From Gaiellales bacterium (GTDB lineage Bacteria > Actinomycetota > Thermoleophilia > Gaiellales > JAICJC01): a DNA stretch of 64,000 nucleotides. Where the stretch lies: contig DASUHM010000050.1 in assembly GCA_036273515.1 (NCBI GenBank), forward strand, positions 47,246-111,245, written 5' to 3'. Positions 1 to 64,000 of the stretch are shown here, piece by piece (within the stretch, counting starts at the first letter, position 1; each line of letters starts with the position of its first letter). A model generated the notes under the pieces. The model made no database searches. It saw nothing but the letters and a program-made list of their open reading frames with translations, and was not told the origin of the DNA. A program made the position numbers and the translations under genes.

Positions 1-45
1 ATATGCGCGGCGCGCCTTCTTGCCGCGTCCGATCTCAATTTCCAC
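1..45 (-). CDS. IMP dehydrogenase-related protein (GuaB3-like), first 15 codons only; the gene continues off the left edge
   Basis: GTG at 45-43 has GGAGAGG about 9 nt upstream. It translates VEIEIGRGKKARRAY, which resembles the N-terminus I recall for actinobacterial GuaB3-type proteins. Too short to be sure. Confidence 0.3.
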   Translation of the reverse strand, partial: MEIEIGRGKKARRAY

Positions 46-181
46 GCGTGACCGCCTCTCCTCCTGCCCGCGATCCTCCAAAACGCACACGACCCAGGCG
101 GCTGGGGGCCGGCCCGGGTCGTAACGTGAATCGCTGAGCGCCGCAAGCTACTTTCAAAGTTGGGCGCAGTCTACCAGCGGG

Positions 182-1150
182 TCAGGACGCGGCCCGTGTT
201 CCCGCCGGCCTGATCTCCTGCACCTCGACCATGCCGGCAAACCGGGACACGTCGCGGGGATCGAACACGCCCGCGCCCACCGTCTGCGAGTTGGCGGCGC
301 CGCACGCGAGCGCCCGCCGCACGCACTCCTCGGGCTGCTGCTCGGCGGCCTGGGCGGCGACAAAGCCGGCCAGGAGCGACTCGCCCGAGCCGACCGAGGA
401 GACCGCCTCGACCTGCGGGATCCAGGCCCGGTACATCTGCGCCCGCCCGCGCCCGGTGCGCAGCAGCGCGTAGCAGCCGGTGCGCAGCGCGATCAGCACG
501 CTCGCGGCGCCCATCGAGGCGATCTCGGAGAGCCCGTCCTGGAAGTCCTCGTCAGTCTGGAACTCGTGCCCGACGAGCGCCTCCGCCTCGCGCTGCTCCG
601 TCGATACCAGGCTTGGCTGGGCGACGAGTGCCTTGCGCAGCGGCTCGCCGTCGCAGTCGATCACCGTGCGCACCTTGCGCTTCGTCATGTCGGAGATCAT
701 CCCGGCGTAGAGCTCTGTCGGCACCTTGCGCGGCAGGCTGCCGGCCAGCACCACCGTCGATACGGCGCCGCTCAGGTAGTGCAGCTTCTCCCGCAGCATG
801 GCGAGCTCGTCCTCGCCCACCTCGGGGCCGTACTCGTAGATCTCGGTCTGGACGCCGCTCGTCGGGTCGACGACCACCGTCGACGTGCGCGACTCGCCGC
901 GGATGCGGACGAAGTCGTTCAGGATGCCCGCCTCGGTCATCCCGTCGAGAATGTGGCTGCCCGTGCGGCCGCCGGCGAGGCCGGTCGCGATCACGGGCTC
1001 GCCCAGGCGCTTGAGCGCGCGGGCGACGTTCACTCCCTTGCCTCCCGGGATCACGATGCCCTGCTGCGCGCGGTGGCGATGACCCAGCTGGAGGTTCGGG
1101 ACGGTGAGCGTCTTGTCGACCGCGGCGTTCGCGGTCACGGTGAGGATCAT
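182..1150 (-). CDS. pfkB: PfkB-family sugar kinase (1-phosphofructokinase / tagatose-6-phosphate kinase subgroup)
   Basis: 322-aa ORF. It has the MILTVTANAAVDKT N-terminus, GGKGVNVA, and the C-terminal SVGSGESLLAGF...ACGAANS typical of FruK/LacC/PfkB ribokinase-fold kinases. Confidence 0.85.
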   Translation of the reverse strand: MILTVTANAAVDKTLTVPNLQLGHRHRAQQGIVIPGGKGVNVARALKRLGEPVIATGLAGGRTGSHILDGMTEAGILNDFVRIRGESRTSTVVVDPTSGVQTEIYEYGPEVGEDELAMLREKLHYLSGAVSTVVLAGSLPRKVPTELYAGMISDMTKRKVRTVIDCDGEPLRKALVAQPSLVSTEQREAEALVGHEFQTDEDFQDGLSEIASMGAASVLIALRTGCYALLRTGRGRAQMYRAWIPQVEAVSSVGSGESLLAGFVAAQAAEQQPEECVRRALACGAANSQTVGAGVFDPRDVSRFAGMVEVQEIRPAGTRAAS

Positions 1151-1221
1151 CGGCGTGCCACCCTCATCGGCGTCGCCGATTCTATACGCGCTTCACGCCA
1201 AGAAACTGTAAACTTGCAGGG

Positions 1222-1548
1222 ATGTTCGGTACTCGCACCCGCACGATCGTGACCGTCGCGGTCGTGGTCGAGGGTGCGATCGCCGGGTGGGCACTCGGCG
1301 CGGGCTGGTTCGGGCTGCTGGCGATGGTCGCCGCGGTGACCCTCGCCGACACGGCCTGGGGGATCGCCCGGAGGGGCGCGATCGCCGACTTCGCCGGGCT
1401 CGAGGTGGCCCTCGCGCTGGCGGTCATGATCGCCGTCGGCGCCCCGGGCACGATGACCGCGCTCACGGCGGCGGCCTGCGCGGCGTGGGTCATCCGCGAC
1501 GGCCGTTCCGCGCCCGCAGCGACGGCCCGCGCACCAGAAGGGGTCTGA
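1222..1548 (+). CDS. small hydrophobic (membrane) protein, hypothetical
   Basis: 108-aa A/G/V/L-rich ORF with 2-3 TM-like segments. Its last codons (APEGV*) lie inside a repeated palindrome, so the 3' end is uncertain. Confidence 0.4.
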   Translation: MFGTRTRTIVTVAVVVEGAIAGWALGAGWFGLLAMVAAVTLADTAWGIARRGAIADFAGLEVALALAVMIAVGAPGTMTALTAAACAAWVIRDGRSAPAATARAPEGV

Positions 1549-1561
1549 CCCCGTTTGGTGC
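1531..1561. repeat. 31-nt palindromic intergenic repeat GCACCAGAAGGGGTCTGACCCCGTTTGGTGC (REP-like / bidirectional terminator hairpin)
   Basis: Near-perfect dyad centred on T1546, lying between convergent stops (TGA 1546-1548 and TGA 1563-1565 on the minus strand). It is 30/31 identical to 19347-19377. Confidence 0.85.
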
Positions 1562-1562
1562 G

Positions 1563-2351
1563 TCAGGCGCGCGCGGCGAGGGCGACCACCTCGTCGTGCA
1601 GCGGCGAGCCGCACGTCGTCAGACAGGAGCGGTTGTCGGCGATCGGCGAGCCGTCGATCTGGGTGATCGTGCCGCCGGCCTCGCGGACGATCACCTCGAC
1701 CGCGGTCGTGTCCCACGTGTGGACGATCGGGTCGACCATGATCTGGGCGGCGCCGCGGGCCACCAGCATGTGGCCCCAGAAGTCGCCCAGGCCGCGGACG
1801 CGCCAGGCCGACTCGGAGAGCGTGCGGTAGAACGGCTCGAAGCCGTTCTCCTGGGCCGATCGCAGGCCGCCCGAGACGACCATTGCATCGGCGAGCGACG
1901 TCGCGCGGACGCTGATCGGCTCGCCGTTCATGCGGGCGCCGCCGCCGGCCGTGGCCTCGTAGCTCTCCCCCAGGCCGGGCGCGTGGCAGACGCCGACAAC
2001 GACCGCCCCGTCGACCACCAGCCCGATCAGCGTCGCCCAGAGCGGGATCCCGACCATGTAACTGTGGGTGCCGTCGATCGGGTCGACCACCCAGGTCGGC
2101 GCGCCCGGCACGGGCTCACCGCCGCCCGCCGCGTGCAGGCCGTCCTCCTCGCCGAGCATGTTGTGGCCGGGGCGCGCCTCCGCCAGCCGGGCGCGGATCG
2201 CCTGCTCGGCGGCGATGTCGGCATCGGTCACCCAGCTCCCGTCGCCCTTTCGCGTCGCCGGCGGGTGGTGCATGTAGCGCTCGTGGGCGATGCCGCCGCC
2301 GAGCAGGGCGAGCTCGCGGGCCAGCTCGAGGTCGGCGGTCTGGTCGCTCAC
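1563..2351 (-). CDS. hisN: inositol-monophosphatase-family phosphatase, most like histidinol-phosphatase HisN
   Basis: Start set at GTG 2351 (VSDQTADLELA...). IMPase motifs are present: LGEED, WVVDPIDGT, WDTTAVEVIVREAGG. The C-terminal pattern resembles actinobacterial HisN. GTGA overlap with the pyrF stop. The upstream 300 aa of the track ORF is Arg-rich junk. Confidence 0.7.
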   Translation of the reverse strand: MSDQTADLELARELALLGGGIAHERYMHHPPATRKGDGSWVTDADIAAEQAIRARLAEARPGHNMLGEEDGLHAAGGGEPVPGAPTWVVDPIDGTHSYMVGIPLWATLIGLVVDGAVVVGVCHAPGLGESYEATAGGGARMNGEPISVRATSLADAMVVSGGLRSAQENGFEPFYRTLSESAWRVRGLGDFWGHMLVARGAAQIMVDPIVHTWDTTAVEVIVREAGGTITQIDGSPIADNRSCLTTCGSPLHDEVVALAARA

Positions 2352-3226
2352 ACCGCGAGCACGGATCGGCGCAGCTCCGACGCGGCGGTGCGGATGCCCT
2401 GGCGCCAGTCGCCACCGCGGTCGCGCCAGGCGTAGATGACCGAGCGCGACGGCGCGATCAGCCCGCCGGCGGGATGCGTCGCCGTCGCGGCGTGCAGCAC
2501 ATCCGGGCGGCCGCCCTGCGCGCCGATGCCGGGGAGCAGGAGGATCGCGTGCGGCATCAGCTCGCGTGCGCGGGCGACGGCCTCGGGCTGGGTGGCCCCG
2601 ACGACCGCGCCGACCGCGGAGAGCCCGCTCTCGCCGACGTGCTCCTCGCCCCACCGGGCGACGAGACCCGCGAGCCGCTCCCATACGAGCTCGCCGCTGC
2701 CGAGCTCCGCCTCCTGCAGGTCGGCACCGCCCGGGTTCGACGTCCGCGTCAGGATGAAGAGGCCCGACCCCTCGCCGCACGTCGCCAGGAACGGCGTCAG
2801 CGAGTCGCCGCCCATGTAGGCGTTCAGGGTGATCGCGTCGCCGGCCGGCGGGGTGCCGTCGCGGCGGTGCAGCCACGCCTCGGCGTACGCCTCGGCTGTC
2901 GAGGCGATGTCGCCCCGCTTGGCGTCGACGATCACGAGCAGCCCGGCGTCGCGCGCGTGGGCGCAAACGCGCTCGAGCGCGGAGATACCGACGCCGCCGA
3001 GCGCCTCGAAGAACGCCACCTGGGGCTTCACGGCGACCGCCTCGTCGGCGACCGCGTCGATCACGCCGCTGCAGAAGCGCTCGTATGCGCGGGCGCGGCC
3101 GGACGCGCCGGGGTGGAGGCCCGTGATGACCTCCGGCGGCAGCAGGTCGATGCGGGGATCGAGACCGACGCAGAGGCAGCTCTGCTTGCGCTCCACCGCC
3201 TCGGCGACGCGATCTCCGAAGTTCAT
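2348..3226 (-). CDS. pyrF: orotidine 5'-phosphate decarboxylase (type 2, long form)
   Basis: ATG 3226 (MNFGDRVAEAVERKQSCLCVGLDP...). Motifs VGLDP, VDAKRGDI and LLPGIGAQGG are present. 4-nt overlaps on both sides. Confidence 0.9.
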   Translation of the reverse strand: MNFGDRVAEAVERKQSCLCVGLDPRIDLLPPEVITGLHPGASGRARAYERFCSGVIDAVADEAVAVKPQVAFFEALGGVGISALERVCAHARDAGLLVIVDAKRGDIASTAEAYAEAWLHRRDGTPPAGDAITLNAYMGGDSLTPFLATCGEGSGLFILTRTSNPGGADLQEAELGSGELVWERLAGLVARWGEEHVGESGLSAVGAVVGATQPEAVARARELMPHAILLLPGIGAQGGRPDVLHAATATHPAGGLIAPSRSVIYAWRDRGGDWRQGIRTAASELRRSVLAV

Positions 3227-5124
3227 CTCCGCAAGGGTACCGTCCGCCGCAGCCGGACGAGTCGCGCCGTCGCGTCGGACACCGTGGCGGCATCGATGGC
3301 CACCGCGCGCAGCGACGGCGAGGGCCGCGCGAGCGCCGCCGCGACCACCCGGGCCTGGTCGGCCTGCGCCGGCGAGAAGGGCGCCGGCGGGCTGCGCAGG
3401 CCGTGCGCGAGCGCGGCGACGAGGGCGTCGGCCTCGAGGCGGCCGTCGCCCGCGCGCGGCAGCCGCCGCCGGGCGACCACCCGGCCGCCGGCGCACGCGA
3501 ACGACTGCACGAAGCGCTCGTCGACGTCGGGCGCGAGCACGATCCCGCTCCGCCCCGACGAGCGCCGCAGGCGGATCAACGCGCGCCGCCCGCGCTCGAG
3601 CGCCGCCAGCTGATCGCGGGCCGCCGCGGCCTGCTCGTAGCGGCGCTCGGCGGCGAGCTTCCCCATCCGCGCCCGCACCTGCTCCTGCGGTCCGCCCCGG
3701 TCGTCGCCGTCGAGCCATGTCCGGGCCTCGGCCAGCGCCGCGGCGTAGGCGTCGACCGCCGGGCCGCCGCGGCACGGCGCCCGGCACGTCCCGATGATCC
3801 CGGCCAGGCAGGAGCCGTCGTCGACCGGCAGAGCCGGGCGGCACACCCGCAGCCCGAACGTTTCGCGCATGGCCGTGGCGACCGCCTCGGCCTGGGCCCG
3901 CGAGCGCAGCGGCCCGGCGGTGACGTCGCCGGGCCCGCCCGGCTTCGCCGAGACGCGCAGCCGCGGCACCGCCTCGGACAGCGTGAGCACGAGGTAGCAC
4001 GCCCTGTCCGGATCGGCCCCGCGCGTGTTCGCGGGCGGCCGCAGCCGCTCGATCAGCTCGAGCTCGAGCAGCGCCGCCTCGAACTCCGAGCCGAGCGGCC
4101 GCGTCTCGACCCGCGCCGCCGCCTCCACCGCCCGCTCGACCTGCGCCCGCAGCGCCCGCCCGGTGAAGTACGACCGCACCCGGGAGCGCAGGTCGGTGGC
4201 CTTGCCGACGTAGAGGACGCGCTCCGTCGCGTCGCGGAAGAGGTACACGCCCGGCCCGGTCGGCACCCCCGACGCCAGCGCGCGACGGCCGGACACGCGC
4301 CGCTGCGCCGGCGCGCACAGGCCGATCACCTCGCCCACCGTCGCGGCGCCGTGCTCCTGGGCGACGCCGAGCAGCCGCAGCAGCACCTCGGCGGTGGCCT
4401 CGGCGTCGGGCAGCGCCCGGTGGCACGGACGCACCTCGGTGTCGAAGCGCTCGGCCAGCGTCGCGAGCGCCATCCGCGGCAGCCGGTCGCCGATCAGGCG
4501 CCGCGCCAGCGCAACCGTGTCGATGACCGGCGCCGCCAGGCGCCCGCCGCGAAGCCGGCGCAGCTCGGTGTCGACGAACCCGACGTCGAAGCGGGCGTTG
4601 TGCGCGACGAGCACCGCGCCGGCGCTGAAGCGCAGGAACTCGGCCATGACGCTCTCGATGCGGGGCCGCCCGCGCACGTGGGCGGGAGAGATGCCGGTGA
4701 GCGCGGTGATCGCCGGCGGGATCGGCACGAGCGGGTCGACGAGCCGCTCGAGCCGGGCGACCGGCTCGAGGCCCGAGAGCCGCACCGCCCCCACCTCGAC
4801 GATGCGCGACTCGCCGGGCCGGGTGCCGGTGGTTTCGAGGTCGAAGACGACGTAGTCGGCCCGCTCGAGCGGCGCGTCGAGCAGCGACCCCGACGCGTCC
4901 TCCCAGTCGGCCAGCACGACCTCGTCGCCGGAGCGCCAGGCGAAGCGGGCGTCGGCCTTGATGACCTCGTCGACGAGCTGGCGAACGAGCGCCGCGGGGG
5001 CGCTTCGCAGCGCGAAGAGGCACGTCGCTGCGTCGGCGATCGAGAGCGGCCGCCCGGCCTCGGCCAGGCGGGCGTGCAGGCGGTCGCCGCCGTCGAGGGT
5101 GAGCTGGGCGCCGTTGGCTCGCAT
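3223..5124 (-). CDS. DEDD (DnaQ-like) 3'-5' exonuclease fused to a GIY-YIG nuclease domain (Cho/UvrC-N-like)
   Basis: Exonuclease motifs: VVFDLETTG, VAHNARFDVGF, HRALPDAEAT. These are followed by the GIY-YIG core GVYLFRD...VLYVGKATDLRSRVRSYF. Start is taken at ATG 5124 so that the LexA box lies upstream; ATG 5142 is the alternative. Confidence 0.85.
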   Translation of the reverse strand: MRANGAQLTLDGGDRLHARLAEAGRPLSIADAATCLFALRSAPAALVRQLVDEVIKADARFAWRSGDEVVLADWEDASGSLLDAPLERADYVVFDLETTGTRPGESRIVEVGAVRLSGLEPVARLERLVDPLVPIPPAITALTGISPAHVRGRPRIESVMAEFLRFSAGAVLVAHNARFDVGFVDTELRRLRGGRLAAPVIDTVALARRLIGDRLPRMALATLAERFDTEVRPCHRALPDAEATAEVLLRLLGVAQEHGAATVGEVIGLCAPAQRRVSGRRALASGVPTGPGVYLFRDATERVLYVGKATDLRSRVRSYFTGRALRAQVERAVEAAARVETRPLGSEFEAALLELELIERLRPPANTRGADPDRACYLVLTLSEAVPRLRVSAKPGGPGDVTAGPLRSRAQAEAVATAMRETFGLRVCRPALPVDDGSCLAGIIGTCRAPCRGGPAVDAYAAALAEARTWLDGDDRGGPQEQVRARMGKLAAERRYEQAAAARDQLAALERGRRALIRLRRSSGRSGIVLAPDVDERFVQSFACAGGRVVARRRLPRAGDGRLEADALVAALAHGLRSPPAPFSPAQADQARVVAAALARPSPSLRAVAIDAATVSDATARLVRLRRTVPLRR

Positions 5125-5125
5125 A

Positions 5126-5139
5126 CGAACACATGTTCG
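5126..5139. promoter_or_regulatory. LexA (SOS / Cheo) box CGAACACATGTTCG
   Basis: Perfect CGAAC-N4-GTTCG dyad in the short divergent intergenic region, 1 nt from ATG 5124 of the DnaQ/GIY-YIG gene. Confidence 0.6.
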
Positions 5140-5169
5140 CATACGCGACGGACGATTAGGCTCCTCCCG

Positions 5170-6117
5170 GTGTTAAGGATCTTCGCCAGCATGCCGCTGC
5201 GCGGCCCGGCCGGTGCGACCGGACGCGACATCGTCCGCGGGGCCGAGCTCGCGCTCGGTCGATCCGCGGCACCCGGCGTCGAGCTCGTGACCCGCGACGC
5301 CTGGGACGAGGATCGCGACGCTTGCGCGGTCGCCAACGCGCGCCGGGCTGCGGCCGACGCGACCGCGGTCGCATACCTGGGCGACTTCCACTCCTCCCAG
5401 GTCGAGCGCACCGCGCCGATCCTGTCCGCTGCGGGGCTCCTCCAGGTGGCGCCCGGGGCGACGTACGCCGGACTCGGCGGCCCGACGCTCGTGCGCCTGA
5501 TGCCCGACGACCGGGCGCTCGCGCGGGGGATCGCGGGGTGGGTCGCCGGCGCCGGGCTGCGCAGCGTGCTCGTCGTCCACGACCACGACGACGGCTACGG
5601 CGTGCCGGTCGGCGGGATGTGCCTGCGGGCGCTACGGGACGCCGGACTGGATGCGCGCGCCCGCCCGGTGTGGGATCACGACGAGCGGATCGCCGCCGAC
5701 CTCGAGGGCGCCGACGCGGTGCTCTATGCCGGCGTGGCCGGGTCGGGCGCCGCGGCTCTCTGGGGCAACCTGCACCGGCACGGTCCCGGACGCTGGCTGC
5801 TCGCCACCGACGGCCTTGCGGTCGACGGGTTCGCGCGGGAGCTCGACGCCCACGCGGCCGAGCGCACCCGCCTGTTCACGTCCCAGCGCGCGCCGTGGGG
5901 GTTCTACGGCTACGAGGCGGCCGCGCTGATCCTCGACGCGATCGCGGAGGCCGGCGGCGACCGCGCCGGGGTCGTCGGGACCGCACGGACCACGCGCGAC
6001 CGGGAGTCGATCCTCGGCCGCTATTCGATCGACGCGGGCGGTCTCACCACGGCTCCTGCCGACGGCGTCCTGGCCATCGTCGAGGGAGAGATCGTCTGGG
6101 AGCGACGCGCGCCTTGA
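5170..6117 (+). CDS. type-I periplasmic-binding-protein-fold protein (LivK/Peripla_BP_6-like) without a signal peptide
   Basis: Motifs: PLRGPAGATGRDIVRGAELAL, VAYLGDFHSS, FYGYEAAALILDAI. GTG 5170 restores a first beta-strand (LRIFAS); ATG 5191 is the alternative. No signal peptide or lipobox is visible. Confidence 0.65.
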   Translation: MLRIFASMPLRGPAGATGRDIVRGAELALGRSAAPGVELVTRDAWDEDRDACAVANARRAAADATAVAYLGDFHSSQVERTAPILSAAGLLQVAPGATYAGLGGPTLVRLMPDDRALARGIAGWVAGAGLRSVLVVHDHDDGYGVPVGGMCLRALRDAGLDARARPVWDHDERIAADLEGADAVLYAGVAGSGAAALWGNLHRHGPGRWLLATDGLAVDGFARELDAHAAERTRLFTSQRAPWGFYGYEAAALILDAIAEAGGDRAGVVGTARTTRDRESILGRYSIDAGGLTTAPADGVLAIVEGEIVWERRAP

Positions 6118-6124
6118 AAGCGTG

Positions 6125-6160
6125 CGCCGGGCCGCCCGCGGCGCAGCGGGCGGCCCGGCG
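6125..6160. terminator. bidirectional hairpin between convergent genes
   Basis: 15-bp perfect inverted repeat CGCCGGGCCGCCCGC / GCGGGCGGCCCGGCG with a 6-nt loop, between the stops at 6117 (+) and 6170 (-). No U tract. Confidence 0.6.
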
Positions 6161-6169
6161 GGCAGGTTC

Positions 6170-6448
6170 CTACTGCTTGACCGCGGCCTTCAGCTGGCTG
6201 CCGGCAGAAAACTTCGGCACCTTGCTGGCCGGGATGGTGACTTTCTGGCCAGGGTTGCGCGGGTTCACGCCGGTGCGCGCCTTGCGTGCCTGCACGCTGA
6301 ACTTCCCAAAACCGGTGAAGGTGACCTCGTCGCCCTTCTTGAGCGCGTCCTTCACGGAATCGAGCACCGCGTCGAGCGCCGCGCCGGCGTCCTTCTTGGA
6401 CAGTCCGGACCTGGTCGCCACGGCGTCGATAAAGTCGCTCTTGGTCAC
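6170..6448 (-). CDS. hup: nucleoid-associated DNA-binding protein HU
   Basis: GTG 6448 directly follows AGGAGG. 92 aa with the classic GFGKFSVQARKARTGVNPRNPGQKVTIPASKVPKFSAG arm. Confidence 0.93.
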   Translation of the reverse strand: MTKSDFIDAVATRSGLSKKDAGAALDAVLDSVKDALKKGDEVTFTGFGKFSVQARKARTGVNPRNPGQKVTIPASKVPKFSAGSQLKAAVKQ

Positions 6449-6541
6449 GTGTCCTCCTGGGTCGTTTGTCCGGGAACCTGTGAAGCGGCCACACCCTATC
6501 ACCGCGGTCGGACGGCCACAATCGCCCTACCGGAGCCAGTT

Positions 6542-7099
6542 TCAGGCTGTCTGAGGGGTCGGCGTGAGGCCGAGGGATTCGACGGTGAAGAGGGCGGCGT
6601 ACGGCACGCCTTCTGCGGCGATCGCCTCGGCGCCCCCCTCCTGACGGTCAACCACCGAAATTGCAGCACAAATGTCGAGATTTTCAGCTCGCAGAGCGGC
6701 AATGGCGGACAGCAGCGCACCGCCCGACGTGACCACGTCCTCGATCACGCAGACGGCCGTCCCCGGCGCCCAGACGCCCTCGAGACGATTGCCCGTGCCG
6801 TAGTCCTTCGTATCTTTTCGCACGATCACGAACGGCATGCCGGACTCGATCGAGGCCGCCGCCGTCAGCGGCACCGCGCCCAGCTCGGGGCCCGCCAGAA
6901 GCGCCGCCTGGGGCGCATGCTCGCGCACCATCGCGGCCAGCTCGCGGCCCAGCCCGGCCAGCAGCTGCGGGTCGGTCTCGAAGCGGTACTTGTCGAGGTA
7001 GTAGCGGCTGCGCCGGCCCGAGCGCAGGACGAAGTCGCCCTCGAGATATGCGCGCTCCACCAGCCGGCGGCCGAGCTCGGCCCGGCCGGACGACGTCAC
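6542..7099 (-). CDS. pyrE: orotate phosphoribosyltransferase
   Basis: 185 aa. Motifs: GDFVLRSGRRSRYYLDKY, and the PRPP loop VCVIEDVVTSGGA. Confidence 0.92.
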   Translation of the reverse strand: MTSSGRAELGRRLVERAYLEGDFVLRSGRRSRYYLDKYRFETDPQLLAGLGRELAAMVREHAPQAALLAGPELGAVPLTAAASIESGMPFVIVRKDTKDYGTGNRLEGVWAPGTAVCVIEDVVTSGGALLSAIAALRAENLDICAAISVVDRQEGGAEAIAAEGVPYAALFTVESLGLTPTPQTA

Positions 7100-7302
7100 C
7101 CGGCCTCCGCCAGCAGGTCGCGGGCGATCGGCAGCAGGCGGTCGGCGTCTGGGGCGCCGGTCGCCAGCGAGAGCATCGAGCCGTCGTCGAAGTAGAGGTC
7201 GACGCGGGTGCGGTTGCGGGCGCTGCGGCGGCGGTAGAAGATCGTGCCCGCGAAGGAGCCCGCGCCGATCAGCGCGCCGATGATGATCCGGCGCTTAGGC
7301 AT
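7096..7302 (-). CDS. small single-TM protein, hypothetical
   Basis: 68 aa with an N-terminal TM (RRIIIGALIGAGSFAGTIFY) and a soluble tail. ATGA overlap with pyrE, and an 8-nt overlap with the upstream Roadblock gene. Confidence 0.5.
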   Translation of the reverse strand: MPKRRIIIGALIGAGSFAGTIFYRRRSARNRTRVDLYFDDGSMLSLATGAPDADRLLPIARDLLAEAG

Positions 7303-7684
7303 CGCCGCTCTCCCCCGCGTCCGCCGGCGCCGCCGCCGCTCCGTCGTCGTCCAGCTGGCGCAGGAGCGTCTTCAGGTCGTAGAACACGAGGCCGACCGTC
7401 GGGTCGGCGCCGGTCGTCGCGACGGCCATGCGGTCGCCGTCGAGCACCACGAACACGCTCCCGTCCGGCGTTGCCGCCTGGAGCTGGGAGAGCGCGTCGC
7501 GGCCGAGATCGGCGCGGACGGTGTCCGCGCCCGCGACCAGGTCGCGGGCCAGCCCGCCGAGCCGCTCGGCCCGGTCGCCCTCGACGGTGGAGGCGGTCAC
7601 CGAGCCGTCCCGGGCGGCCACCATGATCACGTCGATCTGGGTAGAGAGGCTGCGTAGCTCGTCGATCGCGGCGGCTGCATCCAT
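7295..7684 (-). CDS. Roadblock/LC7 (MglB-like) domain protein
   Basis: Start at ATG 7684 (MDAAAAIDELRSL...). Robl_LC7 pattern: ...VIMVAARDGSV...SVFVVLDGDRMAVATTGADPTVGLVFYDLK. Confidence 0.6.
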   Translation of the reverse strand: MDAAAAIDELRSLSTQIDVIMVAARDGSVTASTVEGDRAERLGGLARDLVAGADTVRADLGRDALSQLQAATPDGSVFVVLDGDRMAVATTGADPTVGLVFYDLKTLLRQLDDDGAAAAPADAGESGDA

Positions 7685-7701
7685 CGAGTTGAACCTAGCA
7701 C

Positions 7702-8592
7702 ATGCCGATATTCTCACCGCCGATGGCGGCCAATACCCCGAAGATGGTGCTGCATCCGCTGCGCACCGCGGCCAAGCACGGGCATCCCGTCATCTCGAAG
7801 TACCTGCGCGACCGCGGCCCGCACCTCGCGGCGATGGTCGCCTACTACGCCCTGCTCTCGCTCGTGCCGTTCCTGTTCCTGACGGCGTCGCTGCTCGGAT
7901 TCGCGGGGCACGTCTCGCCCAGCTCCTACCTGATCCGTGAGCTGGCCCACATCCTGCCCGGCCAGTCCGCGCGCGACCTGCTCCACACCGTCCAGGCGAT
8001 CCAGCGCGACGCGGGCACGCTCGGGGCGATCGGCCTGATCGGCCTCGTGTGGGGCACGCTCGGGTTCTACTCGGCGCTCGAGTCGGCGCTGAACATCGTG
8101 TTCGGCGTCCAGAACCGCACGTTCCTGCACCAGAAGTGGGTCACGTTCGTGCTCGTAACGGTCTCGCTGCTCGTGCTCTTCACGTCGCTGATCGTGACCA
8201 CGGCGGCGACCGGCTGGTACCACCGCCACGCGCCCCACCTGGTCGACCTGAAGCTGATCCCGTTCGTCGCCACCCTGGCCGCGACGACGGTCGGAATCTT
8301 CCTCTTCCTGACCGCCGTCTACAAGTACCTGACCAACGTCGAGCTGCACCTGGCGGACGTGTGGCCGGGCGCGCTCGTCGGGACGGTGCTCTTCCAGGGC
8401 CTCTTCTCGGGCCTCTCGCTCTACCTGCGCTTCTCCGACCAGCTCCTCACGCTGCGCGCCTTCGGCGGGCTGGTGCTCCTGCTGGTGTGGCTCTACCTGA
8501 TGGCGAACATCATCGTGCTCGGCGCCGAGATCAACTGGTGGCACTGGTCGCGCAGGCAGCCGGCCGAGCCGGAGCTCGAGGGGCTGGCGTGA
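7702..8592 (+). CDS. YihY/BrkB-family (RNase BN-like) inner-membrane protein
   Basis: 296 aa and multi-TM. Motifs: AAMVAYYALLSLVPFLFL ... LVWLYLMANIIVLGAEIN. The start may be one of the downstream in-frame ATGs (7723 or 7744). Confidence 0.8.
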   Translation: MPIFSPPMAANTPKMVLHPLRTAAKHGHPVISKYLRDRGPHLAAMVAYYALLSLVPFLFLTASLLGFAGHVSPSSYLIRELAHILPGQSARDLLHTVQAIQRDAGTLGAIGLIGLVWGTLGFYSALESALNIVFGVQNRTFLHQKWVTFVLVTVSLLVLFTSLIVTTAATGWYHRHAPHLVDLKLIPFVATLAATTVGIFLFLTAVYKYLTNVELHLADVWPGALVGTVLFQGLFSGLSLYLRFSDQLLTLRAFGGLVLLLVWLYLMANIIVLGAEINWWHWSRRQPAEPELEGLA

Positions 8593-8806
8593 GCGATCCG
8601 GTCGACGCGCAGCTCGCCGCCTACAACGCGCGCGATGCCGAGGCGTTCGCAGCGTGCTACGCCGAGGACGTCGTACGGGCCCTTCTTCGCCGCGGCGCCC
8701 GACCTGCATGTCGAGATCGAGACGCGGATCCGGATCGACGCGCACGTGATCGACGAAGAGCCGATTGGCGTTCGACCCGAATGTCAATTGCAGAGATGGC
8801 ACCTGA
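8589..8806 (+). pseudogene. NTF2/SnoaL-like protein, apparently disrupted by an internal deletion and frameshift
   Basis: GTG 8589 (GTGA overlap with the yihY stop) gives VSDPVDAQLAAYNARDAEAFAACYAEDVV. Family-like sequence then resumes in the +1 frame at 8674 (YGPFFAAAPDLHVEIETRIRIDAHVIDEE). That frame has no nearby stop; the third frame stops at 8804-8806. Confidence 0.45.
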
Positions 8807-8814
8807 CGACGCGG

Positions 8815-9585
8815 TCACGCCCGCGTCCACAGCGCGCCCGAGCTGTACCGCCGCAGGCCGATCCGGAACGTCGTCACCGCCATGAGGGCGAAGAACGCCG
8901 CCGCGGCGATCGCCGCCAGCGCGACCGGCCAGCGGAAGCTCGACACGAGGCTCGTCGGGAGGCCGGTCACGAACGCCGCGGGCACCGCCGTGAAGAGGAA
9001 CAGCTTCGTCAGCCCCCCGAACACGTCGATCGGGTAGGAGGCGAAGATCAGGATCGCCTGGAAGCCCAGGTCGGCCTGCTCGCCGCGCCCGCCGGCGAAC
9101 AGCGTCACCGACCCCAGCGCGACCAGGAAGCCCACCAGCACCACCGTCCCGCAGATCGCGCCGAACACGAAGATCAGCGCCCGCTCGGGCGTCGGGTCGC
9201 CGGCCACCAGGAAGAGCACGGGCCCGAAGGCGAGGTCGCCGAGGAGGGCAGTGTCCACCCGCCGCGTCAGCAGGTAGGTGAGCGGATTCGTGGGCAGTGC
9301 GAGAGCGGCGTCGAGCGACCCGCCGGCGATCAGCTCGCCCAGCCGGCGTGAGTTCGAGAGCAGGCCGAGGCCGGTGCCGCTCACCGTCGTCAGGATCGCG
9401 AACAGCAGCAGCACCTTGTGGGTGTCCCAGCCCTTCAGCGACCCGACCTTGCGGAAGAAGAGCACCCAGAAGATCACCCAGGCCACGTCGTTCGCGGCCA
9501 TGATCCCGATCTGGAACCAGAACCCGCGCCGGTTCGACCAGGCCTCCAGAAACGCGGTGCGCAGGGTGGCGAGGGCGACGGTCAT
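8815..9585 (-). CDS. ABC-2 type transporter permease (DUF990-like)
   Basis: ATG 9585 (MTVALATLRTAFLEAWSNRRGFWFQ...). 256 aa, 6 TM-like segments. ATGA overlap with the upstream permease. Confidence 0.8.
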   Translation of the reverse strand: MTVALATLRTAFLEAWSNRRGFWFQIGIMAANDVAWVIFWVLFFRKVGSLKGWDTHKVLLLFAILTTVSGTGLGLLSNSRRLGELIAGGSLDAALALPTNPLTYLLTRRVDTALLGDLAFGPVLFLVAGDPTPERALIFVFGAICGTVVLVGFLVALGSVTLFAGGRGEQADLGFQAILIFASYPIDVFGGLTKLFLFTAVPAAFVTGLPTSLVSSFRWPVALAAIAAAAFFALMAVTTFRIGLRRYSSGALWTRA

Positions 9586-10358
9586 CCGCCCACCACCTCC
9601 AGCCGCCGCTCGCCGGCCCGGAAGACGCCGCCGGCGCAGGCGAGCAGGGCCACGAGCCACGCCGCCTGCGCGAGCAGGAGCCACGGCTCCACATGCCCCG
9701 ACGCCAGCCGCGCGGGGGCGTACGCCATCGCCGCGAACGGCAGCGCCTTGGCCACGTCGGCGAGCCCGGTCGGCAGGAACTCGAGCGGCAGCAGCATCCC
9801 GCCGAGCAGGAACACGAGCTTCTGGTACAGGAACCAGGTCGAGCGGGCGTCGCGCAGCCAGAACGCCGCGCCGGCGAACGCGTGCTGCGCCGCCAGGTTG
9901 CAGCCGACGGCGAGCAGGCTCGCCGGGACGAAGAGCGCGATGCCGGCGGCGCTCGGCGGCGGCCCCACATAGAGCCAGACGATCACGCCGCCGACCGCCA
10001 GCGACGCCACGAGCCGCACGAGCGCCTCGCCCAGCTCGGCCGCCAGCCGCAGCCCGACGACGGAGGCCGGCCGCAGCATCTCGGTCACGATGGCGCCGGA
10101 GGATATGTCCCAGCCGATGGTCTCGATCATCCGCGGCTTGGTGGCGATCACCGAGCCCTCGGCCGCGGCCACGTACCAGAGCAGCGAGTGGGCGGTGTAG
10201 CCCGAGATCGAGCCGCCGTTGGCCTTCGTCGCCGCCGACCACAGGGCCGAGAAGATGACCAGGATGAGCGCGTAGAACGTCACCCGCACGGCCAGCTCGC
10301 CGCGCTGGCGCATCGTCCGCCGGGCCGAGAGGTGCAGCTGGGCGAGGAGGGCGCTCAC
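9582..10358 (-). CDS. ABC-2 type transporter permease (second subunit)
   Basis: GTG 10358 (VSALLAQLHLSARRTMRQRGELAVRVTFY...). 258 aa, multi-TM. GTGA overlap with the ATPase stop. Confidence 0.8.
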   Translation of the reverse strand: MSALLAQLHLSARRTMRQRGELAVRVTFYALILVIFSALWSAATKANGGSISGYTAHSLLWYVAAAEGSVIATKPRMIETIGWDISSGAIVTEMLRPASVVGLRLAAELGEALVRLVASLAVGGVIVWLYVGPPPSAAGIALFVPASLLAVGCNLAAQHAFAGAAFWLRDARSTWFLYQKLVFLLGGMLLPLEFLPTGLADVAKALPFAAMAYAPARLASGHVEPWLLLAQAAWLVALLACAGGVFRAGERRLEVVGG

Positions 10359-11296
10359 GTCCGCCCCTCGTAGATCTCCGAGATGACCTGCTCGAGCGGC
10401 GGATCGACCACGGAGATGTCTGCGATCGCATAGCTGTCGAGCAGCTCGTCGAGCACCTCGCGCACCGACAGGCGGCGGGTGTCCACCACCAGGCCGTAGA
10501 CCGTGTCGGACTCCGAGGTCACCTGCACGCCGTCGATCTCGAGCCCGTCCGGCGCCTCCTCGAAGCGCACCTCGAGCAGCTTCGTCTGCAGCAGCGAGCG
10601 CCGCATCCGGCCCACCTGGTCGTCGTAGATGATCGTGCCGTGGTTGATCACGACGACCCGGTCGGCCACGTGCTCGATGTCGGCCACGTCGTGCGAGGTG
10701 AGAAAGACGGTGGTGCCGTGCTCCTCGTTCAGGCGCACCACCATCTCGCGGAAGCGCTGCTTGGCGATCAGGTCGAGTCCGATCGTGGGCTCGTCGAGAA
10801 AGAGCACCTCGGGCCCGTGCAGCACCGTCGCGGCGAGCTCGCAGCGCATTCGCTGGCCGAGCGAGAGCGAGCGCACCGGCTGGTCGATCAGGTCGGTGGC
10901 GTCGAGCAGCTCCGCCAGCTCGTCGGTGCGGCGGCGGGCATCGTCGGGGTCGAGCCGGTAGATCCGCGCGAGCAGGTGCAGCGTCTGCCGGGTGGTGAGC
11001 TCGAACCAGAGCTGGGAGCGCTGGCCAAAGAGCGTGCCGATGCGGCGGGCGAGGTCGCGACGCTGGGTCCACGGCACGAGGCCGAGCACCGTCGCCTCGC
11101 CGCGAGTCGGGTGCAGGATGCCCGTGAGCATCTTGATCGACGTCGACTTGCCGGCGCCGTTCGGGCCGATGTAGGCCAGCCGCTCGCCTCGCTCCACGGT
11201 GAAGGTGATGTCGCGCACGGCCTCGACGCGGCGGCGGTCGCGGCCGCGGCCGGCGGTGAATTCCTTGGAGAGCTCGGTGGTCGAGATGGCAAGCAT
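10355..11296 (-). CDS. ABC transporter ATP-binding protein
   Basis: Walker A GPNGAGKST, signature LSLGQRMR, Walker B VLFLDEPTIGLD. Start taken at ATG 11296 (MLAIS...); the track's TTG 11311 lies in a terminator U tract. Confidence 0.9.
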   Translation of the reverse strand: MLAISTTELSKEFTAGRGRDRRRVEAVRDITFTVERGERLAYIGPNGAGKSTSIKMLTGILHPTRGEATVLGLVPWTQRRDLARRIGTLFGQRSQLWFELTTRQTLHLLARIYRLDPDDARRRTDELAELLDATDLIDQPVRSLSLGQRMRCELAATVLHGPEVLFLDEPTIGLDLIAKQRFREMVVRLNEEHGTTVFLTSHDVADIEHVADRVVVINHGTIIYDDQVGRMRRSLLQTKLLEVRFEEAPDGLEIDGVQVTSESDTVYGLVVDTRRLSVREVLDELLDSYAIADISVVDPPLEQVISEIYEGRT

Positions 11297-11307
11297 GGGT
11301 CGGTCCA

Positions 11308-11335
11308 ACAAAAAGCCCCGGTGGGTGTCCGGGGC
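11308..11335 (-). terminator. intrinsic-terminator-like hairpin (attenuator) immediately upstream of the ABC-2 operon start
   Basis: Minus strand reads GCCCCGG-ACACCCA-CCGGGGC followed by TTTTTGTT. The hairpin ends 12 nt before ATG 11296. Confidence 0.65.
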
Positions 11336-11478
11336 GGCGGCGGTGCAGAGATGATGCGAGATCGATCTAGTGCGCGCGACGCCCCGGCCCGGCGGGGTAC
11401 GCCGGGACCATGACCTTCGTCTCGTGGGAGCGACACGTCATCCCGACCACGATAGCCGCACTCCTCCCGAAAGTGCAA
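11336..11478 (-). promoter_or_regulatory. candidate promoter, leaderless 24-codon sORF and antiterminator arm (leader of the ABC-2 operon)
   Basis: TTGCAC (11478-11473), an 18-nt spacer, TATCGT (11454-11449), then 7 nt to ATG 11441. The sORF is MTCRSHETKVMVPAYPAGPGRRAH* (11441-11367). A second CCGGGGC copy (11387-11381) can pair with the terminator 5' arm. Confidence 0.4.
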
Positions 11479-11490
11479 CGGAAATCGCCG

Positions 11491-11520
11491 TGAACAAACG
11501 GGCCTGACCCGTCTATTCAG
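11491..11520. repeat. palindromic repeat, TGAAYAAA...GTCTATTCA subfamily
   Basis: TGAACAAACGGGCCTGACCCGTCTATTCAG is closely similar to 48824-48855. It overlaps the last codons and the TAG stop of rdgB. Confidence 0.7.
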
Positions 11521-12088
11521 GGAGCTTCGGGCGCAGGGCCGCGGCGGCGCGGGCGCGGTGCGACATCGCGTCCTTCTCCTCGGGGGACATCTCGGCGACC
11601 GTGCGCGTCTCGCCGTCCGGCACGAACGCCGGGTCGTAGCCGAAGCCGCCGCTCCCGCGCGGGGCCTCGGCAAGCGTCCCGGTCAGCTCGCCGCGGGCGT
11701 GGAGCTCCGCGCCGCCGGGGGCGATCGCGACCAGCTCGGCGACGTAGCGGACGCGGCGGTCTTCTTGCCCATGGAGCGCCGCCAGGAGCTTCGCCAGGTT
11801 CTGCTCGTCGGTCGCGTCCTCGCCGGCGTAGCGGGCCGAGCGCACGCCGGGCACCCCGCCGAGCGCGGCCGCCTCGATGCCCGAGTCGTCGGCCAGCACC
11901 CAGTCGCCGCCGCCGGTTGCCGCGAACACGTGCCGCGCCTTCAGGAGCGCGTTCGCGACGAACGTGTCGCCGGTCTCCTCGGGCAGCTCGCCGCCGAACG
12001 CCTGCACGTCCCAGCCCGGCAGCACCCGCGCGAGCTCGACGGCCTTGTGCGCGTTCCCCGACGCGAGCACGATCCTGCGGCCGCTCAC
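11513..12088 (-). CDS. rdgB: non-canonical purine NTP pyrophosphatase (RdgB/HAM1)
   Basis: GTG 12088 (VSGRRIVLASGNAHKAVEL...). Motifs: ADDSGIE, GFGYDPAF, MSHRARA. GTGA overlap with rph. Confidence 0.9.
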   Translation of the reverse strand: MSGRRIVLASGNAHKAVELARVLPGWDVQAFGGELPEETGDTFVANALLKARHVFAATGGGDWVLADDSGIEAAALGGVPGVRSARYAGEDATDEQNLAKLLAALHGQEDRRVRYVAELVAIAPGGAELHARGELTGTLAEAPRGSGGFGYDPAFVPDGETRTVAEMSPEEKDAMSHRARAAAALRPKLPE

Positions 12089-12807
12089 GCCTCCCGCAGC
12101 ACCCGGGCCTGGTCGCGGCCGATCGTCTCGATGCCGCCGGCGGCCAGTTCGAGCAGGCGGTCGAGCGACGCCCGCCCGAACGGCGTCCGCTCGGCCGTCG
12201 CCTGCACCTCGATCAGCTCGCCCGAGCCCGTCATGACGACGTTCATGTCCACCTCGGCGCGGCTGTCCTCCGCGTAGGGCAGGTCGAGCAGCGGCTCGCC
12301 GTCGACGATCCCGACCGACACGGCCGCGACCGAGTCGCGCAGCGGCACGCGCTCGAGCGCGCCCTTGCCGACGAGCCGCGAGAGCGCCACGTGCAGGGCC
12401 ACGTAGCCGCCGCAGATGGCCGCGCAGCGGGTGCCGCCGTCGGCCTGGATCACGTCGCAGTCGATCCACGCCGTGCGCTCGCCGAGCGCCTTGAAGTCGA
12501 CGACGGAGCGCAGCGAGCGACCCACCAGGCGCTGGATCTCGACCGTGCGGCCGTCGACACGGCCGCGGCTCGAGTCGCGCGACTTCCGCTCCGACGTCGA
12601 CCCGGGCAGCATGCCGTACTCGGAGGTGACCCAGCCGGTGCCGCGCCCGCGCATCCACGGCGGCACGGACTCCTCGACCATCGCGGTGCAGATCAGCCGG
12701 GTCGAGCCGATCTTGAAGAGCGCGGAGCCCGACGCCGACGGGATGAAGTCGAGCTCGATCTCGACCGGGCGCAGCTCGTCGGCCGCGCGGCCGTCGCCGC
12801 GGCTCAT
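12085..12807 (-). CDS. rph: ribonuclease PH
   Basis: ATG 12807 (MSRGDGRAADELRPVEIELDF...). Motifs: GSALFKIGSTRLICTA and DCDVIQADGGTRCAAI. The rest of the 1134-aa track ORF is an artefact. Confidence 0.93.
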   Translation of the reverse strand: MSRGDGRAADELRPVEIELDFIPSASGSALFKIGSTRLICTAMVEESVPPWMRGRGTGWVTSEYGMLPGSTSERKSRDSSRGRVDGRTVEIQRLVGRSLRSVVDFKALGERTAWIDCDVIQADGGTRCAAICGGYVALHVALSRLVGKGALERVPLRDSVAAVSVGIVDGEPLLDLPYAEDSRAEVDMNVVMTGSGELIEVQATAERTPFGRASLDRLLELAAGGIETIGRDQARVLREA

Positions 12808-13628
12808 GCGGCCACCCGCAGCGTGTCGGCGTCGACGCGCTCGACCTCGGTCAGCGGCAGCTGCAGGAACCGGCCGGCCACGTCGCGGAACGCCGTCGGG
12901 TCGCCGGTGCAGAGGAAGCGGTAGTCGCCCTCGCGGTCCGGGTCGTTGCCGACGCCGCGGCGGGCGATCGTCTCGGCCACCTCGCGCGCGATCTCCTCTG
13001 CCGACGTGATCAGCGTGACGTCGCGGCCGAAGATGCGCTGCAGCATCTGGCGGATGAGCGGGTAGTGGGTGCAGCCGAGGATGACGGTGTCGGCGCCGGC
13101 CAGCTTCAGCGGCGCGGCGTAGGTCTTGGCCGCCTCGTGCAGGTCGTGGCCGTGGGTGTCGCCGCTCTGGATGAGCGGCACGAGCTCGGGGCAGGCCACC
13201 TGCGTCACGTCGATCCCCGCGTCGAGCGCGTGCACCGCCGCCGGGTAGCGGCCGCTCGTGACCGTCGCCTGGGTCGCCATCACGCCGACGCGGCGGTTGC
13301 GGGTCACCTGCACGGCCGCGCGGGCCTCGGGCGTGATCACGCCGATCAGCGGCACGGCGAACTCGCGCTGCAGCTCTGGCAGCGCCGCAGATGTCGCCGC
13401 GTTGCACGCGACGACCACGAGCTTCGTGTCGAGCTCCGCCAGGTGGGTGGCGATCTCGTGGGCGAAGCGGCGGATCGTCGCCGCGGGCTTGGGGCCGTAC
13501 GGGAAGCGGTCGGGCGAGGAGTCGCCGAAGTACACGAAGTCCTCGTGCGGCAGGGTCACCAGGCACTCGTGGAGCACCGTCAGGCCGCCGACGCCGGAGT
13601 CGAACATCCCGATCGGGCGCGCATCCAT
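12804..13628 (-). CDS. murI: glutamate racemase
   Basis: 274 aa. Motifs: IGMFDSGVGGLTV, VVACNAATS, ILGCTHYP. Confidence 0.93.
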   Translation of the reverse strand: MDARPIGMFDSGVGGLTVLHECLVTLPHEDFVYFGDSSPDRFPYGPKPAATIRRFAHEIATHLAELDTKLVVVACNAATSAALPELQREFAVPLIGVITPEARAAVQVTRNRRVGVMATQATVTSGRYPAAVHALDAGIDVTQVACPELVPLIQSGDTHGHDLHEAAKTYAAPLKLAGADTVILGCTHYPLIRQMLQRIFGRDVTLITSAEEIAREVAETIARRGVGNDPDREGDYRFLCTGDPTAFRDVAGRFLQLPLTEVERVDADTLRVAA

Positions 13629-13683
13629 GGGCGCATACTATGGGCGCCGGCCGACGACGGCGCATGGATACAATCGCCGCCAG

Positions 13684-15540
13684 ATGGTCGATCTGATCCC
13701 TCGCGACGTCCTGTTCGGGAACCCGGAGCGGCTCGCTCCGGCGGTGTCGCCCGACGGCAAACGGCTGGCCCACGTCGCTCCGGCGGACGGGATCCTGAAC
13801 GTGTTCGTCGGGGAGCTCGGCGGCGAGGACGCGAAGCAGGTCTCGAACGACCGCGAGCGCGGCGTGCGCGCCTTTGCGTGGTGCATGGACAACCACCACA
13901 TCGTCTATCCGCAGGACACGGGCGGCGACGAGAACTGGCACCTGCACCTGGTCGATCCGGACGAGGGCACCGACGTCGACGTGACGCCGTTCGACGGCAT
14001 CCAGGCCCGCATCCTGGCCGGCGATCGCGAGCAGCCGCACCTGATCATGGTGGGCCTCAACCGCGACAACCCGGAGCTGCACGACGCCTACCTGCTCGAC
14101 GTCCGCGACGGCTCGCTGGCGCTCGCCGCGAAGAATCCGGGCTTCGTCAGCTGGCTGATCGACCGGAAGCTGAACGTCCGCGGCGGGATCGCCTTCCTGC
14201 CCGACGGCGGCGTCGAGATCCGGGTCGGCGACCCGGCGACGGGCGACTACCGCATCCTGCTCGCCGTGGGCGCCGAGGACGCGCTCACGACCGACGTCAT
14301 CGGCTTCACGCGCGACGGCACGGCGATCTACCTGGTGACGTCCAAGGGCGTGAACGCGGCCCGGCTCCTGCGCATGGACGTCGAGACCGGCGCCTTCGAG
14401 GTGCTGGCCGAGGACCCGATCTACGACGTGTCCGACGTCGAGGTCGACCCGGCCACGCACGAGGTGCAGGTGGTCACGTTCACGCGCGAACGGGCCGATC
14501 ACGTCGTGCTCGACGAGTCGCTGCGCCCCGACGTCGAGGCGATGCGCAAGCTGCACCCGGGCGACCTGCACTTCAACGGCCGCGACCACGCCGACCGGAT
14601 CTGGATCCTCGGGTTCACCGCCGACGACGGCCCCGTCGCCTACTACGCGTTCGACCGCACGACCGGCGAGGGCACCTTCCTCTTCGCCCACAAGCCGTCG
14701 CTCGCGAGCTACACGCTGGCACCGATGGAGCCGTTCTCGTTCACCTCGCGCGACGGCCTCGACGTGCACGGCTACCTGACCTTCCCGCCCGGCTCCGACC
14801 GCGCGCAAGAGGCGACCGTGCTCTTCGTGCACGGCGGGCCCTGGGCGCGCGACGAGTGGGGCTTCAGCCCCGACCCGCAGTGGCTCGCGAACCGCGGCTA
14901 CCTGTGCGTGCAGGTGAACTACCGCGGCTCGACCGGCTACGGCAAGGACTTCCTGAACGCCGGCGACCGCGAGTGGGCCGCGCGCATGCACGACGACCTG
15001 CTCGACGCCGTCGCCTGGGTGGTCGCGCAGGGCTACGCCGACCCCGACCGGATCGCGATCTACGGCGGCTCCTACGGCGGCTACGCCGCGCTGGTCGGCG
15101 CCACGTTCACGCCGGACATCTTCACGTGCGCGATCGACGTCGTCGGCCCGTCCGACCTGCGCACCCTGATCCGCAGCATCCCGCCCTACTGGGCGCCGCT
15201 CGTGGCCCAGTTCCACCGGCGGGTCGGGAACCCCGAGACCGAGCCCGACTTCCTCTGGTCGCGCTCGCCGCTCTCGCGGGTCGACGCCATCCGCATCCCG
15301 ATGCTGATCGCGCAGGGCGCGAACGACCCGCGCGTGAAGAAGGAGGAGTCCGAGCAGATCGTGGCGGCGATGACCGAGCGCGGCATCCCCCACCGCTACC
15401 TCGTGTTCGAGGACGAGGGCCACGGATTCCGAAAGCCCGAGAACAACCTGGCGTTCCATGCGGCCGCCGAGGAGTTCCTGGCCGAGCACCTGGGCGGACG
15501 GCTCGAGCCCGCCCGCGCCGACGAAGGGACCGCAGCATGA
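13684..15540 (+). CDS. S9-family serine peptidase (prolyl oligopeptidase / acylaminoacyl-peptidase-like)
   Basis: ATG 13684 (MVDLIPRDVLFGNPE...). Beta-propeller N-half. Catalytic half has the GGSYGGY nucleophile elbow, AQGANDPRV and EGHGF. Confidence 0.88.
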   Translation: MVDLIPRDVLFGNPERLAPAVSPDGKRLAHVAPADGILNVFVGELGGEDAKQVSNDRERGVRAFAWCMDNHHIVYPQDTGGDENWHLHLVDPDEGTDVDVTPFDGIQARILAGDREQPHLIMVGLNRDNPELHDAYLLDVRDGSLALAAKNPGFVSWLIDRKLNVRGGIAFLPDGGVEIRVGDPATGDYRILLAVGAEDALTTDVIGFTRDGTAIYLVTSKGVNAARLLRMDVETGAFEVLAEDPIYDVSDVEVDPATHEVQVVTFTRERADHVVLDESLRPDVEAMRKLHPGDLHFNGRDHADRIWILGFTADDGPVAYYAFDRTTGEGTFLFAHKPSLASYTLAPMEPFSFTSRDGLDVHGYLTFPPGSDRAQEATVLFVHGGPWARDEWGFSPDPQWLANRGYLCVQVNYRGSTGYGKDFLNAGDREWAARMHDDLLDAVAWVVAQGYADPDRIAIYGGSYGGYAALVGATFTPDIFTCAIDVVGPSDLRTLIRSIPPYWAPLVAQFHRRVGNPETEPDFLWSRSPLSRVDAIRIPMLIAQGANDPRVKKEESEQIVAAMTERGIPHRYLVFEDEGHGFRKPENNLAFHAAAEEFLAEHLGGRLEPARADEGTAA

Positions 15541-16634
15541 CGGACGCCTGGTACGACCCCGCCCACTTCCCCGAGCTGCGCGAGCAGCCGCCGTGGGTGA
15601 TGGAGGAGATGATCGAGAGCGAGCCGGCGCTCGTCGAGCGCATCGTCGGCTCGTGCGATCCCTCCGCCCTCGCGCTGCTCTGCAAGGGCGCCGGGCCGCT
15701 GGCGATCGTCGGCTGCGGGACGAGCGAGCACGGGTCGCTGGGCGTCGCCGAGATGCTGCGCGAGGCCGGGGTCTCCGCGCTCACACGCGACGGCCTCGAG
15801 GCCGCACTCGAGCCGCAGACCGGCGGCACCGTCATCGGCGTCTCCCACGAGGGCGGCACCTGGGCGACCATCCAGGCGCTGACGGCGGCGCGCGCGAACG
15901 GCTCGGCCACCGGGCTCATCACCGCCCGGCCCGATTCGGAGTCGACCCGGCACGCCGACGCCGTGCTGGCGACGCCCGAGGTCGACCGCTCGTGGTGCCA
16001 CACGGTCGGCTACATCTCCCCGCTCTCGGCCGGCTACGCCCTGGCGGCGGCCGCCTCCGGGGGCGGGGCCGACGCCGCGGCCGCCGGCCGGCTCGTCGCC
16101 GCGGGCCTGGGGACCGGCGCGGACGCGAAGGCCGCCGCCGAGCGCCTGCACGGCTGCTCCCGGCTCCTCATCGCCGGCAGCGGCGCCGACCGCACGAGCG
16201 CCCGTGAGCTGACCCTGAAGATCGAGGAGGCGTGCCACCTGCCGACCTCGATGCGCAACCTCGAGACGCTGCTCCACGGCCACCTGCCCGCCACCGACGA
16301 GGCCACCGGCGTCGTCATCGTCCTGTGCGACCGCCGCTCCCGCGAGGCGCGCACGGAGCGCGCCAAGACGGCCCTTGCGGCCTGCGCCCGGATCGGCATC
16401 GCCTGCGCCCTGATCACGACCGATCCCGGCCTGGCCGACCTCGCCCCGGCGGGCGTCCTGATCGTGCCCGAGGCCGACGATCTGCCCGCCGCCGCGGCCG
16501 CCCTGCTCGGCGCGGCTGTCCCACTGCAGCTGCTGACGCTCGAGCTGGCCCACGCCCGCGGCACGAACCCCGACCTGATCCGGCGCGAGCAGGCCGCCTA
16601 TCGCGAGGCCGCGAAGATCGTCGAGGGCGGATGA
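15537..16634 (+). CDS. SIS-domain protein (GlmS isomerase-domain / FrlB / AgaS-like)
   Basis: ATGA overlap with the S9 stop. Motifs: IVGCGTSEHG, ISHEGGT-like VSHEGGT, and C-terminal PLQLLTLELAHARGTNPD as in GlmS-type SIS pairs. Confidence 0.75.
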   Translation: MTDAWYDPAHFPELREQPPWVMEEMIESEPALVERIVGSCDPSALALLCKGAGPLAIVGCGTSEHGSLGVAEMLREAGVSALTRDGLEAALEPQTGGTVIGVSHEGGTWATIQALTAARANGSATGLITARPDSESTRHADAVLATPEVDRSWCHTVGYISPLSAGYALAAAASGGGADAAAAGRLVAAGLGTGADAKAAAERLHGCSRLLIAGSGADRTSARELTLKIEEACHLPTSMRNLETLLHGHLPATDEATGVVIVLCDRRSREARTERAKTALAACARIGIACALITTDPGLADLAPAGVLIVPEADDLPAAAAALLGAAVPLQLLTLELAHARGTNPDLIRREQAAYREAAKIVEGG

Positions 16635-17350
16635 GCCTGCGCGCCCTCCACATCGTGAACGAGCCGAGCGGCCCCGGCGGCCTCTTCCTGCCGCCGCTCG
16701 AGAGCCGCGGGTTCGTGATCGACTCCGTCGACATCGCCCAGACCCCGCTGCCCGACACGCTGGCCGGCTACGACGCCGTCATCTCCTGCGGCGGGACGGC
16801 GAACACGCACGAGACCGACGTCTACACCTGGATCGACCCGCAGATCGAGCTGCTCCGCGGGGCGCTGCGCGACGAGGTGCCCGTGATCGGCCTCTGCCTC
16901 GGCGCGCAGCTGCTGACGAAGGCGGCCGGCGGGAACGTCTACCGCTGCGAGCCGTCCGAGGTCGGGTGGGTGGAGGTGCAGACGAACGCCGCCGCCTCGG
17001 CCGACCCGGTGCTGGCCGACGTGCCCGGCTCGTTCATGGCGATGCAGTGGCACCGCTATGCGTGCGAGCTCCCGCCCGGCGCCGTCGAGCTCGGCCGCAA
17101 CAGCACCTGCCTGCAGGCGTTCCGGCTGGGCGAGGCCGCCTGGGGCACGCAGTTCCACATCGAGGTCACGCGCGACATCCTGCTCGCCTGGGCACGCTGG
17201 GGCGGCGAGGACCTGGCGGCGGCCGGGTACTCCCAGGAGCGCTACATGGAGGAGCTCGAGCGCCACTTGAGCCGGCACGAGAAGATCGGCCGCGGCATGG
17301 CCGAGCGCTTCGCCGAGATCGCCGCCACGCGCGCCCGCAGCGCCGCCTGA
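16631..17350 (+). CDS. class-I glutamine amidotransferase-like protein
   Basis: ATGA overlap with the SIS stop. Nucleophile elbow VIGLCLGAQLL, and later WGTQFHIE (His-Glu of the triad). Confidence 0.75.
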   Translation: MSLRALHIVNEPSGPGGLFLPPLESRGFVIDSVDIAQTPLPDTLAGYDAVISCGGTANTHETDVYTWIDPQIELLRGALRDEVPVIGLCLGAQLLTKAAGGNVYRCEPSEVGWVEVQTNAAASADPVLADVPGSFMAMQWHRYACELPPGAVELGRNSTCLQAFRLGEAAWGTQFHIEVTRDILLAWARWGGEDLAAAGYSQERYMEELERHLSRHEKIGRGMAERFAEIAATRARSAA

Positions 17351-17366
17351 GCTGGTCTAGACCAGC
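17351..17366. promoter_or_regulatory. 16-bp perfect palindrome GCTGGTCTAGACCAGC (terminator stem or operator)
   Basis: It starts 1 nt after the TGA at 17350. A further GGTCTAG half-site lies at 17400-17406, 38 nt before the permease ATG. Confidence 0.4.
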
Positions 17367-17443
17367 GCCTGCGAGGGCTCTTTACTCCGACCGATCGACG
17401 GTCTAGTGTCGGGCACGACAAGCGACCCCCGAAAGGAGGGCGA

Positions 17444-19063
17444 ATGAGCGTTGATCCCGGAGCCGGCGGCGGAGGGGCGCCCACCGGGCTCGAGCACCTG
17501 TCCGAGGACGAGCAAACCCTGCATCGGCTCGGATACGCCCAGGAGCTCCTGCGCGGATGGGGCGGGTTCTCCAACTTCGCAATCTCGTTCACCATCATCT
17601 CCATCCTGGCCGGCTGCCTCACGTCGTACTACATCGCGATCGGCTGGGGCGGGCCGGTCGCCGTGACCTGGGGCTGGCTGATCGTCGGCGGCTTCTGCAT
17701 CATCGTCTCGCTGGCGATGGGCGAGATCGCCTCGACCTACCCGACCGCGGGCGGCCTGTACTACTGGTCGTCGCGCCTCGGCAGCCCCGCCTGGGGCTGG
17801 TTCACCGGCTGGTTCAACCTCGTCGGCCAGATCGCCGTCACGGCGGCGATCGACTTCGGCGCGGCGACGTTCATCTCGTCGCTGATGAACCTGTGGTTCG
17901 GCTACACGCTGAGCAAGGGGCACGTGTTCCTGACCTATACGGTGATCGTTGCGCTGCACGGCCTGATCAACACGTTCCTGCCACGGATGCTGGCGATGAT
18001 CAACAACATCTCCGCCTGGTGGCACATGGGCGGGGTGCTCGTGATCGTGGTCGTCCTCATTGCGATCCCCGACCACCACAAGTCGCTGAGCTTCGTGTTC
18101 ACCGACACGGAGAACTTCTCCGGTTTCCAGGGGCACGGGTTCTCCAACCCGGTGTTCTGGATCGTCTTCGGCCTGGGCTTGCTCATGGCCCAGTACACGA
18201 TCACGGGGTACGACGCGTCGGCCCACATGAGCGAGGAGACGCGCAACGCGTCGCGGACCGCCGCCATCGGCATGGTCATGTCGGTCGTCGTGTCGGTCAT
18301 CTTCGGGTTCATCCTGCTGGTCGCGGTCACGTTCGCGATCCCGGGCCCGGTGTCGAACACGGCACTCCAGTACACGTTCGCGGTGCAGTACATCTGGCAG
18401 AACGCGATGAGCAACAAGTGGGCCGAGTTCCTGCTCCTGATCGCCTGCGTGGCCCAGTTCTTCTGCGGTCTCGCGTCGGTCACCTCGGCGTCGCGGATGA
18501 TGTTCGCGTTCTCGCGTGACCGGGCCATCCCGGGCCACCAGTGGTGGCGCAAGGTGTCGGCCAAGGAACGCGTTCCGGTGAACTCGATCTGGGCGATCTG
18601 CTTCCTGTCGTGGGCGCTGATGCTGCCGACGCTCAAGAACCCGATCGTCGGCTACGCGGTCGGCACCTCGATCGCCGTGATCGGCCTCTACATCGCGTTC
18701 GTCCTCCCGGTCATCCTGCGCTACCGCAAGGGCGAGTCGTTCGAGCGCGGCGCCTGGCACCTCGGGAACAAGTACAAGTGGATCGACCCGCTGGCGATCA
18801 TCTGGATCGCGCTGATCTGCATCCTGTTCCTGCTGCCGCTCTTCCCGGACGGCATCCCGGGGAAGGCGTCGGGCAACCACTACCTGCTCGACGTGAACTG
18901 GGTCGACGTGAACTACGCACCGCTGACGGTGGGCGGCGCCTTCCTGTTCTTCGGTGGATGGTGGGTCATCTCCGCCAAGAAGTGGTTCAAGGGCCCGGTG
19001 CGCATGGGCTCGGAGGAGGAGCTCGAGCAGATCGAAGCCGGCCTGGCCGGCAGCGGCGACTGA
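17444..19063 (+). CDS. APC-superfamily amino acid / polyamine / GABA-type permease
   Basis: 539 aa, about 12 TM. RBS AAAGGAGGG. Motifs: FSNFAISFTIISILAG, GEIASTYPTAGGLYYW. Confidence 0.88.
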   Translation: MSVDPGAGGGGAPTGLEHLSEDEQTLHRLGYAQELLRGWGGFSNFAISFTIISILAGCLTSYYIAIGWGGPVAVTWGWLIVGGFCIIVSLAMGEIASTYPTAGGLYYWSSRLGSPAWGWFTGWFNLVGQIAVTAAIDFGAATFISSLMNLWFGYTLSKGHVFLTYTVIVALHGLINTFLPRMLAMINNISAWWHMGGVLVIVVVLIAIPDHHKSLSFVFTDTENFSGFQGHGFSNPVFWIVFGLGLLMAQYTITGYDASAHMSEETRNASRTAAIGMVMSVVVSVIFGFILLVAVTFAIPGPVSNTALQYTFAVQYIWQNAMSNKWAEFLLLIACVAQFFCGLASVTSASRMMFAFSRDRAIPGHQWWRKVSAKERVPVNSIWAICFLSWALMLPTLKNPIVGYAVGTSIAVIGLYIAFVLPVILRYRKGESFERGAWHLGNKYKWIDPLAIIWIALICILFLLPLFPDGIPGKASGNHYLLDVNWVDVNYAPLTVGGAFLFFGGWWVISAKKWFKGPVRMGSEEELEQIEAGLAGSGD

Positions 19064-19081
19064 CCGACGCACACCCGGCAA

Positions 19082-19113
19082 CCCGCCAGGAGGGGCAGAC
19101 CCCTTCTGGCGGG
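19082..19113. repeat. palindromic repeat (inverted-orientation variant: CCCGCCAGGAGGGGCAGACCCCTTCTGGCGGG)
   Basis: 14-bp stem with one G:T pair and a 4-nt loop, 19 nt after the permease stop. Its minus strand shares CCAGAAGGGGTCTG with the copies at 1531 and 19347. Confidence 0.75.
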
Positions 19114-19115
19114 TC

Positions 19116-19333
19116 CGCCGCGCGCAGCGCCGCGGCGATGAAGGCGGTCTTCGCCTCGGTGTACGCGAGGCGGTCCGTGCCATGGCGGGCCGCGAGGTCG
19201 CGCTTGCATGCGGCATACGCCTCTGCCACTTCCGGGTGCTCGCGGAGGTGGTCTCGGAAGCGGACGTGCTCGGCGTGAGGTCGGTCTTCCCGGCCGCCAT
19301 CGGGCCGGTGATCAGACAGACGACGGGCTCCAC
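19116..19333 (-). pseudogene. gene remnant: a P-loop N-terminus joined out of frame to the C-terminal ~54 aa of a GrpB/UPF0157-like protein
   Basis: GTG 19333 gives VEPVVCLITGPMAAGKTDLT (Walker A). One frame over, 19277-19116 reads HAEHVRFRDHLREHPEVAEAYAACKRDLAARHGTDRLAYTEAKTAFIAAALRAA, a GrpB C-terminal pattern. No intact ORF and no native stop. Confidence 0.6.
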
Positions 19334-19346
19334 CGGCCGAGCATAC

Positions 19347-19377
19347 GCACCAGAAGGGGTCTGACCCCGTCTGGTGC
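19347..19377. repeat. 31-nt palindromic repeat GCACCAGAAGGGGTCTGACCCCGTCTGGTGC
   Basis: 30/31 identical to 1531-1561. It lies 10 nt from the stop of the HAD gene (19387). Confidence 0.85.
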
Positions 19378-19386
19378 GCCCGCGCG

Positions 19387-20022
19387 TCAGCCGGCGAGCA
19401 GCGCCTCGCGGACCGTGTGGAAGTCGTCGAACGGGGTGTAGTCCAGCCCCATCTCGTCGAGATCCCGGGCCAGGTGGCGGCGGGCGAAGCGGCGGTCGGC
19501 GGCGATCGCCGCGCAGCGGTCGGAGTAGCCGTCGCCGATGTAGGCGACCGGCAGGCCGTCGCGCATCGAGGCGACCACGCCGCGCTTGCACTCCTCGCCG
19601 CAGACGTCGCAGTCGGCGTCGGCCATGAAGTCGATCGTCGTCCCCTCCGGCGTGATCCGGAACTCGTGCGAGATCACCTCCAGGTGCCCGGCGCCGGCCC
19701 GCTCGAGCACCGGCCGGATCACCGACTCGAACCCGCCCGAGACGACCACCAGGCGGTTTCCGGCCGCCTCCATCGCCTCGACGAACTCGCCGAAGCCCGG
19801 GCGCACCCGCGCCGCGGCGACGGTCTCGGCGACGATCGCGTCGTGGTCGCCGCGCACCGGCGCGAACTCGAGCTCCATGCACTCGCGCAGCGTCAGCCGG
19901 CCCGCGGACAGCCCCCGCTCGGCCTCCACGTACGCCTCGGGCGCGTACTTCTCGAGGAGGTCGTCCTGGGTGTCGCGCTCGGTGATGGTGCCGTCGAAGT
20001 CGACGACGACCAGCCAGGTCAT
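19387..20022 (-). CDS. HAD-IB hydrolase, MtnX-like phosphatase
   Basis: ATG 20022 (MTWLVVVDFDGTIT...). HAD motifs: DFDGT, VVSGG, IGDGYSD. A Cys cluster CDVCGEECK is typical of the MtnX group. Confidence 0.75.
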   Translation of the reverse strand: MTWLVVVDFDGTITERDTQDDLLEKYAPEAYVEAERGLSAGRLTLRECMELEFAPVRGDHDAIVAETVAAARVRPGFGEFVEAMEAAGNRLVVVSGGFESVIRPVLERAGAGHLEVISHEFRITPEGTTIDFMADADCDVCGEECKRGVVASMRDGLPVAYIGDGYSDRCAAIAADRRFARRHLARDLDEMGLDYTPFDDFHTVREALLAG

Positions 20023-20342
20023 CCGCGCCGCATCCAGCGGGCGACGGTGTCGGCGTCGTGGCCATGGGCGATCAGCTGCAGCAGCGGCTTCGGGCTCTTC
20101 AGCGTCTGCATCGTCTCCATCCTGCCCACCGAGATGCCCTGGCGCTGGCAGAAGCGCAGCAGCGCCTGGCGATCGCTCGAGAGCAGCCGCCACACGGTTT
20201 CCTGACGGTGCCGGTCGAAGTCGCGGTAGACGCCGACGTCGCCGGCGATCGCGCGCCGCACGGCCTCGTTGTACTCGGCCCGGTAATCGTGTTCCTCCGA
20301 CACGGCGCAGAGTCTAGACGCGGGATCTGGACGCGGGATCAT
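20019..20342 (-). CDS. hypothetical protein (about 95-107 aa)
   Basis: ORF with normal composition and an ATGA overlap with the HAD gene. The start is uncertain (ATG 20342 or an internal GTG at VSEEHDY). I recognise no family. Confidence 0.5.
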   Translation of the reverse strand: MIPRPDPASRLCAVSEEHDYRAEYNEAVRRAIAGDVGVYRDFDRHRQETVWRLLSSDRQALLRFCQRQGISVGRMETMQTLKSPKPLLQLIAHGHDADTVARWMRRG

Positions 20343-20355
20343 CTACGCTTGCCGC

Positions 20356-21234
20356 ATGCCTGACATCGCCGCACCCAGCACGCGCCGCTTCGGCGCCCAG
20401 AGCATGACCGCGCCGCTCCGCGAGGTGCTCGTGAAGCGCCCGGGGGCCGCGTTCGGGCGCGCCCATGAGAACCCGGCGTTCGGGTACCTGCACCCCGTCG
20501 ACCTGACCGAGGCGCAGCGCCAGCACGACGCCTTCTGCGCGATCCTGACCGGGCTCGGCGTCGCCGTCCACGAGCTCGAGACCGAGACGGCCAGCCCCGA
20601 CCTCGTCTACACCTACGACCCTGCCCTCGTCACCGACCGCGGGATGATCGCGCTGCGGTCGGGCAAGCCCAACCGCGAGCGGGAGGGATCGGCCCTCGCC
20701 GACTGGGCCGAGGCGCACGACATGCCCATCGTCGGCCGGCTCGAGGAGCCGGAGACGGCCGACGGCGGCGACACCTTCTGGCTGCGGCCCGACGTCTTCT
20801 GCATCGGCCGCTCGCTGCGCACGAATTCGGCCGGCGCCCGCCGCCTGACAGAGCTCGTCGGCGGCGAGGTGCACGTCTTCGACGTCCCCTACGCGAACGG
20901 CCCCGCGGAGTGCCTGCACCTGCTCTCGGTCGTCTCGCCGGTCGCCGACGACCTGGCCGCCGTCTTCCTGCCGCAGCTCCCGGTCGGCCTCTACGAGCTG
21001 CTCGGCGATCTCGGCGTCGACCTCGTCCCCGTGCCGGAGGAGGAGCTGGCCACCCAGGGGTGCAACATCCTGGCCGTGCGGCCGGGCGTGGTCGTCATGG
21101 TCGAGGGCAACCCGGTCACCCAGCGGGCGCTGCTCGACCGCGGCTGCGAGGTGCACACGTTCCCGGGCACCGAGGTCTGCATCAACGGCACGGGCGGGCC
21201 GACCTGCATCACCCGCCCGCTCCTGCGCGGATGA
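20356..21234 (+). CDS. dimethylarginine dimethylaminohydrolase / amidinotransferase-superfamily enzyme
   Basis: 292 aa. Pentein-fold pattern: [16 protein letters not shown], and the C-terminal catalytic Cys in [12 protein letters not shown]. Confidence 0.8.
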
Positions 21235-22502
21235 AGAACCTGACCCCGGCCGAGCTGGCCGTCGTCGCCCGGGTCGACCGCGATCGCGTCGCCGACGACC
21301 TGGCGGCGCTGGTCGCGATCCCCAGCCTCACCGGCGACGAGGGCGAGGTGCAGACCGAGGTCGCCCTGCGGATGACGACGGCCGGCCTGGACGTCGAGCG
21401 CGTGGACACCCCCGCGATCGAGCTGGCGGCCGACCCGGACTTCCCCGGCGTCGAGGTCGCGCGCGACTCGCATCCGGTCGTGTCGGGGCGCGTCACCGGC
21501 GACGCCGCCGGCCGCCGCGTGCTGATCGCCGGGCACATCGACGTCGTCGGCGCCGGGGACGAGATGGCGTGGACCTCGCCGCCGTTCCAGCCCCGCATCG
21601 ACGACGGCGTGCTCTTCGGCCGCGGCGCATGCGACATGAAGGCGGGCGTCGTCGCCGGCCTGGCCGCGCTGCGGGCGATCGTCGAGGCGGAGGTCGATCT
21701 CGGCGGCGAGGCGATGCTCGTGACCGTGCCCGGCGAGGAGGACGGCGGCGCTGGCATGCTCGCCGCCATCCGGGCCGGCTGCACGGGCGACTGGGCCGTC
21801 ATCACCGAGCCGACCCGGCTCGAGATCGTCACCGCGCAGGGCGGCGCCATCACCTTCACGCTCACCGTCACCGGCCGCCCGGCCCACGCTGCGTTCCGCC
21901 GCCGGGGCGTCTCGGCGCTCGAGAAGCTCGTCCCGGTCATGGCGGCGCTGGCCCGCAACGAGGAGGAGCGAAACGCCGCCGAGCGGATGCAGTCGATGCG
22001 CGACCTGGGCCTGCCCTACCCGACGTCGATCGGGCGCGTCAGCGCGGGCGACTGGTCATCGACGGTGCCCGAGCGGCTCGTGGCCGAGGGCCGCTTCGGC
22101 GTCCGCGTCGGCCAGACCACCGCCGAGGCCGAGGAGGAGCTGCGCGCGGTCGTCGCCGCGGCCTGTGCGGGCGACGAGTGGCTGCGCGACCATCCGGTCG
22201 AGGTGCAGATCACCGGCGGGCGCTTCGCCGCCGCCGCCGTGCCGTCGGATCACCCGCTGCCCTGGGCGCTGGGCGAGGCGGCCCGCGACGTGCGCGGGCG
22301 GCTGCCGCCGTTCGTCGGCGTGCCGTACGGCTCCGACGCGCGCCTCCTGATCGACCACGGCGCGACGCCGACCGTGCTCTACGGCCCGGGCGACCCCGAG
22401 TACGCCCACTCGATCGACGAGCGTGTCCCCCTCGAGGACGTCGCGCAGTGCGCGCGCGTCCTCGCCGTGTGGGTCATGCGGGCGCTGCAGCCGGCGGGAT
22501 GA
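21231..22502 (+). CDS. M20-family metallopeptidase (ArgE/DapE/acetylornithine-deacetylase-like)
   Basis: ATGA overlap with the previous stop. Motifs: [25 protein letters not shown]. Confidence 0.85.
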
Positions 22503-23454
22503 GCAGCAGCTTCCCGCGGGTCTTCCGCGACTCGAGATCCTCGTGCGCGCGACTGGCCTCGTCGAGCGGGTAGCGGCCGCCGATCAGGACGCGCAGCTTG
22601 CCGGTCCCCGCCCACTCGAGCACCTGCTCGGCGCGCGCCAGCAGGTCGTCGCGGCCGGCGGTGTACGCCGGCAGCGTCGGCCGGGTGACGAAGAGCGACC
22701 GGCCGCCGCCGAGCCGGTCGAGCACGAGCGGCTCGGGCTCGCCGCTGGCGTAGCCGTAGAGCGCCATCGTGCCGCGCGGGCGCAGCGCGTCGAGGCCGGC
22801 GTCGAAGGTGTCCCTCCCCACCCCGTCGTAGACGGCGTGGACGCCGGCCCCGCCGGTCAGCCGCCCCACCTCCTCGGCGAACCCGGCGTAGGCGATCGCC
22901 TCGTCGGCGCCGTGCTCGCGTGCCAGCGCGCGCTTCTCCTCGGTCGATGCCGTCGCGATCACGCGGGCGCCGCGCAGCTTGGCGATCTGGGTCAGCAGGA
23001 GGCCGACGCCGCCCGCGGCCGCGTGCACGAGCACCGTGTCGCCGCGCCGGATCGGGTAGGTCGACGTGGCCAGGTAGTGGGCCGTCATGCCCTGGAGCAG
23101 CACGGCGGCGGCGAGCTCGGAGCTCGTCTCGGCGGGCACCGGGACGGCCCGGTCGGCTTTCACGATCACCCGCTCCGCATAGCTCCCGGTGGCGCTCGTC
23201 CAGGCCACCCGCTCGCCCGGCCCGAGCCCGGTCACCCCCGGCCCGGTCGCGACGACGGTGCCGGCGCCCTCCGCCCCGGCCACGAGCGGCGGCGGCGTGC
23301 CGTAGCCGCCGCGGCGCTCGTAGACGTCGCGGAAGTTCACGCCGGCCGCCTCGAGGGCGACCAGCAGCTCGCCCGGCCCGGGCTCGGGCTCCGGCCGGTC
23401 GCGCGGCTCGAGCACCTCGGGACCGCCGTTCCGCTCGATGACGATCGCGCGCAT
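22474..23454 (-). CDS. qor: NADPH:quinone oxidoreductase (zeta-crystallin / MDR family)
   Basis: 326 aa. Motifs: GVNFRDVY, and the Rossmann motif [17 protein letters not shown]. Its 3' end overlaps the convergent M20 gene by 29 nt. Confidence 0.85.
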
Positions 23455-23465
23455 CCGGATCCCCG

Positions 23466-24260
23466 TCAGCCCTGGGCCGCGGCCGGTGTGCCGTTGTCCC
23501 AGCCGCGCAGGTCGAGGCCCGCACCGCCCAGCCGGTCGCGCAGATCGTCCGCGGCGGCGCCGGCGCAGACGGCGAGGATGCCGCCCTCGCGCCCGTCGTC
23601 ACGGCGGAGCGCCGCGGCCACGCGCTCGGGCGGCTGCAGGTGGTGGCCGGCCAGGCCGAGCTCCTGGTAGGTGTCGCGCACGACGACGAGCGCGCCGGCC
23701 GGCCCGCGCACGATGGTCGCAAGCTCGACGAAATGGCCGGCGTCCCAGTCGGCCGGAGGCGGCTCCGGCTCGGCGCCGGCCAGGTGGTTCAGGATCACCG
23801 CGGGGTCGGGCCGTGCGCCCCAGAAGAGGGCGGTGCGCAGGTTCGCGATCAGCACGGCCGCCGGCCCGGCGATGTCCATCACGGCCGTGACGGTGTCCCC
23901 CGTCCACGGCCCGCCGACCTCGATCGGCTCGAGCGTCCCGCCCGAGAGCCGCCGGATCGCGCCGGCCAGGGCGGGCGCCGCGGTGCCCGCGGTCTCGGGG
24001 TCGGCGGCCATCGGCAGCTCGACGCGGTAGTCGTTCCTCGGCGTCGCGCCCGGCGCGACGTGCGTCCGGGGGTCGCCGCCGGGCAGGATCGCGCCCGCCT
24101 CGAGCGCGACCGCCTCCTGGTCGGCGTCGATGCCGGCGGCGCGCAGCAGCAGGCTGCCCCAGAAGCAGCCGCACAGGTTGTCCATCTGCTGGCGCTCGGC
24201 CGCGTGAAGCCGGGCCAGCAGCTGGCGGTCGGGGATCGCGGTCACGGCTGGCGCTGCCAC
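23466..24260 (-). CDS. hypothetical protein with a phytochelatin-synthase-like (papain-fold) Cys/His/Asp pattern
   Basis: QQMDNLCGCFWGSLLLRAAGID resembles the Q-x-CG...LNAL..ID catalytic-Cys segment of phytochelatin synthases. GHFVEL...(14 aa)...VVVRD matches the His/Asp spacing. Confidence 0.45.
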   Translation of the reverse strand: MAAPAVTAIPDRQLLARLHAAERQQMDNLCGCFWGSLLLRAAGIDADQEAVALEAGAILPGGDPRTHVAPGATPRNDYRVELPMAADPETAGTAAPALAGAIRRLSGGTLEPIEVGGPWTGDTVTAVMDIAGPAAVLIANLRTALFWGARPDPAVILNHLAGAEPEPPPADWDAGHFVELATIVRGPAGALVVVRDTYQELGLAGHHLQPPERVAAALRRDDGREGGILAVCAGAAADDLRDRLGGAGLDLRGWDNGTPAAAQG

Positions 24261-24283
24261 GGGAGAGAGCTTACGCTTTCGGC

Positions 24284-24565
24284 ATGGCGGTCGTGTCCGG
24301 CTACCCCGCGCTCGTGCTCGGCCTCCTGGCGGGGCTCCTGGCGATCCGGTCGCAGCGGCCGGCCGCTCCCCTGCTGGGGGCCGGGGCGCTCGCCTTCGCC
24401 GCCCTCGTCGCCTACCAGGCCTCCGGCCCGGTGGTGGCGAGCCCGGAGGGCAACGGCGTGATGACGACGCCGCTCTGGCTCGTGCTCGCGCTCGTGAACG
24501 CCGGGGCGTGGGCGCTCGGCATCGGCATGGCGGTCGCGCTCGCCGGCCGCCGGGCGCCGCGCTAG
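24284..24565 (+). CDS. small membrane protein, hypothetical
   Basis: 93 aa with three hydrophobic segments. 4-nt convergent overlap with the EamA gene. Confidence 0.45.
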   Translation: MAVVSGYPALVLGLLAGLLAIRSQRPAAPLLGAGALAFAALVAYQASGPVVASPEGNGVMTTPLWLVLALVNAGAWALGIGMAVALAGRRAPR

Positions 24566-25491
24566 GACGGTTCGGCCGGCGGCTCGAGGTCGAGGATGGT
24601 CGGCTCGCGGCTGCGCCGCGCGCTCGCGGTCCGGCCCAGGGCGACGCCGCCGACGATGACCGCGCCGCCGGCGATCTGGAGCGCGCCGATCTCCTCCCCC
24701 AGGAGCAGCGCCGCGAACAGCGCGCCGAGGAACGGCTGCAGGTACATGAAGAGCGTCGCCCGGGCCGCGCCCACGCGCGGGAGCGCGGTGAAGTAGAGGA
24801 CGTTCGTGACGATCAGCGGAAAGATCGTCGAGTACACGAGCGCCCCCCAGCGCAGCGCTCCCAGGCTGCCGAAGTCCTGCTGGCCGAGCTGGTGGATCGA
24901 GATCGGCGCCATCAGCACCGCACCGACGATGATCATGAGCGTCGAGAGCCGCATCGCGCTGTATTTGCCGAACAGCGGCCGCATCATCACCGAGTAGGCC
25001 GCCCAGGTGAGCGCCGCGCCGATGGCGAGGAGGTCGCCCTTGAGGCTGAAGCCCTCCACCCCCGCGCCGCCCTGGACGACCAGCGCGACCCCCGCCAGCG
25101 AGACGCCGAGCGCGACCCAGTGCACGGGCCGCACCCGCTCGTGCCCGAGGGCGACCGAGAACGCCGCGGTGAACGCCGGCGCCGCGCCCAGGATCAGGGC
25201 GACGTTCGCCGCGGCCGTGTAGTCGAGCGCGTAGTTGAACGTCAGCTGGTTCAGGAAGATGCCGGTCGCGCCGGCCAGCACGACGAGCGGGACGTCGCGG
25301 CGCGCGACGCCGAGCCCGCGCTCGCGGACGCCGACGATGAGCGCCATCCCGATCCCCGCGAGCGCGAAGCGCAGGCCCGAGAAGGCAAGCGGGTTCCAGC
25401 GCTCGAATGCGTACTTGGTGGTGGCGTAGTTCAGGCTCCACAGCACGTTGGCCAGCACCAGCATGCCGTCGGCCCGGTCGGGGCGTCGCAC
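24562..25491 (-). CDS. DMT-superfamily (EamA/RhaT) transporter
   Basis: 309 aa, 10 TM, with two EamA-like halves (LANVLWSLNYATTK...; ...LGEEIGALQIAGGAVIVGGV). Confidence 0.85.
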   Translation of the reverse strand: MRRPDRADGMLVLANVLWSLNYATTKYAFERWNPLAFSGLRFALAGIGMALIVGVRERGLGVARRDVPLVVLAGATGIFLNQLTFNYALDYTAAANVALILGAAPAFTAAFSVALGHERVRPVHWVALGVSLAGVALVVQGGAGVEGFSLKGDLLAIGAALTWAAYSVMMRPLFGKYSAMRLSTLMIIVGAVLMAPISIHQLGQQDFGSLGALRWGALVYSTIFPLIVTNVLYFTALPRVGAARATLFMYLQPFLGALFAALLLGEEIGALQIAGGAVIVGGVALGRTASARRSREPTILDLEPPAEPS

Positions 25492-25526
25492 GGCCGCACA
25501 CTAGATGGTCGCGAGACAGCGGTGTG

Positions 25527-26294
25527 TCAGGCGGTGACGCGAGCGCCGGCGGCCGTGACGAGCATGTCGCCGGTCGTCTGCAGCGGCATCGGCAGGCGCT
25601 TTCCGGCCGCGGCCAGGGTCAGGTTCCAGGGCGCTCCGACCCGCACCCACAGCCGATGCCGGGCGAAGCGCAGGCGCTGCCCGTTCGCGAGCGTGCTCTG
25701 GAAGAGCACCTTGCCGGTGGCCGATCCGGCCCGCACGTCGAGCCACACGTTGCCGCCGGTCGCACCCAGCACGAGCGGCGCCGGGCCGGCCGGCGGTGCG
25801 GTCGTCGTGACGCCGGTCGCGGTCGTCGTCGGCGGCGTCGTGGTCTGCCCGGCCGGGGCCGTCGTGCCGGTCTTCCCGGCGGGCGGAGCGGCCGGAGCGC
25901 CGGACGAGGAGCCGCGCAGGGCCAGGAAGGCGATGGCCGCCGCGGCGACGAGCGCCATGACGACCGCAGCCGCAGTCCAGACGACGATGCGCGCCCGCCG
26001 GTCGAGCAGCGGCACCGCGGCCACCTGCCGCGGCGGCACCATGACGACCTCGTCCGGCACGAGCTCCGGCCGGGCATTCAGCTCGGCGACCATCTCCTGC
26101 GGATCGAGCCCGAGCTGCTCGGCGTAGTCGCGGACGAACGCCCGCACGTATGCCGGGCCGGGCAGGACGTCGAAGCGCTCCTCCTCGAGCGCGAGCAGGA
26201 ACTTGGCGCGGATGCGCGTCTCGGCCTCGACCTGGTCGATGCCGATGCCCCTCCGCTCGCGCTCGCCGCGCAGCTTCGCCCCCAGCTCTCCCAT
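25527..26294 (-). CDS. RodZ-like cytoskeleton protein (HTH_25 + TM + DUF4115-like)
   Basis: ATG 26294 (MGELGAKLRGERERRGIGIDQVEAETRIRAKFLLALEEERFD...). It has a TM segment, a Thr/Pro-rich linker and a beta-rich C-terminus. Confidence 0.75.
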   Translation of the reverse strand: MGELGAKLRGERERRGIGIDQVEAETRIRAKFLLALEEERFDVLPGPAYVRAFVRDYAEQLGLDPQEMVAELNARPELVPDEVVMVPPRQVAAVPLLDRRARIVVWTAAAVVMALVAAAAIAFLALRGSSSGAPAAPPAGKTGTTAPAGQTTTPPTTTATGVTTTAPPAGPAPLVLGATGGNVWLDVRAGSATGKVLFQSTLANGQRLRFARHRLWVRVGAPWNLTLAAAGKRLPMPLQTTGDMLVTAAGARVTA

Positions 26295-26354
26295 CCCGCC
26301 CCGGATTGTGCCTGCATGCGGCGGGAGCATCAACCGGAGGGGGTCCCCGGGGCG

Positions 26355-27302
26355 TCAGCCGTTGCGCAGGCCCGAGGTGTCGACGACCTCGAGGTCGCTG
26401 CCGTGGATCTGGTTCAGCAGGTGCAACGCCGAGTCGTTGAAGAGCGGATTGGAGAAGCCGGAGATGTACCAGGGCGAGCCGTTGTCGGCCACGATCATCC
26501 CGTAGCGCTTGAGCGCGGTGCCGATCACCCGCACGGGCCGCGGCAGCCCGGCCAGGCTGAACGACGCCCTCAGGCGCACGCGCAGGCCCATCGGCGGCCA
26601 GTTGGCGCAGCTGCCCGATCCGGCGTCGTGCCGGGCCGGGTAGACGTGGCCGCTGCACGTGTGCGGCACGGTGAAGCGCAGGGCGTGGTCGATCACGCCC
26701 GCCTTGACCTCGTTGTGGCGCACGAGCCCGGGCAGGATCGGCAGGCCGGCGGCGTCGGCGCTCGTCCAGCCGTTCGGGCGCAGGTGGTTCGAGGTCAGCG
26801 ACCACACGGCGCCCGACCCGGCGCGCCAGCCGGTGGCGGTGTGGCGGACGGCGTAGAGCTCGTAGAGCCGGCAGGTGCCGCGGTTCACGATCAGCATGTG
26901 GCGGTCGGACCCGGCCTCGATCTTCGGGTGGGCCGGGATCGGGTAGGGGACGTGGTTCGACTCGCTCTTGTAGAGGAACCGCACCCGGTGGGTGACCTGG
27001 TTGCGCGTGACCACGTTGATCGGGATGCCGTAGCCGGCGAAGGAGCCGAAGTCCGGATGCAGGCCGACGTTCGCGCCGATCGCGTTGATCATCGTCGCCG
27101 AGTTCGCCGCCACCGGCAGCGCGTCGACCCGCTTGTTCCACACGTTCGTCGCGGGGAAGATCGGGCAGTTGGGCGCGCTCGGCAGGCGCGTGGACGGCGC
27201 AGGCGGGACGGCGAGCGCGACCGACTCGGCGAAACCCGCGAGCACGACGACCAGGACGGCCGCCGACGCGACCCGTACCGAACGACCCCACATGCGCCGC
27301 AT
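26355..27302 (-). CDS. secreted conserved hypothetical protein
   Basis: Signal peptide (VRVASAAVLVVVLAGFAESVALA). The mature part has WTSADAAGLPILPGL, HALRFT and GMIVADNGSPWYISG. I recognise no family. The start could be 27338, 27302 or 27293. Confidence 0.6.
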   Translation of the reverse strand: MRRMWGRSVRVASAAVLVVVLAGFAESVALAVPPAPSTRLPSAPNCPIFPATNVWNKRVDALPVAANSATMINAIGANVGLHPDFGSFAGYGIPINVVTRNQVTHRVRFLYKSESNHVPYPIPAHPKIEAGSDRHMLIVNRGTCRLYELYAVRHTATGWRAGSGAVWSLTSNHLRPNGWTSADAAGLPILPGLVRHNEVKAGVIDHALRFTVPHTCSGHVYPARHDAGSGSCANWPPMGLRVRLRASFSLAGLPRPVRVIGTALKRYGMIVADNGSPWYISGFSNPLFNDSALHLLNQIHGSDLEVVDTSGLRNG

Positions 27303-27389
27303 AATCGGTGTAGTTGGGCCGGCCCGCAACCCTCGCAAGGGGGAGCTTACGGAACGCTTACGCCGGGCGTCTGCGTATCCTTACGAGCG

Positions 27390-28370
27390 ATGGCGGTGAG
27401 GGCTGAGCACGGGCCGGCGGTCGAGGTGGAGGGCCTCGAGAAGCGCTACCCCAAGGCCCCCGTGAACGCCGTGGACGGCGTCACCTTCACCGTCGAGCGG
27501 GGCGAGGTCTTCGGCCTCCTGGGGCCAAATGGCGCCGGCAAGACGACGACGATCGGCGTGCTGACGACCCGCGTGAAGCTGACCAGCGGGATCGCCCGGG
27601 TCGGCGGGATCGATGTCTCTCGCGACCCGGTACGTGCGCGCACGCAGCTGGCCGTGGTGCCGCAGCGCACGAACCTCGACCGGTCGCTCTCGATCCGCCA
27701 GAACCTGATCTTCCACGCCGCCTACCACCGCGTGCCGAGCGCCGAGCGCAACCGGCGGGCCGACGAGCTGCTCGAGCTCTTCGGCCTCACCGACCGCGGG
27801 GACGACAAGCCGGACTACATCTCGGGCGGCCAGTCGCAGCGGATCATGATCGCCAGGGCGATGATGCACACCCCGCAGGTGCTGTTCCTGGACGAGCCCA
27901 GCACGGGGCTCGACCCGGCGGCGCGGCTCTTCGTGTGGGACCGTGTGCGCGACCTGCGCGACCGCGGCACCACGATCGTGATCACCACGCACGACATGGA
28001 CGAGGCGGCGACGCTGACCGAGCGGGTCGGGATCATGGATCACGGCAGGCTGCTCGCCCTCGACCGGCCCGATGCGCTGACGCGCGGGCTGCCGGGGAAG
28101 ACGACGCTCGAGATCGCGCTCGCCGGCGCCGACGGCAACCTCGACGCGGCCGTCGAGGCGCTCGAGCGGCTCGACGGCGTCGAGCGGCTGGAACGGCTGG
28201 AGCAGAGCAACGGCCACATCCGCCTCTACGTCGCCGGCGACGCGCCGCTGATGGTGGCGCCGGTCGCGGGCGCCCTGTCCGGGTTCGGGATCACGCTCTC
28301 GGACGTGAAGATCGGCGAGCCGAGCCTCGAGGACGTCTTCATCAACCTGACGGGGCGGGCGCTGCGGTGA
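27390..28370 (+). CDS. ABC transporter ATP-binding protein (DrrA/ABC-2 exporter type)
   Basis: ATG 27390. Walker A GPNGAGKTT, signature ISGGQSQR, Walker B VLFLDEPSTGLD. Confidence 0.9.
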   Translation: MAVRAEHGPAVEVEGLEKRYPKAPVNAVDGVTFTVERGEVFGLLGPNGAGKTTTIGVLTTRVKLTSGIARVGGIDVSRDPVRARTQLAVVPQRTNLDRSLSIRQNLIFHAAYHRVPSAERNRRADELLELFGLTDRGDDKPDYISGGQSQRIMIARAMMHTPQVLFLDEPSTGLDPAARLFVWDRVRDLRDRGTTIVITTHDMDEAATLTERVGIMDHGRLLALDRPDALTRGLPGKTTLEIALAGADGNLDAAVEALERLDGVERLERLEQSNGHIRLYVAGDAPLMVAPVAGALSGFGITLSDVKIGEPSLEDVFINLTGRALR

Positions 28371-29167
28371 GCGCGCCGGCGGTCAGGGACGTGCGGACGA
28401 GCGCCCCGGGCGTGTTCATGGCGGTGCTCTGGCGCGACATCTTCGTCACCGGCCGGGAGCTGCCCGTCTTCCTCGCGCAGGTGATCCTGCAACCGCTCTT
28501 CATGCTGTTCGTGTTCGGCAAGGTGCTCTCGAACCTCGGCTACACCCGTCCCGGCTACGCGCACCTGCTCTTCCCCGGCATCGTTGCGCTGACGGCGCTG
28601 CTGACGTCGCTCCAGTCGACGGCGCTCCCGCTGGTGCTCGAGTTCAGCTTCACGAAGGAGATCGAAGACCGGCTGCTGGCCCCGATCCCGACCGCCCTCG
28701 TGGCCGTCGAGAAGATGATCTTCGCAGCGACGCGGGCGCTGATCGCGGCGGTCTGCATGTTCCCGATCGGCGTCCTCATCCTCGGCTCCGTGCCGTGGCG
28801 GGCGGCCGGCGCGCCGGAGTTCGCCGTCATCCTGATCCTGGGCGCGCTCGCCGGCGCCGCGATGGGCCTCACGATGGGGACGCTCGTCCCGCCGAACCGG
28901 ATCTCGATCGCGTTCAGCCTGGTGCTCACGCCGCTGCTCTTCACCGGCTGCAGCCAGTACCCGTGGCCGACGCTCGACTCGCTGCGCTGGTTCCAGATCG
29001 TGACCCTGTTCAACCCGCTGACCTACGTCAGCGAGGGCATGCGCGGCGCGCTCGTCCCGTACGTCCCCCACATGCGGGCGTGGGTGTGCGTCGTCGCGCT
29101 CGTCTTCTGGCTCGCCGCCTTCTCGGCGATCGGCATCTGGGGGTTCATCCGCCGGGCGATCGACTGA
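28367..29167 (+). CDS. ABC-2 type exporter permease
   Basis: GTG 28367 (GTGA overlap). 266 aa, 6 TM. Motif FNPLTYVSEGMRG. Confidence 0.85.
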   Translation: MSAPAVRDVRTSAPGVFMAVLWRDIFVTGRELPVFLAQVILQPLFMLFVFGKVLSNLGYTRPGYAHLLFPGIVALTALLTSLQSTALPLVLEFSFTKEIEDRLLAPIPTALVAVEKMIFAATRALIAAVCMFPIGVLILGSVPWRAAGAPEFAVILILGALAGAAMGLTMGTLVPPNRISIAFSLVLTPLLFTGCSQYPWPTLDSLRWFQIVTLFNPLTYVSEGMRGALVPYVPHMRAWVCVVALVFWLAAFSAIGIWGFIRRAID

Positions 29168-29185
29168 CCGCCCGGCGGATCCGCG

Positions 29186-30622
29186 TCATTCGGCGGCCTG
29201 CATGCCCTCCGACGCGGTCAGGTTCGCGCCGATCCGCTGGGCGAGGCCGGGGATGGCCATGATGATGGCGAGGCCGGCCAGCAGCCAGGCCGCGACCACC
29301 CAGGGGAACCAGTTGAACGGGTACACCTGGCCGACGGCGTTGCGGTAGAAGACGTAGGCGAGCACGATGATCGCGGCGACCGGGAACACGAGCTCCCACA
29401 GCCGCTCGCGGCTGTCGCGCAGAAACATGCGGCCGGCGCCGACGTTGGTCACGGCGTAGGCCACGATCATGCTGAGCACGCCGATCGTACCGGGGTAGAA
29501 GAACGCCGAAACCGCGTCGGAGATGCCGTAGGCGCGCATCGCGATCAGGCCGGCAGCGGCGATCACGATGACCGTGGCGAGGGCGAACGCGGGCGCACCG
29601 GTGCGGTTGGACGAGGTGCCGAGGCGCGGAGTGACGAAGCCGTCGCGGCCCATGGCGAACAGGATGCGGGAGGCACCGGTGGCCGTGCCGAGCGCGCTGG
29701 CGAAGGCGCTCACAGCCGCGCCGAGGTTGATCAGATCGCCCATCCACGAGGCGATGTAGGTCTTGCCCAGGTCGCCCAGCGGCGAGCTCGATCCCGCGAA
29801 CGCGGCCACGCCGGCCTTGTCGGTGCCGAAGCCCCACGTCTGCGCCAGCATGCAGAGCACGTAGAAGACGCCGGCGCCGATCACGGCGTTTCGGATCGCG
29901 CGCGGGATCTGGCGGCGCGGCTCGTTCGTCTCCTCGCCGAGCGCCGCGGCGCCCTCGAACCCGCCCCAGGAGAGGAACGCGAACACGACGCCAAGGCCCA
30001 GGGCGGAGCTCGTCGTCCCGCTCGGGAGCTTGAACACGTCGGCGGTGAAGCCCTGGTTGCCCGGCGTGTTGCCGGTGGCGAGCTTCACGAAGATCACGAT
30101 CATGAGGACGGAGATCAGGGCCACCGAGATCGCCTCGATCGAGAGCAGCGTCCGGGTCGTGATCTTGATGTCGCTGTACGCGAAGAAGCCGACGGCGAGC
30201 GCGGCGGCGAGGGCAATCCAAAGCCATTCGCTGCCGCTCCAGATGCCGACGCCGTTCGCGAACTGGGCCAGGAAGAGACCGACCTCGGCGGTCGACGCGA
30301 CCGTGAAGCAGAGGTACGTGCCGAGCAGCGCCCAGCCGGAGAAGAACCCCGCCCGGGCGCCGAGGGTGGCACCGGTGAACGCGTAGACCGAGCCGGCGTG
30401 GCTGTAGTGGCCGGCGAGGCGCATGATGCCGAAGGCGACCAGGAAGACGAGGATCGCCGCGATCAGGAAGGCAAGCGGGACGGCCTGACCCACGTTGCCG
30501 GCAACGCCGACGCCGTTCAGGGCCATTGCGGCGGTGGGCGCCATGATCCCGATCGAGAGGGCGATCGCCTCCCAGAACCGGAGCTCGCGGCGCAGGCCGC
30601 GGTCCTTCTCAACCGTGCTCAT
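29186..30622 (-). CDS. APC-family amino acid permease
   Basis: ATG 30622 (MSTVEKDRGLRRELRFWEAIALSIGIMAPT...). 478 aa, 12 TM. ATGA overlap with the formamidase stop. Confidence 0.88.
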   Translation of the reverse strand: MSTVEKDRGLRRELRFWEAIALSIGIMAPTAAMALNGVGVAGNVGQAVPLAFLIAAILVFLVAFGIMRLAGHYSHAGSVYAFTGATLGARAGFFSGWALLGTYLCFTVASTAEVGLFLAQFANGVGIWSGSEWLWIALAAALAVGFFAYSDIKITTRTLLSIEAISVALISVLMIVIFVKLATGNTPGNQGFTADVFKLPSGTTSSALGLGVVFAFLSWGGFEGAAALGEETNEPRRQIPRAIRNAVIGAGVFYVLCMLAQTWGFGTDKAGVAAFAGSSSPLGDLGKTYIASWMGDLINLGAAVSAFASALGTATGASRILFAMGRDGFVTPRLGTSSNRTGAPAFALATVIVIAAAGLIAMRAYGISDAVSAFFYPGTIGVLSMIVAYAVTNVGAGRMFLRDSRERLWELVFPVAAIIVLAYVFYRNAVGQVYPFNWFPWVVAAWLLAGLAIIMAIPGLAQRIGANLTASEGMQAAE

Positions 30623-31572
30623 CGTCCCTCCTCGTCGAAGATCCCCAGCGGCAGGAACATGCCGACCACCCAGTTGGGCTGGTCGACAACCTCGTGGATG
30701 CGCAGGTCGCAGGCGACCGAGCAGAGCGCATACGCCTCCTGCCGGTCGAGCCCGCGGTTGTGGCCGAGGTGCTCGATCATCGCCCGCGTCGCCGCCTTCG
30801 TCGCCTCCATCAGGTCGGGTGCGACGCCGGTCGTGACGTGATAGGCGTGCGCCTCGGTGGGGGCGAGCTCTCCGGCGGCCACCGAGTACTGCGGCGCGGG
30901 CACCGAGAAGTCGCGGCGGACGCTCAGGCGCACGACGATGTCCATCGCCGCCTCGACGGCCGTGCCGCACACCTCGCCGTCGCCCATGGCCGCGTGCGTG
31001 TCGCCGACCGAGAACAGGGCGCCGTCGACGCCGACCGGCAGGAACAGGGTCGTGCCGACGCGCAGGTGCTTGATGTCGAGGTTGCCGCCGAAGTTGGACG
31101 GCGGCACGATCGAGTGCCGGCCCGGCTCCGGCATGGCGACGCCGATCGTCCCCGGGAACGGCTCGAACGGGAGCGTCACGCCCTCGGCGAAACGGACACG
31201 ACGGGCCGCGCCGTCGACGGCCGAGATGCGCAGCCACGGATCCGGGAACTCGTCGGCGAGCAGCCCGAAGCCGGGGATGATCGCCGTCCAGCCCCAGTCG
31301 CCGGGCCGCAGCTCGAGGATCTCGACCGCGAGCACGTCGCCCGGCTTCGCGTCCTTCACGAACACCGGCCCGCTGACCGGGTTCACGTGCGAGAAGTCGA
31401 GCGCGGTGACCGCCTCGGCGCCCGAATCGCGGCCGATCTGCTCGTCGCCGGCGTCGCGCACGTGCAGCTCGACATCGGCTCCGGAATCGACCTCGAGGGC
31501 GGGCGGGATGGCGTTGTCCCAGACGTAGTTGAACGCCTCTGGCCGGACCTCGTGCAGAGAATGACGGTGCAT
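30619..31572 (-). CDS. acetamidase/formamidase-family amidohydrolase
   Basis: ATG 31572 after GGGAGAGGGG. FmdA_AmdA pattern: VNPVSGPVFVKDAKPGDVL, GGNLDIKHL, GDTHAAMGDGEV. Confidence 0.85.
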   Translation of the reverse strand: MHRHSLHEVRPEAFNYVWDNAIPPALEVDSGADVELHVRDAGDEQIGRDSGAEAVTALDFSHVNPVSGPVFVKDAKPGDVLAVEILELRPGDWGWTAIIPGFGLLADEFPDPWLRISAVDGAARRVRFAEGVTLPFEPFPGTIGVAMPEPGRHSIVPPSNFGGNLDIKHLRVGTTLFLPVGVDGALFSVGDTHAAMGDGEVCGTAVEAAMDIVVRLSVRRDFSVPAPQYSVAAGELAPTEAHAYHVTTGVAPDLMEATKAATRAMIEHLGHNRGLDRQEAYALCSVACDLRIHEVVDQPNWVVGMFLPLGIFDEEGR

Positions 31573-31619
31573 CAGAAGACCCCTCTCCCAGTGACCGAGC
31601 GCGAGTCTACAGGTGCTGG

Positions 31620-32003
31620 CTACATGTGCGCCGGGAGGGGGCGCAGGTCGGGGTCGACCCACGTCGAGCGGGCGGCCGGCGTGGCCAGCAGCTCGGCGCT
31701 GAAGTGGCGCGTGAGGAGGCCGCCGTCGAGCAGCCCGGGGAAGTGCGCGAGGAACTCGTCGAAGGTCACTGCCGGGGCTTCCGCGAGGTGGTACGCGACG
31801 AACGCCGCCCACGCCTCGGTGATCGTGCGGTGGTACTTCTGCGGGGCGCCGTGGGCCTCGGCGACGTGGCGGATCGCCGTCTCGATCCGCGTCAGCGCGA
31901 CCTCGCGCTCGTGCTCGCGCAACTCGCGCCACGCCAGGCGCAGGTGCTCACGATGACCGAACTCGCCCTGCGGGCCGAGCAGATCGGAAGGGACGGCGGG
32001 CAT
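31620..32003 (-). CDS. hypothetical protein
   Basis: ATG 32003; 127 aa with ordinary composition (HREHLRLAWRELREHE...). I recognise no family. Confidence 0.5.
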   Translation of the reverse strand: MPAVPSDLLGPQGEFGHREHLRLAWRELREHEREVALTRIETAIRHVAEAHGAPQKYHRTITEAWAAFVAYHLAEAPAVTFDEFLAHFPGLLDGGLLTRHFSAELLATPAARSTWVDPDLRPLPAHM

Positions 32004-32073
32004 GCGGCGATGGTAGCCGTTGTCGAGGGGTCTCCCCGACGCGATCCCCACCCCGCGCGGACACACTCGGCAC

Positions 32074-32334
32074 ATGACCCGGAACCCAGGATCGGCGCGA
32101 CCCGGCCCGGTTTTCTGGGCGGGCATGACGCTCGTCGCGCTCTGGAACGCCGGACTGATCATGCTCGCCGTCGAGTCGGCGCAGGGATACAGGAGCTGCG
32201 TCGCCGACGACGGCATCATCTGCGTCGACTTCAGCGGCCCGATCCTCGTCGTCATGATCGCCGTCGACGAGGTCGTCGCGCTCACGTGGTGGTTCGTGCG
32301 CCGGCGTGCCGGTCGAGGCGACCCGACCGAGTGA
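32074..32334 (+). CDS. small two-TM membrane protein, hypothetical
   Basis: ATG 32074 (MTRNPGSARPGPVFWAGMTLVALWNAGLIMLAV...). Confidence 0.45.
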   Translation: MTRNPGSARPGPVFWAGMTLVALWNAGLIMLAVESAQGYRSCVADDGIICVDFSGPILVVMIAVDEVVALTWWFVRRRAGRGDPTE

Positions 32335-32349
32335 GTTCAGGGCGACCGG

Positions 32350-32374
32350 CTCCGCCATCAGCATGTGACAGTTG
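32350..32374 (+). repeat. direct-repeat core A: CTCCGCCATCAGCATGTGACAGTTG
   Basis: 23/25 identical to 34812-34836 in the same orientation. Looser shared blocks continue for about 50-60 nt and include the stop codon of the enclosed gene. Confidence 0.8.
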
Positions 32375-32408
32375 GCGCCGTCGGCATCCGCCACCGGCGG
32401 CCTGCGAA

Positions 32409-34703
32409 CTACGACGCTACGGGATACTCGGCCAGCGGCACGCCGTCGGCATCCCAGGCGTCCTCGAACGACTCGAGCGGCATGTCGGAGGACCGGATCG
32501 AGTCGACCGTTCCGGCCAGCACGGAGTTGAGCGGTGGAACCTCGAACGTCTCGTCGTCGTCGCAGATCACGCGGGCATGAAATCCTCGGGCCTTCTCCGC
32601 CGGAAGGACGCGCCACTGGACGTCGATCTGCCGCTTCTCGAGCTCCTGGACGAACCGCTCGAACGAGCGCTTCAGCTTCGAGTTGAGATTCCCCGGCCCG
32701 GACATGAGACGCACGCTCACGATCCCTTCGGCGGGCAGCTCGTCAGTCAGGATCTCGAGCGCCTTGCGATCCATGTGCTGCTCGTACCAGAGCACGTCGC
32801 CCTGCAGCTTGCGAATAAGACGGCGGATTGCAAGGTCGTTCGAGAACGGGCGGTTGGGATGGAGGTACACATCGACAGGCCCTCGCCGTTGTGCCTCTTC
32901 CTCGCGTTCGACCAGAACCTTCGTCGGCGCCCCGCCGATCGTCTCGAACCCGGCGCGGATCACCTTCGCGAGCAGCTTGCGCCGGGCTTCGAGGAAGTCC
33001 TCGTACGCCATGTCGTGCCAGTTCTCCGGCAGGGCATGGTGGAACATGTCCTCGCTCGTGAACTGATCGGCGTAGTCCGGCCAGTAGTCCTTCGGCGCGG
33101 TCGCCGACACCTCGATGTTGTCCGGCCACTCGACATAGGACAGGTTTGCGATCTGGTTCACGCGTCGTATCCCCGAGACGCCGAGGCCCTCCAGGTACTT
33201 GCGCGGAAAGAGGTGGTGGCGGTCGATCGGGGACTTTTTCGGCTGCACCACCGGATCGAACAGATCGCGCAGCGGCAGCGATGCCTTCTGCTCGCCGTCG
33301 GGGCCCTGCTTGCCGAACGGCGGCACGCGGGCATCGAGCAGACACAGGGACGCCGCATAGGCGAAGAGCTCCGGGCTGCGTGCGGCAGAGGTCGCCAGCT
33401 CGTTCGGGAGCGTGATCGTCCAGTAGTCCGGCGTCAGCGTCGTCTCGACCGCCTGACGCAGGCGGTCGAGATACTCCGCGCCCGTCTCGGCGGTCGAGAA
33501 GGTCTGGACGTCCTGGGTGATCTGGGTCTCGAACGACCCCGTGTAGCGCCCCGTCAGCGCAGACATGAAGAAATAGCGGGAGATCGGCGTCCGCAGATCG
33601 GTGTGAGACAGGCCGTAGCGACGGCCGACCAGATAAAGCGCGTAGACCAGGACGACGTTGTTGACCGACGAGATCTCGGTCGAGCGCCGGAAACCCGCGG
33701 CGATCAACGCCTTCAGGTATTCGTGCCAGCTGGTCAGGTCGAGGGTCTCGTCAATCGCTTCGGTGAGGATGTCGAGCTGGGCCTCCCGATCCGTCTGGGT
33801 CAGGGTCGTATCACCGTCGAGGTTCGCGCCGCGCAGAAGCGCCAGCACGGACTGGAGCCGCCCCCGATGGAAGCCGACCAGGACGCCGACGCGCAGAAGC
33901 TGATCGGGAGCAGGCGTGATCAGATGGTTGTACGGACTCGGCCTGCCGTCGCTCGGGACGAGTCGGGCGGCACGGGCAAACTGCTCGAGCCGCCGGCGGT
34001 CGGATTCACGGAACACCGACAGGAGGGTGAGGATGAAGTCGGCCTGGGTGAGCGGAGTGCCACCGCTGTTCACGCGAAGGAAGATCTCGGCGACGCGCTC
34101 CTCGTCGACCTCATGGCCGATCTGCACCGCGAGGAAGGGGTAGTCCTCCAGGCCGCTGAGGCGGAAGAGCGCGTTCTTGATCGCCTTTTCTCCCCCATTT
34201 TCGAGGGCCTCCGGCCGCGACTCACGCAAGCGGTCGACGAACTCGTCGATCACCTGCCAGTCCTCTCCCGTCCAGAGCCGCGTGATGTCCGCGAGGAACT
34301 CCGGGTCTTTCTCGACGGCGGCGTCCGTGACCTCGAAACGGCCATCTCGCGGGCGGAAGGACAGGTTGATCCGCCCGGTCGTGAAGTCCTTGAACGTGAC
34401 GTCGGCGCCCTTCATGACCGCGTAGAGGCTCGTCAGCCGCTGCTGCCCGTCGACGATGAACTCGGTCGGCGTGTGCTGCTTGCCGTCGACGCCGATGAAC
34501 TTGGCGTCGACCTCGGCGGCGTTCCAGAGCATTAGGTAGCCGACCGGAAAGCCCTGGTACATCGAATCGAGCAGGTCGCGCACCTCGGACTTCTGCCAGA
34601 CAAACGGCCGCTGCAGCTCGGGCAGAGCCAGCTTGCCGAGAACGATGTCGCCGAGCAGCTGGCTCAGCTCGAACGAGACGGGTTTGAAGAGTGTCCTTGC
34701 CAT
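32409..34703 (-). CDS. DUF262 (ParB/Srx-like NTPase) + DUF1524-like His-Me-finger nuclease (GmrSD/SspE-like) with an extra C-terminal PLD/Nuc-like domain
   Basis: ATG 34703 (MARTLFKPVSFELSQL...). Motifs: LPELQRPFVWQ; VDGQQRLTSLY; IDRHHLFPRKYL...NQIANLSYVEWPDN. The C-terminal ~190 aa contains VSVRLMSGP...GFHARVICDDD...PPLNS. Confidence 0.8.
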   Translation of the reverse strand: MARTLFKPVSFELSQLLGDIVLGKLALPELQRPFVWQKSEVRDLLDSMYQGFPVGYLMLWNAAEVDAKFIGVDGKQHTPTEFIVDGQQRLTSLYAVMKGADVTFKDFTTGRINLSFRPRDGRFEVTDAAVEKDPEFLADITRLWTGEDWQVIDEFVDRLRESRPEALENGGEKAIKNALFRLSGLEDYPFLAVQIGHEVDEERVAEIFLRVNSGGTPLTQADFILTLLSVFRESDRRRLEQFARAARLVPSDGRPSPYNHLITPAPDQLLRVGVLVGFHRGRLQSVLALLRGANLDGDTTLTQTDREAQLDILTEAIDETLDLTSWHEYLKALIAAGFRRSTEISSVNNVVLVYALYLVGRRYGLSHTDLRTPISRYFFMSALTGRYTGSFETQITQDVQTFSTAETGAEYLDRLRQAVETTLTPDYWTITLPNELATSAARSPELFAYAASLCLLDARVPPFGKQGPDGEQKASLPLRDLFDPVVQPKKSPIDRHHLFPRKYLEGLGVSGIRRVNQIANLSYVEWPDNIEVSATAPKDYWPDYADQFTSEDMFHHALPENWHDMAYEDFLEARRKLLAKVIRAGFETIGGAPTKVLVEREEEAQRRGPVDVYLHPNRPFSNDLAIRRLIRKLQGDVLWYEQHMDRKALEILTDELPAEGIVSVRLMSGPGNLNSKLKRSFERFVQELEKRQIDVQWRVLPAEKARGFHARVICDDDETFEVPPLNSVLAGTVDSIRSSDMPLESFEDAWDADGVPLAEYPVAS

Positions 34704-34754
34704 GAGGCGGGAGGCTAGCTCGCGCCCCCAAATCGTCGCCGCGACGTCATCAAG

Positions 34755-34776
34755 CGGACGGTCAGACCCCGTTCCG
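34755..34776. repeat. hairpin carrying the GGTCAGACCCC core (member of the palindrome family)
   Basis: CGGACGGTCAGACCCCGTTCCG, located 52 nt upstream of the islet gene start. Confidence 0.5.
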
Positions 34777-34811
34777 GCAGGCCCGCGCGCAGCTCCGCCC
34801 GCGGCGACACA

Positions 34812-34836
34812 CTCCGCTATCAGCATGTGACATTTG
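34812..34836 (+). repeat. direct-repeat core B: CTCCGCTATCAGCATGTGACATTTG
   Basis: Partner of 32350-32374. Confidence 0.8.
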
Positions 34837-34909
34837 TCGGCGAGGCCGCCCGCCGAACGGCCGCCAGCCCCCACCGGCAACCGCCTACCACCGCTATGCT
34901 CCCGCGCCG

Positions 34910-35116
34910 ATGGCTGAGCCGACTCTCCGCGATATCGACGCCCTGTGGGGGCCGGCGACGCCGCAGTTCGCCTACCAGATCGCCGTCCGCATCGAGAGCC
35001 TGATCGCCGACCTGCCGGCGGGGCATCCGGTGCGGCGCCACGGAGAGCTGCGGCTGGCGGAGCTGGACGAGCTCGGGCACGGCACGACCAAGGGCCCGGC
35101 GCCGACCGTCCACTAG
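34910..35116 (+). CDS. small hypothetical protein
   Basis: 68 aa (MAEPTLRDIDALWGPATPQFAYQIAVRIESLIADLPAGHP...) with normal composition. No family recognised. Confidence 0.45.
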   Translation: MAEPTLRDIDALWGPATPQFAYQIAVRIESLIADLPAGHPVRRHGELRLAELDELGHGTTKGPAPTVH

Positions 35117-35123
35117 GTCGCGC

Positions 35124-35154
35124 TTGACCCTGACGCGGCGTCAGGGTCTATCGT
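35124..35154 (+). promoter_or_regulatory. MerR-type promoter: TTGACC, 19-nt spacer, TATCGT, with an embedded 11-1-11 dyad
   Basis: The spacer contains GACCCTGACGC-G-GCGTCAGGGTC (35126-35148). The -10 element ends 6 nt before ATG 35161, so the mRNA is probably leaderless. Confidence 0.65.
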
Positions 35155-35160
35155 CGGGCC

Positions 35161-35904
35161 ATGGATCCAACCGGCCCGGTGGACACGTGGCGGATCGGCG
35201 AGCTCGCCGGGATGGCGCGCGTCTCGGTCCGCACCCTGCGCCACTACGAGGCGCTCGGCCTGCTCACGCCGACGGCGCGCACCGAGTCCGGCTACCGGCT
35301 CTACGGCCTCGCCCAGGTCGACCGGCTCTACCGGATCCTCGCGCTGCGCTCGCTCGACCTGTCGCTCGAGGAGATCGGGCGGCTGCTGCGCGACGATGTC
35401 GGCCTGGCCGACGTGCTCGCCCGCCAGCTGCAGGCGATCGAGCGGCGCATGGCCGCGGACGCCGAGCTGCAGGCCCGGCTCCACCGGCTGCTCGAGGCGA
35501 GCTCGAAGCTCGGCGAGCCGACCGTTACGGAGCTCACAGACACGATGGAGGCGATGGCGATGTCCGACCGCTACTACACGCAGGAACAGCAGGAGGCGCT
35601 CGCGCAGCGCCGCGACGCGCTCGGCCCGGAGGGCATGCGCGCCGCCGAGCGGGCCTGGGCCGACCTGATCGCCGAGGCCGAGGCGGAGCGAGCCGCGGGC
35701 ACCGATCCGGCCGCCCCGCGGATGCAGAAGATCGCGCGGCGCTGGCGCGCCCTCATCGAGGGGTTCACCGGCGGCGACCCCGCCGTTCGCGAGTCGCTCG
35801 GGCGCATGTACCGCGAGGAGGGCGTCGAACGGGCGTCGCGCGGCGCCGTCTCGAGTGACCTGATGGCCTACGTCGGCCGGGCGCTCAGCGCCCGCGAGGG
35901 ATGA
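35161..35904 (+). CDS. MerR-family regulator with a TipAS-like C-terminal domain
   Basis: HTH IGELAGMARVSVRTLRHYEALGLL, a coiled-coil linker, and a C-terminal YYTQEQQEAL...WADLIAEAEAE pattern as in TipAL/Mta. Confidence 0.85.
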   Translation: MDPTGPVDTWRIGELAGMARVSVRTLRHYEALGLLTPTARTESGYRLYGLAQVDRLYRILALRSLDLSLEEIGRLLRDDVGLADVLARQLQAIERRMAADAELQARLHRLLEASSKLGEPTVTELTDTMEAMAMSDRYYTQEQQEALAQRRDALGPEGMRAAERAWADLIAEAEAERAAGTDPAAPRMQKIARRWRALIEGFTGGDPAVRESLGRMYREEGVERASRGAVSSDLMAYVGRALSAREG

Positions 35905-36316
35905 GCGCGCCGAGCACGGCCCCGAACAGGGCGTGCCCGAGCACCTCCTGCGCGAACGCGTTCGGGTTTCGGGCGAGCGGCGGCCACACGCCGGAGCGGA
36001 CGTCCGGGTGGATCTGGTCGAGCACCCCGACGGCCGGCCACAGGAGCGTGTTCTCGACCTCGGCGGCCAGGATGCCCTGACCCGCCCCGCCCAGGCCGAG
36101 CCACGCGAACGCCACGCCGAACGCGGCGCCGTTGGCGAGATGGCCGGCGAGCCCGACCTCGGGCCACGCCCCGTCCGGCGCGGCCACGCCGCCGATCAGG
36201 CGCACCTGCGAGTGGTAGCCGCCGGTCAGCGCGCGCAGCTTGGGCTCGACGGCGGCCCAGGCGCCGGCGGCGAAGGCACCGGCGACGGCGGCTCGCAGCG
36301 TGCGGCCGAGGCTCAT
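35885..36316 (-). CDS. membrane protein, hypothetical (last gene of the 4-gene operon)
   Basis: 143 aa, Gly/Ala-rich TM segments. ATGA overlap with the PRODH stop. 20-nt convergent overlap with the MerR gene. Confidence 0.5.
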   Translation of the reverse strand: MSLGRTLRAAVAGAFAAGAWAAVEPKLRALTGGYHSQVRLIGGVAAPDGAWPEVGLAGHLANGAAFGVAFAWLGLGGAGQGILAAEVENTLLWPAVGVLDQIHPDVRSGVWPPLARNPNAFAQEVLGHALFGAVLGALIPRGR

Positions 36317-37230
36317 CGCATTCCCGGGACGATCGTGCGCACGACGTCGCGGGCCACGTAGCCGGCGATGCTCGGGTTCTCCTGCAGCCGGCGCACGGAA
36401 TAGGCGTACCAGGCCCGGCCGAACGGCACGTACACGCGCAGGTGGTGGCCGTCGGCGATCAGCCGGCGGCGGGCGTCCTCCGCGACGCCAAGCAGCATCT
36501 GGAACTCGTAGCGGTCGCGGCCGAGACCGCGCCGGTCGATCAGCGCCAGCGCGCCGTCGAGCAGGGCGCGGTCGTGGGTGGCGATGGCGACGTAGCTGCC
36601 CTGGTCGACGAGCTGCTCGAGCAGCCGCAGGTAGCTCGCGTTGATCTCGGGCATCGTCTGGAAGGCGACGTCCTCGGGCTCGAGGTAGATGCCCTTCACG
36701 AGCCTGACGCTGGGCACCAGATCGCGCAGCGCGGCCACGTCGGCCTCGGCCCGGCGCATGTAGGACTGGATCACCACGCCCACGTCCTCGTGCCCGGCCG
36801 CGCGCAGGTCGCGGTAGAGGGCCAGCGTCTCCTCGGTGAGGGCGCTGTGCTCCATGTCGATGCGGACGAAGATGCGGTGCCGCTCGGCCGAGCGCAGCAC
36901 CCGGGCGAGGGTGCGGTCGACGAGCTCCCGGTCGATCTCGATCCCGAGCGCCGAGAGCTTCACCGACACGTTGGCGTCGAGCTGCCCGGCGGCGATCGCG
37001 TCGAGCGCCCGCTCGTATTCGGTCGCGGTCTCCTCGGCCTCCTCGGGCCGGGAGATGAACTCGCCGAGCACGTCGACGGTGGCCATCGCGCCGAGCCGGT
37101 TCAGCTCGCGCACGGTCGCCACGGCATCGTCGAGCGTCTCGCCGGCGATGTAGCGGTCGGCGATCCGGCGCACGACGACCCGCGGCACCGCGGGCAGCGA
37201 TGCGGCGATCAGCCGGTCGAACGCCTTCAC
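36313..37230 (-). CDS. proline dehydrogenase (monofunctional PRODH)
   Basis: 305 aa. Motifs: ATVDVLGE, NVSVKLSALG, FVRIDMEHS, VVIQSYMRR, RLVKGIY, and YAYSVRRLQENP at the C-terminus. Confidence 0.88.
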   Translation of the reverse strand: MKAFDRLIAASLPAVPRVVVRRIADRYIAGETLDDAVATVRELNRLGAMATVDVLGEFISRPEEAEETATEYERALDAIAAGQLDANVSVKLSALGIEIDRELVDRTLARVLRSAERHRIFVRIDMEHSALTEETLALYRDLRAAGHEDVGVVIQSYMRRAEADVAALRDLVPSVRLVKGIYLEPEDVAFQTMPEINASYLRLLEQLVDQGSYVAIATHDRALLDGALALIDRRGLGRDRYEFQMLLGVAEDARRRLIADGHHLRVYVPFGRAWYAYSVRRLQENPSIAGYVARDVVRTIVPGMR

Positions 37231-37892
37231 GCCTCGAGCTCCACCCGGTAATTGTCCAGCACGTCGGCGACGAGCGCGTCGACAGCCCCCGAGGCCGCGG
37301 TCATCGCCCGGGCGAAGTTGCCCGGCTCGCCGGCCCGGCCGGCCGCGGCCAGCGCCGTCCAGGCCGCCTGGGCGGCCGGCGATGCCTGCTCGGCGCCCTG
37401 GCCGAGCCGGTCCGCCTGGACGACGAACGCCTCGATCGCCGCCGCCAGCTCGCCGGCCAGCGCGGCCAGGAGGTCGAGATACACGGGCGTCGCCGCCCGC
37501 GGGCCGGCGGCGGCCGCGCCGAGGCGGGCGCCGGCTTCGGCGACCGCCTCGGCGGCTGCGGCCGCCTCCACCTCTCCGGCCCCACGCAGCGACCCCCCCG
37601 CCCCCCGGAACTGCTCCACCAGGTCGTCGGCGCCCGTCGCTCCCGACACCTCCTCGGCCCGCTCGACCAGCGCCGCCAGCGAGACGGCGTCCTTGACCAG
37701 GCGGCGGTCGGCCACGGCCGCGCCCGCGTCGTCGACCGCCACGAAGCCGAGATCGTCGCCGGCCGCGAGCGCGACCACAAAGACGCGCGTGCCCGCCGGC
37801 TCCGCCGCCATCACCGCCACGGGCTGCTCGCCCGGACGGGCATGACGGCCCGCCGCCGTCACCGCCGTCTCGAGCTCCTCCTCGAGCGTCAT
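37227..37892 (-). CDS. Ala-rich hypothetical protein
   Basis: ATG 37892 (MTLEEELETAVTAAGRH...), 221 aa, with ATGA overlaps on both sides. No family recognised. Confidence 0.5.
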   Translation of the reverse strand: MTLEEELETAVTAAGRHARPGEQPVAVMAAEPAGTRVFVVALAAGDDLGFVAVDDAGAAVADRRLVKDAVSLAALVERAEEVSGATGADDLVEQFRGAGGSLRGAGEVEAAAAAEAVAEAGARLGAAAAGPRAATPVYLDLLAALAGELAAAIEAFVVQADRLGQGAEQASPAAQAAWTALAAAGRAGEPGNFARAMTAASGAVDALVADVLDNYRVELEA

Positions 37893-38869
37893 GCAGCGGG
37901 CGTGTGGGCCGGGGCGACCGCCATCCGCATCTCGAACGCGATGAGCACGGCGGCCGCGAGCAGCGTCAGCACGAGCGGCGGCTCGAGCAGCGTCGCGGCG
38001 ACCAGGGCGGAGGCGATGCCGGCGAAGATGATCACGGTCTCGCACATCGTGACCGACTCGACGTCTGCGGGGCGGCAGCGGAGGTGCGCGACCAGGCCGA
38101 TCGCGTAGCCGAACACGAGCGGCAGCAGCCGCGGCTGCGCCGCCGAGCCCACCAGCGCGGCGGCCATCGCGACCAGGCACCAGGCGATCGCGTAGCGGCG
38201 GCCGTTCACGAGGCCGAGGCGGACGATCGACGTCACCTTGGGCGGATTCGCGGCCGCGTCGGCGTCGTGGTCGAGGTAGTGGTGCACCATGAGCATGGAT
38301 ACCGCGTATCCCGCCACCGCAACCGCGGCGGCCACCGTCGTGCCGTCGATCGCCGGGCCCTGCAGCAGGTGGGCGCCGAGGACGCAGTCGGCGAGGCAGA
38401 CGAACGCGATCGCCTCGCCGGCGAACGGCCGGTAGGCGGCCCGCACCGGCGGGAGCGTGTAGAGGATCGCCCCGGCCACCCCGACAAGGCCGAACGGGAG
38501 CATGATGAGGCCGCGGGCGGCGACGAGCGCGAGCCCGATCACCGTGGTCGCCGCGAACGCCGCTGCGAACACGCACCAGAGCGCGCGCGGCTGCAGCAGC
38601 CCGGCCACGATCACCTTGCTGCCGCCGGAGATGACCCGCGGCGACGCGTGCTTGTCGGTGCCCGAGCGCCAGTCCTCCACCTCGTTCACCGAGTGGGCCA
38701 GAAGGCCCTGGATCAGCACGCCGAGCGCGACGGCGCCGAGGTAGTACCAGACCTGCAGATCGTGCCCGCGGGCGGCGAGGGCGGTTCCGAGCGTGAGGGC
38801 CGAGAAGCTCCACAGGAGCACGGGGATGATCCGCACCTCGAGCCACAGGCCACGCAGGGTCTCGGACAT
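37889..38869 (-). CDS. UbiA-superfamily prenyltransferase
   Basis: ATG 38869 (MSETLRGLWLEVRIIPVLLW...). About 8-9 TM. Asp-rich motifs NEVEDWRSGTD and YLDHDAD. Confidence 0.75.
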   Translation of the reverse strand: MSETLRGLWLEVRIIPVLLWSFSALTLGTALAARGHDLQVWYYLGAVALGVLIQGLLAHSVNEVEDWRSGTDKHASPRVISGGSKVIVAGLLQPRALWCVFAAAFAATTVIGLALVAARGLIMLPFGLVGVAGAILYTLPPVRAAYRPFAGEAIAFVCLADCVLGAHLLQGPAIDGTTVAAAVAVAGYAVSMLMVHHYLDHDADAAANPPKVTSIVRLGLVNGRRYAIAWCLVAMAAALVGSAAQPRLLPLVFGYAIGLVAHLRCRPADVESVTMCETVIIFAGIASALVAATLLEPPLVLTLLAAAVLIAFEMRMAVAPAHTPAA

Positions 38870-38921
38870 ACGCGGCTGACGATACCAGCGTCTTCTTGGT
38901 CCGTCCGAGGGCGCTCCTACC

Positions 38922-39131
38922 ATGGCGCGCATGACTCCGGCGAATGTCCTCGACGAGGGCACCGACGCGGCTTCGCAGGTGGAGGCGTGGCGGCTTCACG
39001 TGCTGCTCCAGGCGGGTTATCCGCTGCGGGTGGCGGAGCGCCTCGCCAAGAGCACGGCCGACCTGCACAGGGCGGTCGACATCCTCGAGCACGGCTGCAC
39101 ACCACATACCGCGGCACGCATACTCACGTAG
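38922..39131 (+). CDS. small hypothetical protein
   Basis: 69 aa (MARMTPANVLDEGTDAASQVEAWRLHVLLQAGYPLRVAERLAK...) with plausible composition. Confidence 0.4.
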   Translation: MARMTPANVLDEGTDAASQVEAWRLHVLLQAGYPLRVAERLAKSTADLHRAVDILEHGCTPHTAARILT

Positions 39132-39153
39132 GTCCGAGCCGTAGACTTCCGGC

Positions 39154-40380
39154 GTGAGCGCGAAGCCGGAGCCGACGACCTATGGCGACCGCACCGTCTA
39201 CTCGGTGGCCGGGTTCAACCAGGGCGTCGCCGACTGGCTGGCCCGGCTCGGCAACGTCTGGGTCGAGGGAGAGCTGTCGGAGCTCAAGCGCACCGACCGC
39301 TGGGGCCTCGTCTACTTCTGCCTGAAGGACGGCACGTCGATCCTGCGCGGCTCGATGCAGAAGGAGAAGTTCGACCGCATCCAGCCGCCGCCGCGCGCCG
39401 GCGACCGCGTCCATGTCTTCGGCCGCGGGGAGCTATGGCAGCGCAAGGGCGAGTTCCGGTTCAAGGCGTACGCGATCGAGCAGTTCGGCCTCGGCCAGCT
39501 GCTGCGCCGGATCGAGGAGGTGCGGCTGCGGCTCGCCGACGAGGGCCTGTTCGCGGCCGAGCGCAAGCGGCCGCTGCCGTTCCTCCCCCGCGTCGTCGGC
39601 CTCGTGTGCGGGAGCGACGCGGCCGCGAAGCGCGACGTCGTCGAGACCGCGACGGCGCGCCACCCGAGCGTGCGGTTCCGGATCGTCGAGGCGGCCGTGC
39701 AGGGCGCCGGCGCCGCCGGCGAGCTGCGGGCCGCGCTGCGGCGGCTCGACGCCGACCCGGAGGTCGGCGTGATCGTGCTCGCCCGTGGCGGCGGCAGCGT
39801 CGAGGATCTGCTGCCCTTCTCGGACGAGGCCCTGTGCCGGGCCGTCGCAGCCTGCGGGACGCCCGTCGTCGCCGCGATCGGCCACGAGCAGGACACGCCG
39901 CTCGTCGACCTCGTCTGCGACGTCCGCGCCGGCACCCCCAGCCTGGCGGCGAAGCTGATCGTGCCCGACCACGCCGCGGTGGTGGTCGAGCTCGACGCGC
40001 TTCTGGCCAGGGCCGGCCGCGCGCTGGAAGGCCGGGCGACTCATGCTCGCCGCCATCTCGAGCTGCTCGCCACCCGGCCGGCGTTCGCCGATCCGCGCAG
40101 CTGGATCACCACCCGGCGAGCCGCCCTCGACATGTCAGCCGCGTCGCTGCGGCGACTGCCCGAGCTCCGCCTCGAGCGCGAGGCGACCCGCCTGCGCGGC
40201 GCCCACGACCGGCTCCGGCTGCTGGGGCCGGCAGCCACGCTCGAGCGCGGCTACGCCATCGTGCAGGACGACGCCGGCGCCGTCGTGCGCGAGGCCACGA
40301 CGCTCGCCGCCGGCGACCACATCGGCGTCCGCCTCGCCGCAGGCCGGGTCGGAGCGCGGGTCGAGGAGGTCGAACCGTGA
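39154..40380 (+). CDS. xseA: exodeoxyribonuclease VII large subunit
   Basis: 408 aa. OB-fold N-terminus (VWVEGELSELKR), then GVIVLARGGGSVEDLLPF and AIGHEQD. Confidence 0.92.
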   Translation: MSAKPEPTTYGDRTVYSVAGFNQGVADWLARLGNVWVEGELSELKRTDRWGLVYFCLKDGTSILRGSMQKEKFDRIQPPPRAGDRVHVFGRGELWQRKGEFRFKAYAIEQFGLGQLLRRIEEVRLRLADEGLFAAERKRPLPFLPRVVGLVCGSDAAAKRDVVETATARHPSVRFRIVEAAVQGAGAAGELRAALRRLDADPEVGVIVLARGGGSVEDLLPFSDEALCRAVAACGTPVVAAIGHEQDTPLVDLVCDVRAGTPSLAAKLIVPDHAAVVVELDALLARAGRALEGRATHARRHLELLATRPAFADPRSWITTRRAALDMSAASLRRLPELRLEREATRLRGAHDRLRLLGPAATLERGYAIVQDDAGAVVREATTLAAGDHIGVRLAAGRVGARVEEVEP

Positions 40381-40595
40381 GCGCCGGGCCGAGCTTCGAG
40401 CAGGCCCGCGACGAGCTCGAGCAGATCGTGCGCAAGCTCGAGGACGGGAGCACCTCGCTCGACGAGGCGCTCGCGCTGTGGGAGCGCGGCGAGCAGCTGC
40501 ACGCGCTCTGCCGCGCCCGCCTGGACGCCGCCGAGGAGCGGGTGGCGGAGCTGCTCGCACGGCTCGGCCGCGCGCCCGGTGTGGATTCAGGCTGA
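40377..40595 (+). CDS. xseB: exodeoxyribonuclease VII small subunit
   Basis: GTG 40377 (GTGA overlap). [36 protein letters not shown]. Confidence 0.9.
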
Positions 40596-40853
40596 GAAGC
40601 CGGTCTCGCCGACCGGCGTCTCCTCGAGCACCTCGATCCCCGCGACGACGGCGCCGGACGGCCCCTCACCGCAGTAGCGCACCATGCCGACGACGTTCGG
40701 CTCGTCGCCCTCGAAGACGGCCTCGACCTGCCCCGACGGGAGGTTTCGCACCCACCCCGCGACGCCCCGGGTGCGGGCGTGCCGGCTCACCGCGGCGCGG
40801 AAGCCGACGCCCTGCACGCGGCCCGAAACGACGACCCGGCGGCGGACGGCCAT
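40587..40853 (-). CDS. acyP: acylphosphatase
   Basis: ATG 40853. [14 protein letters not shown]...[17 protein letters not shown]. Confidence 0.9.
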
Positions 40854-40937
40854 GCCCGGAACGTACCCAAAATTGCTGGGAAGGACTGGGAGGCGAGGCG
40901 TCGAACTGGGAGGGTCCGCACGCAGAACCGGACACCG

Positions 40938-41912
40938 ATGCGCCTCAGAATCGCCGCAATTGCAGCCACCACGCTCGCCCTCGCCGGGGCCGCCCCCGCG
41001 GCCGCGCGCACGCACTACGTCGTGCGCTACGGCGACACGCTGACCGGCATCGCCCGCGCCCACGGCGTCGGCCTGCGCCGGCTGGCGCACGCGAACCATC
41101 GCCGCGTGTACGGCGTCCTGCGCGCCGGCACCGTGCTCGTCATCCCGGGCGGCCGCCCATCGTCGTCCACGGGCGGGAGGTACACCGTCCGCTGGGGCGA
41201 CACGCTCACGGGGATCGCCGCCCGCTTCGGCGTGAGCGTCGACGGACTGGCGCGGATGAACGGGATCTCGCCGCACGGCCTGCTGCTGGCCGGCGCGACG
41301 CTGCACGTGCCCGGCGCCGGCGGCGGTGGCGGCGGTGGCTCGACCGGGATGGGCGGAAGCTACGTCGTGCACCCCGGCGACACGCTCTCGGGGATCGCCG
41401 CCCGCTTCGGCGTGGGCATGCACCGGCTGGCGCGTGCGAACGGCCTGCGCGTGCGCGGGATCCTGCTCGCCGGCATCACGCTGCGCGTCCCGGCGGCTTC
41501 GGCACCGGCGCAGAGCCCGCTCGGCCCGTGGTCGGTGCCGGCCTCGATCGACGCGTGGTCGGCGCACTACGGCGTCGACGCTGCGCTCGCGCGGGCCGTC
41601 TCCTGGCAGGAGTCCGGCTTCCACGTGAACATCCTCTCGGCCGCGGGGGCCTGGGGCCCGATGCAGGTGCTCCCCGGCACGTGGACGTACGTCGAGGACG
41701 TCCTCATCGGCCACCGGGTCTCGCACACCGGCGACGGTGACGTGCGCGTCGGCGTTGCCCTGCTCCACCACCTGATCGGCGAGTTCGGCGGCAACGAGTC
41801 GCTGGCGGTCGCCGCCTACTACCAGGGCGAGCGCTCGGTGCGCGAGCGCGGCCTGCTGCCGGAGACGCGCATGTACGTCGCGAACGTCATGGCCCTCCGC
41901 GGGCGCGTCTAG
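40938..41912 (+). CDS. secreted LysM-repeat lytic transglycosylase (SLT domain)
   Basis: ATG 40938 and a signal peptide. Three LysM repeats (Y.V..GDTL.GIA). The SLT motif is SWQESGF...GPMQV...AAYYQG. Confidence 0.88.
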
Positions 41913-42499
41913 CCGGCCTCGATCGGCCGGCCGACAGTGAGCGCCTCGCGCAGCTCCGGCTCGATCAGCTCGTTGAAGGCCGCGTCGGGGTTGCAGCCGA
42001 GGGCGTCGAGCGTCTTGCTGAAGAAGCACCGCGCCGCCGCGGCCAGGACGACGTCGAGGATCTCGGCGTCGGAGAGCCCCAGGCCGCGCAGGCGCTCGAT
42101 GTCGGCCTGCGTGACGGTGGTCGCGTCGACGGCGACCTTGTCGGCGAGGTCGATCACGGCCCGGTCGACGTCGTCGAGCTCGTCCGACGGCCGTCCCAGG
42201 GCGATGTCGCTCACCGCCGAGGCGGGCATGTGCCGCGCCAGGATGCGGCCGTGCGCGAGCGAGCAGTAGCTCGAGCGCAGGCGGCGGGCGGCCGCGAGCG
42301 TGGCGATCTCGTAGCGGCGCTCGTCCATGTTGGCCTTGATGGCCCCGTTCAGGCCGCGCCACGCTGCATAGACGCCCGGGCGATGAGAGTATGCGCGGGT
42401 GAAGTTCGGCAGGAATCCCCAGCCGGCGCGGTCGGTCTCGTACATGTCGGCGACGTCGCCCTCGGCGGCGTCGGTGGGGATCGTGTCGATGAACGCCAT
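41909..42499 (-). CDS. carboxymuconolactone decarboxylase / AhpD-like peroxidase-related protein
   Basis: ATG 42499 after GAAGGAAGAG ([21 protein letters not shown]...), with SSYCSLAHG. Confidence 0.75.
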
Positions 42500-42530
42500 C
42501 GGCTCTTCCTTCTCGTCTCGGCGGTGGTGG

Positions 42531-42839
42531 TCAGGCGGGCTCGCGCAGCGCTGCTGCGCGCGCGTCCGCGTGCCGGCGAAGCGTCTCACATACCTGGGCG
42601 CAGAGGGCGAACACCGCAGGGTCGCGGACGCGGTAGTAGCCGTGCAGACCCTGGCGGCGGCGCTCGACGAGGCCCGCGTCGGCCAGGAGCGCCAGGTGCT
42701 TCGACACGTTCGCCTGGGTGCAGCCGAGCTCGGTCGCGAGGCTGCCCACGCTGCGCTCGCCGTCGCCGAGGATGTCGAGCAGGCGCAGGCGCGTAGGCTC
42801 CGACAGGAGCCGGAACCGCTCGGCGATTGCCGTGGCCAT
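42531..42839 (-). CDS. ArsR/SmtB-family transcriptional regulator
   Basis: ATG 42839 (MATAIAERFRLLSEPTRLRLLDIL...VGSLATELGCTQANVSKHLALLADAGLV). Confidence 0.88.
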   Translation of the reverse strand: MATAIAERFRLLSEPTRLRLLDILGDGERSVGSLATELGCTQANVSKHLALLADAGLVERRRQGLHGYYRVRDPAVFALCAQVCETLRRHADARAAALREPA

Positions 42840-42935
42840 GGCAGGGGTAAGGGGGCGGGGCAGCGTCACTTGCAAAAGTGTACCGCATGTGCAACTATAT
42901 AGCTAGTCAGTTGAATATTGCTTGAAGGAGCATCT

Positions 42936-43274
42936 GTGTCCAGCATCGAGATCACCAAGAGCAACTTCCAGTCCGAGGTCGTCGACTCCGACGTCCCCGT
43001 CCTGCTCGACCTGTGGGCGGCCTGGTGTGGCCCGTGCCGCATGGTCTCCCCCATCGTCGACGAGCTCGCCGGCGACTACGCCGGGCGGATCAAGGTTGGC
43101 AAGGTCGACGTCGACGCCGAGCCCGAGCTGGCCGGCGCGTTCGGCGTCTCCAGCATCCCGACGCTTCTCCTGCTCAAGAACGGGGAGATCGTCGAGCGCG
43201 CGGTGGGAGCGCGGCCGAAGGCACAGCTCGCGCAGGCCCTGCGCCTGGACGAGCACGTGACCGCCGCCGTCTAG
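42936..43274 (+). CDS. trxA: thioredoxin
   Basis: GTG 42936, 6 nt after GAAGGAG. WCGPC active site in LDLWAAWCGPCRMV. Confidence 0.93.
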   Translation: MSSIEITKSNFQSEVVDSDVPVLLDLWAAWCGPCRMVSPIVDELAGDYAGRIKVGKVDVDAEPELAGAFGVSSIPTLLLLKNGEIVERAVGARPKAQLAQALRLDEHVTAAV

Positions 43275-43281
43275 ACCCGAC

Positions 43282-43300
43282 CCCTCCGAATCGGGGAGGG
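43282..43300 (+). terminator. weak hairpin after trxA
   Basis: CCCTCC-GAATCGG-GGAGGG, 8 nt after the TAG. No U tract. Confidence 0.3.
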
Positions 43301-43345
43301 CGGATCACCGCCGACGGGAGCGCGGCCGCGACGCCGCGCACCGAT

Positions 43346-44275
43346 TCAGTGACATACGCGGGCCGATGACCTGCCGCCGGTATCGGCCCGCGCTTCCCCC
43401 ACCTCTCGCTCGTACTGCACGGCTGCCCAGGCGACTCGCATCCCGGCGCGCTCGTACAGCCTGATCGCCGCCGCGTTGTCGCCGTCCACGCCGAGGCCGA
43501 CGCGGCGCTCGCCGGCGGCCCAGAGCCGCCGCAGCGCCTCGTGCAGCAGCACCGCGCCGATCCCCCGGCCCCGCCATTTGGCGCGCACGGCGAGTGCTTC
43601 GACGTAGCCCATCCCGAACGTCCGCGCCGTGCACAGGACGACCCCGCAGACGTCCGCGCCCTCCCGGGCGACGATCCACACGTCCGCGTCGAACCGCCCC
43701 TCCGCCGCCTTCCCCTCGCGCCATTCGGCCTGGTTCGTCCAGCGGTGCTCGAACGCCTCTTCGACACACGCGTCCACTCCGGCGTCGTCGACGCCGGGCC
43801 GGAAGGTCGCGAGCGCGATGCCGGGCGGCGGCGCGAGCGGCGGGGGCGCGGCGTCGAGATCGATGCGCATGCGCAGGTGCTGCGACTCCGCGACGTAGCC
43901 CCGGCGCTCGAGGAGCCGGCAGGCGGCCCGGTCGGCGGCGAGCACCGAGTTGCGCACGACCACGCTCCCGCCGGTCTCGGCCGCCCGCTGCTCCGTGAGG
44001 TCGACGAGCAGGCCGCCCACGCCATGCCCGGCATCGGCAGGGTGCGTCCAGCCGAGCGCGTACAGACGGCCGCCGTCCCTTGGGCGGAGCGTCGCGTGCC
44101 CGGCGAGCTCCCCGGCCCGCTCCGCCAGCCAGACGTCCGACGCCGTTCTCCACTCGTCCTCGACGTCCGTGACCGTCCAGGCGCCGTCGCCGCCGTACGC
44201 GGCGTCGTACGCGTTCACGAGCGCGGCCACCGCGGCGGCATCTTCCGGCCGCGGCGGTCGCGCCGCGAGCGTCAT
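43346..44275 (-). CDS. tandem-GNAT acetyltransferase (MshD-like architecture)
   Basis: ATG 44275 (ATGA overlap with the thrC-family stop). Two GNAT cores are present, the second with AVRAKWRGRGIGAVLLHEAL...AAAIRLYERAGM. Confidence 0.75.
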   Translation of the reverse strand: MTLAARPPRPEDAAAVAALVNAYDAAYGGDGAWTVTDVEDEWRTASDVWLAERAGELAGHATLRPRDGGRLYALGWTHPADAGHGVGGLLVDLTEQRAAETGGSVVVRNSVLAADRAACRLLERRGYVAESQHLRMRIDLDAAPPPLAPPPGIALATFRPGVDDAGVDACVEEAFEHRWTNQAEWREGKAAEGRFDADVWIVAREGADVCGVVLCTARTFGMGYVEALAVRAKWRGRGIGAVLLHEALRRLWAAGERRVGLGVDGDNAAAIRLYERAGMRVAWAAVQYEREVGEARADTGGRSSARVCH

Positions 44276-45495
44276 GCCTGAAGCGGCTGGGCCAGCGCCT
44301 CGTCGACGGCGTCCGCGTCGGCCGGGATCGCGATCGTCTCGACCGCGGGCTCCACCGCGTCGACGGTCTTCAGGCCGTCGCCGGTGATGTACACGACGAC
44401 GGTCTCGCCGGCGCCGATCTCGCCGCGCTCGGCCAGCTTGCGCAGGACCGCGGTCGTGACGCCGCCCGCCGTCTCGGTGAAGATGCCGGTGGTGCGGGCG
44501 AGCAGCTGGATGCCCTCGACGATCTCCGCGTCGGAGGCCGCCTCGATGCTGCCGCCGGTGCGGCGGGCGACCCCGAGCGCGTAGACGCCGTCGGCAGGGT
44601 TGCCGATCGCGAGCGACTTGGCGATGCCGGTCGGGCGGACGGGGACGACCTGATCGCCGCCCGCCGCAAACGCCGTGGCGACCGGGGAGCAGCCCTCGCC
44701 CTGCGAGCCGTGCATGACGGGCGCCGGCCCGGGCTCGATCAGCCCGGCGGCGCGGCCCTGCTCGAACCCCTGCAGGATCTTCGTGTAGAGCGAGCCGGAG
44801 GCGATCGGCGCGACCACGCGGTCGGGCGCCCGCCAGCCGAGCTGCTCGGCCGTCTCGAGCGCGATGGTCTTCGAGCCCTCCGAGTAGTAGGCGCGCATGT
44901 TCACGTTCACGAACGCCCACGGCCGGTCGTACGCGAGCTCCGAGCAGAGCCGGTTGACGTCATCGTACGAGCCGTCCACGGCGAACACGGTCGCGCCGTA
45001 GGCGGCCGCGGCGATGATCTTCTCCCGCTCGAGGTTCGCCGGCACGAAGATGTACGTCGGCAGGCCCAGCGCCGCCCCGGCGGCAGCCGTCGCGCCGGCC
45101 AGGTTGCCGGTCGAGGCGCACGCGAGCGCGCCGAAGCCGAGCTCGGCCGCCTTGGCGGCGGCCACCGCGACCACCCGGTCCTTGAACGAGTGGGTGGGGT
45201 TCGAGGTCTCGGTCTTCACGTAGAGCTCGCAGTCGAGGCCGAGCTCGGCCGCGAGCCGGTCGGCCCGTATCAGCGGCGAGCAGCCCACCGGCAGGCCCTT
45301 CTCGGGCGGCTCGACGGGCAGGAAGTCGGCGAAGCGCCAGAGCGTCTGCGGCCCGGCGGCGATGCGGTCGCGGGCGACCGGCTCGGACTCGTCCCAGCCC
45401 ACCTCGAGGGGGCCGAAACAGCGGTCACAGGCGAACAGGGCCTCCAGCGGATAGGTGGCGCCGCAGCCCTTGCAGGCGAGGTGGGTGGCCTTCAT
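44272..45495 (-). CDS. thrC: threonine-synthase-family PLP enzyme with an N-terminal Cys4 zinc ribbon
   Basis: 407 aa. Motifs: CKGCG...CDRC, the PLP-Lys motif NPTHSFKDR, and ASTGNLAG. It is preceded by a SAM-I riboswitch, so its physiological role may be in methionine rather than threonine synthesis. Confidence 0.8.
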   Translation of the reverse strand: MKATHLACKGCGATYPLEALFACDRCFGPLEVGWDESEPVARDRIAAGPQTLWRFADFLPVEPPEKGLPVGCSPLIRADRLAAELGLDCELYVKTETSNPTHSFKDRVVAVAAAKAAELGFGALACASTGNLAGATAAAGAALGLPTYIFVPANLEREKIIAAAAYGATVFAVDGSYDDVNRLCSELAYDRPWAFVNVNMRAYYSEGSKTIALETAEQLGWRAPDRVVAPIASGSLYTKILQGFEQGRAAGLIEPGPAPVMHGSQGEGCSPVATAFAAGGDQVVPVRPTGIAKSLAIGNPADGVYALGVARRTGGSIEAASDAEIVEGIQLLARTTGIFTETAGGVTTAVLRKLAERGEIGAGETVVVYITGDGLKTVDAVEPAVETIAIPADADAVDEALAQPLQA

Positions 45496-45543
45496 GGTCG
45501 ATCCCCTACGTTCGGGCCGGCGCCCTTCGGCGCGGCCGGTTCA

Positions 45544-45655
45544 CATCGTCCGGGATCCGCGGATCCCGCCGGATTTGGCACCTTTCCCCGCCGTGGCCGG
45601 GATGGTTGCCGAGGCTTCACAGGGCCGGTCCCTCCGCCTCTCTGGATGCGACGCC
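45544..45655 (-). promoter_or_regulatory. SAM-I (S-box) riboswitch
   Basis: The minus strand reads AUCCAGAGAGGCGGAGGGACCGGCCCUGUGAAGCCUCGGCAACC...AAAGGUGCCAAAUCCGGCGG...GGACGAUG. This matches the conserved SAM-I core almost position for position. A GC hairpin and GGGGA RBS lie between it and ATG 45495. Confidence 0.9.
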
Positions 45656-45729
45656 GGGGATCGCCCCGGCGGGTACGCAAACTGCTCGTCACATCGTAGC
45701 GGGAAGATTTCCCGTGCGGCCCGCGTCCC

Positions 45730-45930
45730 TTGGACATGTACGCCAACGCGCACGTGCACGAGGAGCTCTCACGGCTCCACTCCGCCGAGATCGCCGCCCA
45801 GGCCCGCCATGCGGACCTGCTCCGGCGCGCGCGGAGCGGCACCCTCCAGCCCGAGCTACGGGCCGGCCGCGAGCACGAACGGCGCGTACGCACGGCCGCG
45901 CGACGGCGCGGTCGGCCGGCGGTGGCCTAG
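45730..45930 (+). CDS. small hypothetical protein
   Basis: 66 aa (MDMYANAHVHEELSRLHSAEIAAQARHADLLRRA...). Weak call. Confidence 0.3.
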   Translation: MDMYANAHVHEELSRLHSAEIAAQARHADLLRRARSGTLQPELRAGREHERRVRTAARRRGRPAVA

Positions 45931-45965
45931 GGCCACGCCGGCGCCGGCTTGGTAGCCGTCTGAGC

Positions 45966-46313
45966 TCACCCCTCGCTCGGGCGGCTGCCTCGACCGGCCC
46001 GGTCAGGAATGATCTCGATCCGCGACCACGTCACCGAGGGCAGGGCGCCCGCCAGGAGCGCCGTCGCCGCGGCACGTGCGGCGTCCGCGTCGGCGGCCCG
46101 AACGGTGAGCGTCGCCTCCACGTCATCGCCCGCGCCGTCCCGGCCGAGCCGGGTGACGCCAAACCCGGACCCGGGCGCCGCGGTCTCGACCCACCGATGA
46201 GCCGCGAGAGCCTCCGCTCGCCCCCAGTGAGCATCGCTGGCGTCGCGGACGGCCGCGTCGGTGCCCTTCGCGGACACGCGCCAGAACGACTCGCCGGGCG
46301 CGCGTCCGCTCAT
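45966..46313 (-). CDS. hypothetical protein
   Basis: 115 aa, directly downstream of the sulfite reductase gene on the same strand. No family recognised. Confidence 0.4.
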   Translation of the reverse strand: MSGRAPGESFWRVSAKGTDAAVRDASDAHWGRAEALAAHRWVETAAPGSGFGVTRLGRDGAGDDVEATLTVRAADADAARAAATALLAGALPSVTWSRIEIIPDRAGRGSRPSEG

Positions 46314-46327
46314 GCCGCAAGCCTACG

Positions 46328-47983
46328 CTAGGCGGCTGCCTCGACCGGCTCGCGCGCCACGGCGACGCCTGCCAGCGCCGCCAGGCGCCGGTCGGACTGC
46401 TCCTGCGCCCAGGCGGCGAACGTGCCGTCGGCGGGCCGCTCGGCCGCGTAGGCGCGCACGATCCGCTCGACCGCGTAGCGGGCGTCGTCGGCCGGGATCG
46501 CCTTCGAGGCGACCCGCCGGCCGAACCCGGCGTCGGCGCCGAGGCGGCCGCCGATGTGCAGGATGAAGCCCTGCACGCGGGTGCCGTCCGCGAGCCGGGC
46601 GATGCCGCCCTGCAGGCCGATGTCGGCCACCTGGTACTGGGCACAGGCGTTGGGGCAGCCGTTCAGGTTGATCCGCAGCGATCCGGCCACGTCGCCGACC
46701 CGCTTCTCCAGGTGCTCGATCAGCTCGCGGGCGCGCTCCTTCGTCTCGACGATCGCGAGCTTGCAGAACTCCATTCCCGTGCACGAGATGATCCCGCGCC
46801 GGAAGGTCGACGCCCGGGTCGGCAGGCCGACGTCGGCGAGCGAGGCCGACGCCTCCTCGACGTCCGCGTCGGGCACGCCGAGGACGATGATGTTCTGGCG
46901 GTTCGTGCAGCGCAGCTCGCCCGAGCCGAAGCGGTCGGCGATGTCGGCGACGGCGATCATCTGCTCGCCCGAGAAGCGGCCGCGCAGCGTCGTCGCGCCG
47001 AGGTAGTAGAGGCCCGGCTCGACCTGCGGGTGGACGCCGAGGTGGTCGCGGTGGGGGTCGATCGGGTCGGCCGGGGCGACCGACGTCGGCAGCGACCGGC
47101 CCAGCTTGCGCTCGACCTCGGCCCGCAGCCGCTCGACGCCCCACTCGTCGACCAGGAACTTGACCCGCGCCCGCGTGCGCTTGGTGCGCTTACCCTCGTC
47201 GCGGTAGATCTCGGTGATCACGGCGCAGACCTCGGTGGCCTCCTCGGGCAGGACGAACGCATCCAGCCGCCGGCCCATGCGCGCCGACGCGCCCAGGCCG
47301 CCGCCGACCCAGACGTCGTAGCCGAGCACGCCGTCGCGCTCGACCGCGACCAGGCCGATGTCGTTGATCTCGTGCTGGGCGCAGCGGTGCAGGCAGCCCG
47401 ACACCGACACCTTGAACTTGCGCGGCAGGTTCGAGAAGCGCTTGTCGCCGACGAAGGTGCGCTCGAGCTCGGCGATCAGCGGGCGCGAGTCGAGCAGCTC
47501 GTGGCCGTCGACGCCGGCGAGCGGGCAGCCGACCACGTTGCGCCAGACGTCGCCGCAGGCCTGGGTGAACGAGAGCCCGACGGCGTTCAGCTCGTCGAGC
47601 ACGACGGGGAGATCCTCGATCCGCAGCCAGTGCAGCTGGATGTTCTGACGGGTCGTGATGTCGCCCATGCCCCGCCCGTAGCGCTCGGAGAGGCGACCGA
47701 TCGTGCGCAGCTGCTCGGACGTGACGATGCCGTTCGGGAACTTGATCCGGAGCATGAAGAGGCCGTCGGTGTCGTCGGACGGCCCGGGGTCGCCGGATGC
47801 GGCCGACTCCTCGGCCCGCTGGGTGTAGATGCCGTACCAGCGAAACAGGGTCAGGTCGTCCGGCGCGATCGCGTCGAAGCCGAGCTCGGCGTACCGGTAG
47901 ATGTCGGCAAGGACGTCCAGCCCGTCCTTGCGGGCCTTGATGTGCTCGATCTCCGGCAGCTTTGCAACGGCATCTACGGACAT
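46328..47983 (-). CDS. sirA: ferredoxin-dependent sulfite (NirA/Sir-type) reductase hemoprotein
   Basis: ATG 47983 (MSVDAVAKLPEIEHIKARKDG...). Siroheme/[4Fe-4S] Cys motifs SCTGMEFCKLA and LNGCPNACAQY. Confidence 0.88.
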   Translation of the reverse strand: MSVDAVAKLPEIEHIKARKDGLDVLADIYRYAELGFDAIAPDDLTLFRWYGIYTQRAEESAASGDPGPSDDTDGLFMLRIKFPNGIVTSEQLRTIGRLSERYGRGMGDITTRQNIQLHWLRIEDLPVVLDELNAVGLSFTQACGDVWRNVVGCPLAGVDGHELLDSRPLIAELERTFVGDKRFSNLPRKFKVSVSGCLHRCAQHEINDIGLVAVERDGVLGYDVWVGGGLGASARMGRRLDAFVLPEEATEVCAVITEIYRDEGKRTKRTRARVKFLVDEWGVERLRAEVERKLGRSLPTSVAPADPIDPHRDHLGVHPQVEPGLYYLGATTLRGRFSGEQMIAVADIADRFGSGELRCTNRQNIIVLGVPDADVEEASASLADVGLPTRASTFRRGIISCTGMEFCKLAIVETKERARELIEHLEKRVGDVAGSLRINLNGCPNACAQYQVADIGLQGGIARLADGTRVQGFILHIGGRLGADAGFGRRVASKAIPADDARYAVERIVRAYAAERPADGTFAAWAQEQSDRRLAALAGVAVAREPVEAAA

Positions 47984-48021
47984 GGCAGGGCTCCTTCGCG
48001 GTGGTGCCCGCCACCATAGCA

Positions 48022-48035
48022 GTTTGGATCCAAAC
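48022..48035. promoter_or_regulatory. 14-bp perfect palindrome GTTTGGATCCAAAC (candidate GntR-family operator)
   Basis: It lies in the 112-bp divergent region between the sulfite reductase and the GntR gene. A TACGAT -10-like hexamer ends 7 nt before GTG 48096. Confidence 0.45.
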
Positions 48036-48095
48036 ATCAACCGTAGGGATACATGTTGCGGATGTTCGGCTCCCCGCAGTGTTACGATCGAGGGT

Positions 48096-48803
48096 GTGAG
48101 CCCGAACACACCGACCCTCTCCCGCGCCGACGACCTGGCGCACAGGCTGCAGGTCGAGATCGTCACGGGCCGCATCCCGCTGGGGTCGCGCCTGCGCCAG
48201 GAAGACCTCGCGAGCCGTTTCGGCGTGAGCCGCACGCCGGTGCGCGAGGCGCTGCGCCAGCTCCAGGCGATCGGGCTCGTCGACCAGCTCGGCCACCGCG
48301 GCGCCGTCGTGCGCCGGTTCAGCCCGGAGGAGTGCCGCAACGTCTATCTGGTGCGGGCCGAGCTCGAGGGCCTCGCCGCCGAGCGGTCGGCCGGACGGCT
48401 CACCGGCTACGACAAGGGCGACCTCGACGTCGCCCAGGCGCTGCTACGCACCGGCTACGAGCGCCACCGCGCCCTGGCACGCGACGACGAGGACGGCCTG
48501 GCCATCCTGTGCGAGCAGTGGTCGCAGGCGAACGAGCTCTTCCACAACGTGATCCTGGCCGCGGCGGCCTGCCCGCCGCTGCGCGACACCGTCCAGTCGC
48601 TCCAGAACAGCGTGCCCCGCTCGATCGCGTGGCGCACGTTCGCCGACGACCCCGACATCATCCCCCGCAGCGTCGCCGATCACGACCGCATCGTCGAGGC
48701 GCTCGTGAAGCCCGACCCCCGCCGCGCCCGCAAGCTGCTGCACCAGCACGTGCTCGAGACGGGCGACACCGCCGCTCGCTGGCTCGAGCGGCAGGGCTCC
48801 TGA
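48096..48803 (+). CDS. GntR-family regulator (FadR/FCD subfamily)
   Basis: GTG 48096. wHTH LASRFGVSRTPVREALRQLQAIGLV, followed by a helical FCD-like C-domain. Confidence 0.85.
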   Translation: MSPNTPTLSRADDLAHRLQVEIVTGRIPLGSRLRQEDLASRFGVSRTPVREALRQLQAIGLVDQLGHRGAVVRRFSPEECRNVYLVRAELEGLAAERSAGRLTGYDKGDLDVAQALLRTGYERHRALARDDEDGLAILCEQWSQANELFHNVILAAAACPPLRDTVQSLQNSVPRSIAWRTFADDPDIIPRSVADHDRIVEALVKPDPRRARKLLHQHVLETGDTAARWLERQGS

Positions 48804-48823
48804 GGCGCCAGGTCGCGCCGCCG

Positions 48824-48855
48824 TGAATAAAAGCGGTCTGACCCCGTCTATTCAG
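48824..48855. repeat. palindromic repeat, TGAAYAAA...GTCTATTCA subfamily
   Basis: TGAATAAAAGCGGTCTGACCCCGTCTATTCAG. Partner of 11491-11520. It contains the TGA stop (48852-48854) of the NlpC/P60 gene. Confidence 0.7.
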
Positions 48856-49955
48856 CCGGGGACGCGCGCGGCGCCGTAGTACGAGCCGCCGCCGGAGAGC
48901 GACGAGATCTGCACCACGGTGCCGGTGTGCGGCGCGTGGATGATCGAGCCGCCGCCGATGTAGATGCCGACGTGGTTGAGCCCGTCGAAGAAGACCAGGT
49001 CGCCCGGCTGGAGGTCGCTCTCCGACACGTGGGGGAGCGAGTAGTACTGGGCCGCGGCGTTGTGCGGGAGCGACACGCCGAGCTGCGAGTAGACGTACAT
49101 CGTGAGCCCCGAGCAGTCGAAGCCCGAGGGGCTGGCGCCGCCCCACACATAGGGCACGCCCAGGTACCGCTCGGCGATCGCGACCGCCTGGCCGCCCAGC
49201 GTGCTCGCCGGCGGGTTCGGCAGGTTCGACGGCGGCGCCGTCCCGGAGCCGGCCGCCGTCGCGCTCGCGGCGGCCGCCGCCGCTGCGGCGGCCTGCTGCT
49301 CGTCGATCATCTTCCGGATCGACGCCTTCAGGCCGTCGAGGTAGCTCATCTGGTTGGCGACGGCCGCCTTGGCCTTGTCGCGCTGGGCGGCCGCGGCCGC
49401 CTGCTGCGCATTCCGCTGCCGCTTCTGCTTCTTCAGCAGCTTCTCGCGCTGCACGATCTCGGCCTGATCCTTGGTGATCTGCTGGAGCAGGTTCTTGTTC
49501 ACGCCCGTCGTGCGCTGGAGCACCTGCACCTGGTCGACGAGGTCGCCGATCGAGCGGGCCGCGAGGACGTAGGCGATCGCGTCCTGGTCGCCGCTCTTGT
49601 AGTCCTGCGTCAAGCTCGCGGCCAGCTGCTTCTGCGCCGCCTTGAGGTTCTGCTTGGCGAAGCGCAGCGTCTGCTGGTTCAGGCGCAGCGCCGCGAGCGT
49701 GTTCTCGTACTTCTGGTGGATGCCGTCGTAGACCTCGACGGCGTGCTCAGCCTCGTTCGAGAGCTTCGTAAGCTGCTTCTCGGCGGCGGCAGCCTCGTTC
49801 TGCTTCTGCTTGATCGAGGTCGCGTTGGCGGGTGCGGCCGTCAGCGCTGTCGCCAGCATCGCGACAAGAACTCCGGTCGTGATGCTCGCTCGGGTTGCGC
49901 GGGCGCGTCCGCTCGCCTGGCCTCGGGCGGTGGGCATTGCGGCGCAGGCTACCAA
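48852..49955 (-). CDS. secreted NlpC/P60 (C40) peptidoglycan endopeptidase with a coiled-coil N-region (RipA-like)
   Basis: Signal peptide, long Gln/Ala/Lys coiled coil, and a C-terminal GVPYVWGGASPSGFDCSGL...HVGIYIGGGSIIHAP. Confidence 0.88.
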   Translation of the reverse strand: MVACAAMPTARGQASGRARATRASITTGVLVAMLATALTAAPANATSIKQKQNEAAAAEKQLTKLSNEAEHAVEVYDGIHQKYENTLAALRLNQQTLRFAKQNLKAAQKQLAASLTQDYKSGDQDAIAYVLAARSIGDLVDQVQVLQRTTGVNKNLLQQITKDQAEIVQREKLLKKQKRQRNAQQAAAAAQRDKAKAAVANQMSYLDGLKASIRKMIDEQQAAAAAAAAASATAAGSGTAPPSNLPNPPASTLGGQAVAIAERYLGVPYVWGGASPSGFDCSGLTMYVYSQLGVSLPHNAAAQYYSLPHVSESDLQPGDLVFFDGLNHVGIYIGGGSIIHAPHTGTVVQISSLSGGGSYYGAARVPG

Positions 49956-50027
49956 ACGCTGCGGCGGGACGTGACAACCACCGGCAACGCCTTTACGTTT
50001 CCGTCACAAATCGGCCGCACGGAGCGA

Positions 50028-50477
50028 TCACGCCGCTGCCTGGCCGGCGATCCAGACCGCCGCCGTGACGGTGCACGCGACGGGCCAGCGCCACCACACC
50101 TCGTACGGCGAGCGCAGCGACCATACGCTCCCGCACACGTACGTGAGCACGGTCGCGGCGACGGCCGCCGGCGGGTACGCCGCGGAGCCGCCGCGGACGA
50201 CGGCGCCGGCAACTGCGGCGTCGAACGCGGCCGCCCAGGCCACCACCGCGGTCACGATCACCCGCTCGATTGCGCCCGCCCGGCCCATTCCGGGGAGCGC
50301 CACAGGGCCGACCCAGGCGGCCAGCAGCGCGAGCAGCGCCGCGCTGCCGCCGATGATCCCGAGCGACGCCGACCCGGCGCCGACAGCGGCCACGCCGAGG
50401 GGCGCGGCGGGGAGCGCCACGGCCAAAGTCCCGGCCGCCGCCCAGCGCGGCGGCGAGGCCGTCCGCACCAGCTGCAT
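50028..50477 (-). CDS. membrane protein, hypothetical
   Basis: ATG 50477 (MQLVRTASPPRWAAAGTLAVALPAAPLG...). 149 aa, 4 TM-like segments. TGATG junction with the rhodanese stop. Confidence 0.5.
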   Translation of the reverse strand: MQLVRTASPPRWAAAGTLAVALPAAPLGVAAVGAGSASLGIIGGSAALLALLAAWVGPVALPGMGRAGAIERVIVTAVVAWAAAFDAAVAGAVVRGGSAAYPPAAVAATVLTYVCGSVWSLRSPYEVWWRWPVACTVTAAVWIAGQAAA

Positions 50478-51130
50478 CAGGCCGCGCCGAGCAGGTCGAG
50501 GCCGATCGGCCGCTCCAGCAGGTCGGCCACGCCGCCGTCGGCGACGCGCCAGACGTTGCGGTGGCCCCAGCGGCGAAGCGCGCTCGCCGCGACGGCGGCG
50601 CGGCGGCCGTCGGAGCAGCACGCCACCGTCGGAACGTCCGGAAGCAGGTGCGCCGCCCCGCGCAGCGCCGCGAGCGGCAGGTGCACGGAGCCGGGCACGT
50701 AGCCGCACCGCCACTCGGCGGTCTCGCGGACGTCGATCAGGAGCACCGCGCCGGTCGCAAGCTCGTCCGCGAGACGATCGACCTCGATCGCCCCGCCGCG
50801 CGCCAACGGATGGCCCCCGACGGCGCGGCCGGGATGGTCGCCGGCCACCGCGCCGAGCAACTCGCGGAACCCGGCGGCCTCGAGCTCGGCCTCGAGTTCG
50901 ACCGCCTGCTCGAGCCGCGCCGCCAGCGCGAGCACCGGCACGTCGCGCGAGAGCACGAGGGCCGCCAGCCCGCCGGCGCCCGGCCCGGCGGGCACGTTCA
51001 CGGCGCCCTGGAGGTGACCGGCGTCGAACGCCTGGGGCGCGCGCCCGTCGACGACGGCGGCGCCGGCCCGCAGCGCGCCGGCCACGGGGGCCGGGCCGAC
51101 GAGGCGCAGGCGCGTGCCGGCCGCGCTCAT
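50477..51130 (-). CDS. tandem rhodanese-domain sulfurtransferase-like protein
   Basis: ATG 51130. Two rhodanese modules; the second has the active-site loop VACCSDGRRAA. Confidence 0.7.
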   Translation of the reverse strand: MSAAGTRLRLVGPAPVAGALRAGAAVVDGRAPQAFDAGHLQGAVNVPAGPGAGGLAALVLSRDVPVLALAARLEQAVELEAELEAAGFRELLGAVAGDHPGRAVGGHPLARGGAIEVDRLADELATGAVLLIDVRETAEWRCGYVPGSVHLPLAALRGAAHLLPDVPTVACCSDGRRAAVAASALRRWGHRNVWRVADGGVADLLERPIGLDLLGAA

Positions 51131-51492
51131 CCGACCGCCTTTCCGGCGACGAGCCCGCCCCACTCGTCGTCGTCCGCCTCCGCCGTCTCGGAGAGCGCCC
51201 GCACGGGGGCCCGCTCGAACACGCCGGCGGCCGCGCGCACGCAGCTGCCCGTGTCGGCGAAGAGGGAGTCCATGGTGATGCCGAACGCGGCCGCGATCCG
51301 CTGCGCCGTCCGCGAGCGCGGCTCCGAGCGGCCATGGAGGATGTTCCAGAGCCCCTGCGGCGACAGCCCGAGGTAGCGGGCGAGCCGCTGCTGGCTGACG
51401 TTGTGCATGCCGAGCAGGTGCCGGACGTTGGTTCCCAAGCTTGCTGCTGCCACTGGTTGATGCCTCTCCTGGTTCGCGTCGAGCTCCCCCAT
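51127..51492 (-). CDS. XRE-family helix-turn-helix regulator
   Basis: HTH LGTNVRHLLGMHNVSQQRLARYLGLSPQGLWNILHGR. The start is uncertain (ATG 51492 or the track start at 51519). ATGA overlap with the rhodanese gene. Confidence 0.7.
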   Translation of the reverse strand: MGELDANQERHQPVAAASLGTNVRHLLGMHNVSQQRLARYLGLSPQGLWNILHGRSEPRSRTAQRIAAAFGITMDSLFADTGSCVRAAAGVFERAPVRALSETAEADDDEWGGLVAGKAVG

Positions 51493-51569
51493 TCGAGGGT
51501 TCTCGCTTGACAGTCTCACGCACCCATCCTACCCTAATCTCAACTTAGTCGATAGACAAAGGAGAAAAG

Positions 51570-52604
51570 TTGAACCGAGTACAAGTACGGATCGCGGCGG
51601 CCGGGGCCGTCGTCCTCTCGATCGTCGCCCTGGCGGCGGCTTGCGGGGGCAGCGGCGGAAGCACCGCCGATGCCGCGTCTGGTGGGAAGATCAACCTCGT
51701 CGCCTACTCGACGCCCGAGACGTCGTACGCGAAGCTGATCCCCGCCTTCAACACGACGTCGGAGGGCAAGGGCGTCACCTTCACGCAGTCCTACGGCGCC
51801 TCCGGCGACCAGAGCCGGGCGGTCGCCGCCGGGCAGGCCGCCGACGTCGTCCACTTCGCCCTCGAGCCGGACATCTCGCGGCTCGTCGACGCGAAGCTGG
51901 TCAGTCCCAACTGGAATCAGAACCAGTACAACGGCTTCGTCGCGGACACCATGGTCGTGTTCGTCGTCCGCAAGGGCAACCCGAAGCACATCACCACCTG
52001 GGACGACCTGACCAAGCCCGGCGTCGAGGTGATCACGCCCAACCCGTTCACCTCGGGCGGCGCCCGCTGGAACATCATGGCGGCGTACGGCGCCCAGCTG
52101 AAGGAAGGCAAGACCCCCGCGCAGGCCCAGCAGTACCTGAGCGACCTGTTCCACCACGTGCCTGTCCAGGACGACAAGGCATCCGCCGCCCTGCAGACGT
52201 TCACCGGTGGCAAGGGTGACGTGCTCCTCGCCTACGAGCAGGACGCCCTGCTCGCTCAGGAGAGCGGCGCGGACATCCAGATCGTGTACCCCCCGCAGAC
52301 GATCCAGATCCAGACGCCGATCGCGACGACGGTGAAGGCCTCGTCCGCCGCGAAGAGCTTCGTCAAGTGGATGTACACGCCCCAGGCTCAGACGATCCTG
52401 GCCCAGACCGGCTACCGGCCGGTGGTCTCGAGCGTCGAGTCCGCGTTCACCAAGGCGTTCCCGGACGCCGGCAACCCCACCCAGTTCACGATCGACGACG
52501 TCGACTCGGGCGGCTGGGATGACGTGATGACGAAGTTCTTCGATCCGACGAACAGCGTCATGCAGAAGATCGAGTCCAGCATCGGAGTGTCGACCAGCTC
52601 ATGA
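51570..52604 (+). CDS. sbp: sulfate/thiosulfate ABC transporter substrate-binding lipoprotein
   Basis: TTG 51570, 5 nt after AAAGGAGAAAAG. Lipobox LAAACGG. Sbp/CysP family sequence. Confidence 0.88.
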   Translation: MNRVQVRIAAAGAVVLSIVALAAACGGSGGSTADAASGGKINLVAYSTPETSYAKLIPAFNTTSEGKGVTFTQSYGASGDQSRAVAAGQAADVVHFALEPDISRLVDAKLVSPNWNQNQYNGFVADTMVVFVVRKGNPKHITTWDDLTKPGVEVITPNPFTSGGARWNIMAAYGAQLKEGKTPAQAQQYLSDLFHHVPVQDDKASAALQTFTGGKGDVLLAYEQDALLAQESGADIQIVYPPQTIQIQTPIATTVKASSAAKSFVKWMYTPQAQTILAQTGYRPVVSSVESAFTKAFPDAGNPTQFTIDDVDSGGWDDVMTKFFDPTNSVMQKIESSIGVSTSS

Positions 52605-53419
52605 CGACGGTCGCACTCCCGCGCAGGCGGGCCTCCGGGGCGGCGCTACCCAGCGTCGCTCCGGGGGTTGCGATCACCTACCTGTCGGTGGTCGTGCTCC
52701 TGCCGCTCTCCGCCCTCCTGTGGGAGTCCCACAAGGGCGGCCTCGACGCCTTCTGGCAGGCGGTCACCGCTCCCGATGCGGTGGCCGCGCTCAAGCTCAC
52801 CCTCGGAGCGGCGCTGCTCGTCGCCCTGATCAACGCCGTCTTCGGCACCCTGATCGCGTGGGTGCTGGTGCGCGACTCCTTCATCGGGAAAGGGCTCGTG
52901 AACTCGCTCATCGACCTGCCGTTCGCCCTGCCGACGGTGGTGGCCGGCCTCACCCTGCTCACCCTGTACGGCCCCAACTCCCCGATCGGCCTGAACATCA
53001 CCTACACCCGCAAGGCGGTCGTGCTCGCGCTGATGTTCGAGACGCTGCCGTTCGTCATCCGCAGCGTCCAGCCGGTGCTGCTCGAGCTCGACCGCGAGAT
53101 GGAGGAGGCGGCCGCATCGCTCGGTGCCCGCGGCCACGTCATCTTCCGCCGCGTCGTCCTGCCGAACCTGATGCCGGCGATCTTCTCCGGCATGGCGCTC
53201 GCCTTCGCCCGGGCGGTCGGCGAGTACGGCTCGGTCGTGATGCTCTCGGGCAACGTGCCGTTCTCGACCGAGGTCGCCTCGGTGCACATCTACTCGCAGA
53301 TCCAGAGCGACTACGTGACCGGTGCGACCGCGATGTCGGTCGTCCTGCTCTCGATCTCGCTCGTCGTGCTCCTGTCCATCTCCGCCCTCCACCGCTGGAG
53401 CTCGAAGCATGATCGTTAA
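52601..53419 (+). CDS. cysT: sulfate ABC transporter permease CysT
   Basis: 272 aa. Contains an EAA-loop segment EAAASLGARGHVIFRRVVLP. Confidence 0.88.
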   Translation: MTTVALPRRRASGAALPSVAPGVAITYLSVVVLLPLSALLWESHKGGLDAFWQAVTAPDAVAALKLTLGAALLVALINAVFGTLIAWVLVRDSFIGKGLVNSLIDLPFALPTVVAGLTLLTLYGPNSPIGLNITYTRKAVVLALMFETLPFVIRSVQPVLLELDREMEEAAASLGARGHVIFRRVVLPNLMPAIFSGMALAFARAVGEYGSVVMLSGNVPFSTEVASVHIYSQIQSDYVTGATAMSVVLLSISLVVLLSISALHRWSSKHDR

Positions 53420-54200
53420 GTACGGGCTCCGCTTCGTGGCGCTGACCTACCTGGCGCTGCTCCTGATCATCCCGGTCGGGATGATCGTCGCGCACACCTT
53501 CTCCGGCGGCATCGCACCCGTCTGGACCGCGCTCACCGACCCGGACGCGATCAAGGCGCTCGAGCTGACGCTCAAGATCGCGATCATCGTCGTCCCGCTG
53601 AACACGCTGTTCGGGATCACGATGGCGCTCGTCATGGTGCGGCGCGAGTTCCGCGGCAAGGCGCTGCTCTCGGCCCTGATCGACCTGCCCTTCGCCGTCT
53701 CGCCCGTCATCGTGGGCTTCACGCTGATCCTGGTGTACGGCATGAACGGCTGGTTCGGCGAGTTCTTCATCAACCAGGGCTACCCGATCATCTTCTCGAC
53801 GCCGGGCATGGTGCTCGCGACGATGTTCGCGTCGCTCCCGTTCGTCTGCCGCGAGGTGATCCCGGTGCTGCGCGAGATCGGCACCGAGCAGGAGCAGGCG
53901 GCGGCGACGCTGGGCGCGCGGGCGCATCAGACGTTCCGGCGCGTCACCCTGCCGGCGATCCGCTGGGGCATCGTCTACGGCGTCGTCCTCACGACCGCAC
54001 GCGCGATCGGCGAGTACGGCGCCGTCGCCGTCGTCTCGGGCAACGTGATCGGCCAGACCCAGACGCTGACGCTCCGCGTCTCGCAGGAGTATCAGAACTT
54101 CGACCACATCGCGGCCTACACGGCGGCGCTCGAGCTCGCCGTGATCGCACTCGTGACCCTGTTCCTGATGAACCTGTTCCACCCCCGAAAGGACCACTAG
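53409..54200 (+). CDS. cysW: sulfate ABC transporter permease CysW
   Basis: ATG 53409 ([15 protein letters not shown]...). EAA-loop-like [21 protein letters not shown]. 11-nt overlap with cysT. Confidence 0.88.
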
Positions 54201-54207
54201 CTCAGAT

Positions 54208-55188
54208 ATGGCAATCACCGTCCGCAACGTGAACAAGCGCTTCGGCGACTTCGTGGCACTCGACGATGTCAGCCTTGAAGTGCCGGCGGGATCGCTGACG
54301 GCGCTCCTGGGCCCCAGCGGGAGCGGCAAGTCGACGCTCCTGCGCGTCATCGCCGGTCTCGAGAAGGCCGACCAGGGCGAGGTCTTCATCGGGGGCGCCG
54401 AGGCGACGAAGCTGCCGCCGCAGCGACGCGACATCGGCTTCGTGTTCCAGCACTACGCCGCCTTCAAGCACATGACAGTCGCCAAGAACGTGGCGTTCGG
54501 CCTCGAGATCCGCAAGCGGCCCAAGGACGAGGTGAAGCGACGGGTGGCGGAGCTGCTCGACCTCGTCCAGCTCGACGGCTTCGGCGACCGCTACCCGTCC
54601 CAGCTCTCGGGCGGCCAGCGCCAGCGCATGGCGCTCGCCCGCGCGCTCGCGGTCGAGCCCGAGGTGCTGCTCCTCGACGAGCCCTTCGGCGCCCTCGACG
54701 CCAAGGTGCGCAGTGAGCTGCGCGCCTGGCTGCGGCGGCTGCACGACGAGATGCACGTCACCACCGTGTTCGTCACCCATGACCAGGAAGAGGCCATGGA
54801 GGTGTCGGACACGATCGTGCTCATGGATCACGGGCGGATCGTCCAGGAGGGCCGCCCGCAGGATCTCTACGACCATCCCGAGACCGAGTTCGTGATGCGC
54901 TTCATGGGCCAGGTCAACCGGATCGGCGACGTCTACGTGCGCCCGCACGACGTCGAGATCCGGCTCGAGCCCAACGGCACCACCGAGGCGGCGGTCGTCG
55001 AGCGAGTCCTGCACATGGGCCACCACATCCGCGTCGACCTGACCGTGAACGGCGGCGACCCGGTGTCGGCCCAGCTCACCCGCGACGAGGCGGAGCGGCT
55101 CGGCCTCGAGCCGGGCCGGCCGGTTTTCGTGCGCCCCGCGAAGGCCAGGACCTTCGCCGGCGAGCCGGAAGCCGAGGCCGTCTCCTGA
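54208..55188 (+). CDS. cysA: sulfate ABC transporter ATP-binding protein
   Basis: Walker [10 protein letters not shown], signature LSGGQRQR, Walker [12 protein letters not shown], and a C-terminal TOBE-like domain. Confidence 0.9.
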
Positions 55189-55195
55189 CGGGCAT

Positions 55196-55227
55196 GGGAC
55201 TGTCCCCGGCAGGGCGGGGACAGTCCC
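55196..55227 (+). terminator. hairpin terminator after cysA
   Basis: 13-bp perfect stem GGGACTGTCCCCG / CGGGGACAGTCCC with a 6-nt loop, 8 nt after the TGA. No U tract. Confidence 0.6.
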
Positions 55228-55233
55228 CGAGCA

Positions 55234-55300
55234 CCGGGGTCAGACCCCGAACGGAAGCGTCACGAACGTGCAACGACCGGCGTTCGGGGTCTGACCCCGG
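55234..55300. repeat. composite element: two palindrome-family cores as a perfect 20-bp inverted repeat around a 27-nt spacer
   Basis: CCGGGGTCAGACCCCGAACG (55234-55253) and CGTTCGGGGTCTGACCCCGG (55281-55300). The right arm abuts the TAA stop (55301-55303) of the minus-strand permease gene. Confidence 0.8.
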
Positions 55301-56098
55301 TTAGCGGCCGGTGATGCCACCCGTGTCGCGCATCAGGCGCTGGGCCAGGTAGACCGGGATCGCGGTCAGCAGGATCACGAACACCGCGACCGCGTTCACC
55401 TCGGCGGCGGTGTTCGGGAGCCGGAACTGGTTGTAGATCCAGAGCGGCAGCGTCTGCTGGCTGCCGGCGGTGAAGAGCGTGACGACGACCTCGTCGAAGG
55501 AGAGCGCGAACGCGAGCAGGCCGCCGGCGACGAGCGCCGTGGCGATGCTCGGCAGGGTCACGTGCCGGAACGTCTGCCAGCCGTCTGCGCCGAGGTCCAT
55601 CGACGCCTCCTCGAGCGACGTCGAGGAGCGCCGCAGCCGCGCGACCACGTTGTTGAAGACGACCACGATGCAGAACGTGGCGTGGCCGGCGACCACCGTC
55701 CAGAGCGACGGCGTGATGCCCAGGTAGTCGATGGTCGAGAGCAGCGCGAGCCCGGTGACGATGCCCGGCAGCGCGATCGGAAGCACGAAGAGCAGCGACA
55801 CCGTGTTCTGGCCGAAGAACCGGAACCGCGAGAGCGCGAACGCGATGCACGACCCCAGCACGAGGGCGACCGCGGCGGCCCGCAGCCCGACCGTCACGGA
55901 GTTCTCGAACGCCGTCCGGGCGAACTGGTCGTGCCAGGCCAGCCGGAACCATCGCGTCGAGTAGTGGCCGATCGGCCAGCCCGGGATCGGCGAGGAGCTG
56001 AACGCCTGCAGCACGATCACGAGCAGCGGCAGGTACAGGAACAGCATCACGAACGTCGATGCGGCCCGCAGGCCGATCCGAACGGCGCGCGGCTCCAT
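55301..56098 (-). CDS. ABC transporter permease (PotC-like, polyamine-type)
   Basis: 265 aa, 6 TM. EAA loop EEASMDLGADGWQTFRHVTLP. Confidence 0.85.
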   Translation of the reverse strand: MEPRAVRIGLRAASTFVMLFLYLPLLVIVLQAFSSSPIPGWPIGHYSTRWFRLAWHDQFARTAFENSVTVGLRAAAVALVLGSCIAFALSRFRFFGQNTVSLLFVLPIALPGIVTGLALLSTIDYLGITPSLWTVVAGHATFCIVVVFNNVVARLRRSSTSLEEASMDLGADGWQTFRHVTLPSIATALVAGGLLAFALSFDEVVVTLFTAGSQQTLPLWIYNQFRLPNTAAEVNAVAVFVILLTAIPVYLAQRLMRDTGGITGR

Positions 56099-57007
56099 CT
56101 AAAGGGCCTCGAATGCGCCGAGGCGCTTCATGACCATGAGGTAGACGATGACGATCGCGACGGGAACGCACGCGAACGCCGCCGCGTAGGGCAGGTTCTG
56201 GGCGACGCCCTGGAAGCGGAAGATCACGTTCCCGATGAAGTCGTGGTTGTTCCCGCCGACGAGGTCAGGGAGCACGTAGTCGCCCAGCGTGAGCGAGAAC
56301 GTGAAGATCGATCCGGCCGCGATGCCGGGCAGAGCGAGCGGCCAGATCACCTTGCGGAACGTGATCCAGGCCCGGCCGCCCAGGTCGCTCGACGCCTCCA
56401 GGAACGACCCCGGAACCCGTTCCAGGGCCGCGTAGACGGGCAGGATCATGTAGGGCAGCCACATGTAGCTGAAGGCCAGCCACATGGCCGTGTAGGAGTA
56501 GGCGATGTGGTACGGACCGAGGCCGATCTTGCCGAACGCCCAGTTGATCGGGCCGTCATAGGCCGTCATCAGACGCCACGTATACGCCTTGATCAGATAG
56601 CTCGACCAGAGCGGCATGAGCACGCCGACGAAGAGCACCGCCCGCATCTTCGGCGACGCCATGCGCACCATGTAGTAGGCGAGCGGGAACGCCAGGACGG
56701 CGTCGGTGATCGTGACGACGATCGCCATCCCCACCGTGTTGCGGGTGATGACCCGGTTGGTGGGGTCGTCCCACAGCTGCTTGAAGTTGTCCAGCGTGAA
56801 CGTGTGCAGGATCCGGCCGGAGAGCTCGTCCTGCACCCACAGCGACGTGAGGAGCAGCACCCCGAGCGCCGCCAGGTAGACGACCAGGATCCAGCCCATC
56901 GGCGGCAGCAGGAGCAGGCCGAGCTTCAGCTTCCGCCGACGGTAGAAGAACGCGGACACCCGCCGGCGCGCGCCGGCCGTCCCCGCCCCGGAGGCGGAGG
57001 CGGTCAC
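56099..57007 (-). CDS. ABC transporter permease (PotB-like)
   Basis: 302 aa. EAA loop LEASSDLGGRAWITFRKVIWP. Confidence 0.85.
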   Translation of the reverse strand: MTASASGAGTAGARRRVSAFFYRRRKLKLGLLLLPPMGWILVVYLAALGVLLLTSLWVQDELSGRILHTFTLDNFKQLWDDPTNRVITRNTVGMAIVVTITDAVLAFPLAYYMVRMASPKMRAVLFVGVLMPLWSSYLIKAYTWRLMTAYDGPINWAFGKIGLGPYHIAYSYTAMWLAFSYMWLPYMILPVYAALERVPGSFLEASSDLGGRAWITFRKVIWPLALPGIAAGSIFTFSLTLGDYVLPDLVGGNNHDFIGNVIFRFQGVAQNLPYAAAFACVPVAIVIVYLMVMKRLGAFEAL

Positions 57008-57032
57008 GGCGCGCGCCGGCCGGCGGCCGGCA

Positions 57033-58223
57033 TCACGAGTTCTTGATGTCGGTCCAGGCCGTCGTCCACTCGGAGTACGGGATGCAGGTGTTGCCGCGGC
57101 TGTCGCCGCAGTCGGAGAGCGGCGTCTTCCAGTACGCGATCTTCTTGAAGTAGCTCTGGTCGGTCACGTGGTAGTCCGTGCAGTAGTTCGCGACCATCTT
57201 GTCGAGGATCGTGCACGCCTTCGGGTTGGCCGGGGCCGACCCGAACGTGTAGGCCGTGTGCGCCTGGGTGAACGGCTCCGTCGCCCATTTCATCCACATG
57301 AGCATGCAGTTGGGGTGCTTCGCCTGCGACGAGAGCATCCAGGTGTCGGCCCAGCCGGTGGCGCCCTCCTTGGGCAGCACCGTCGCCACGGGCTGCTTCT
57401 CGCCCTTGAGCGTGTTGTACTGGTACGGCCAGGTCGGCCCGATCACGATGGACTTCTGCTTGAAGTCCTGGATCTGCGAGGTGTAGCTCGACCAGTAGTT
57501 GCCGATCTGGGCGCGCTGTTTCTTCAGCAGGGCGACAGCGGCGTCGAACTGGTCCTGCGTCAGCTCGTACGGATCGGTGATCTTCAGGTCGGGCTGCGTC
57601 GCCTTCAGGTACACCGCCGCGTCGGCGATGTAGATCGGGCTGTCGTAGGCGTCGACCTTGCCCTTGTAGCTCGAGCCGTCGAAGATCACGCCCCAGCTGG
57701 TCGGGGCGGGCTTTACGACCTGGGTGTTGTACATGAGCACGTCGGCGCCCCACTCGTAGGACACGCCGTAGTGCAGGCCGTTCACCGTGTTGTGCGGCGG
57801 CGACTGGAGCGCCGGTGAGATGTCCTTCCAGTCGGGGATCAGCTTCTGCACGTCGACCGGGACGACGTCGCCGGCGGCAATCAGCCGGTTGGTGGCGTCG
57901 CCGGACGCGCTGACGCCGTCGTAGTTGCCCGAGCGCATGAGCTGCACCATCTCGTCCGACGTCTGGCCGTAGGTGACGTGCACCTGGCAGCCCGTGCTCT
58001 TCTCGAACGGCTTCACGACGTCGGGCTCGGTGTAGCCCTGCCACGCGATCAGGTCGAGCGCGCCCTCGCCCTTCCCGATGCTCTCGACGACCTTCGTGCT
58101 CGAGCCGCCGCCGCCTCCGTTGCCGCCGCCGCCCGCACCGCCGCCGCCGCTCGAGCCGCCGCAGCCGGCCGCCACGGCCAGCATCACAGTCGCCGCTATC
58201 AGGGCGATCCATCGCTTGGTCAT
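57033..58223 (-). CDS. extracellular solute-binding lipoprotein (PotD/PotF-like)
   Basis: Lipobox LAVAAGCGG and a Gly-rich linker. Family-1 SBP sequence. Confidence 0.8.
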   Translation of the reverse strand: MTKRWIALIAATVMLAVAAGCGGSSGGGGAGGGGNGGGGGSSTKVVESIGKGEGALDLIAWQGYTEPDVVKPFEKSTGCQVHVTYGQTSDEMVQLMRSGNYDGVSASGDATNRLIAAGDVVPVDVQKLIPDWKDISPALQSPPHNTVNGLHYGVSYEWGADVLMYNTQVVKPAPTSWGVIFDGSSYKGKVDAYDSPIYIADAAVYLKATQPDLKITDPYELTQDQFDAAVALLKKQRAQIGNYWSSYTSQIQDFKQKSIVIGPTWPYQYNTLKGEKQPVATVLPKEGATGWADTWMLSSQAKHPNCMLMWMKWATEPFTQAHTAYTFGSAPANPKACTILDKMVANYCTDYHVTDQSYFKKIAYWKTPLSDCGDSRGNTCIPYSEWTTAWTDIKNS

Positions 58224-59314
58224 GCCGGGATCTCCTTCACCTCGTTTTCGCGATCGGCGCCGTCCACCGGACGGTTGTGCTGCCGATCCCAGACAAGGCG
58301 GACCTGCCGTCCGCGCGCGGCCAGCGCCTGCATCGACGACGTGGCCTGGTTCTGCTGCACCACCACCAGCTCGCCCCCCGCCGCGAGCTTCACGATGTAG
58401 CGGGTGTTGACCCCCAGGTAGACGACCTCCGAGACGATGCCCTCGGCACTGCAGCGGTCGGGACCGGGATCCTCGCCGGGTTCGGCGAGATGGATCTTCT
58501 CGGGCCGTACGGTGAACGTCCCGGCGGCCCCGGTGATCGCGCGCGCGACCGCGCCCGTGATCAGGTTCGACGTGCCGACGAAACCGGCCACGAAGGCCGT
58601 CGCCGGGTTCTCGTAGACCTCGGCCGGCGAGCCGACCTGGTCGATGCGGCCGTCGTTGAAGACCGCCAGCCGGTCGCTCATCGTGAGCGCCTCGTCCTGG
58701 TCGTGGGTGACGAACAGGAACGTGATGCCGACGTCCTTCTGGATCGCCTTCAGCTCGATCTGCATCTGCTCGCGCAGCTTCAGGTCGAGCGCCCCCAGCG
58801 GCTCGTCCAGCAGGAGCACGCGGGGCCGGTTGACGAGCGCGCGGGCGAGCGCGATCCGCTGCCGCTGGCCGCCGGAGAGCTGGGCCGGCTTGCGCTTCTC
58901 GTAGCCGGCCAGGCGCACCATCTCGAGCGCCTCCGAGACGCGCGTCGCCCGCTTCCTCTTCGGCACCCGCTTCACCATCAGCCCGTAGCCGACGTTGTCG
59001 CCGACCGTCATGTGCGGGAAGAGCGCGTAGTCCTGGAAGACCGTGTTCACGTCGCGCTGGTACGGCGGCAGTTGCGAGACATCCGCCCCGTCGAGCAGCA
59101 CCTCGCCCGACGTCGGCAGCTCGAACCCGGCGATCAGCCGCAGCGTCGTCGTCTTGCCCGAGCCGGACGGGCCGAGCAGCGTGAAGAACTCGCCCGCCGC
59201 GACGTCGAGATCGACGTGGTCCACGGCGACGACGTCGCCGTAGGTCTTGCGCACGCCCTGGAGGCTGACGGCGGGTGCGGAGCTACCGGCGGGGCTAGCC
59301 GACGGCTGCGCCAA
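58220..59314 (-). CDS. ABC transporter ATP-binding protein (PotA-like)
   Basis: Walker A GPSGSGKTT, signature LSGGQRQR, Walker B LLLDEPLGALD, and a TOBE-like C-terminus. Confidence 0.88.
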   Translation of the reverse strand: MAQPSASPAGSSAPAVSLQGVRKTYGDVVAVDHVDLDVAAGEFFTLLGPSGSGKTTTLRLIAGFELPTSGEVLLDGADVSQLPPYQRDVNTVFQDYALFPHMTVGDNVGYGLMVKRVPKRKRATRVSEALEMVRLAGYEKRKPAQLSGGQRQRIALARALVNRPRVLLLDEPLGALDLKLREQMQIELKAIQKDVGITFLFVTHDQDEALTMSDRLAVFNDGRIDQVGSPAEVYENPATAFVAGFVGTSNLITGAVARAITGAAGTFTVRPEKIHLAEPGEDPGPDRCSAEGIVSEVVYLGVNTRYIVKLAAGGELVVVQQNQATSSMQALAARGRQVRLVWDRQHNRPVDGADRENEVKEIPA

Positions 59315-60584
59315 GCGACTCCTCGAGCCGGTCGAGCCCGGCCTCCAGGTCCTCGTCCGGCGCCGTGATCGGCACCAGGATCCGGATGACGTTGTCGTAG
59401 ATGCCGGTCTTGAGCAGGATCAGGCCGCGCTCGAGCGCCCCGGCGACGACGGCGGCGGCCACGTCGGCCGCCGGCTCCTTGCCAACCGGGTCCTTGACGA
59501 GCTCGATGGCGGACATCGGGCCGATCCCGCGCACCTCGCCGATCACCGGGTAGCGCGCGGCCAGCTCCCGCAGGCGCACGCCGATGCGGTGGCCGACCTC
59601 GACCGAGCGGGCCAGGAACTCCTCGCTCGAGATGGCGCGCAGGCTCTCGATCGCCGCGGCGCAGGCGACCGGGTTGCCGCCGTAGGTCGAGCCGAGCCCG
59701 CCCGGGTGCACCGAGTCCATCACCTCGGCCCGGCCGATGACGCCGGCGAGCGGCATGCCCGAGGCGAGCGACTTGCCGACCGTGACCATGTCGGGGATGA
59801 CGCCCGAGTGCTCGATCCCCCAGAGCGCCCCGGTGCGGCCCATCCCGGCCTGCACCTCGTCGTCGATGTAGAGGATGCCGTGGGCATCGCAGCGCTCCTT
59901 GAGGCCCTGGATGAACTCGGGCGGCATGACGGTGAACCCGCCCTCGCCCTGCACCGGCTCGAGGATCACGCAGGCCACCGAGGCCGGGTCGACCGTGGCC
60001 TTGAACATCCAGTCGAGCGCCTCGAGGGCGTCGGCGGAGGAGATGCCGCGGTACGGGTACGGCGCCGTCGCCCGGTAGATCTCGGGCGCGAACGGGCCCA
60101 TGCCGCGCTTGTAGACGAGCTTCGACGTCAGCGACATCGTCAGCAGCGTGCGGCCGTGGAAGCCGCGGTCGAACGTGATCACGCCGTCGCGGCCGGTGTG
60201 GTAGCGGGCGATCTTGATCGCGTTCTCGACGGCCTCGGCGCCCGAGTTGATCAGGAGCGCCTTCTTGTCGTGCGTGCCCGGCGCGAGCTCGCACAGCATC
60301 TTGCAGACCTCGAGGTACGGGTCGTAGGCGGCCACCGGGAAGCAGGCGTGCATGAGCTGCTCGGCCTGCTCGCGGATCGCCGCGACCACCGCCTCGGGCG
60401 TGTGGCCGAGGTTCAGGACGCCGATGCCGCCGGCGAAGTCGATGTACTCGCGCCCGTCCGCATCCGTCAGCCGGGCGCCGTGGGCGTGGTCGGCGAAGAT
60501 CGGCGCGATGGAGACGCCGCGCGCGACGTAACGGTCGCGCTTCTCGAGCAGCGCCTCGGTCTTGGAACCTTGCTGAACTGCCAT
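59295..60584 (-). CDS. gabT: 4-aminobutyrate aminotransferase (class-III PLP)
   Basis: ATG 60584 (MAVQQGSKTEALLEKRDRYVARGV...). Motifs: DEVQAGMGRTG and TVGKSLASGMPL (PLP Lys). Confidence 0.85.
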   Translation of the reverse strand: MAVQQGSKTEALLEKRDRYVARGVSIAPIFADHAHGARLTDADGREYIDFAGGIGVLNLGHTPEAVVAAIREQAEQLMHACFPVAAYDPYLEVCKMLCELAPGTHDKKALLINSGAEAVENAIKIARYHTGRDGVITFDRGFHGRTLLTMSLTSKLVYKRGMGPFAPEIYRATAPYPYRGISSADALEALDWMFKATVDPASVACVILEPVQGEGGFTVMPPEFIQGLKERCDAHGILYIDDEVQAGMGRTGALWGIEHSGVIPDMVTVGKSLASGMPLAGVIGRAEVMDSVHPGGLGSTYGGNPVACAAAIESLRAISSEEFLARSVEVGHRIGVRLRELAARYPVIGEVRGIGPMSAIELVKDPVGKEPAADVAAAVVAGALERGLILLKTGIYDNVIRILVPITAPDEDLEAGLDRLEESLGAAVG

Positions 60585-60721
60585 TTTGGGACCCCCGCGG
60601 AGGAGCGATTCGTGCGCCGCCGAGTATAAGGGTCGCGGCGCCTTTGCGGGGGCTCGTTCCGGTAGCATTGGCCGCGGTGTCCAACAGCCGGCTGGGGCAC
60701 CGCCATCGAAAGGATCTGAGC

Positions 60722-62122
60722 ATGACGGACCACGCCAACCTGCAGGACCTCGCGAAGCAGCATCTGATGATGCATTTCACGAGCCAGGGCCGCTTCTCCT
60801 CGGAGGAGGTGCCCGTGATCGAGCGGGGCGACGGCTGCTGGCTCTGGGACACCAACGGCAAGCGCTACTTCGACGGCATGTCCGGCCTGTTCTGCACCCA
60901 GATCGGGCACAGCTACGGCGCCGAGCTGGGCGAGGCGGCAGCGAAGCAGATGGCCGAGCTCGGGTTCTTCATCAACTGGAGCTATGCGCATCCGCGGGTC
61001 ATCGAGCTCTCCGCCAAGATCGCCGAGATCGCGCCGGGCGACCTCAACCGCACCTTCTTCTGCTCCGGCGGCTCCGAGGCCAACGAGTCGATCATCAAGC
61101 TGGCCCGCCAGTACCACCAGATCCGCGGCGAGGGCCGCCGCTACAAGATGATCGCCCGCCGCACCGCCTACCACGGCACGACGCTGGGGGCGCTCTCGCT
61201 GACCGGCATCGCCTCGATCCGCAACCCGTTCGAGCCGCTGCTCCCGGGCGTGCGTCACGTCTCGAACACGAACAGCTACCACCGCCCCGAGGGCGAGACC
61301 GAGGCCGAGTTCACGGCGTTCCTGCTCGACGAGCTGCGCGGCGTGATCGAGCAGGAGGGGCCGGGGACGATCTCGGCCTTCTTCGCCGAGCCCGTGCAGA
61401 ACTCGGGCGGCACGTTCACGCCGCCCGAGGGCTACTTCCGGGGCGTGCGCGAGATCTGCGACGAGTACGGCATCCTGCTCGTGGCCGACGAGGTCATCTG
61501 CGGCTTCGGCCGGCTGGGCTACTGGTTCGGGTCGGAGCGCTACGACATCCGCCCCGACATCGTCACGTTCGCCAAGGGCATCGGCTCGGCCCACGTGCCG
61601 CTCGGCGGCGTGATCATGACCGACAAGATCGCTGCGCCCTTCCTCGAGGGCTCGAACATGTTCGTGCACGGCATCACCTACGGCGGCCACCCGGTCTCGA
61701 CCGCCGTCGCGCTCAAGAACCTCGAGATCATGGAGCGCGAGGACGTGCTCGGGAACGTCCGGCGCAACGAGCCCTACTTCAAGGCCGTGCTCGAGAAGCT
61801 CGGCGACAAGCCGATCGTCGGCGACGTGCGCGGCGCCGGCTACTTCATGTCGCTCGAGCTCGTGCGCGACAAGGAGACGAGGGAGACCTTCTCCGACGAG
61901 GAAGCCGACCGCCTGCTGCGCGGGTTCCTCTCGCCGCGGCTCTACGACGCGGGCCTGATCTGCCGCGCCGACGACCGCGGCGACCCGGTGGTGCAGCTCT
62001 CGCCGCCGCTGGTCGCGACCCGCGAGGAGCTCGACTACGTCCACGACGTGCTCGACACCGTGCTCGACGAGGCCTGGACGGAGATGAATCGCTCCAGCGC
62101 CCGCGAGGCAGTCACCTCGTAG
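60722..62122 (+). CDS. class-III omega-aminotransferase (putrescine / beta-alanine:pyruvate type)
   Basis: ATG 60722 after GAAAGGA. Motifs: DEVICGFGRLGYWFG and TFAKGIGSAHVPLG. Confidence 0.85.
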   Translation: MTDHANLQDLAKQHLMMHFTSQGRFSSEEVPVIERGDGCWLWDTNGKRYFDGMSGLFCTQIGHSYGAELGEAAAKQMAELGFFINWSYAHPRVIELSAKIAEIAPGDLNRTFFCSGGSEANESIIKLARQYHQIRGEGRRYKMIARRTAYHGTTLGALSLTGIASIRNPFEPLLPGVRHVSNTNSYHRPEGETEAEFTAFLLDELRGVIEQEGPGTISAFFAEPVQNSGGTFTPPEGYFRGVREICDEYGILLVADEVICGFGRLGYWFGSERYDIRPDIVTFAKGIGSAHVPLGGVIMTDKIAAPFLEGSNMFVHGITYGGHPVSTAVALKNLEIMEREDVLGNVRRNEPYFKAVLEKLGDKPIVGDVRGAGYFMSLELVRDKETRETFSDEEADRLLRGFLSPRLYDAGLICRADDRGDPVVQLSPPLVATREELDYVHDVLDTVLDEAWTEMNRSSAREAVTS

Positions 62123-62133
62123 ATCCGAGGCAC

Positions 62134-63267
62134 ATGCTGACGGTCTCAGACATCGTCGGGATCGAGGCGCTCAAGATCACCCTCCGCGGAGGCCGGTCCG
62201 GCGCGGGCCGGCCCGTGCGGTGGGTGCACATCTCCGAGCTCGACGACCCGACCCCGTGGCTGCGCGGCGGCGAGCTCCTGCTGACGACCGGCCTGCCGCT
62301 GCGGAATGGGCCCGCCGCCTACGTCGAACGGCTGGCCGACGCGGGCCTGACCGGCATGGGCCTGGGCCTCGGGTTCGGCTACGACACGACGCCCGACGAG
62401 GCCCTCGCGGCCGCCGACCGGCTCGGGTTCCCGCTGTTCGAGATCCCCTACCAGGTGCCGTTCATCGCGCTCACCGAGGCGGTGTTCACGCGCCTCTCCG
62501 ACGCGCGCGTCGCCGAGGCGGTGCGGCGGCTCGCCGGCGACCTCGTCGAGGCGGTGCTGAGCGGCGAGGCCGGCGCGCGCGAGCTGCGCCGGCGGGCGCG
62601 GGCCTTCGGCCTGCGCGGCACGCTGCCGCTCTCCTTCCTGGCGCTGCGGCCGGCGGCCGACGAGGCGGCGACGCTCGCCCGCCTGGCCGAGGCGGCCGGC
62701 CGGTTCGGGCCCGCCGGCGTCCGCGACGGCGTCGTGGCCGTCCTGATCGAGGCCCGCGACGACGGCGAGGCCGAGCGGGTGGCCGCCGAGGCCCTGCTCG
62801 AGACCGGCGCGGGCGCCGCGGGCGTCGGCCGTGTCCGCACCGAGCCGGGCGAGCTCGCCCGCAGCTACGACGAGGCGCTCTACGCGGTCGAGGCCAAGCC
62901 CGTGAACGGGACGCCGGCGGTGGCCACGTTCCGCGACCTTGGCTCCATGCAGCTGCTGCTCTCGCTGGGCGACGAGCGTGGCGTCGAGCTCTACTGCGAG
63001 TCGATGCTCGGGCCGCTGCGGGCGCACGACGCCCGCTACGGCTCGGCCCTGATCGACTCGCTCGCCGCCTACATCGAGGCCAACGGCCGCTGGGCCGACG
63101 CCGCCGCGGCCCTCGGCGTCCACCGGCACACGCTCCGCTACCGCATCCGCAAGATCGAGAAGCTGACCGGCCGCAGCCCCACGGACGCGCGCGATCGGCT
63201 GGAGCTGTGGCTGGCACTGCGGGCATACGAGCTGCAGGGACGGCGGGAGCTGGAGCCCGTGCCGTGA
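62134..63267 (+). CDS. PucR/CdaR-family transcriptional regulator
   Basis: ATG 62134. PucR N-domain (VRWVHISELDDPTPWLRGGELLLTTG) and C-terminal HTH (LGVHRHTLRYRIRKIEKLTG). Confidence 0.85.
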   Translation: MLTVSDIVGIEALKITLRGGRSGAGRPVRWVHISELDDPTPWLRGGELLLTTGLPLRNGPAAYVERLADAGLTGMGLGLGFGYDTTPDEALAAADRLGFPLFEIPYQVPFIALTEAVFTRLSDARVAEAVRRLAGDLVEAVLSGEAGARELRRRARAFGLRGTLPLSFLALRPAADEAATLARLAEAAGRFGPAGVRDGVVAVLIEARDDGEAERVAAEALLETGAGAAGVGRVRTEPGELARSYDEALYAVEAKPVNGTPAVATFRDLGSMQLLLSLGDERGVELYCESMLGPLRAHDARYGSALIDSLAAYIEANGRWADAAAALGVHRHTLRYRIRKIEKLTGRSPTDARDRLELWLALRAYELQGRRELEPVP

Positions 63268-64000
63268 GCCGCGTCTGCGTGGTCGGCGCCGCCGGGATCA
63301 TCGGTCCGGCCATCGTGGCGACGCTCGCGGGCGAGGACGCGGTCTCGGAGATCGCCTGCCTCGACGTCGACGGGGAGCGCGCCGCCGAGGTGGCGGCCGC
63401 CCGCGGCGGCGGCAAGGCGACCGCCGGATCGCTCGACATCCGCGACACCGCCGCGGCCCGCGAGGCCCTGGCCGGGGCGGCGGTGCTCGTGAACACGGCC
63501 GCGTACCGCATCAACCTGGCCGCCATGGAGGCGGCGCTGGCCGCCGGGACGCACTACATCGACCTGGGCGGGCTCTTCCACGTCACCCGCGAGCAGGTCG
63601 GCCTGGACGACCGCTTCCGCGAGGCCGGGCTGCTGGCCGTGCTCGGGATGGGGTCGACGCCGGGCAAGACGAACGTGATGGCGGCTCGCGCCGTCGAGCT
63701 GCTCGGCGGCGAGGTCGAGCGGATCGTCGTCGCCGCATCGGGCCGCGACCCGGAGCCGCCGCCGGGGCCGCTGGTCGCCCCTTACGCCGTCGAGACGATC
63801 CTGGACGAGCTGACGATGCCCACACCCGTCGTCCGCGACGGCGAGGTGCGCATGATCGAGCCGATGACGCCGGCCGGCGTCGTCGAGTTCGGCGATCCGG
63901 TCGGCCCTGCCGAGACCGTCTTCACGATCCACTCCGAGATGGCCACCTTCCCCCGGAGCTTCGGCGCCCGCGACGTCGGCTTCCAGCTCTCGCTCGATCC
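63264..64000 (+). CDS. saccharopine-dehydrogenase-family NAD(P)-binding protein (3' end outside the window)
   Basis: GTG 63264 (GTGA overlap). It translates VSRVCVVGAAGIIGPAIVATLAG...VNTAAYRINLAAMEAALAAGTHYIDLGG...GMGSTPGKTN. Not listed in the ORF track because no stop is reached. Confidence 0.75.
   Translation, partial: MSRVCVVGAAGIIGPAIVATLAGEDAVSEIACLDVDGERAAEVAAARGGGKATAGSLDIRDTAAAREALAGAAVLVNTAAYRINLAAMEAALAAGTHYIDLGGLFHVTREQVGLDDRFREAGLLAVLGMGSTPGKTNVMAARAVELLGGEVERIVVAASGRDPEPPPGPLVAPYAVETILDELTMPTPVVRDGEVRMIEPMTPAGVVEFGDPVGPAETVFTIHSEMATFPRSFGARDVGFQLSLD

Follow-up and report, generated by a model that had tools for sequence, protein, structure and literature searches.

A SAM-I riboswitch in Gaiellales precedes a probable MetM-type gene rather than a threonine synthase gene

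Classic S-box riboswitches of Bacillota, which belong to the same RF00162 aptamer family as the element described here, are OFF switches on methionine and sulfur genes and work through transcription termination. In the CysM/CysO/Mec system of Mycobacterium tuberculosis, cysteine is made from O-phosphoserine and a protein thiocarboxylate. The logic proposed for MetM and MetO of Streptomyces albulus is the same, with a fold-type-II PLP enzyme, displacement of a phosphate and a MoaD-like carrier ending in GG, although the mycobacterial enzyme is of a different sub-family (CysK/CysM) and uses a different substrate. As outlined in PMC12172450, MetM is a ThrC homologue that makes homocysteine from O-phosphohomoserine with the help of the sulfur carrier MetO, and a SAM riboswitch lies upstream of it (Hasebe, Adachi, Maruyama, Hamano 2024, Appl Environ Microbiol 90:e01247-24, cited there as well as in bioRxiv 10.1101/2024.10.14.618325 and the GapMind 2026 preprint). 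PMC12172450 also gives a cyanobacterial homologue as a threonine synthase/deaminase in vitro and not a clear MetM, so that members of the clade may differ in activity. The association of the riboswitch with a ThrC homologue was already published in 2024 and is not new here; what is new is a Gaiellales clade in which metO is not adjacent, the gene usually lies behind a sulfite reductase gene and, in one sub-clade, a fast-evolving GNAT gene occupies the metO slot.

We analysed a 64-kb stretch of Gaiellales DNA (the window), in which the original prediction had placed a SAM-I riboswitch before a ThrC-family gene that might be a methionine-pathway enzyme mis-called as threonine synthase. The features at and around this gene are the following:

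42918..43274 (+), gene for a thioredoxin, oriented towards the operon (convergent)
43346..44275 (-), gene for a 309-aa tandem-GNAT acetyltransferase, with an ATGA overlap with the metM-like gene and in the metO position of other lineages
44272..45495 (-), metM-like gene for a 407-aa zinc-ribbon fold-type-II PLP enzyme, a predicted O-phosphohomoserine-dependent homocysteine synthase
45506-45499 and 45495-45493 (-), Shine-Dalgarno (SD) sequence GGGGAUCG and ATG; in the MFE structure the SD is bound by the anti-SD of the 5' flank
45515..45537 (-), spacer hairpin rich in G+C and lacking a U-tract, seen in the MFE fold
45540..45652 (-), SAM-I (S-box) aptamer, full RF00162 model, with P1 (45651-45645 / 45547-45541), P2, P3 and P4
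45663-45656 (-), anti-SD CGAUCCCC, carried by the 3' half of the 5' hairpin
45652..45671 (-), 5' hairpin CGCCGGGG-CGAU-CCCCGGCG, a proposed anti-sequestor from folding
45693..45698 (-), TACGAT, candidate -10 promoter element of the riboswitch transcript, suggested by the leader alignment
46328..47983 (-), gene for a NirA/SirA-type ferredoxin-dependent sulfite (or nitrite) reductase, upstream and presumably outside the riboswitch transcript

We consider it probable that the metM-like and GNAT genes form a SAM-I-controlled methionine operon, the first gene of which is of MetM type and not a threonine synthase, with an OFF switch that would act by occlusion of the ribosome binding site (RBS). The predicted S-box core, AUCCAGAGAGGCGGAGGGACCGGCCCUGUGAAGCCUCGGCAACC...AAAGGUGCCAAAUCC...GGACGAUG, is present verbatim, and cmscan assigned it to a full-length SAM-I aptamer, with 84.6 bits (E 1.5e-18) against an RF00162 gathering score of 44.4 bits. 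This was the sole Rfam match in the whole window; it spans model positions 1-108 of 108, and P1-P4 are formed in the structure line of the alignment. A purpose-built covariance model (R1) scored the same aptamer at 130.4 bits. The aptamer is separated by 44 nt from the downstream ATG of the metM-like gene, and the arrangement recurs: a SAM-I element is found 5' of the orthologue in 13 of the 13 Gaiellales-type loci examined, in 74 of 87 sources scanned as well as in all Gaiellales loci added later, and in every actinobacterial locus of the metM-like clade that was examined. This recurrence at orthologues rules out a chance match to RF00162. As judged from its sequence the element is a genuine SAM-sensing riboswitch, with SAM binding and control of expression predicted.

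The gene behind the aptamer is of the zinc-ribbon ThrC family, as had been predicted. The N-terminus of its product carries two CxxC pairs (C8, C11, C23 and C26), followed by a PALP domain (PF00291, 223 bits) with the PLP lysine K105 in the motif SFKDR, which is invariant across the metM-like clade. The exact protein had no record in the assembly index that was searched. Cysteate synthase was considered and rejected (TIGR03844, 63.9 bits vs a cutoff of 324.9). Several features are common to the protein and ThrC: the fold-type-II PLP domain, the SFKDR lysine motif, the STGN substrate loop and probably O-phosphohomoserine as substrate. The protein scores above the cutoff of the NCBI thrC equivalog TIGR00260 (248.4 bits vs 167.1), which accounts for its being called threonine synthase; the zinc-ribbon ThrC model NF006050 is not passed (231.9 vs 303). 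The best solved relatives (2zsj, 6cgq, 2d1f and 1uim) are all threonine synthases, and the 64-kb window holds no other thrC, either paralogous or canonical. Together with the threonine-related in vitro activities of the cyanobacterial clade member mentioned above, these observations could suit a bona fide threonine synthase whose level SAM would adjust so as to keep the threonine and methionine branches in balance at O-phosphohomoserine. The comparisons that follow make such a homoserine branch-point control, one of the possibilities originally raised, a most improbable explanation.

A genome scan gave 80 homologous loci. In 74 of them, and in Nonomuraea (L006), the metM-like gene is followed 3-300 nt downstream on the same strand by a 90-aa gene homologous to the small protein of Nonomuraea (MetO); VAGG is the C-terminus of 61 of these 75 small proteins, and MoaD/SAMP1 models were matched. 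The layout corresponds to the metM-metO pair of the literature. Nonomuraea gerenzanensis carries the riboswitch-metM-metO locus at 11.81 Mb, in the published order, whereas its canonical thrC stands apart, at 2.50 Mb. Window and Nonomuraea MetM-like proteins are 52% identical, and identity to the metO-linked proteins overall is 52-64%, whereas it is only 33-35% to the canonical ThrC of Nonomuraea and to the ThrC of Brevibacillus, which was taken as operon-verified on the basis of its hom-thrC-thrB operon. A neighbour-joining tree placed the window protein inside the MetM clade, among the metO-linked proteins and separated from ThrC by a long branch. The idea of a methionine enzyme mis-called as ThrC is thus borne out as far as clade membership goes.

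The active site follows the same division. At a series of positions the window protein has the residue found in 97% or more of the clade where both reference ThrCs (Brevibacillus and the canonical enzyme of Nonomuraea) have another: L132 (T in ThrC), R201 (N), Y204 (R), S233-G-S235 (N-A-G), C269 (A) and A296 (R). In the window protein, positions 132, 201, 204, 208, 233-235, 269 and 293-296 differ from both references, so that residues conserved in ThrC are replaced. The window protein also differs from ThrC in its extra N-terminal zinc ribbon, in SAM regulation and in its context, as neither hom nor thrB is found among the window neighbours of the metM-like gene. Instead, the window has the character of a sulfur-assimilation region, with a cysPTWA sulfate transporter, a rhodanese protein, the NirA/SirA reductase and thioredoxin. 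Regulation argues in the same direction. An OFF switch that lowered ThrC at high SAM would drive O-phosphohomoserine towards methionine, and this direction is opposite to that in plants, where threonine synthase is activated by SAM.

Gene family, clade membership and conserved genomic context were observed directly. The reaction is deduced from the clade and from the published work on MetM: the enzyme would swap the phosphate of O-phospho-L-homoserine for sulfur and so yield homocysteine. The precedent that the original prediction mentioned, actinomycete ThrC-like enzymes that convert O-phosphohomoserine towards homocysteine, does exist, and corresponds to the S. albulus pathway as given in PMC12172450. 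Both the S. albulus enzyme and the window protein are ThrC-homologous PLP enzymes behind a SAM riboswitch that are routinely annotated as threonine synthase. When Streptomyces MetM was sought, the plasmid-collection search yielded only Nonomuraea and a Nonomuraea-seeded homologue search only Streptosporangiales; orthology of the window protein to the assayed S. albulus MetM is suggested by genomic context and by secondary citations. The main practical value of these comparisons is annotation. The window gene and hundreds of 'threonine synthase' homologues of Gaiellales, Solirubrobacterales, Acidimicrobiia and Streptosporangiales are most likely genes for homocysteine synthases, and their re-annotation would change the reconstruction of methionine and threonine pathways in abundant, mostly uncultured soil Actinomycetota.

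The window departs from the published system in the carrier. A tblastn search with Nonomuraea MetO as query gave no significant match, either across the 64 kb of the window or at L001-L005, L007 and L090-L095, no metO was found within 5-10 kb in the 13 Gaiellales-type loci, and none of the small window ORFs ending in GG is carrier-like. So one of the parts that define the published system has no visible counterpart here, and the window likewise shows no counterpart of the carrier gene of CysM/CysO/Mec. The sulfur would then come from a carrier whose gene lies elsewhere, or as sulfide or persulfide from the adjacent sulfite reductase and rhodanese. The reductase directly upstream has the domains NIR_SIR and NIR_SIR_ferr, with its best NCBIfam matches below cutoff, and its synteny with the metM-like gene is kept in L001-L005, L007, L091, L094, L095 and L062. 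The thioredoxin (TIGR01068, 120.6 bits vs a cutoff of 96.8) lies beside the metM-like gene in all Gaiellales-type loci but L090 and the truncated L093.

These findings raise the possibility, which we hold tentatively, of a MetO-independent Gaiellales variant of MetM that would act as a direct O-phosphohomoserine sulfhydrylase on sulfide or persulfide supplied by the neighbouring sulfite reductase and rhodanese. Such a variant would refine the MetM-type reading and does not contradict it. Absence of metO from the window and the 13 Gaiellales-type loci, against its adjacency in the 75 loci of other lineages, is in line with it, as is the usual position of the gene directly behind a sulfite reductase gene in the clade and in its sister L062, where two rhodanese domains are fused to the reductase, whose gene carries a SAM-I riboswitch of its own. 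The protein itself has changed as well. Near-invariant in MetO-linked proteins, residues E10 and T290 are both replaced in the window protein. E10, within the zinc-ribbon CxEC, is present in 75 of 75 metO-linked proteins and in 119 of 119 from Streptosporangiales; 107 of 112 Gaiellales-type proteins have G at position 10, L062 has H, and the orphans L071, L079 and L090 have N. T290 is G in Gaiellales-type proteins and likewise in the independent orphans L071 and L079. N134G was dropped as an orphan-specific change, since G is also found in metO-linked Streptosporangiales. The correlation at E10 is imperfect, however, as L048, L078, L092 and L093 have no adjacent metO yet retain E; the sulfite reductase does not adjoin in the P0104 and L090 loci; and metO could sit elsewhere in the genome, the search having covered the loci. 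If a MetO-free sulfur supply is true, it would constitute a new route from O-phosphohomoserine to homocysteine, and E10 of the zinc ribbon and T290 would be candidate carrier-docking determinants of MetM. A MetM clade with no adjacent carrier gene and with substitutions at near-invariant sites offers a handle on what determines the choice of sulfur donor in this new family of enzymes.

The slot directly after the metM-like gene is taken in the window by the GNAT gene. The TGA stop of the metM-like gene overlaps the GNAT ATG (GTGA at the junction in L094 and L095), and the product contains two GNAT stretches, so that the coupled tandem GNAT described in the original prediction is confirmed for the window, but is limited to one Gaiellales sub-clade. 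GNAT is found in this slot in seven loci and as a decayed remnant in L092, and is absent from L003, L004, L005, L091 and the P0104 locus. The idea of a recent one-off insertion was revised, as two GNAT-seeded homologue searches led to loci with GNAT at this position, where L093 carries it too. Also set aside was a 712-aa PALP-GNAT fusion (P0118) as a functional link: fragmented genes abound on its contig, L001, and a 1-nt error in the ATGA overlap would be enough to produce such a fusion.

Translational coupling, recurrence at the same slot (two of the loci having been reached from GNAT) and occupation of the exact metO position could mean that the ThrC-like enzyme and GNAT act as a pair in a different SAM-regulated reaction. 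GNAT might then N-acetylate the product or a toxic analogue, contribute to an MshD-like low-molecular-weight thiol, or provide an acyl-activated substrate or sulfur donor for the PLP enzyme; as a tandem GNAT it weakly resembles mycothiol synthase (TIGR03448, E 1e-15, residues 37-288), which would fit the second of these. Taken together we regard these roles as decidedly unlikely. About half of the Gaiellales-type loci have no GNAT, with riboswitch and metM-like gene unchanged, and where GNAT is present it changes far more rapidly than the genes around it (identity of 56-67%, against 88-91% for MetM, Sir and Trx); in L092 a decayed remnant is left. The MshD equivalog TIGR03448 is not passed (57.9 bits vs a cutoff of 163.1), the closest solved relative is 3tt2, an uncharacterised tandem GNAT, and the active-site residues of the MetM clade are unaltered in the GNAT-linked proteins. 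Returning to a MetM-type enzyme, it is a long shot that this soil Gaiellales clade has dropped the MetO thiocarboxylate and draws its sulfur from reductase- and rhodanese-derived sulfide or persulfide, or from a small acyl-sulfur compound made by GNAT, which would have taken over the place of metO in the operon.

Finally, we considered how the aptamer might control the operon. The terminator scan of the leader gave no terminator-like site and no U-tract terminator. The GC-rich hairpin beside the RBS (45537-45515) is present as originally described; with no U-tract it is not an intrinsic terminator, and among relatives its sequence varies while its pairing is kept, and it is missing from L003 and L090. 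We therefore rejected an intrinsic terminator as expression platform, which sets the window apart from the classic Bacillota cases and points to RBS sequestration by the 5'-flank anti-SD. The 3' strand of P4 was also rejected as anti-SD, as its complementarity is not kept in L003 or L004.

Folding gave the SD a probability of being unpaired of 0.01-0.09. The MFE structure with anti-SD and SD paired has -97.8 kcal/mol, against -93.6 kcal/mol for the most stable alternative in which the SD is free and the 5' hairpin forms; this hairpin appears when the SD is forced free and also in co-transcriptional sub-folds, and Gaiellales leaders conserve its GAUCCCC and the partner CCGGGG. Comparison of leaders supports the predicted long-range helix: 8-10 of 10 pairs are retained in the seven leaders of the GGGGAUC type and 7 of 10 in L090, and compensatory changes occur in L003, L004 and L091 (C-G to U-A, and mismatch to G-C or U-G). 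L090 has an entirely different yet complementary pair, CCUUCG with CGAAGG. The complementarity and its compensatory changes are thus evident in the aligned leaders, with duplex energies only modestly better than those of shuffled controls (4-36 of 500 shuffles as good).

In the proposed mechanism, SAM, when plentiful, would bind the aptamer and stabilise P1, which would extend into the long-range helix between anti-SD CGAUCCCC (45663-45656) and RBS GGGGAUCG (45506-45499), and so block translation of metM and likewise of the GNAT gene coupled to it by ATGA. With little SAM, the local 5' hairpin (45671-45652) would hold the anti-SD and leave the RBS free. The thermodynamic model allows P1 in SD-paired and SD-free conformers alike and favours SD pairing even without ligand, so that RBS occlusion upon SAM binding, and with it the OFF logic, is a proposal here.

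The consensus promoter scan of the leader found no promoter. Five aligned related leaders share an invariant CTAC[C/G]ATG, and relatives have a -35-like TTGCCG or TTGACG about 18 nt upstream of the -10 element; the window copy of this -35-like element is degenerate. The 5'-flank anti-SD platform appears to be specific to the Gaiellales clade: in the leaders of Nonomuraea and Acidimicrobiia homologues the SD is embedded beside P1, and those of Solirubrobacterales have a terminator. The loci thus provide a compact natural series of three different expression platforms with one aptamer and orthologous genes.

Scanning of the whole 64-kb window yielded a single Rfam match, the SAM-I (S-box) riboswitch RF00162 at 45540-45652 on the minus strand. 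The match scores 84.6 bits (gathering score 44.4; E 1.5e-18), covers 108 of the 108 model positions and forms P1 to P4; the riboswitch is real. The original prediction had quoted an S-box core, found verbatim in the window sequence, followed by a GC-rich hairpin, a ribosome binding site (RBS) and a zinc-ribbon ThrC-family gene coupled through ATGA to a tandem-GNAT gene. All details of this observation are confirmed.

Features of the riboswitch and its operon
45540-45652, minus strand, SAM-I aptamer (RF00162)
45537-45515, minus strand, G+C-rich hairpin downstream of the aptamer
45506-45499, minus strand, Shine-Dalgarno (SD) sequence GGGGAUCG
45495-45493, minus strand, ATG of a 407-aa ORF that ends at 44272
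43346-44275, minus strand, 309-aa ORF with two GNAT stretches

The 407-aa protein carries an N-terminal CxxC...CxxC and a PALP domain, and the stop of its ORF overlaps the start of the 309-aa ORF in ATGA. It passes the NCBI thrC equivalog model TIGR00260 (248 bits vs 167) and fails the zinc-ribbon ThrC model NF006050 (232 vs 303). Among solved structures its closest relatives are without exception threonine synthases (a modest 146-185 bits), and the database relatives of 66-95% identity, from Gaiellales MAGs, are all labelled 'threonine synthase'. The ThrC-like conversion of O-phosphohomoserine toward homocysteine that the original prediction mentioned does have a precedent. According to Hasebe et al. 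2024, as cited in PMC12172450, MetM is a ThrC homologue that converts O-phospho-L-homoserine to homocysteine with sulfur donated by the thiocarboxylate of MetO, a sulfur carrier; a SAM riboswitch lies upstream of metM. A preprint, GapMind 2026 (bioRxiv 10.1101/2024.10.14.618325), states that MetM 'is often misannotated' as threonine synthase. The riboswitch/ThrC-like phenomenon is thus already in the literature.

A tblastn search of the plasmid collection detected a full-length homologue of 51.8% identity in an 11.85-Mb record of Nonomuraea gerenzanensis. There, a SAM-I riboswitch (68.7 bits) is followed by the ThrC-like gene and, 24 nt after it, by a 91-aa ORF with the C-terminus VAGG, the same riboswitch-metM-metO order as in the MetM/MetO system as cited. 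At 2.50 Mb, the same chromosome carries a second gene, a canonical thrC whose product has 58% identity to ThrC of Brevibacillus. The record (NZ_LT559118.1; our loci L006 and L089) stands in PLSDB as 'Nonomuraea gerenzanensis plasmid I' with only 10 annotated features. It spans 11.85 Mb, contains groEL, the canonical thrC and metM-metO, and is evidently a chromosome deposited under a plasmid label.

In a neighbour-joining tree the window protein and its homologues, the MetM-like proteins, group tightly in a single clade whose long branch sets it apart from Brevibacillus ThrC (encoded within a hom-thrC-thrB operon), the canonical Nonomuraea ThrC and a haloarchaeal zinc-ribbon 'thrC'. The window protein is 52% identical to the Nonomuraea MetM-like protein and 33-35% to the three outgroups. 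Furthermore, the clade, window included, shows at least 97% conservation at positions where both canonical ThrCs (Brevibacillus and Nonomuraea) differ.

Residues of the clade and of canonical ThrC
L132 in the clade, T in ThrC
R201 in the clade, N in ThrC
Y204 in the clade, R in ThrC
S208 in the clade, Q in ThrC
S233-G-S235 in the clade, N-A-G in ThrC
C269 in the clade, A in ThrC
K293-S294 in the clade, T-A in ThrC
A296 in the clade, R in ThrC

Several of these positions probably lie in the substrate-phosphate and PLP-phosphate sites of ThrC structures. That the gene is a true threonine synthase tuned by SAM is unlikely, given the clade placement, the residues, the context, the logic of the regulation and the precedent of Nonomuraea, where the two genes are distinct. 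We conclude that the window gene encodes an enzyme of the MetM clade, mis-called as 'threonine synthase'; its equation with the assayed S. albulus enzyme is indirect. The mis-called methionine-pathway enzyme first proposed for this locus is thereby supported by the MetM clade, the metO-linked relatives and the non-ThrC residues.

A scan of one genome per species added 80 loci of 54-96% identity. A homologue of the Nonomuraea small protein lies 3-300 nt downstream on the same strand in 75 loci, L006 included; these small proteins match MoaD/SAMP1 models and end in VAGG in 61 of the 75. When a covariance model made from Gaiellales aptamers was run on 87 sources, all actinobacterial loci (74/87 sources) had a SAM-I element immediately upstream. 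The same model found no SAM-I element at the cyanobacterial, Manganitrophaceae and Dehalococcoidia loci, which for the cyanobacteria agrees with the Microcystis homologue without riboswitch reported in PMC12172450.

A MetO query gave no tblastn match in the 64-kb window or in 13 related Gaiellales-type loci (L001-L005, L007, L090-L095). No metO-sized gene is present among the called genes at the locus of database protein P0104, and none of the window ORFs is a carrier-like small ORF ending in GG. Unlike the MetM/MetO system as cited, the window clade has no adjacent metO. The metM-like gene is typically accompanied by a GntR regulator, by a gene for a NirA/SirA-type sulfite or nitrite reductase that lies upstream in the same orientation, and by a convergent thioredoxin gene downstream; the reductase gene is absent at the P0104 and L090 loci. 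Further upstream of the metM-like gene, window 50477-55188 is a sulfur-assimilation neighbourhood; no cysH, cysD or cysN was seen in the annotated part of the window.

Features of the sulfur-assimilation neighbourhood
50477-51163, minus strand, rhodanese-domain protein
51127-51453, minus strand, HTH_3 regulator
51570-55188, plus strand, cysP-cysT-cysW-cysA sulfate ABC transporter (models above cutoffs)

The sister lineage in the tree, L062, is also without metO. At L062:1971-4973 (uncultured Actinomycetes chromosome OY970326.1) two SAM-I riboswitches stand 2.8 kb apart. The first belongs to the reductase gene of this lineage, whose 852-aa product joins the sulfite reductase to two rhodanese domains; the second stands before the metM-like gene, after which come secE-nusG-rplK instead of metO.

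Position 10, in the zinc-ribbon CxEC, is E in 75/75 metO-linked loci and 119/119 Streptosporangiales. Among Gaiellales-type proteins, 107 of 112 have G there; L062 has H, and L071, L079 and L090, which are independent orphans, have N. T290, near-invariant in metO-linked proteins, is replaced by G in Gaiellales as well as in L071 and L079. The correlation of E10 with metO is not clean, because L048, L078, L092 and L093 retain E10 without an adjacent metO. The clade may plausibly represent a sulfhydrylase variant that needs no MetO.

The GNAT gene occupies the exact metO position of other lineages. It comes after the metM-like gene in the window, L001, L002, L007, L093, L094 and L095, the last two found through a GNAT-homologue look-up and overlapping by GTGA. 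It is absent from L003, L004, L005, L091, L090 and the P0104 locus and therefore does not belong to the conserved core; it is a stable operon member within one sub-clade. GNAT identity between the window and L094, L095 and L007 is 50-67%, as against 88-96% for MetM, reductase and thioredoxin, a divergence far exceeding the neighbours' that suggests relaxed or diversifying selection; a further pair of ranges for these proteins is 56-67% against 88-91%. In L092 the gene has decayed to a remnant. The protein fails the MshD model (57.9 bits vs 163), its top solved relative is 3tt2, an uncharacterised tandem GNAT, and only 138 proteins in a large database match at E <= 1e-10, the few organism-named ones being mostly Gaiellales. 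A different reaction involving the GNAT is a reading of low probability, against which stand the protein's patchy occurrence and fast divergence. The locus is a MetO-less, sulfite-reductase-linked, partly GNAT-coupled variant and not a new kind of system; its value lies in re-annotation and a modest lead on sulfur-donor specificity. A 712-aa 'PALP-GNAT fusion' protein in the database (P0118, L001:8001-10139) most likely stems from a frameshift introduced in assembly where the two genes overlap in ATGA; its contig has many fragmented genes.

The riboswitch leader has no U-tract terminator. The minimum free energy fold of 45680-45484 retains the aptamer and extends P1 by a long-range helix of the 5' flank GGCGAUCCCC (45665-45656) with the SD region GGGGAUCGAC, and the unpaired probability of the SD is 0.01-0.09. 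When the SD was forced free, the best fold was 4.2 kcal/mol weaker (-93.6 vs -97.8), with the anti-SD in a local hairpin CGCCGGGG-CGAU-CCCCGGCG (45671-45652) that also forms in co-transcriptional sub-folds. Anti-SD/SD pairing is kept in 8/8 leaders compared, representing five distinct sequences. Among the compensatory changes, C-G at position 3 is replaced by U-A in L003, L004 and L091. At position 2, a G-C pair takes the place of the G·A mismatch in L004 and L091, and L003 has a U·G wobble there; the most divergent leader, L090, has a wholly different complementary pair, CCUUCG with CGAAGG. Duplex energies are only modestly better than those of shuffles (4-36/500 as good). In the thermodynamic model P1 is compatible with either conformer, so that a coupling of SAM binding to anti-SD/SD pairing, and with it control of the RBS, is inferred. 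Solirubrobacterales (L014, L046, L010) combine the same aptamer with a hairpin and U-run terminator, and in Nonomuraea (L006) and Acidimicrobiia (L055) the SD and start codon come right after the P1 3' strand. The Gaiellales locus has its own expression platform, the 5'-flank anti-SD, on an aptamer common to orthologous genes of other orders.

A 115-aa ORF without a family match (45966-46313, minus strand) sits in roughly 300 nt of additional sequence that the window has between riboswitch and reductase gene and that is absent from L002 and L003; the ORF is probably non-coding because its codon statistics are weak (GC2 0.69). On the opposite strand, a 66-aa ORF without a Pfam match (45730-45930, plus strand; GC3 0.89) lies between the putative promoter of the riboswitch and the reductase gene, and annotations of L002, L094 and L095 place a gene of 64-76 aa at the corresponding position. 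Locus L092 (1-3425, against window 42030-45474) is a mosaic. Its thioredoxin side has 94% DNA identity to the window, with a 100% identical thioredoxin protein, and its metM allele, of CKEC type, has 82% DNA and 77% protein identity and a riboswitch of a different sequence type; the slot looks like an allelic replacement or recombination.
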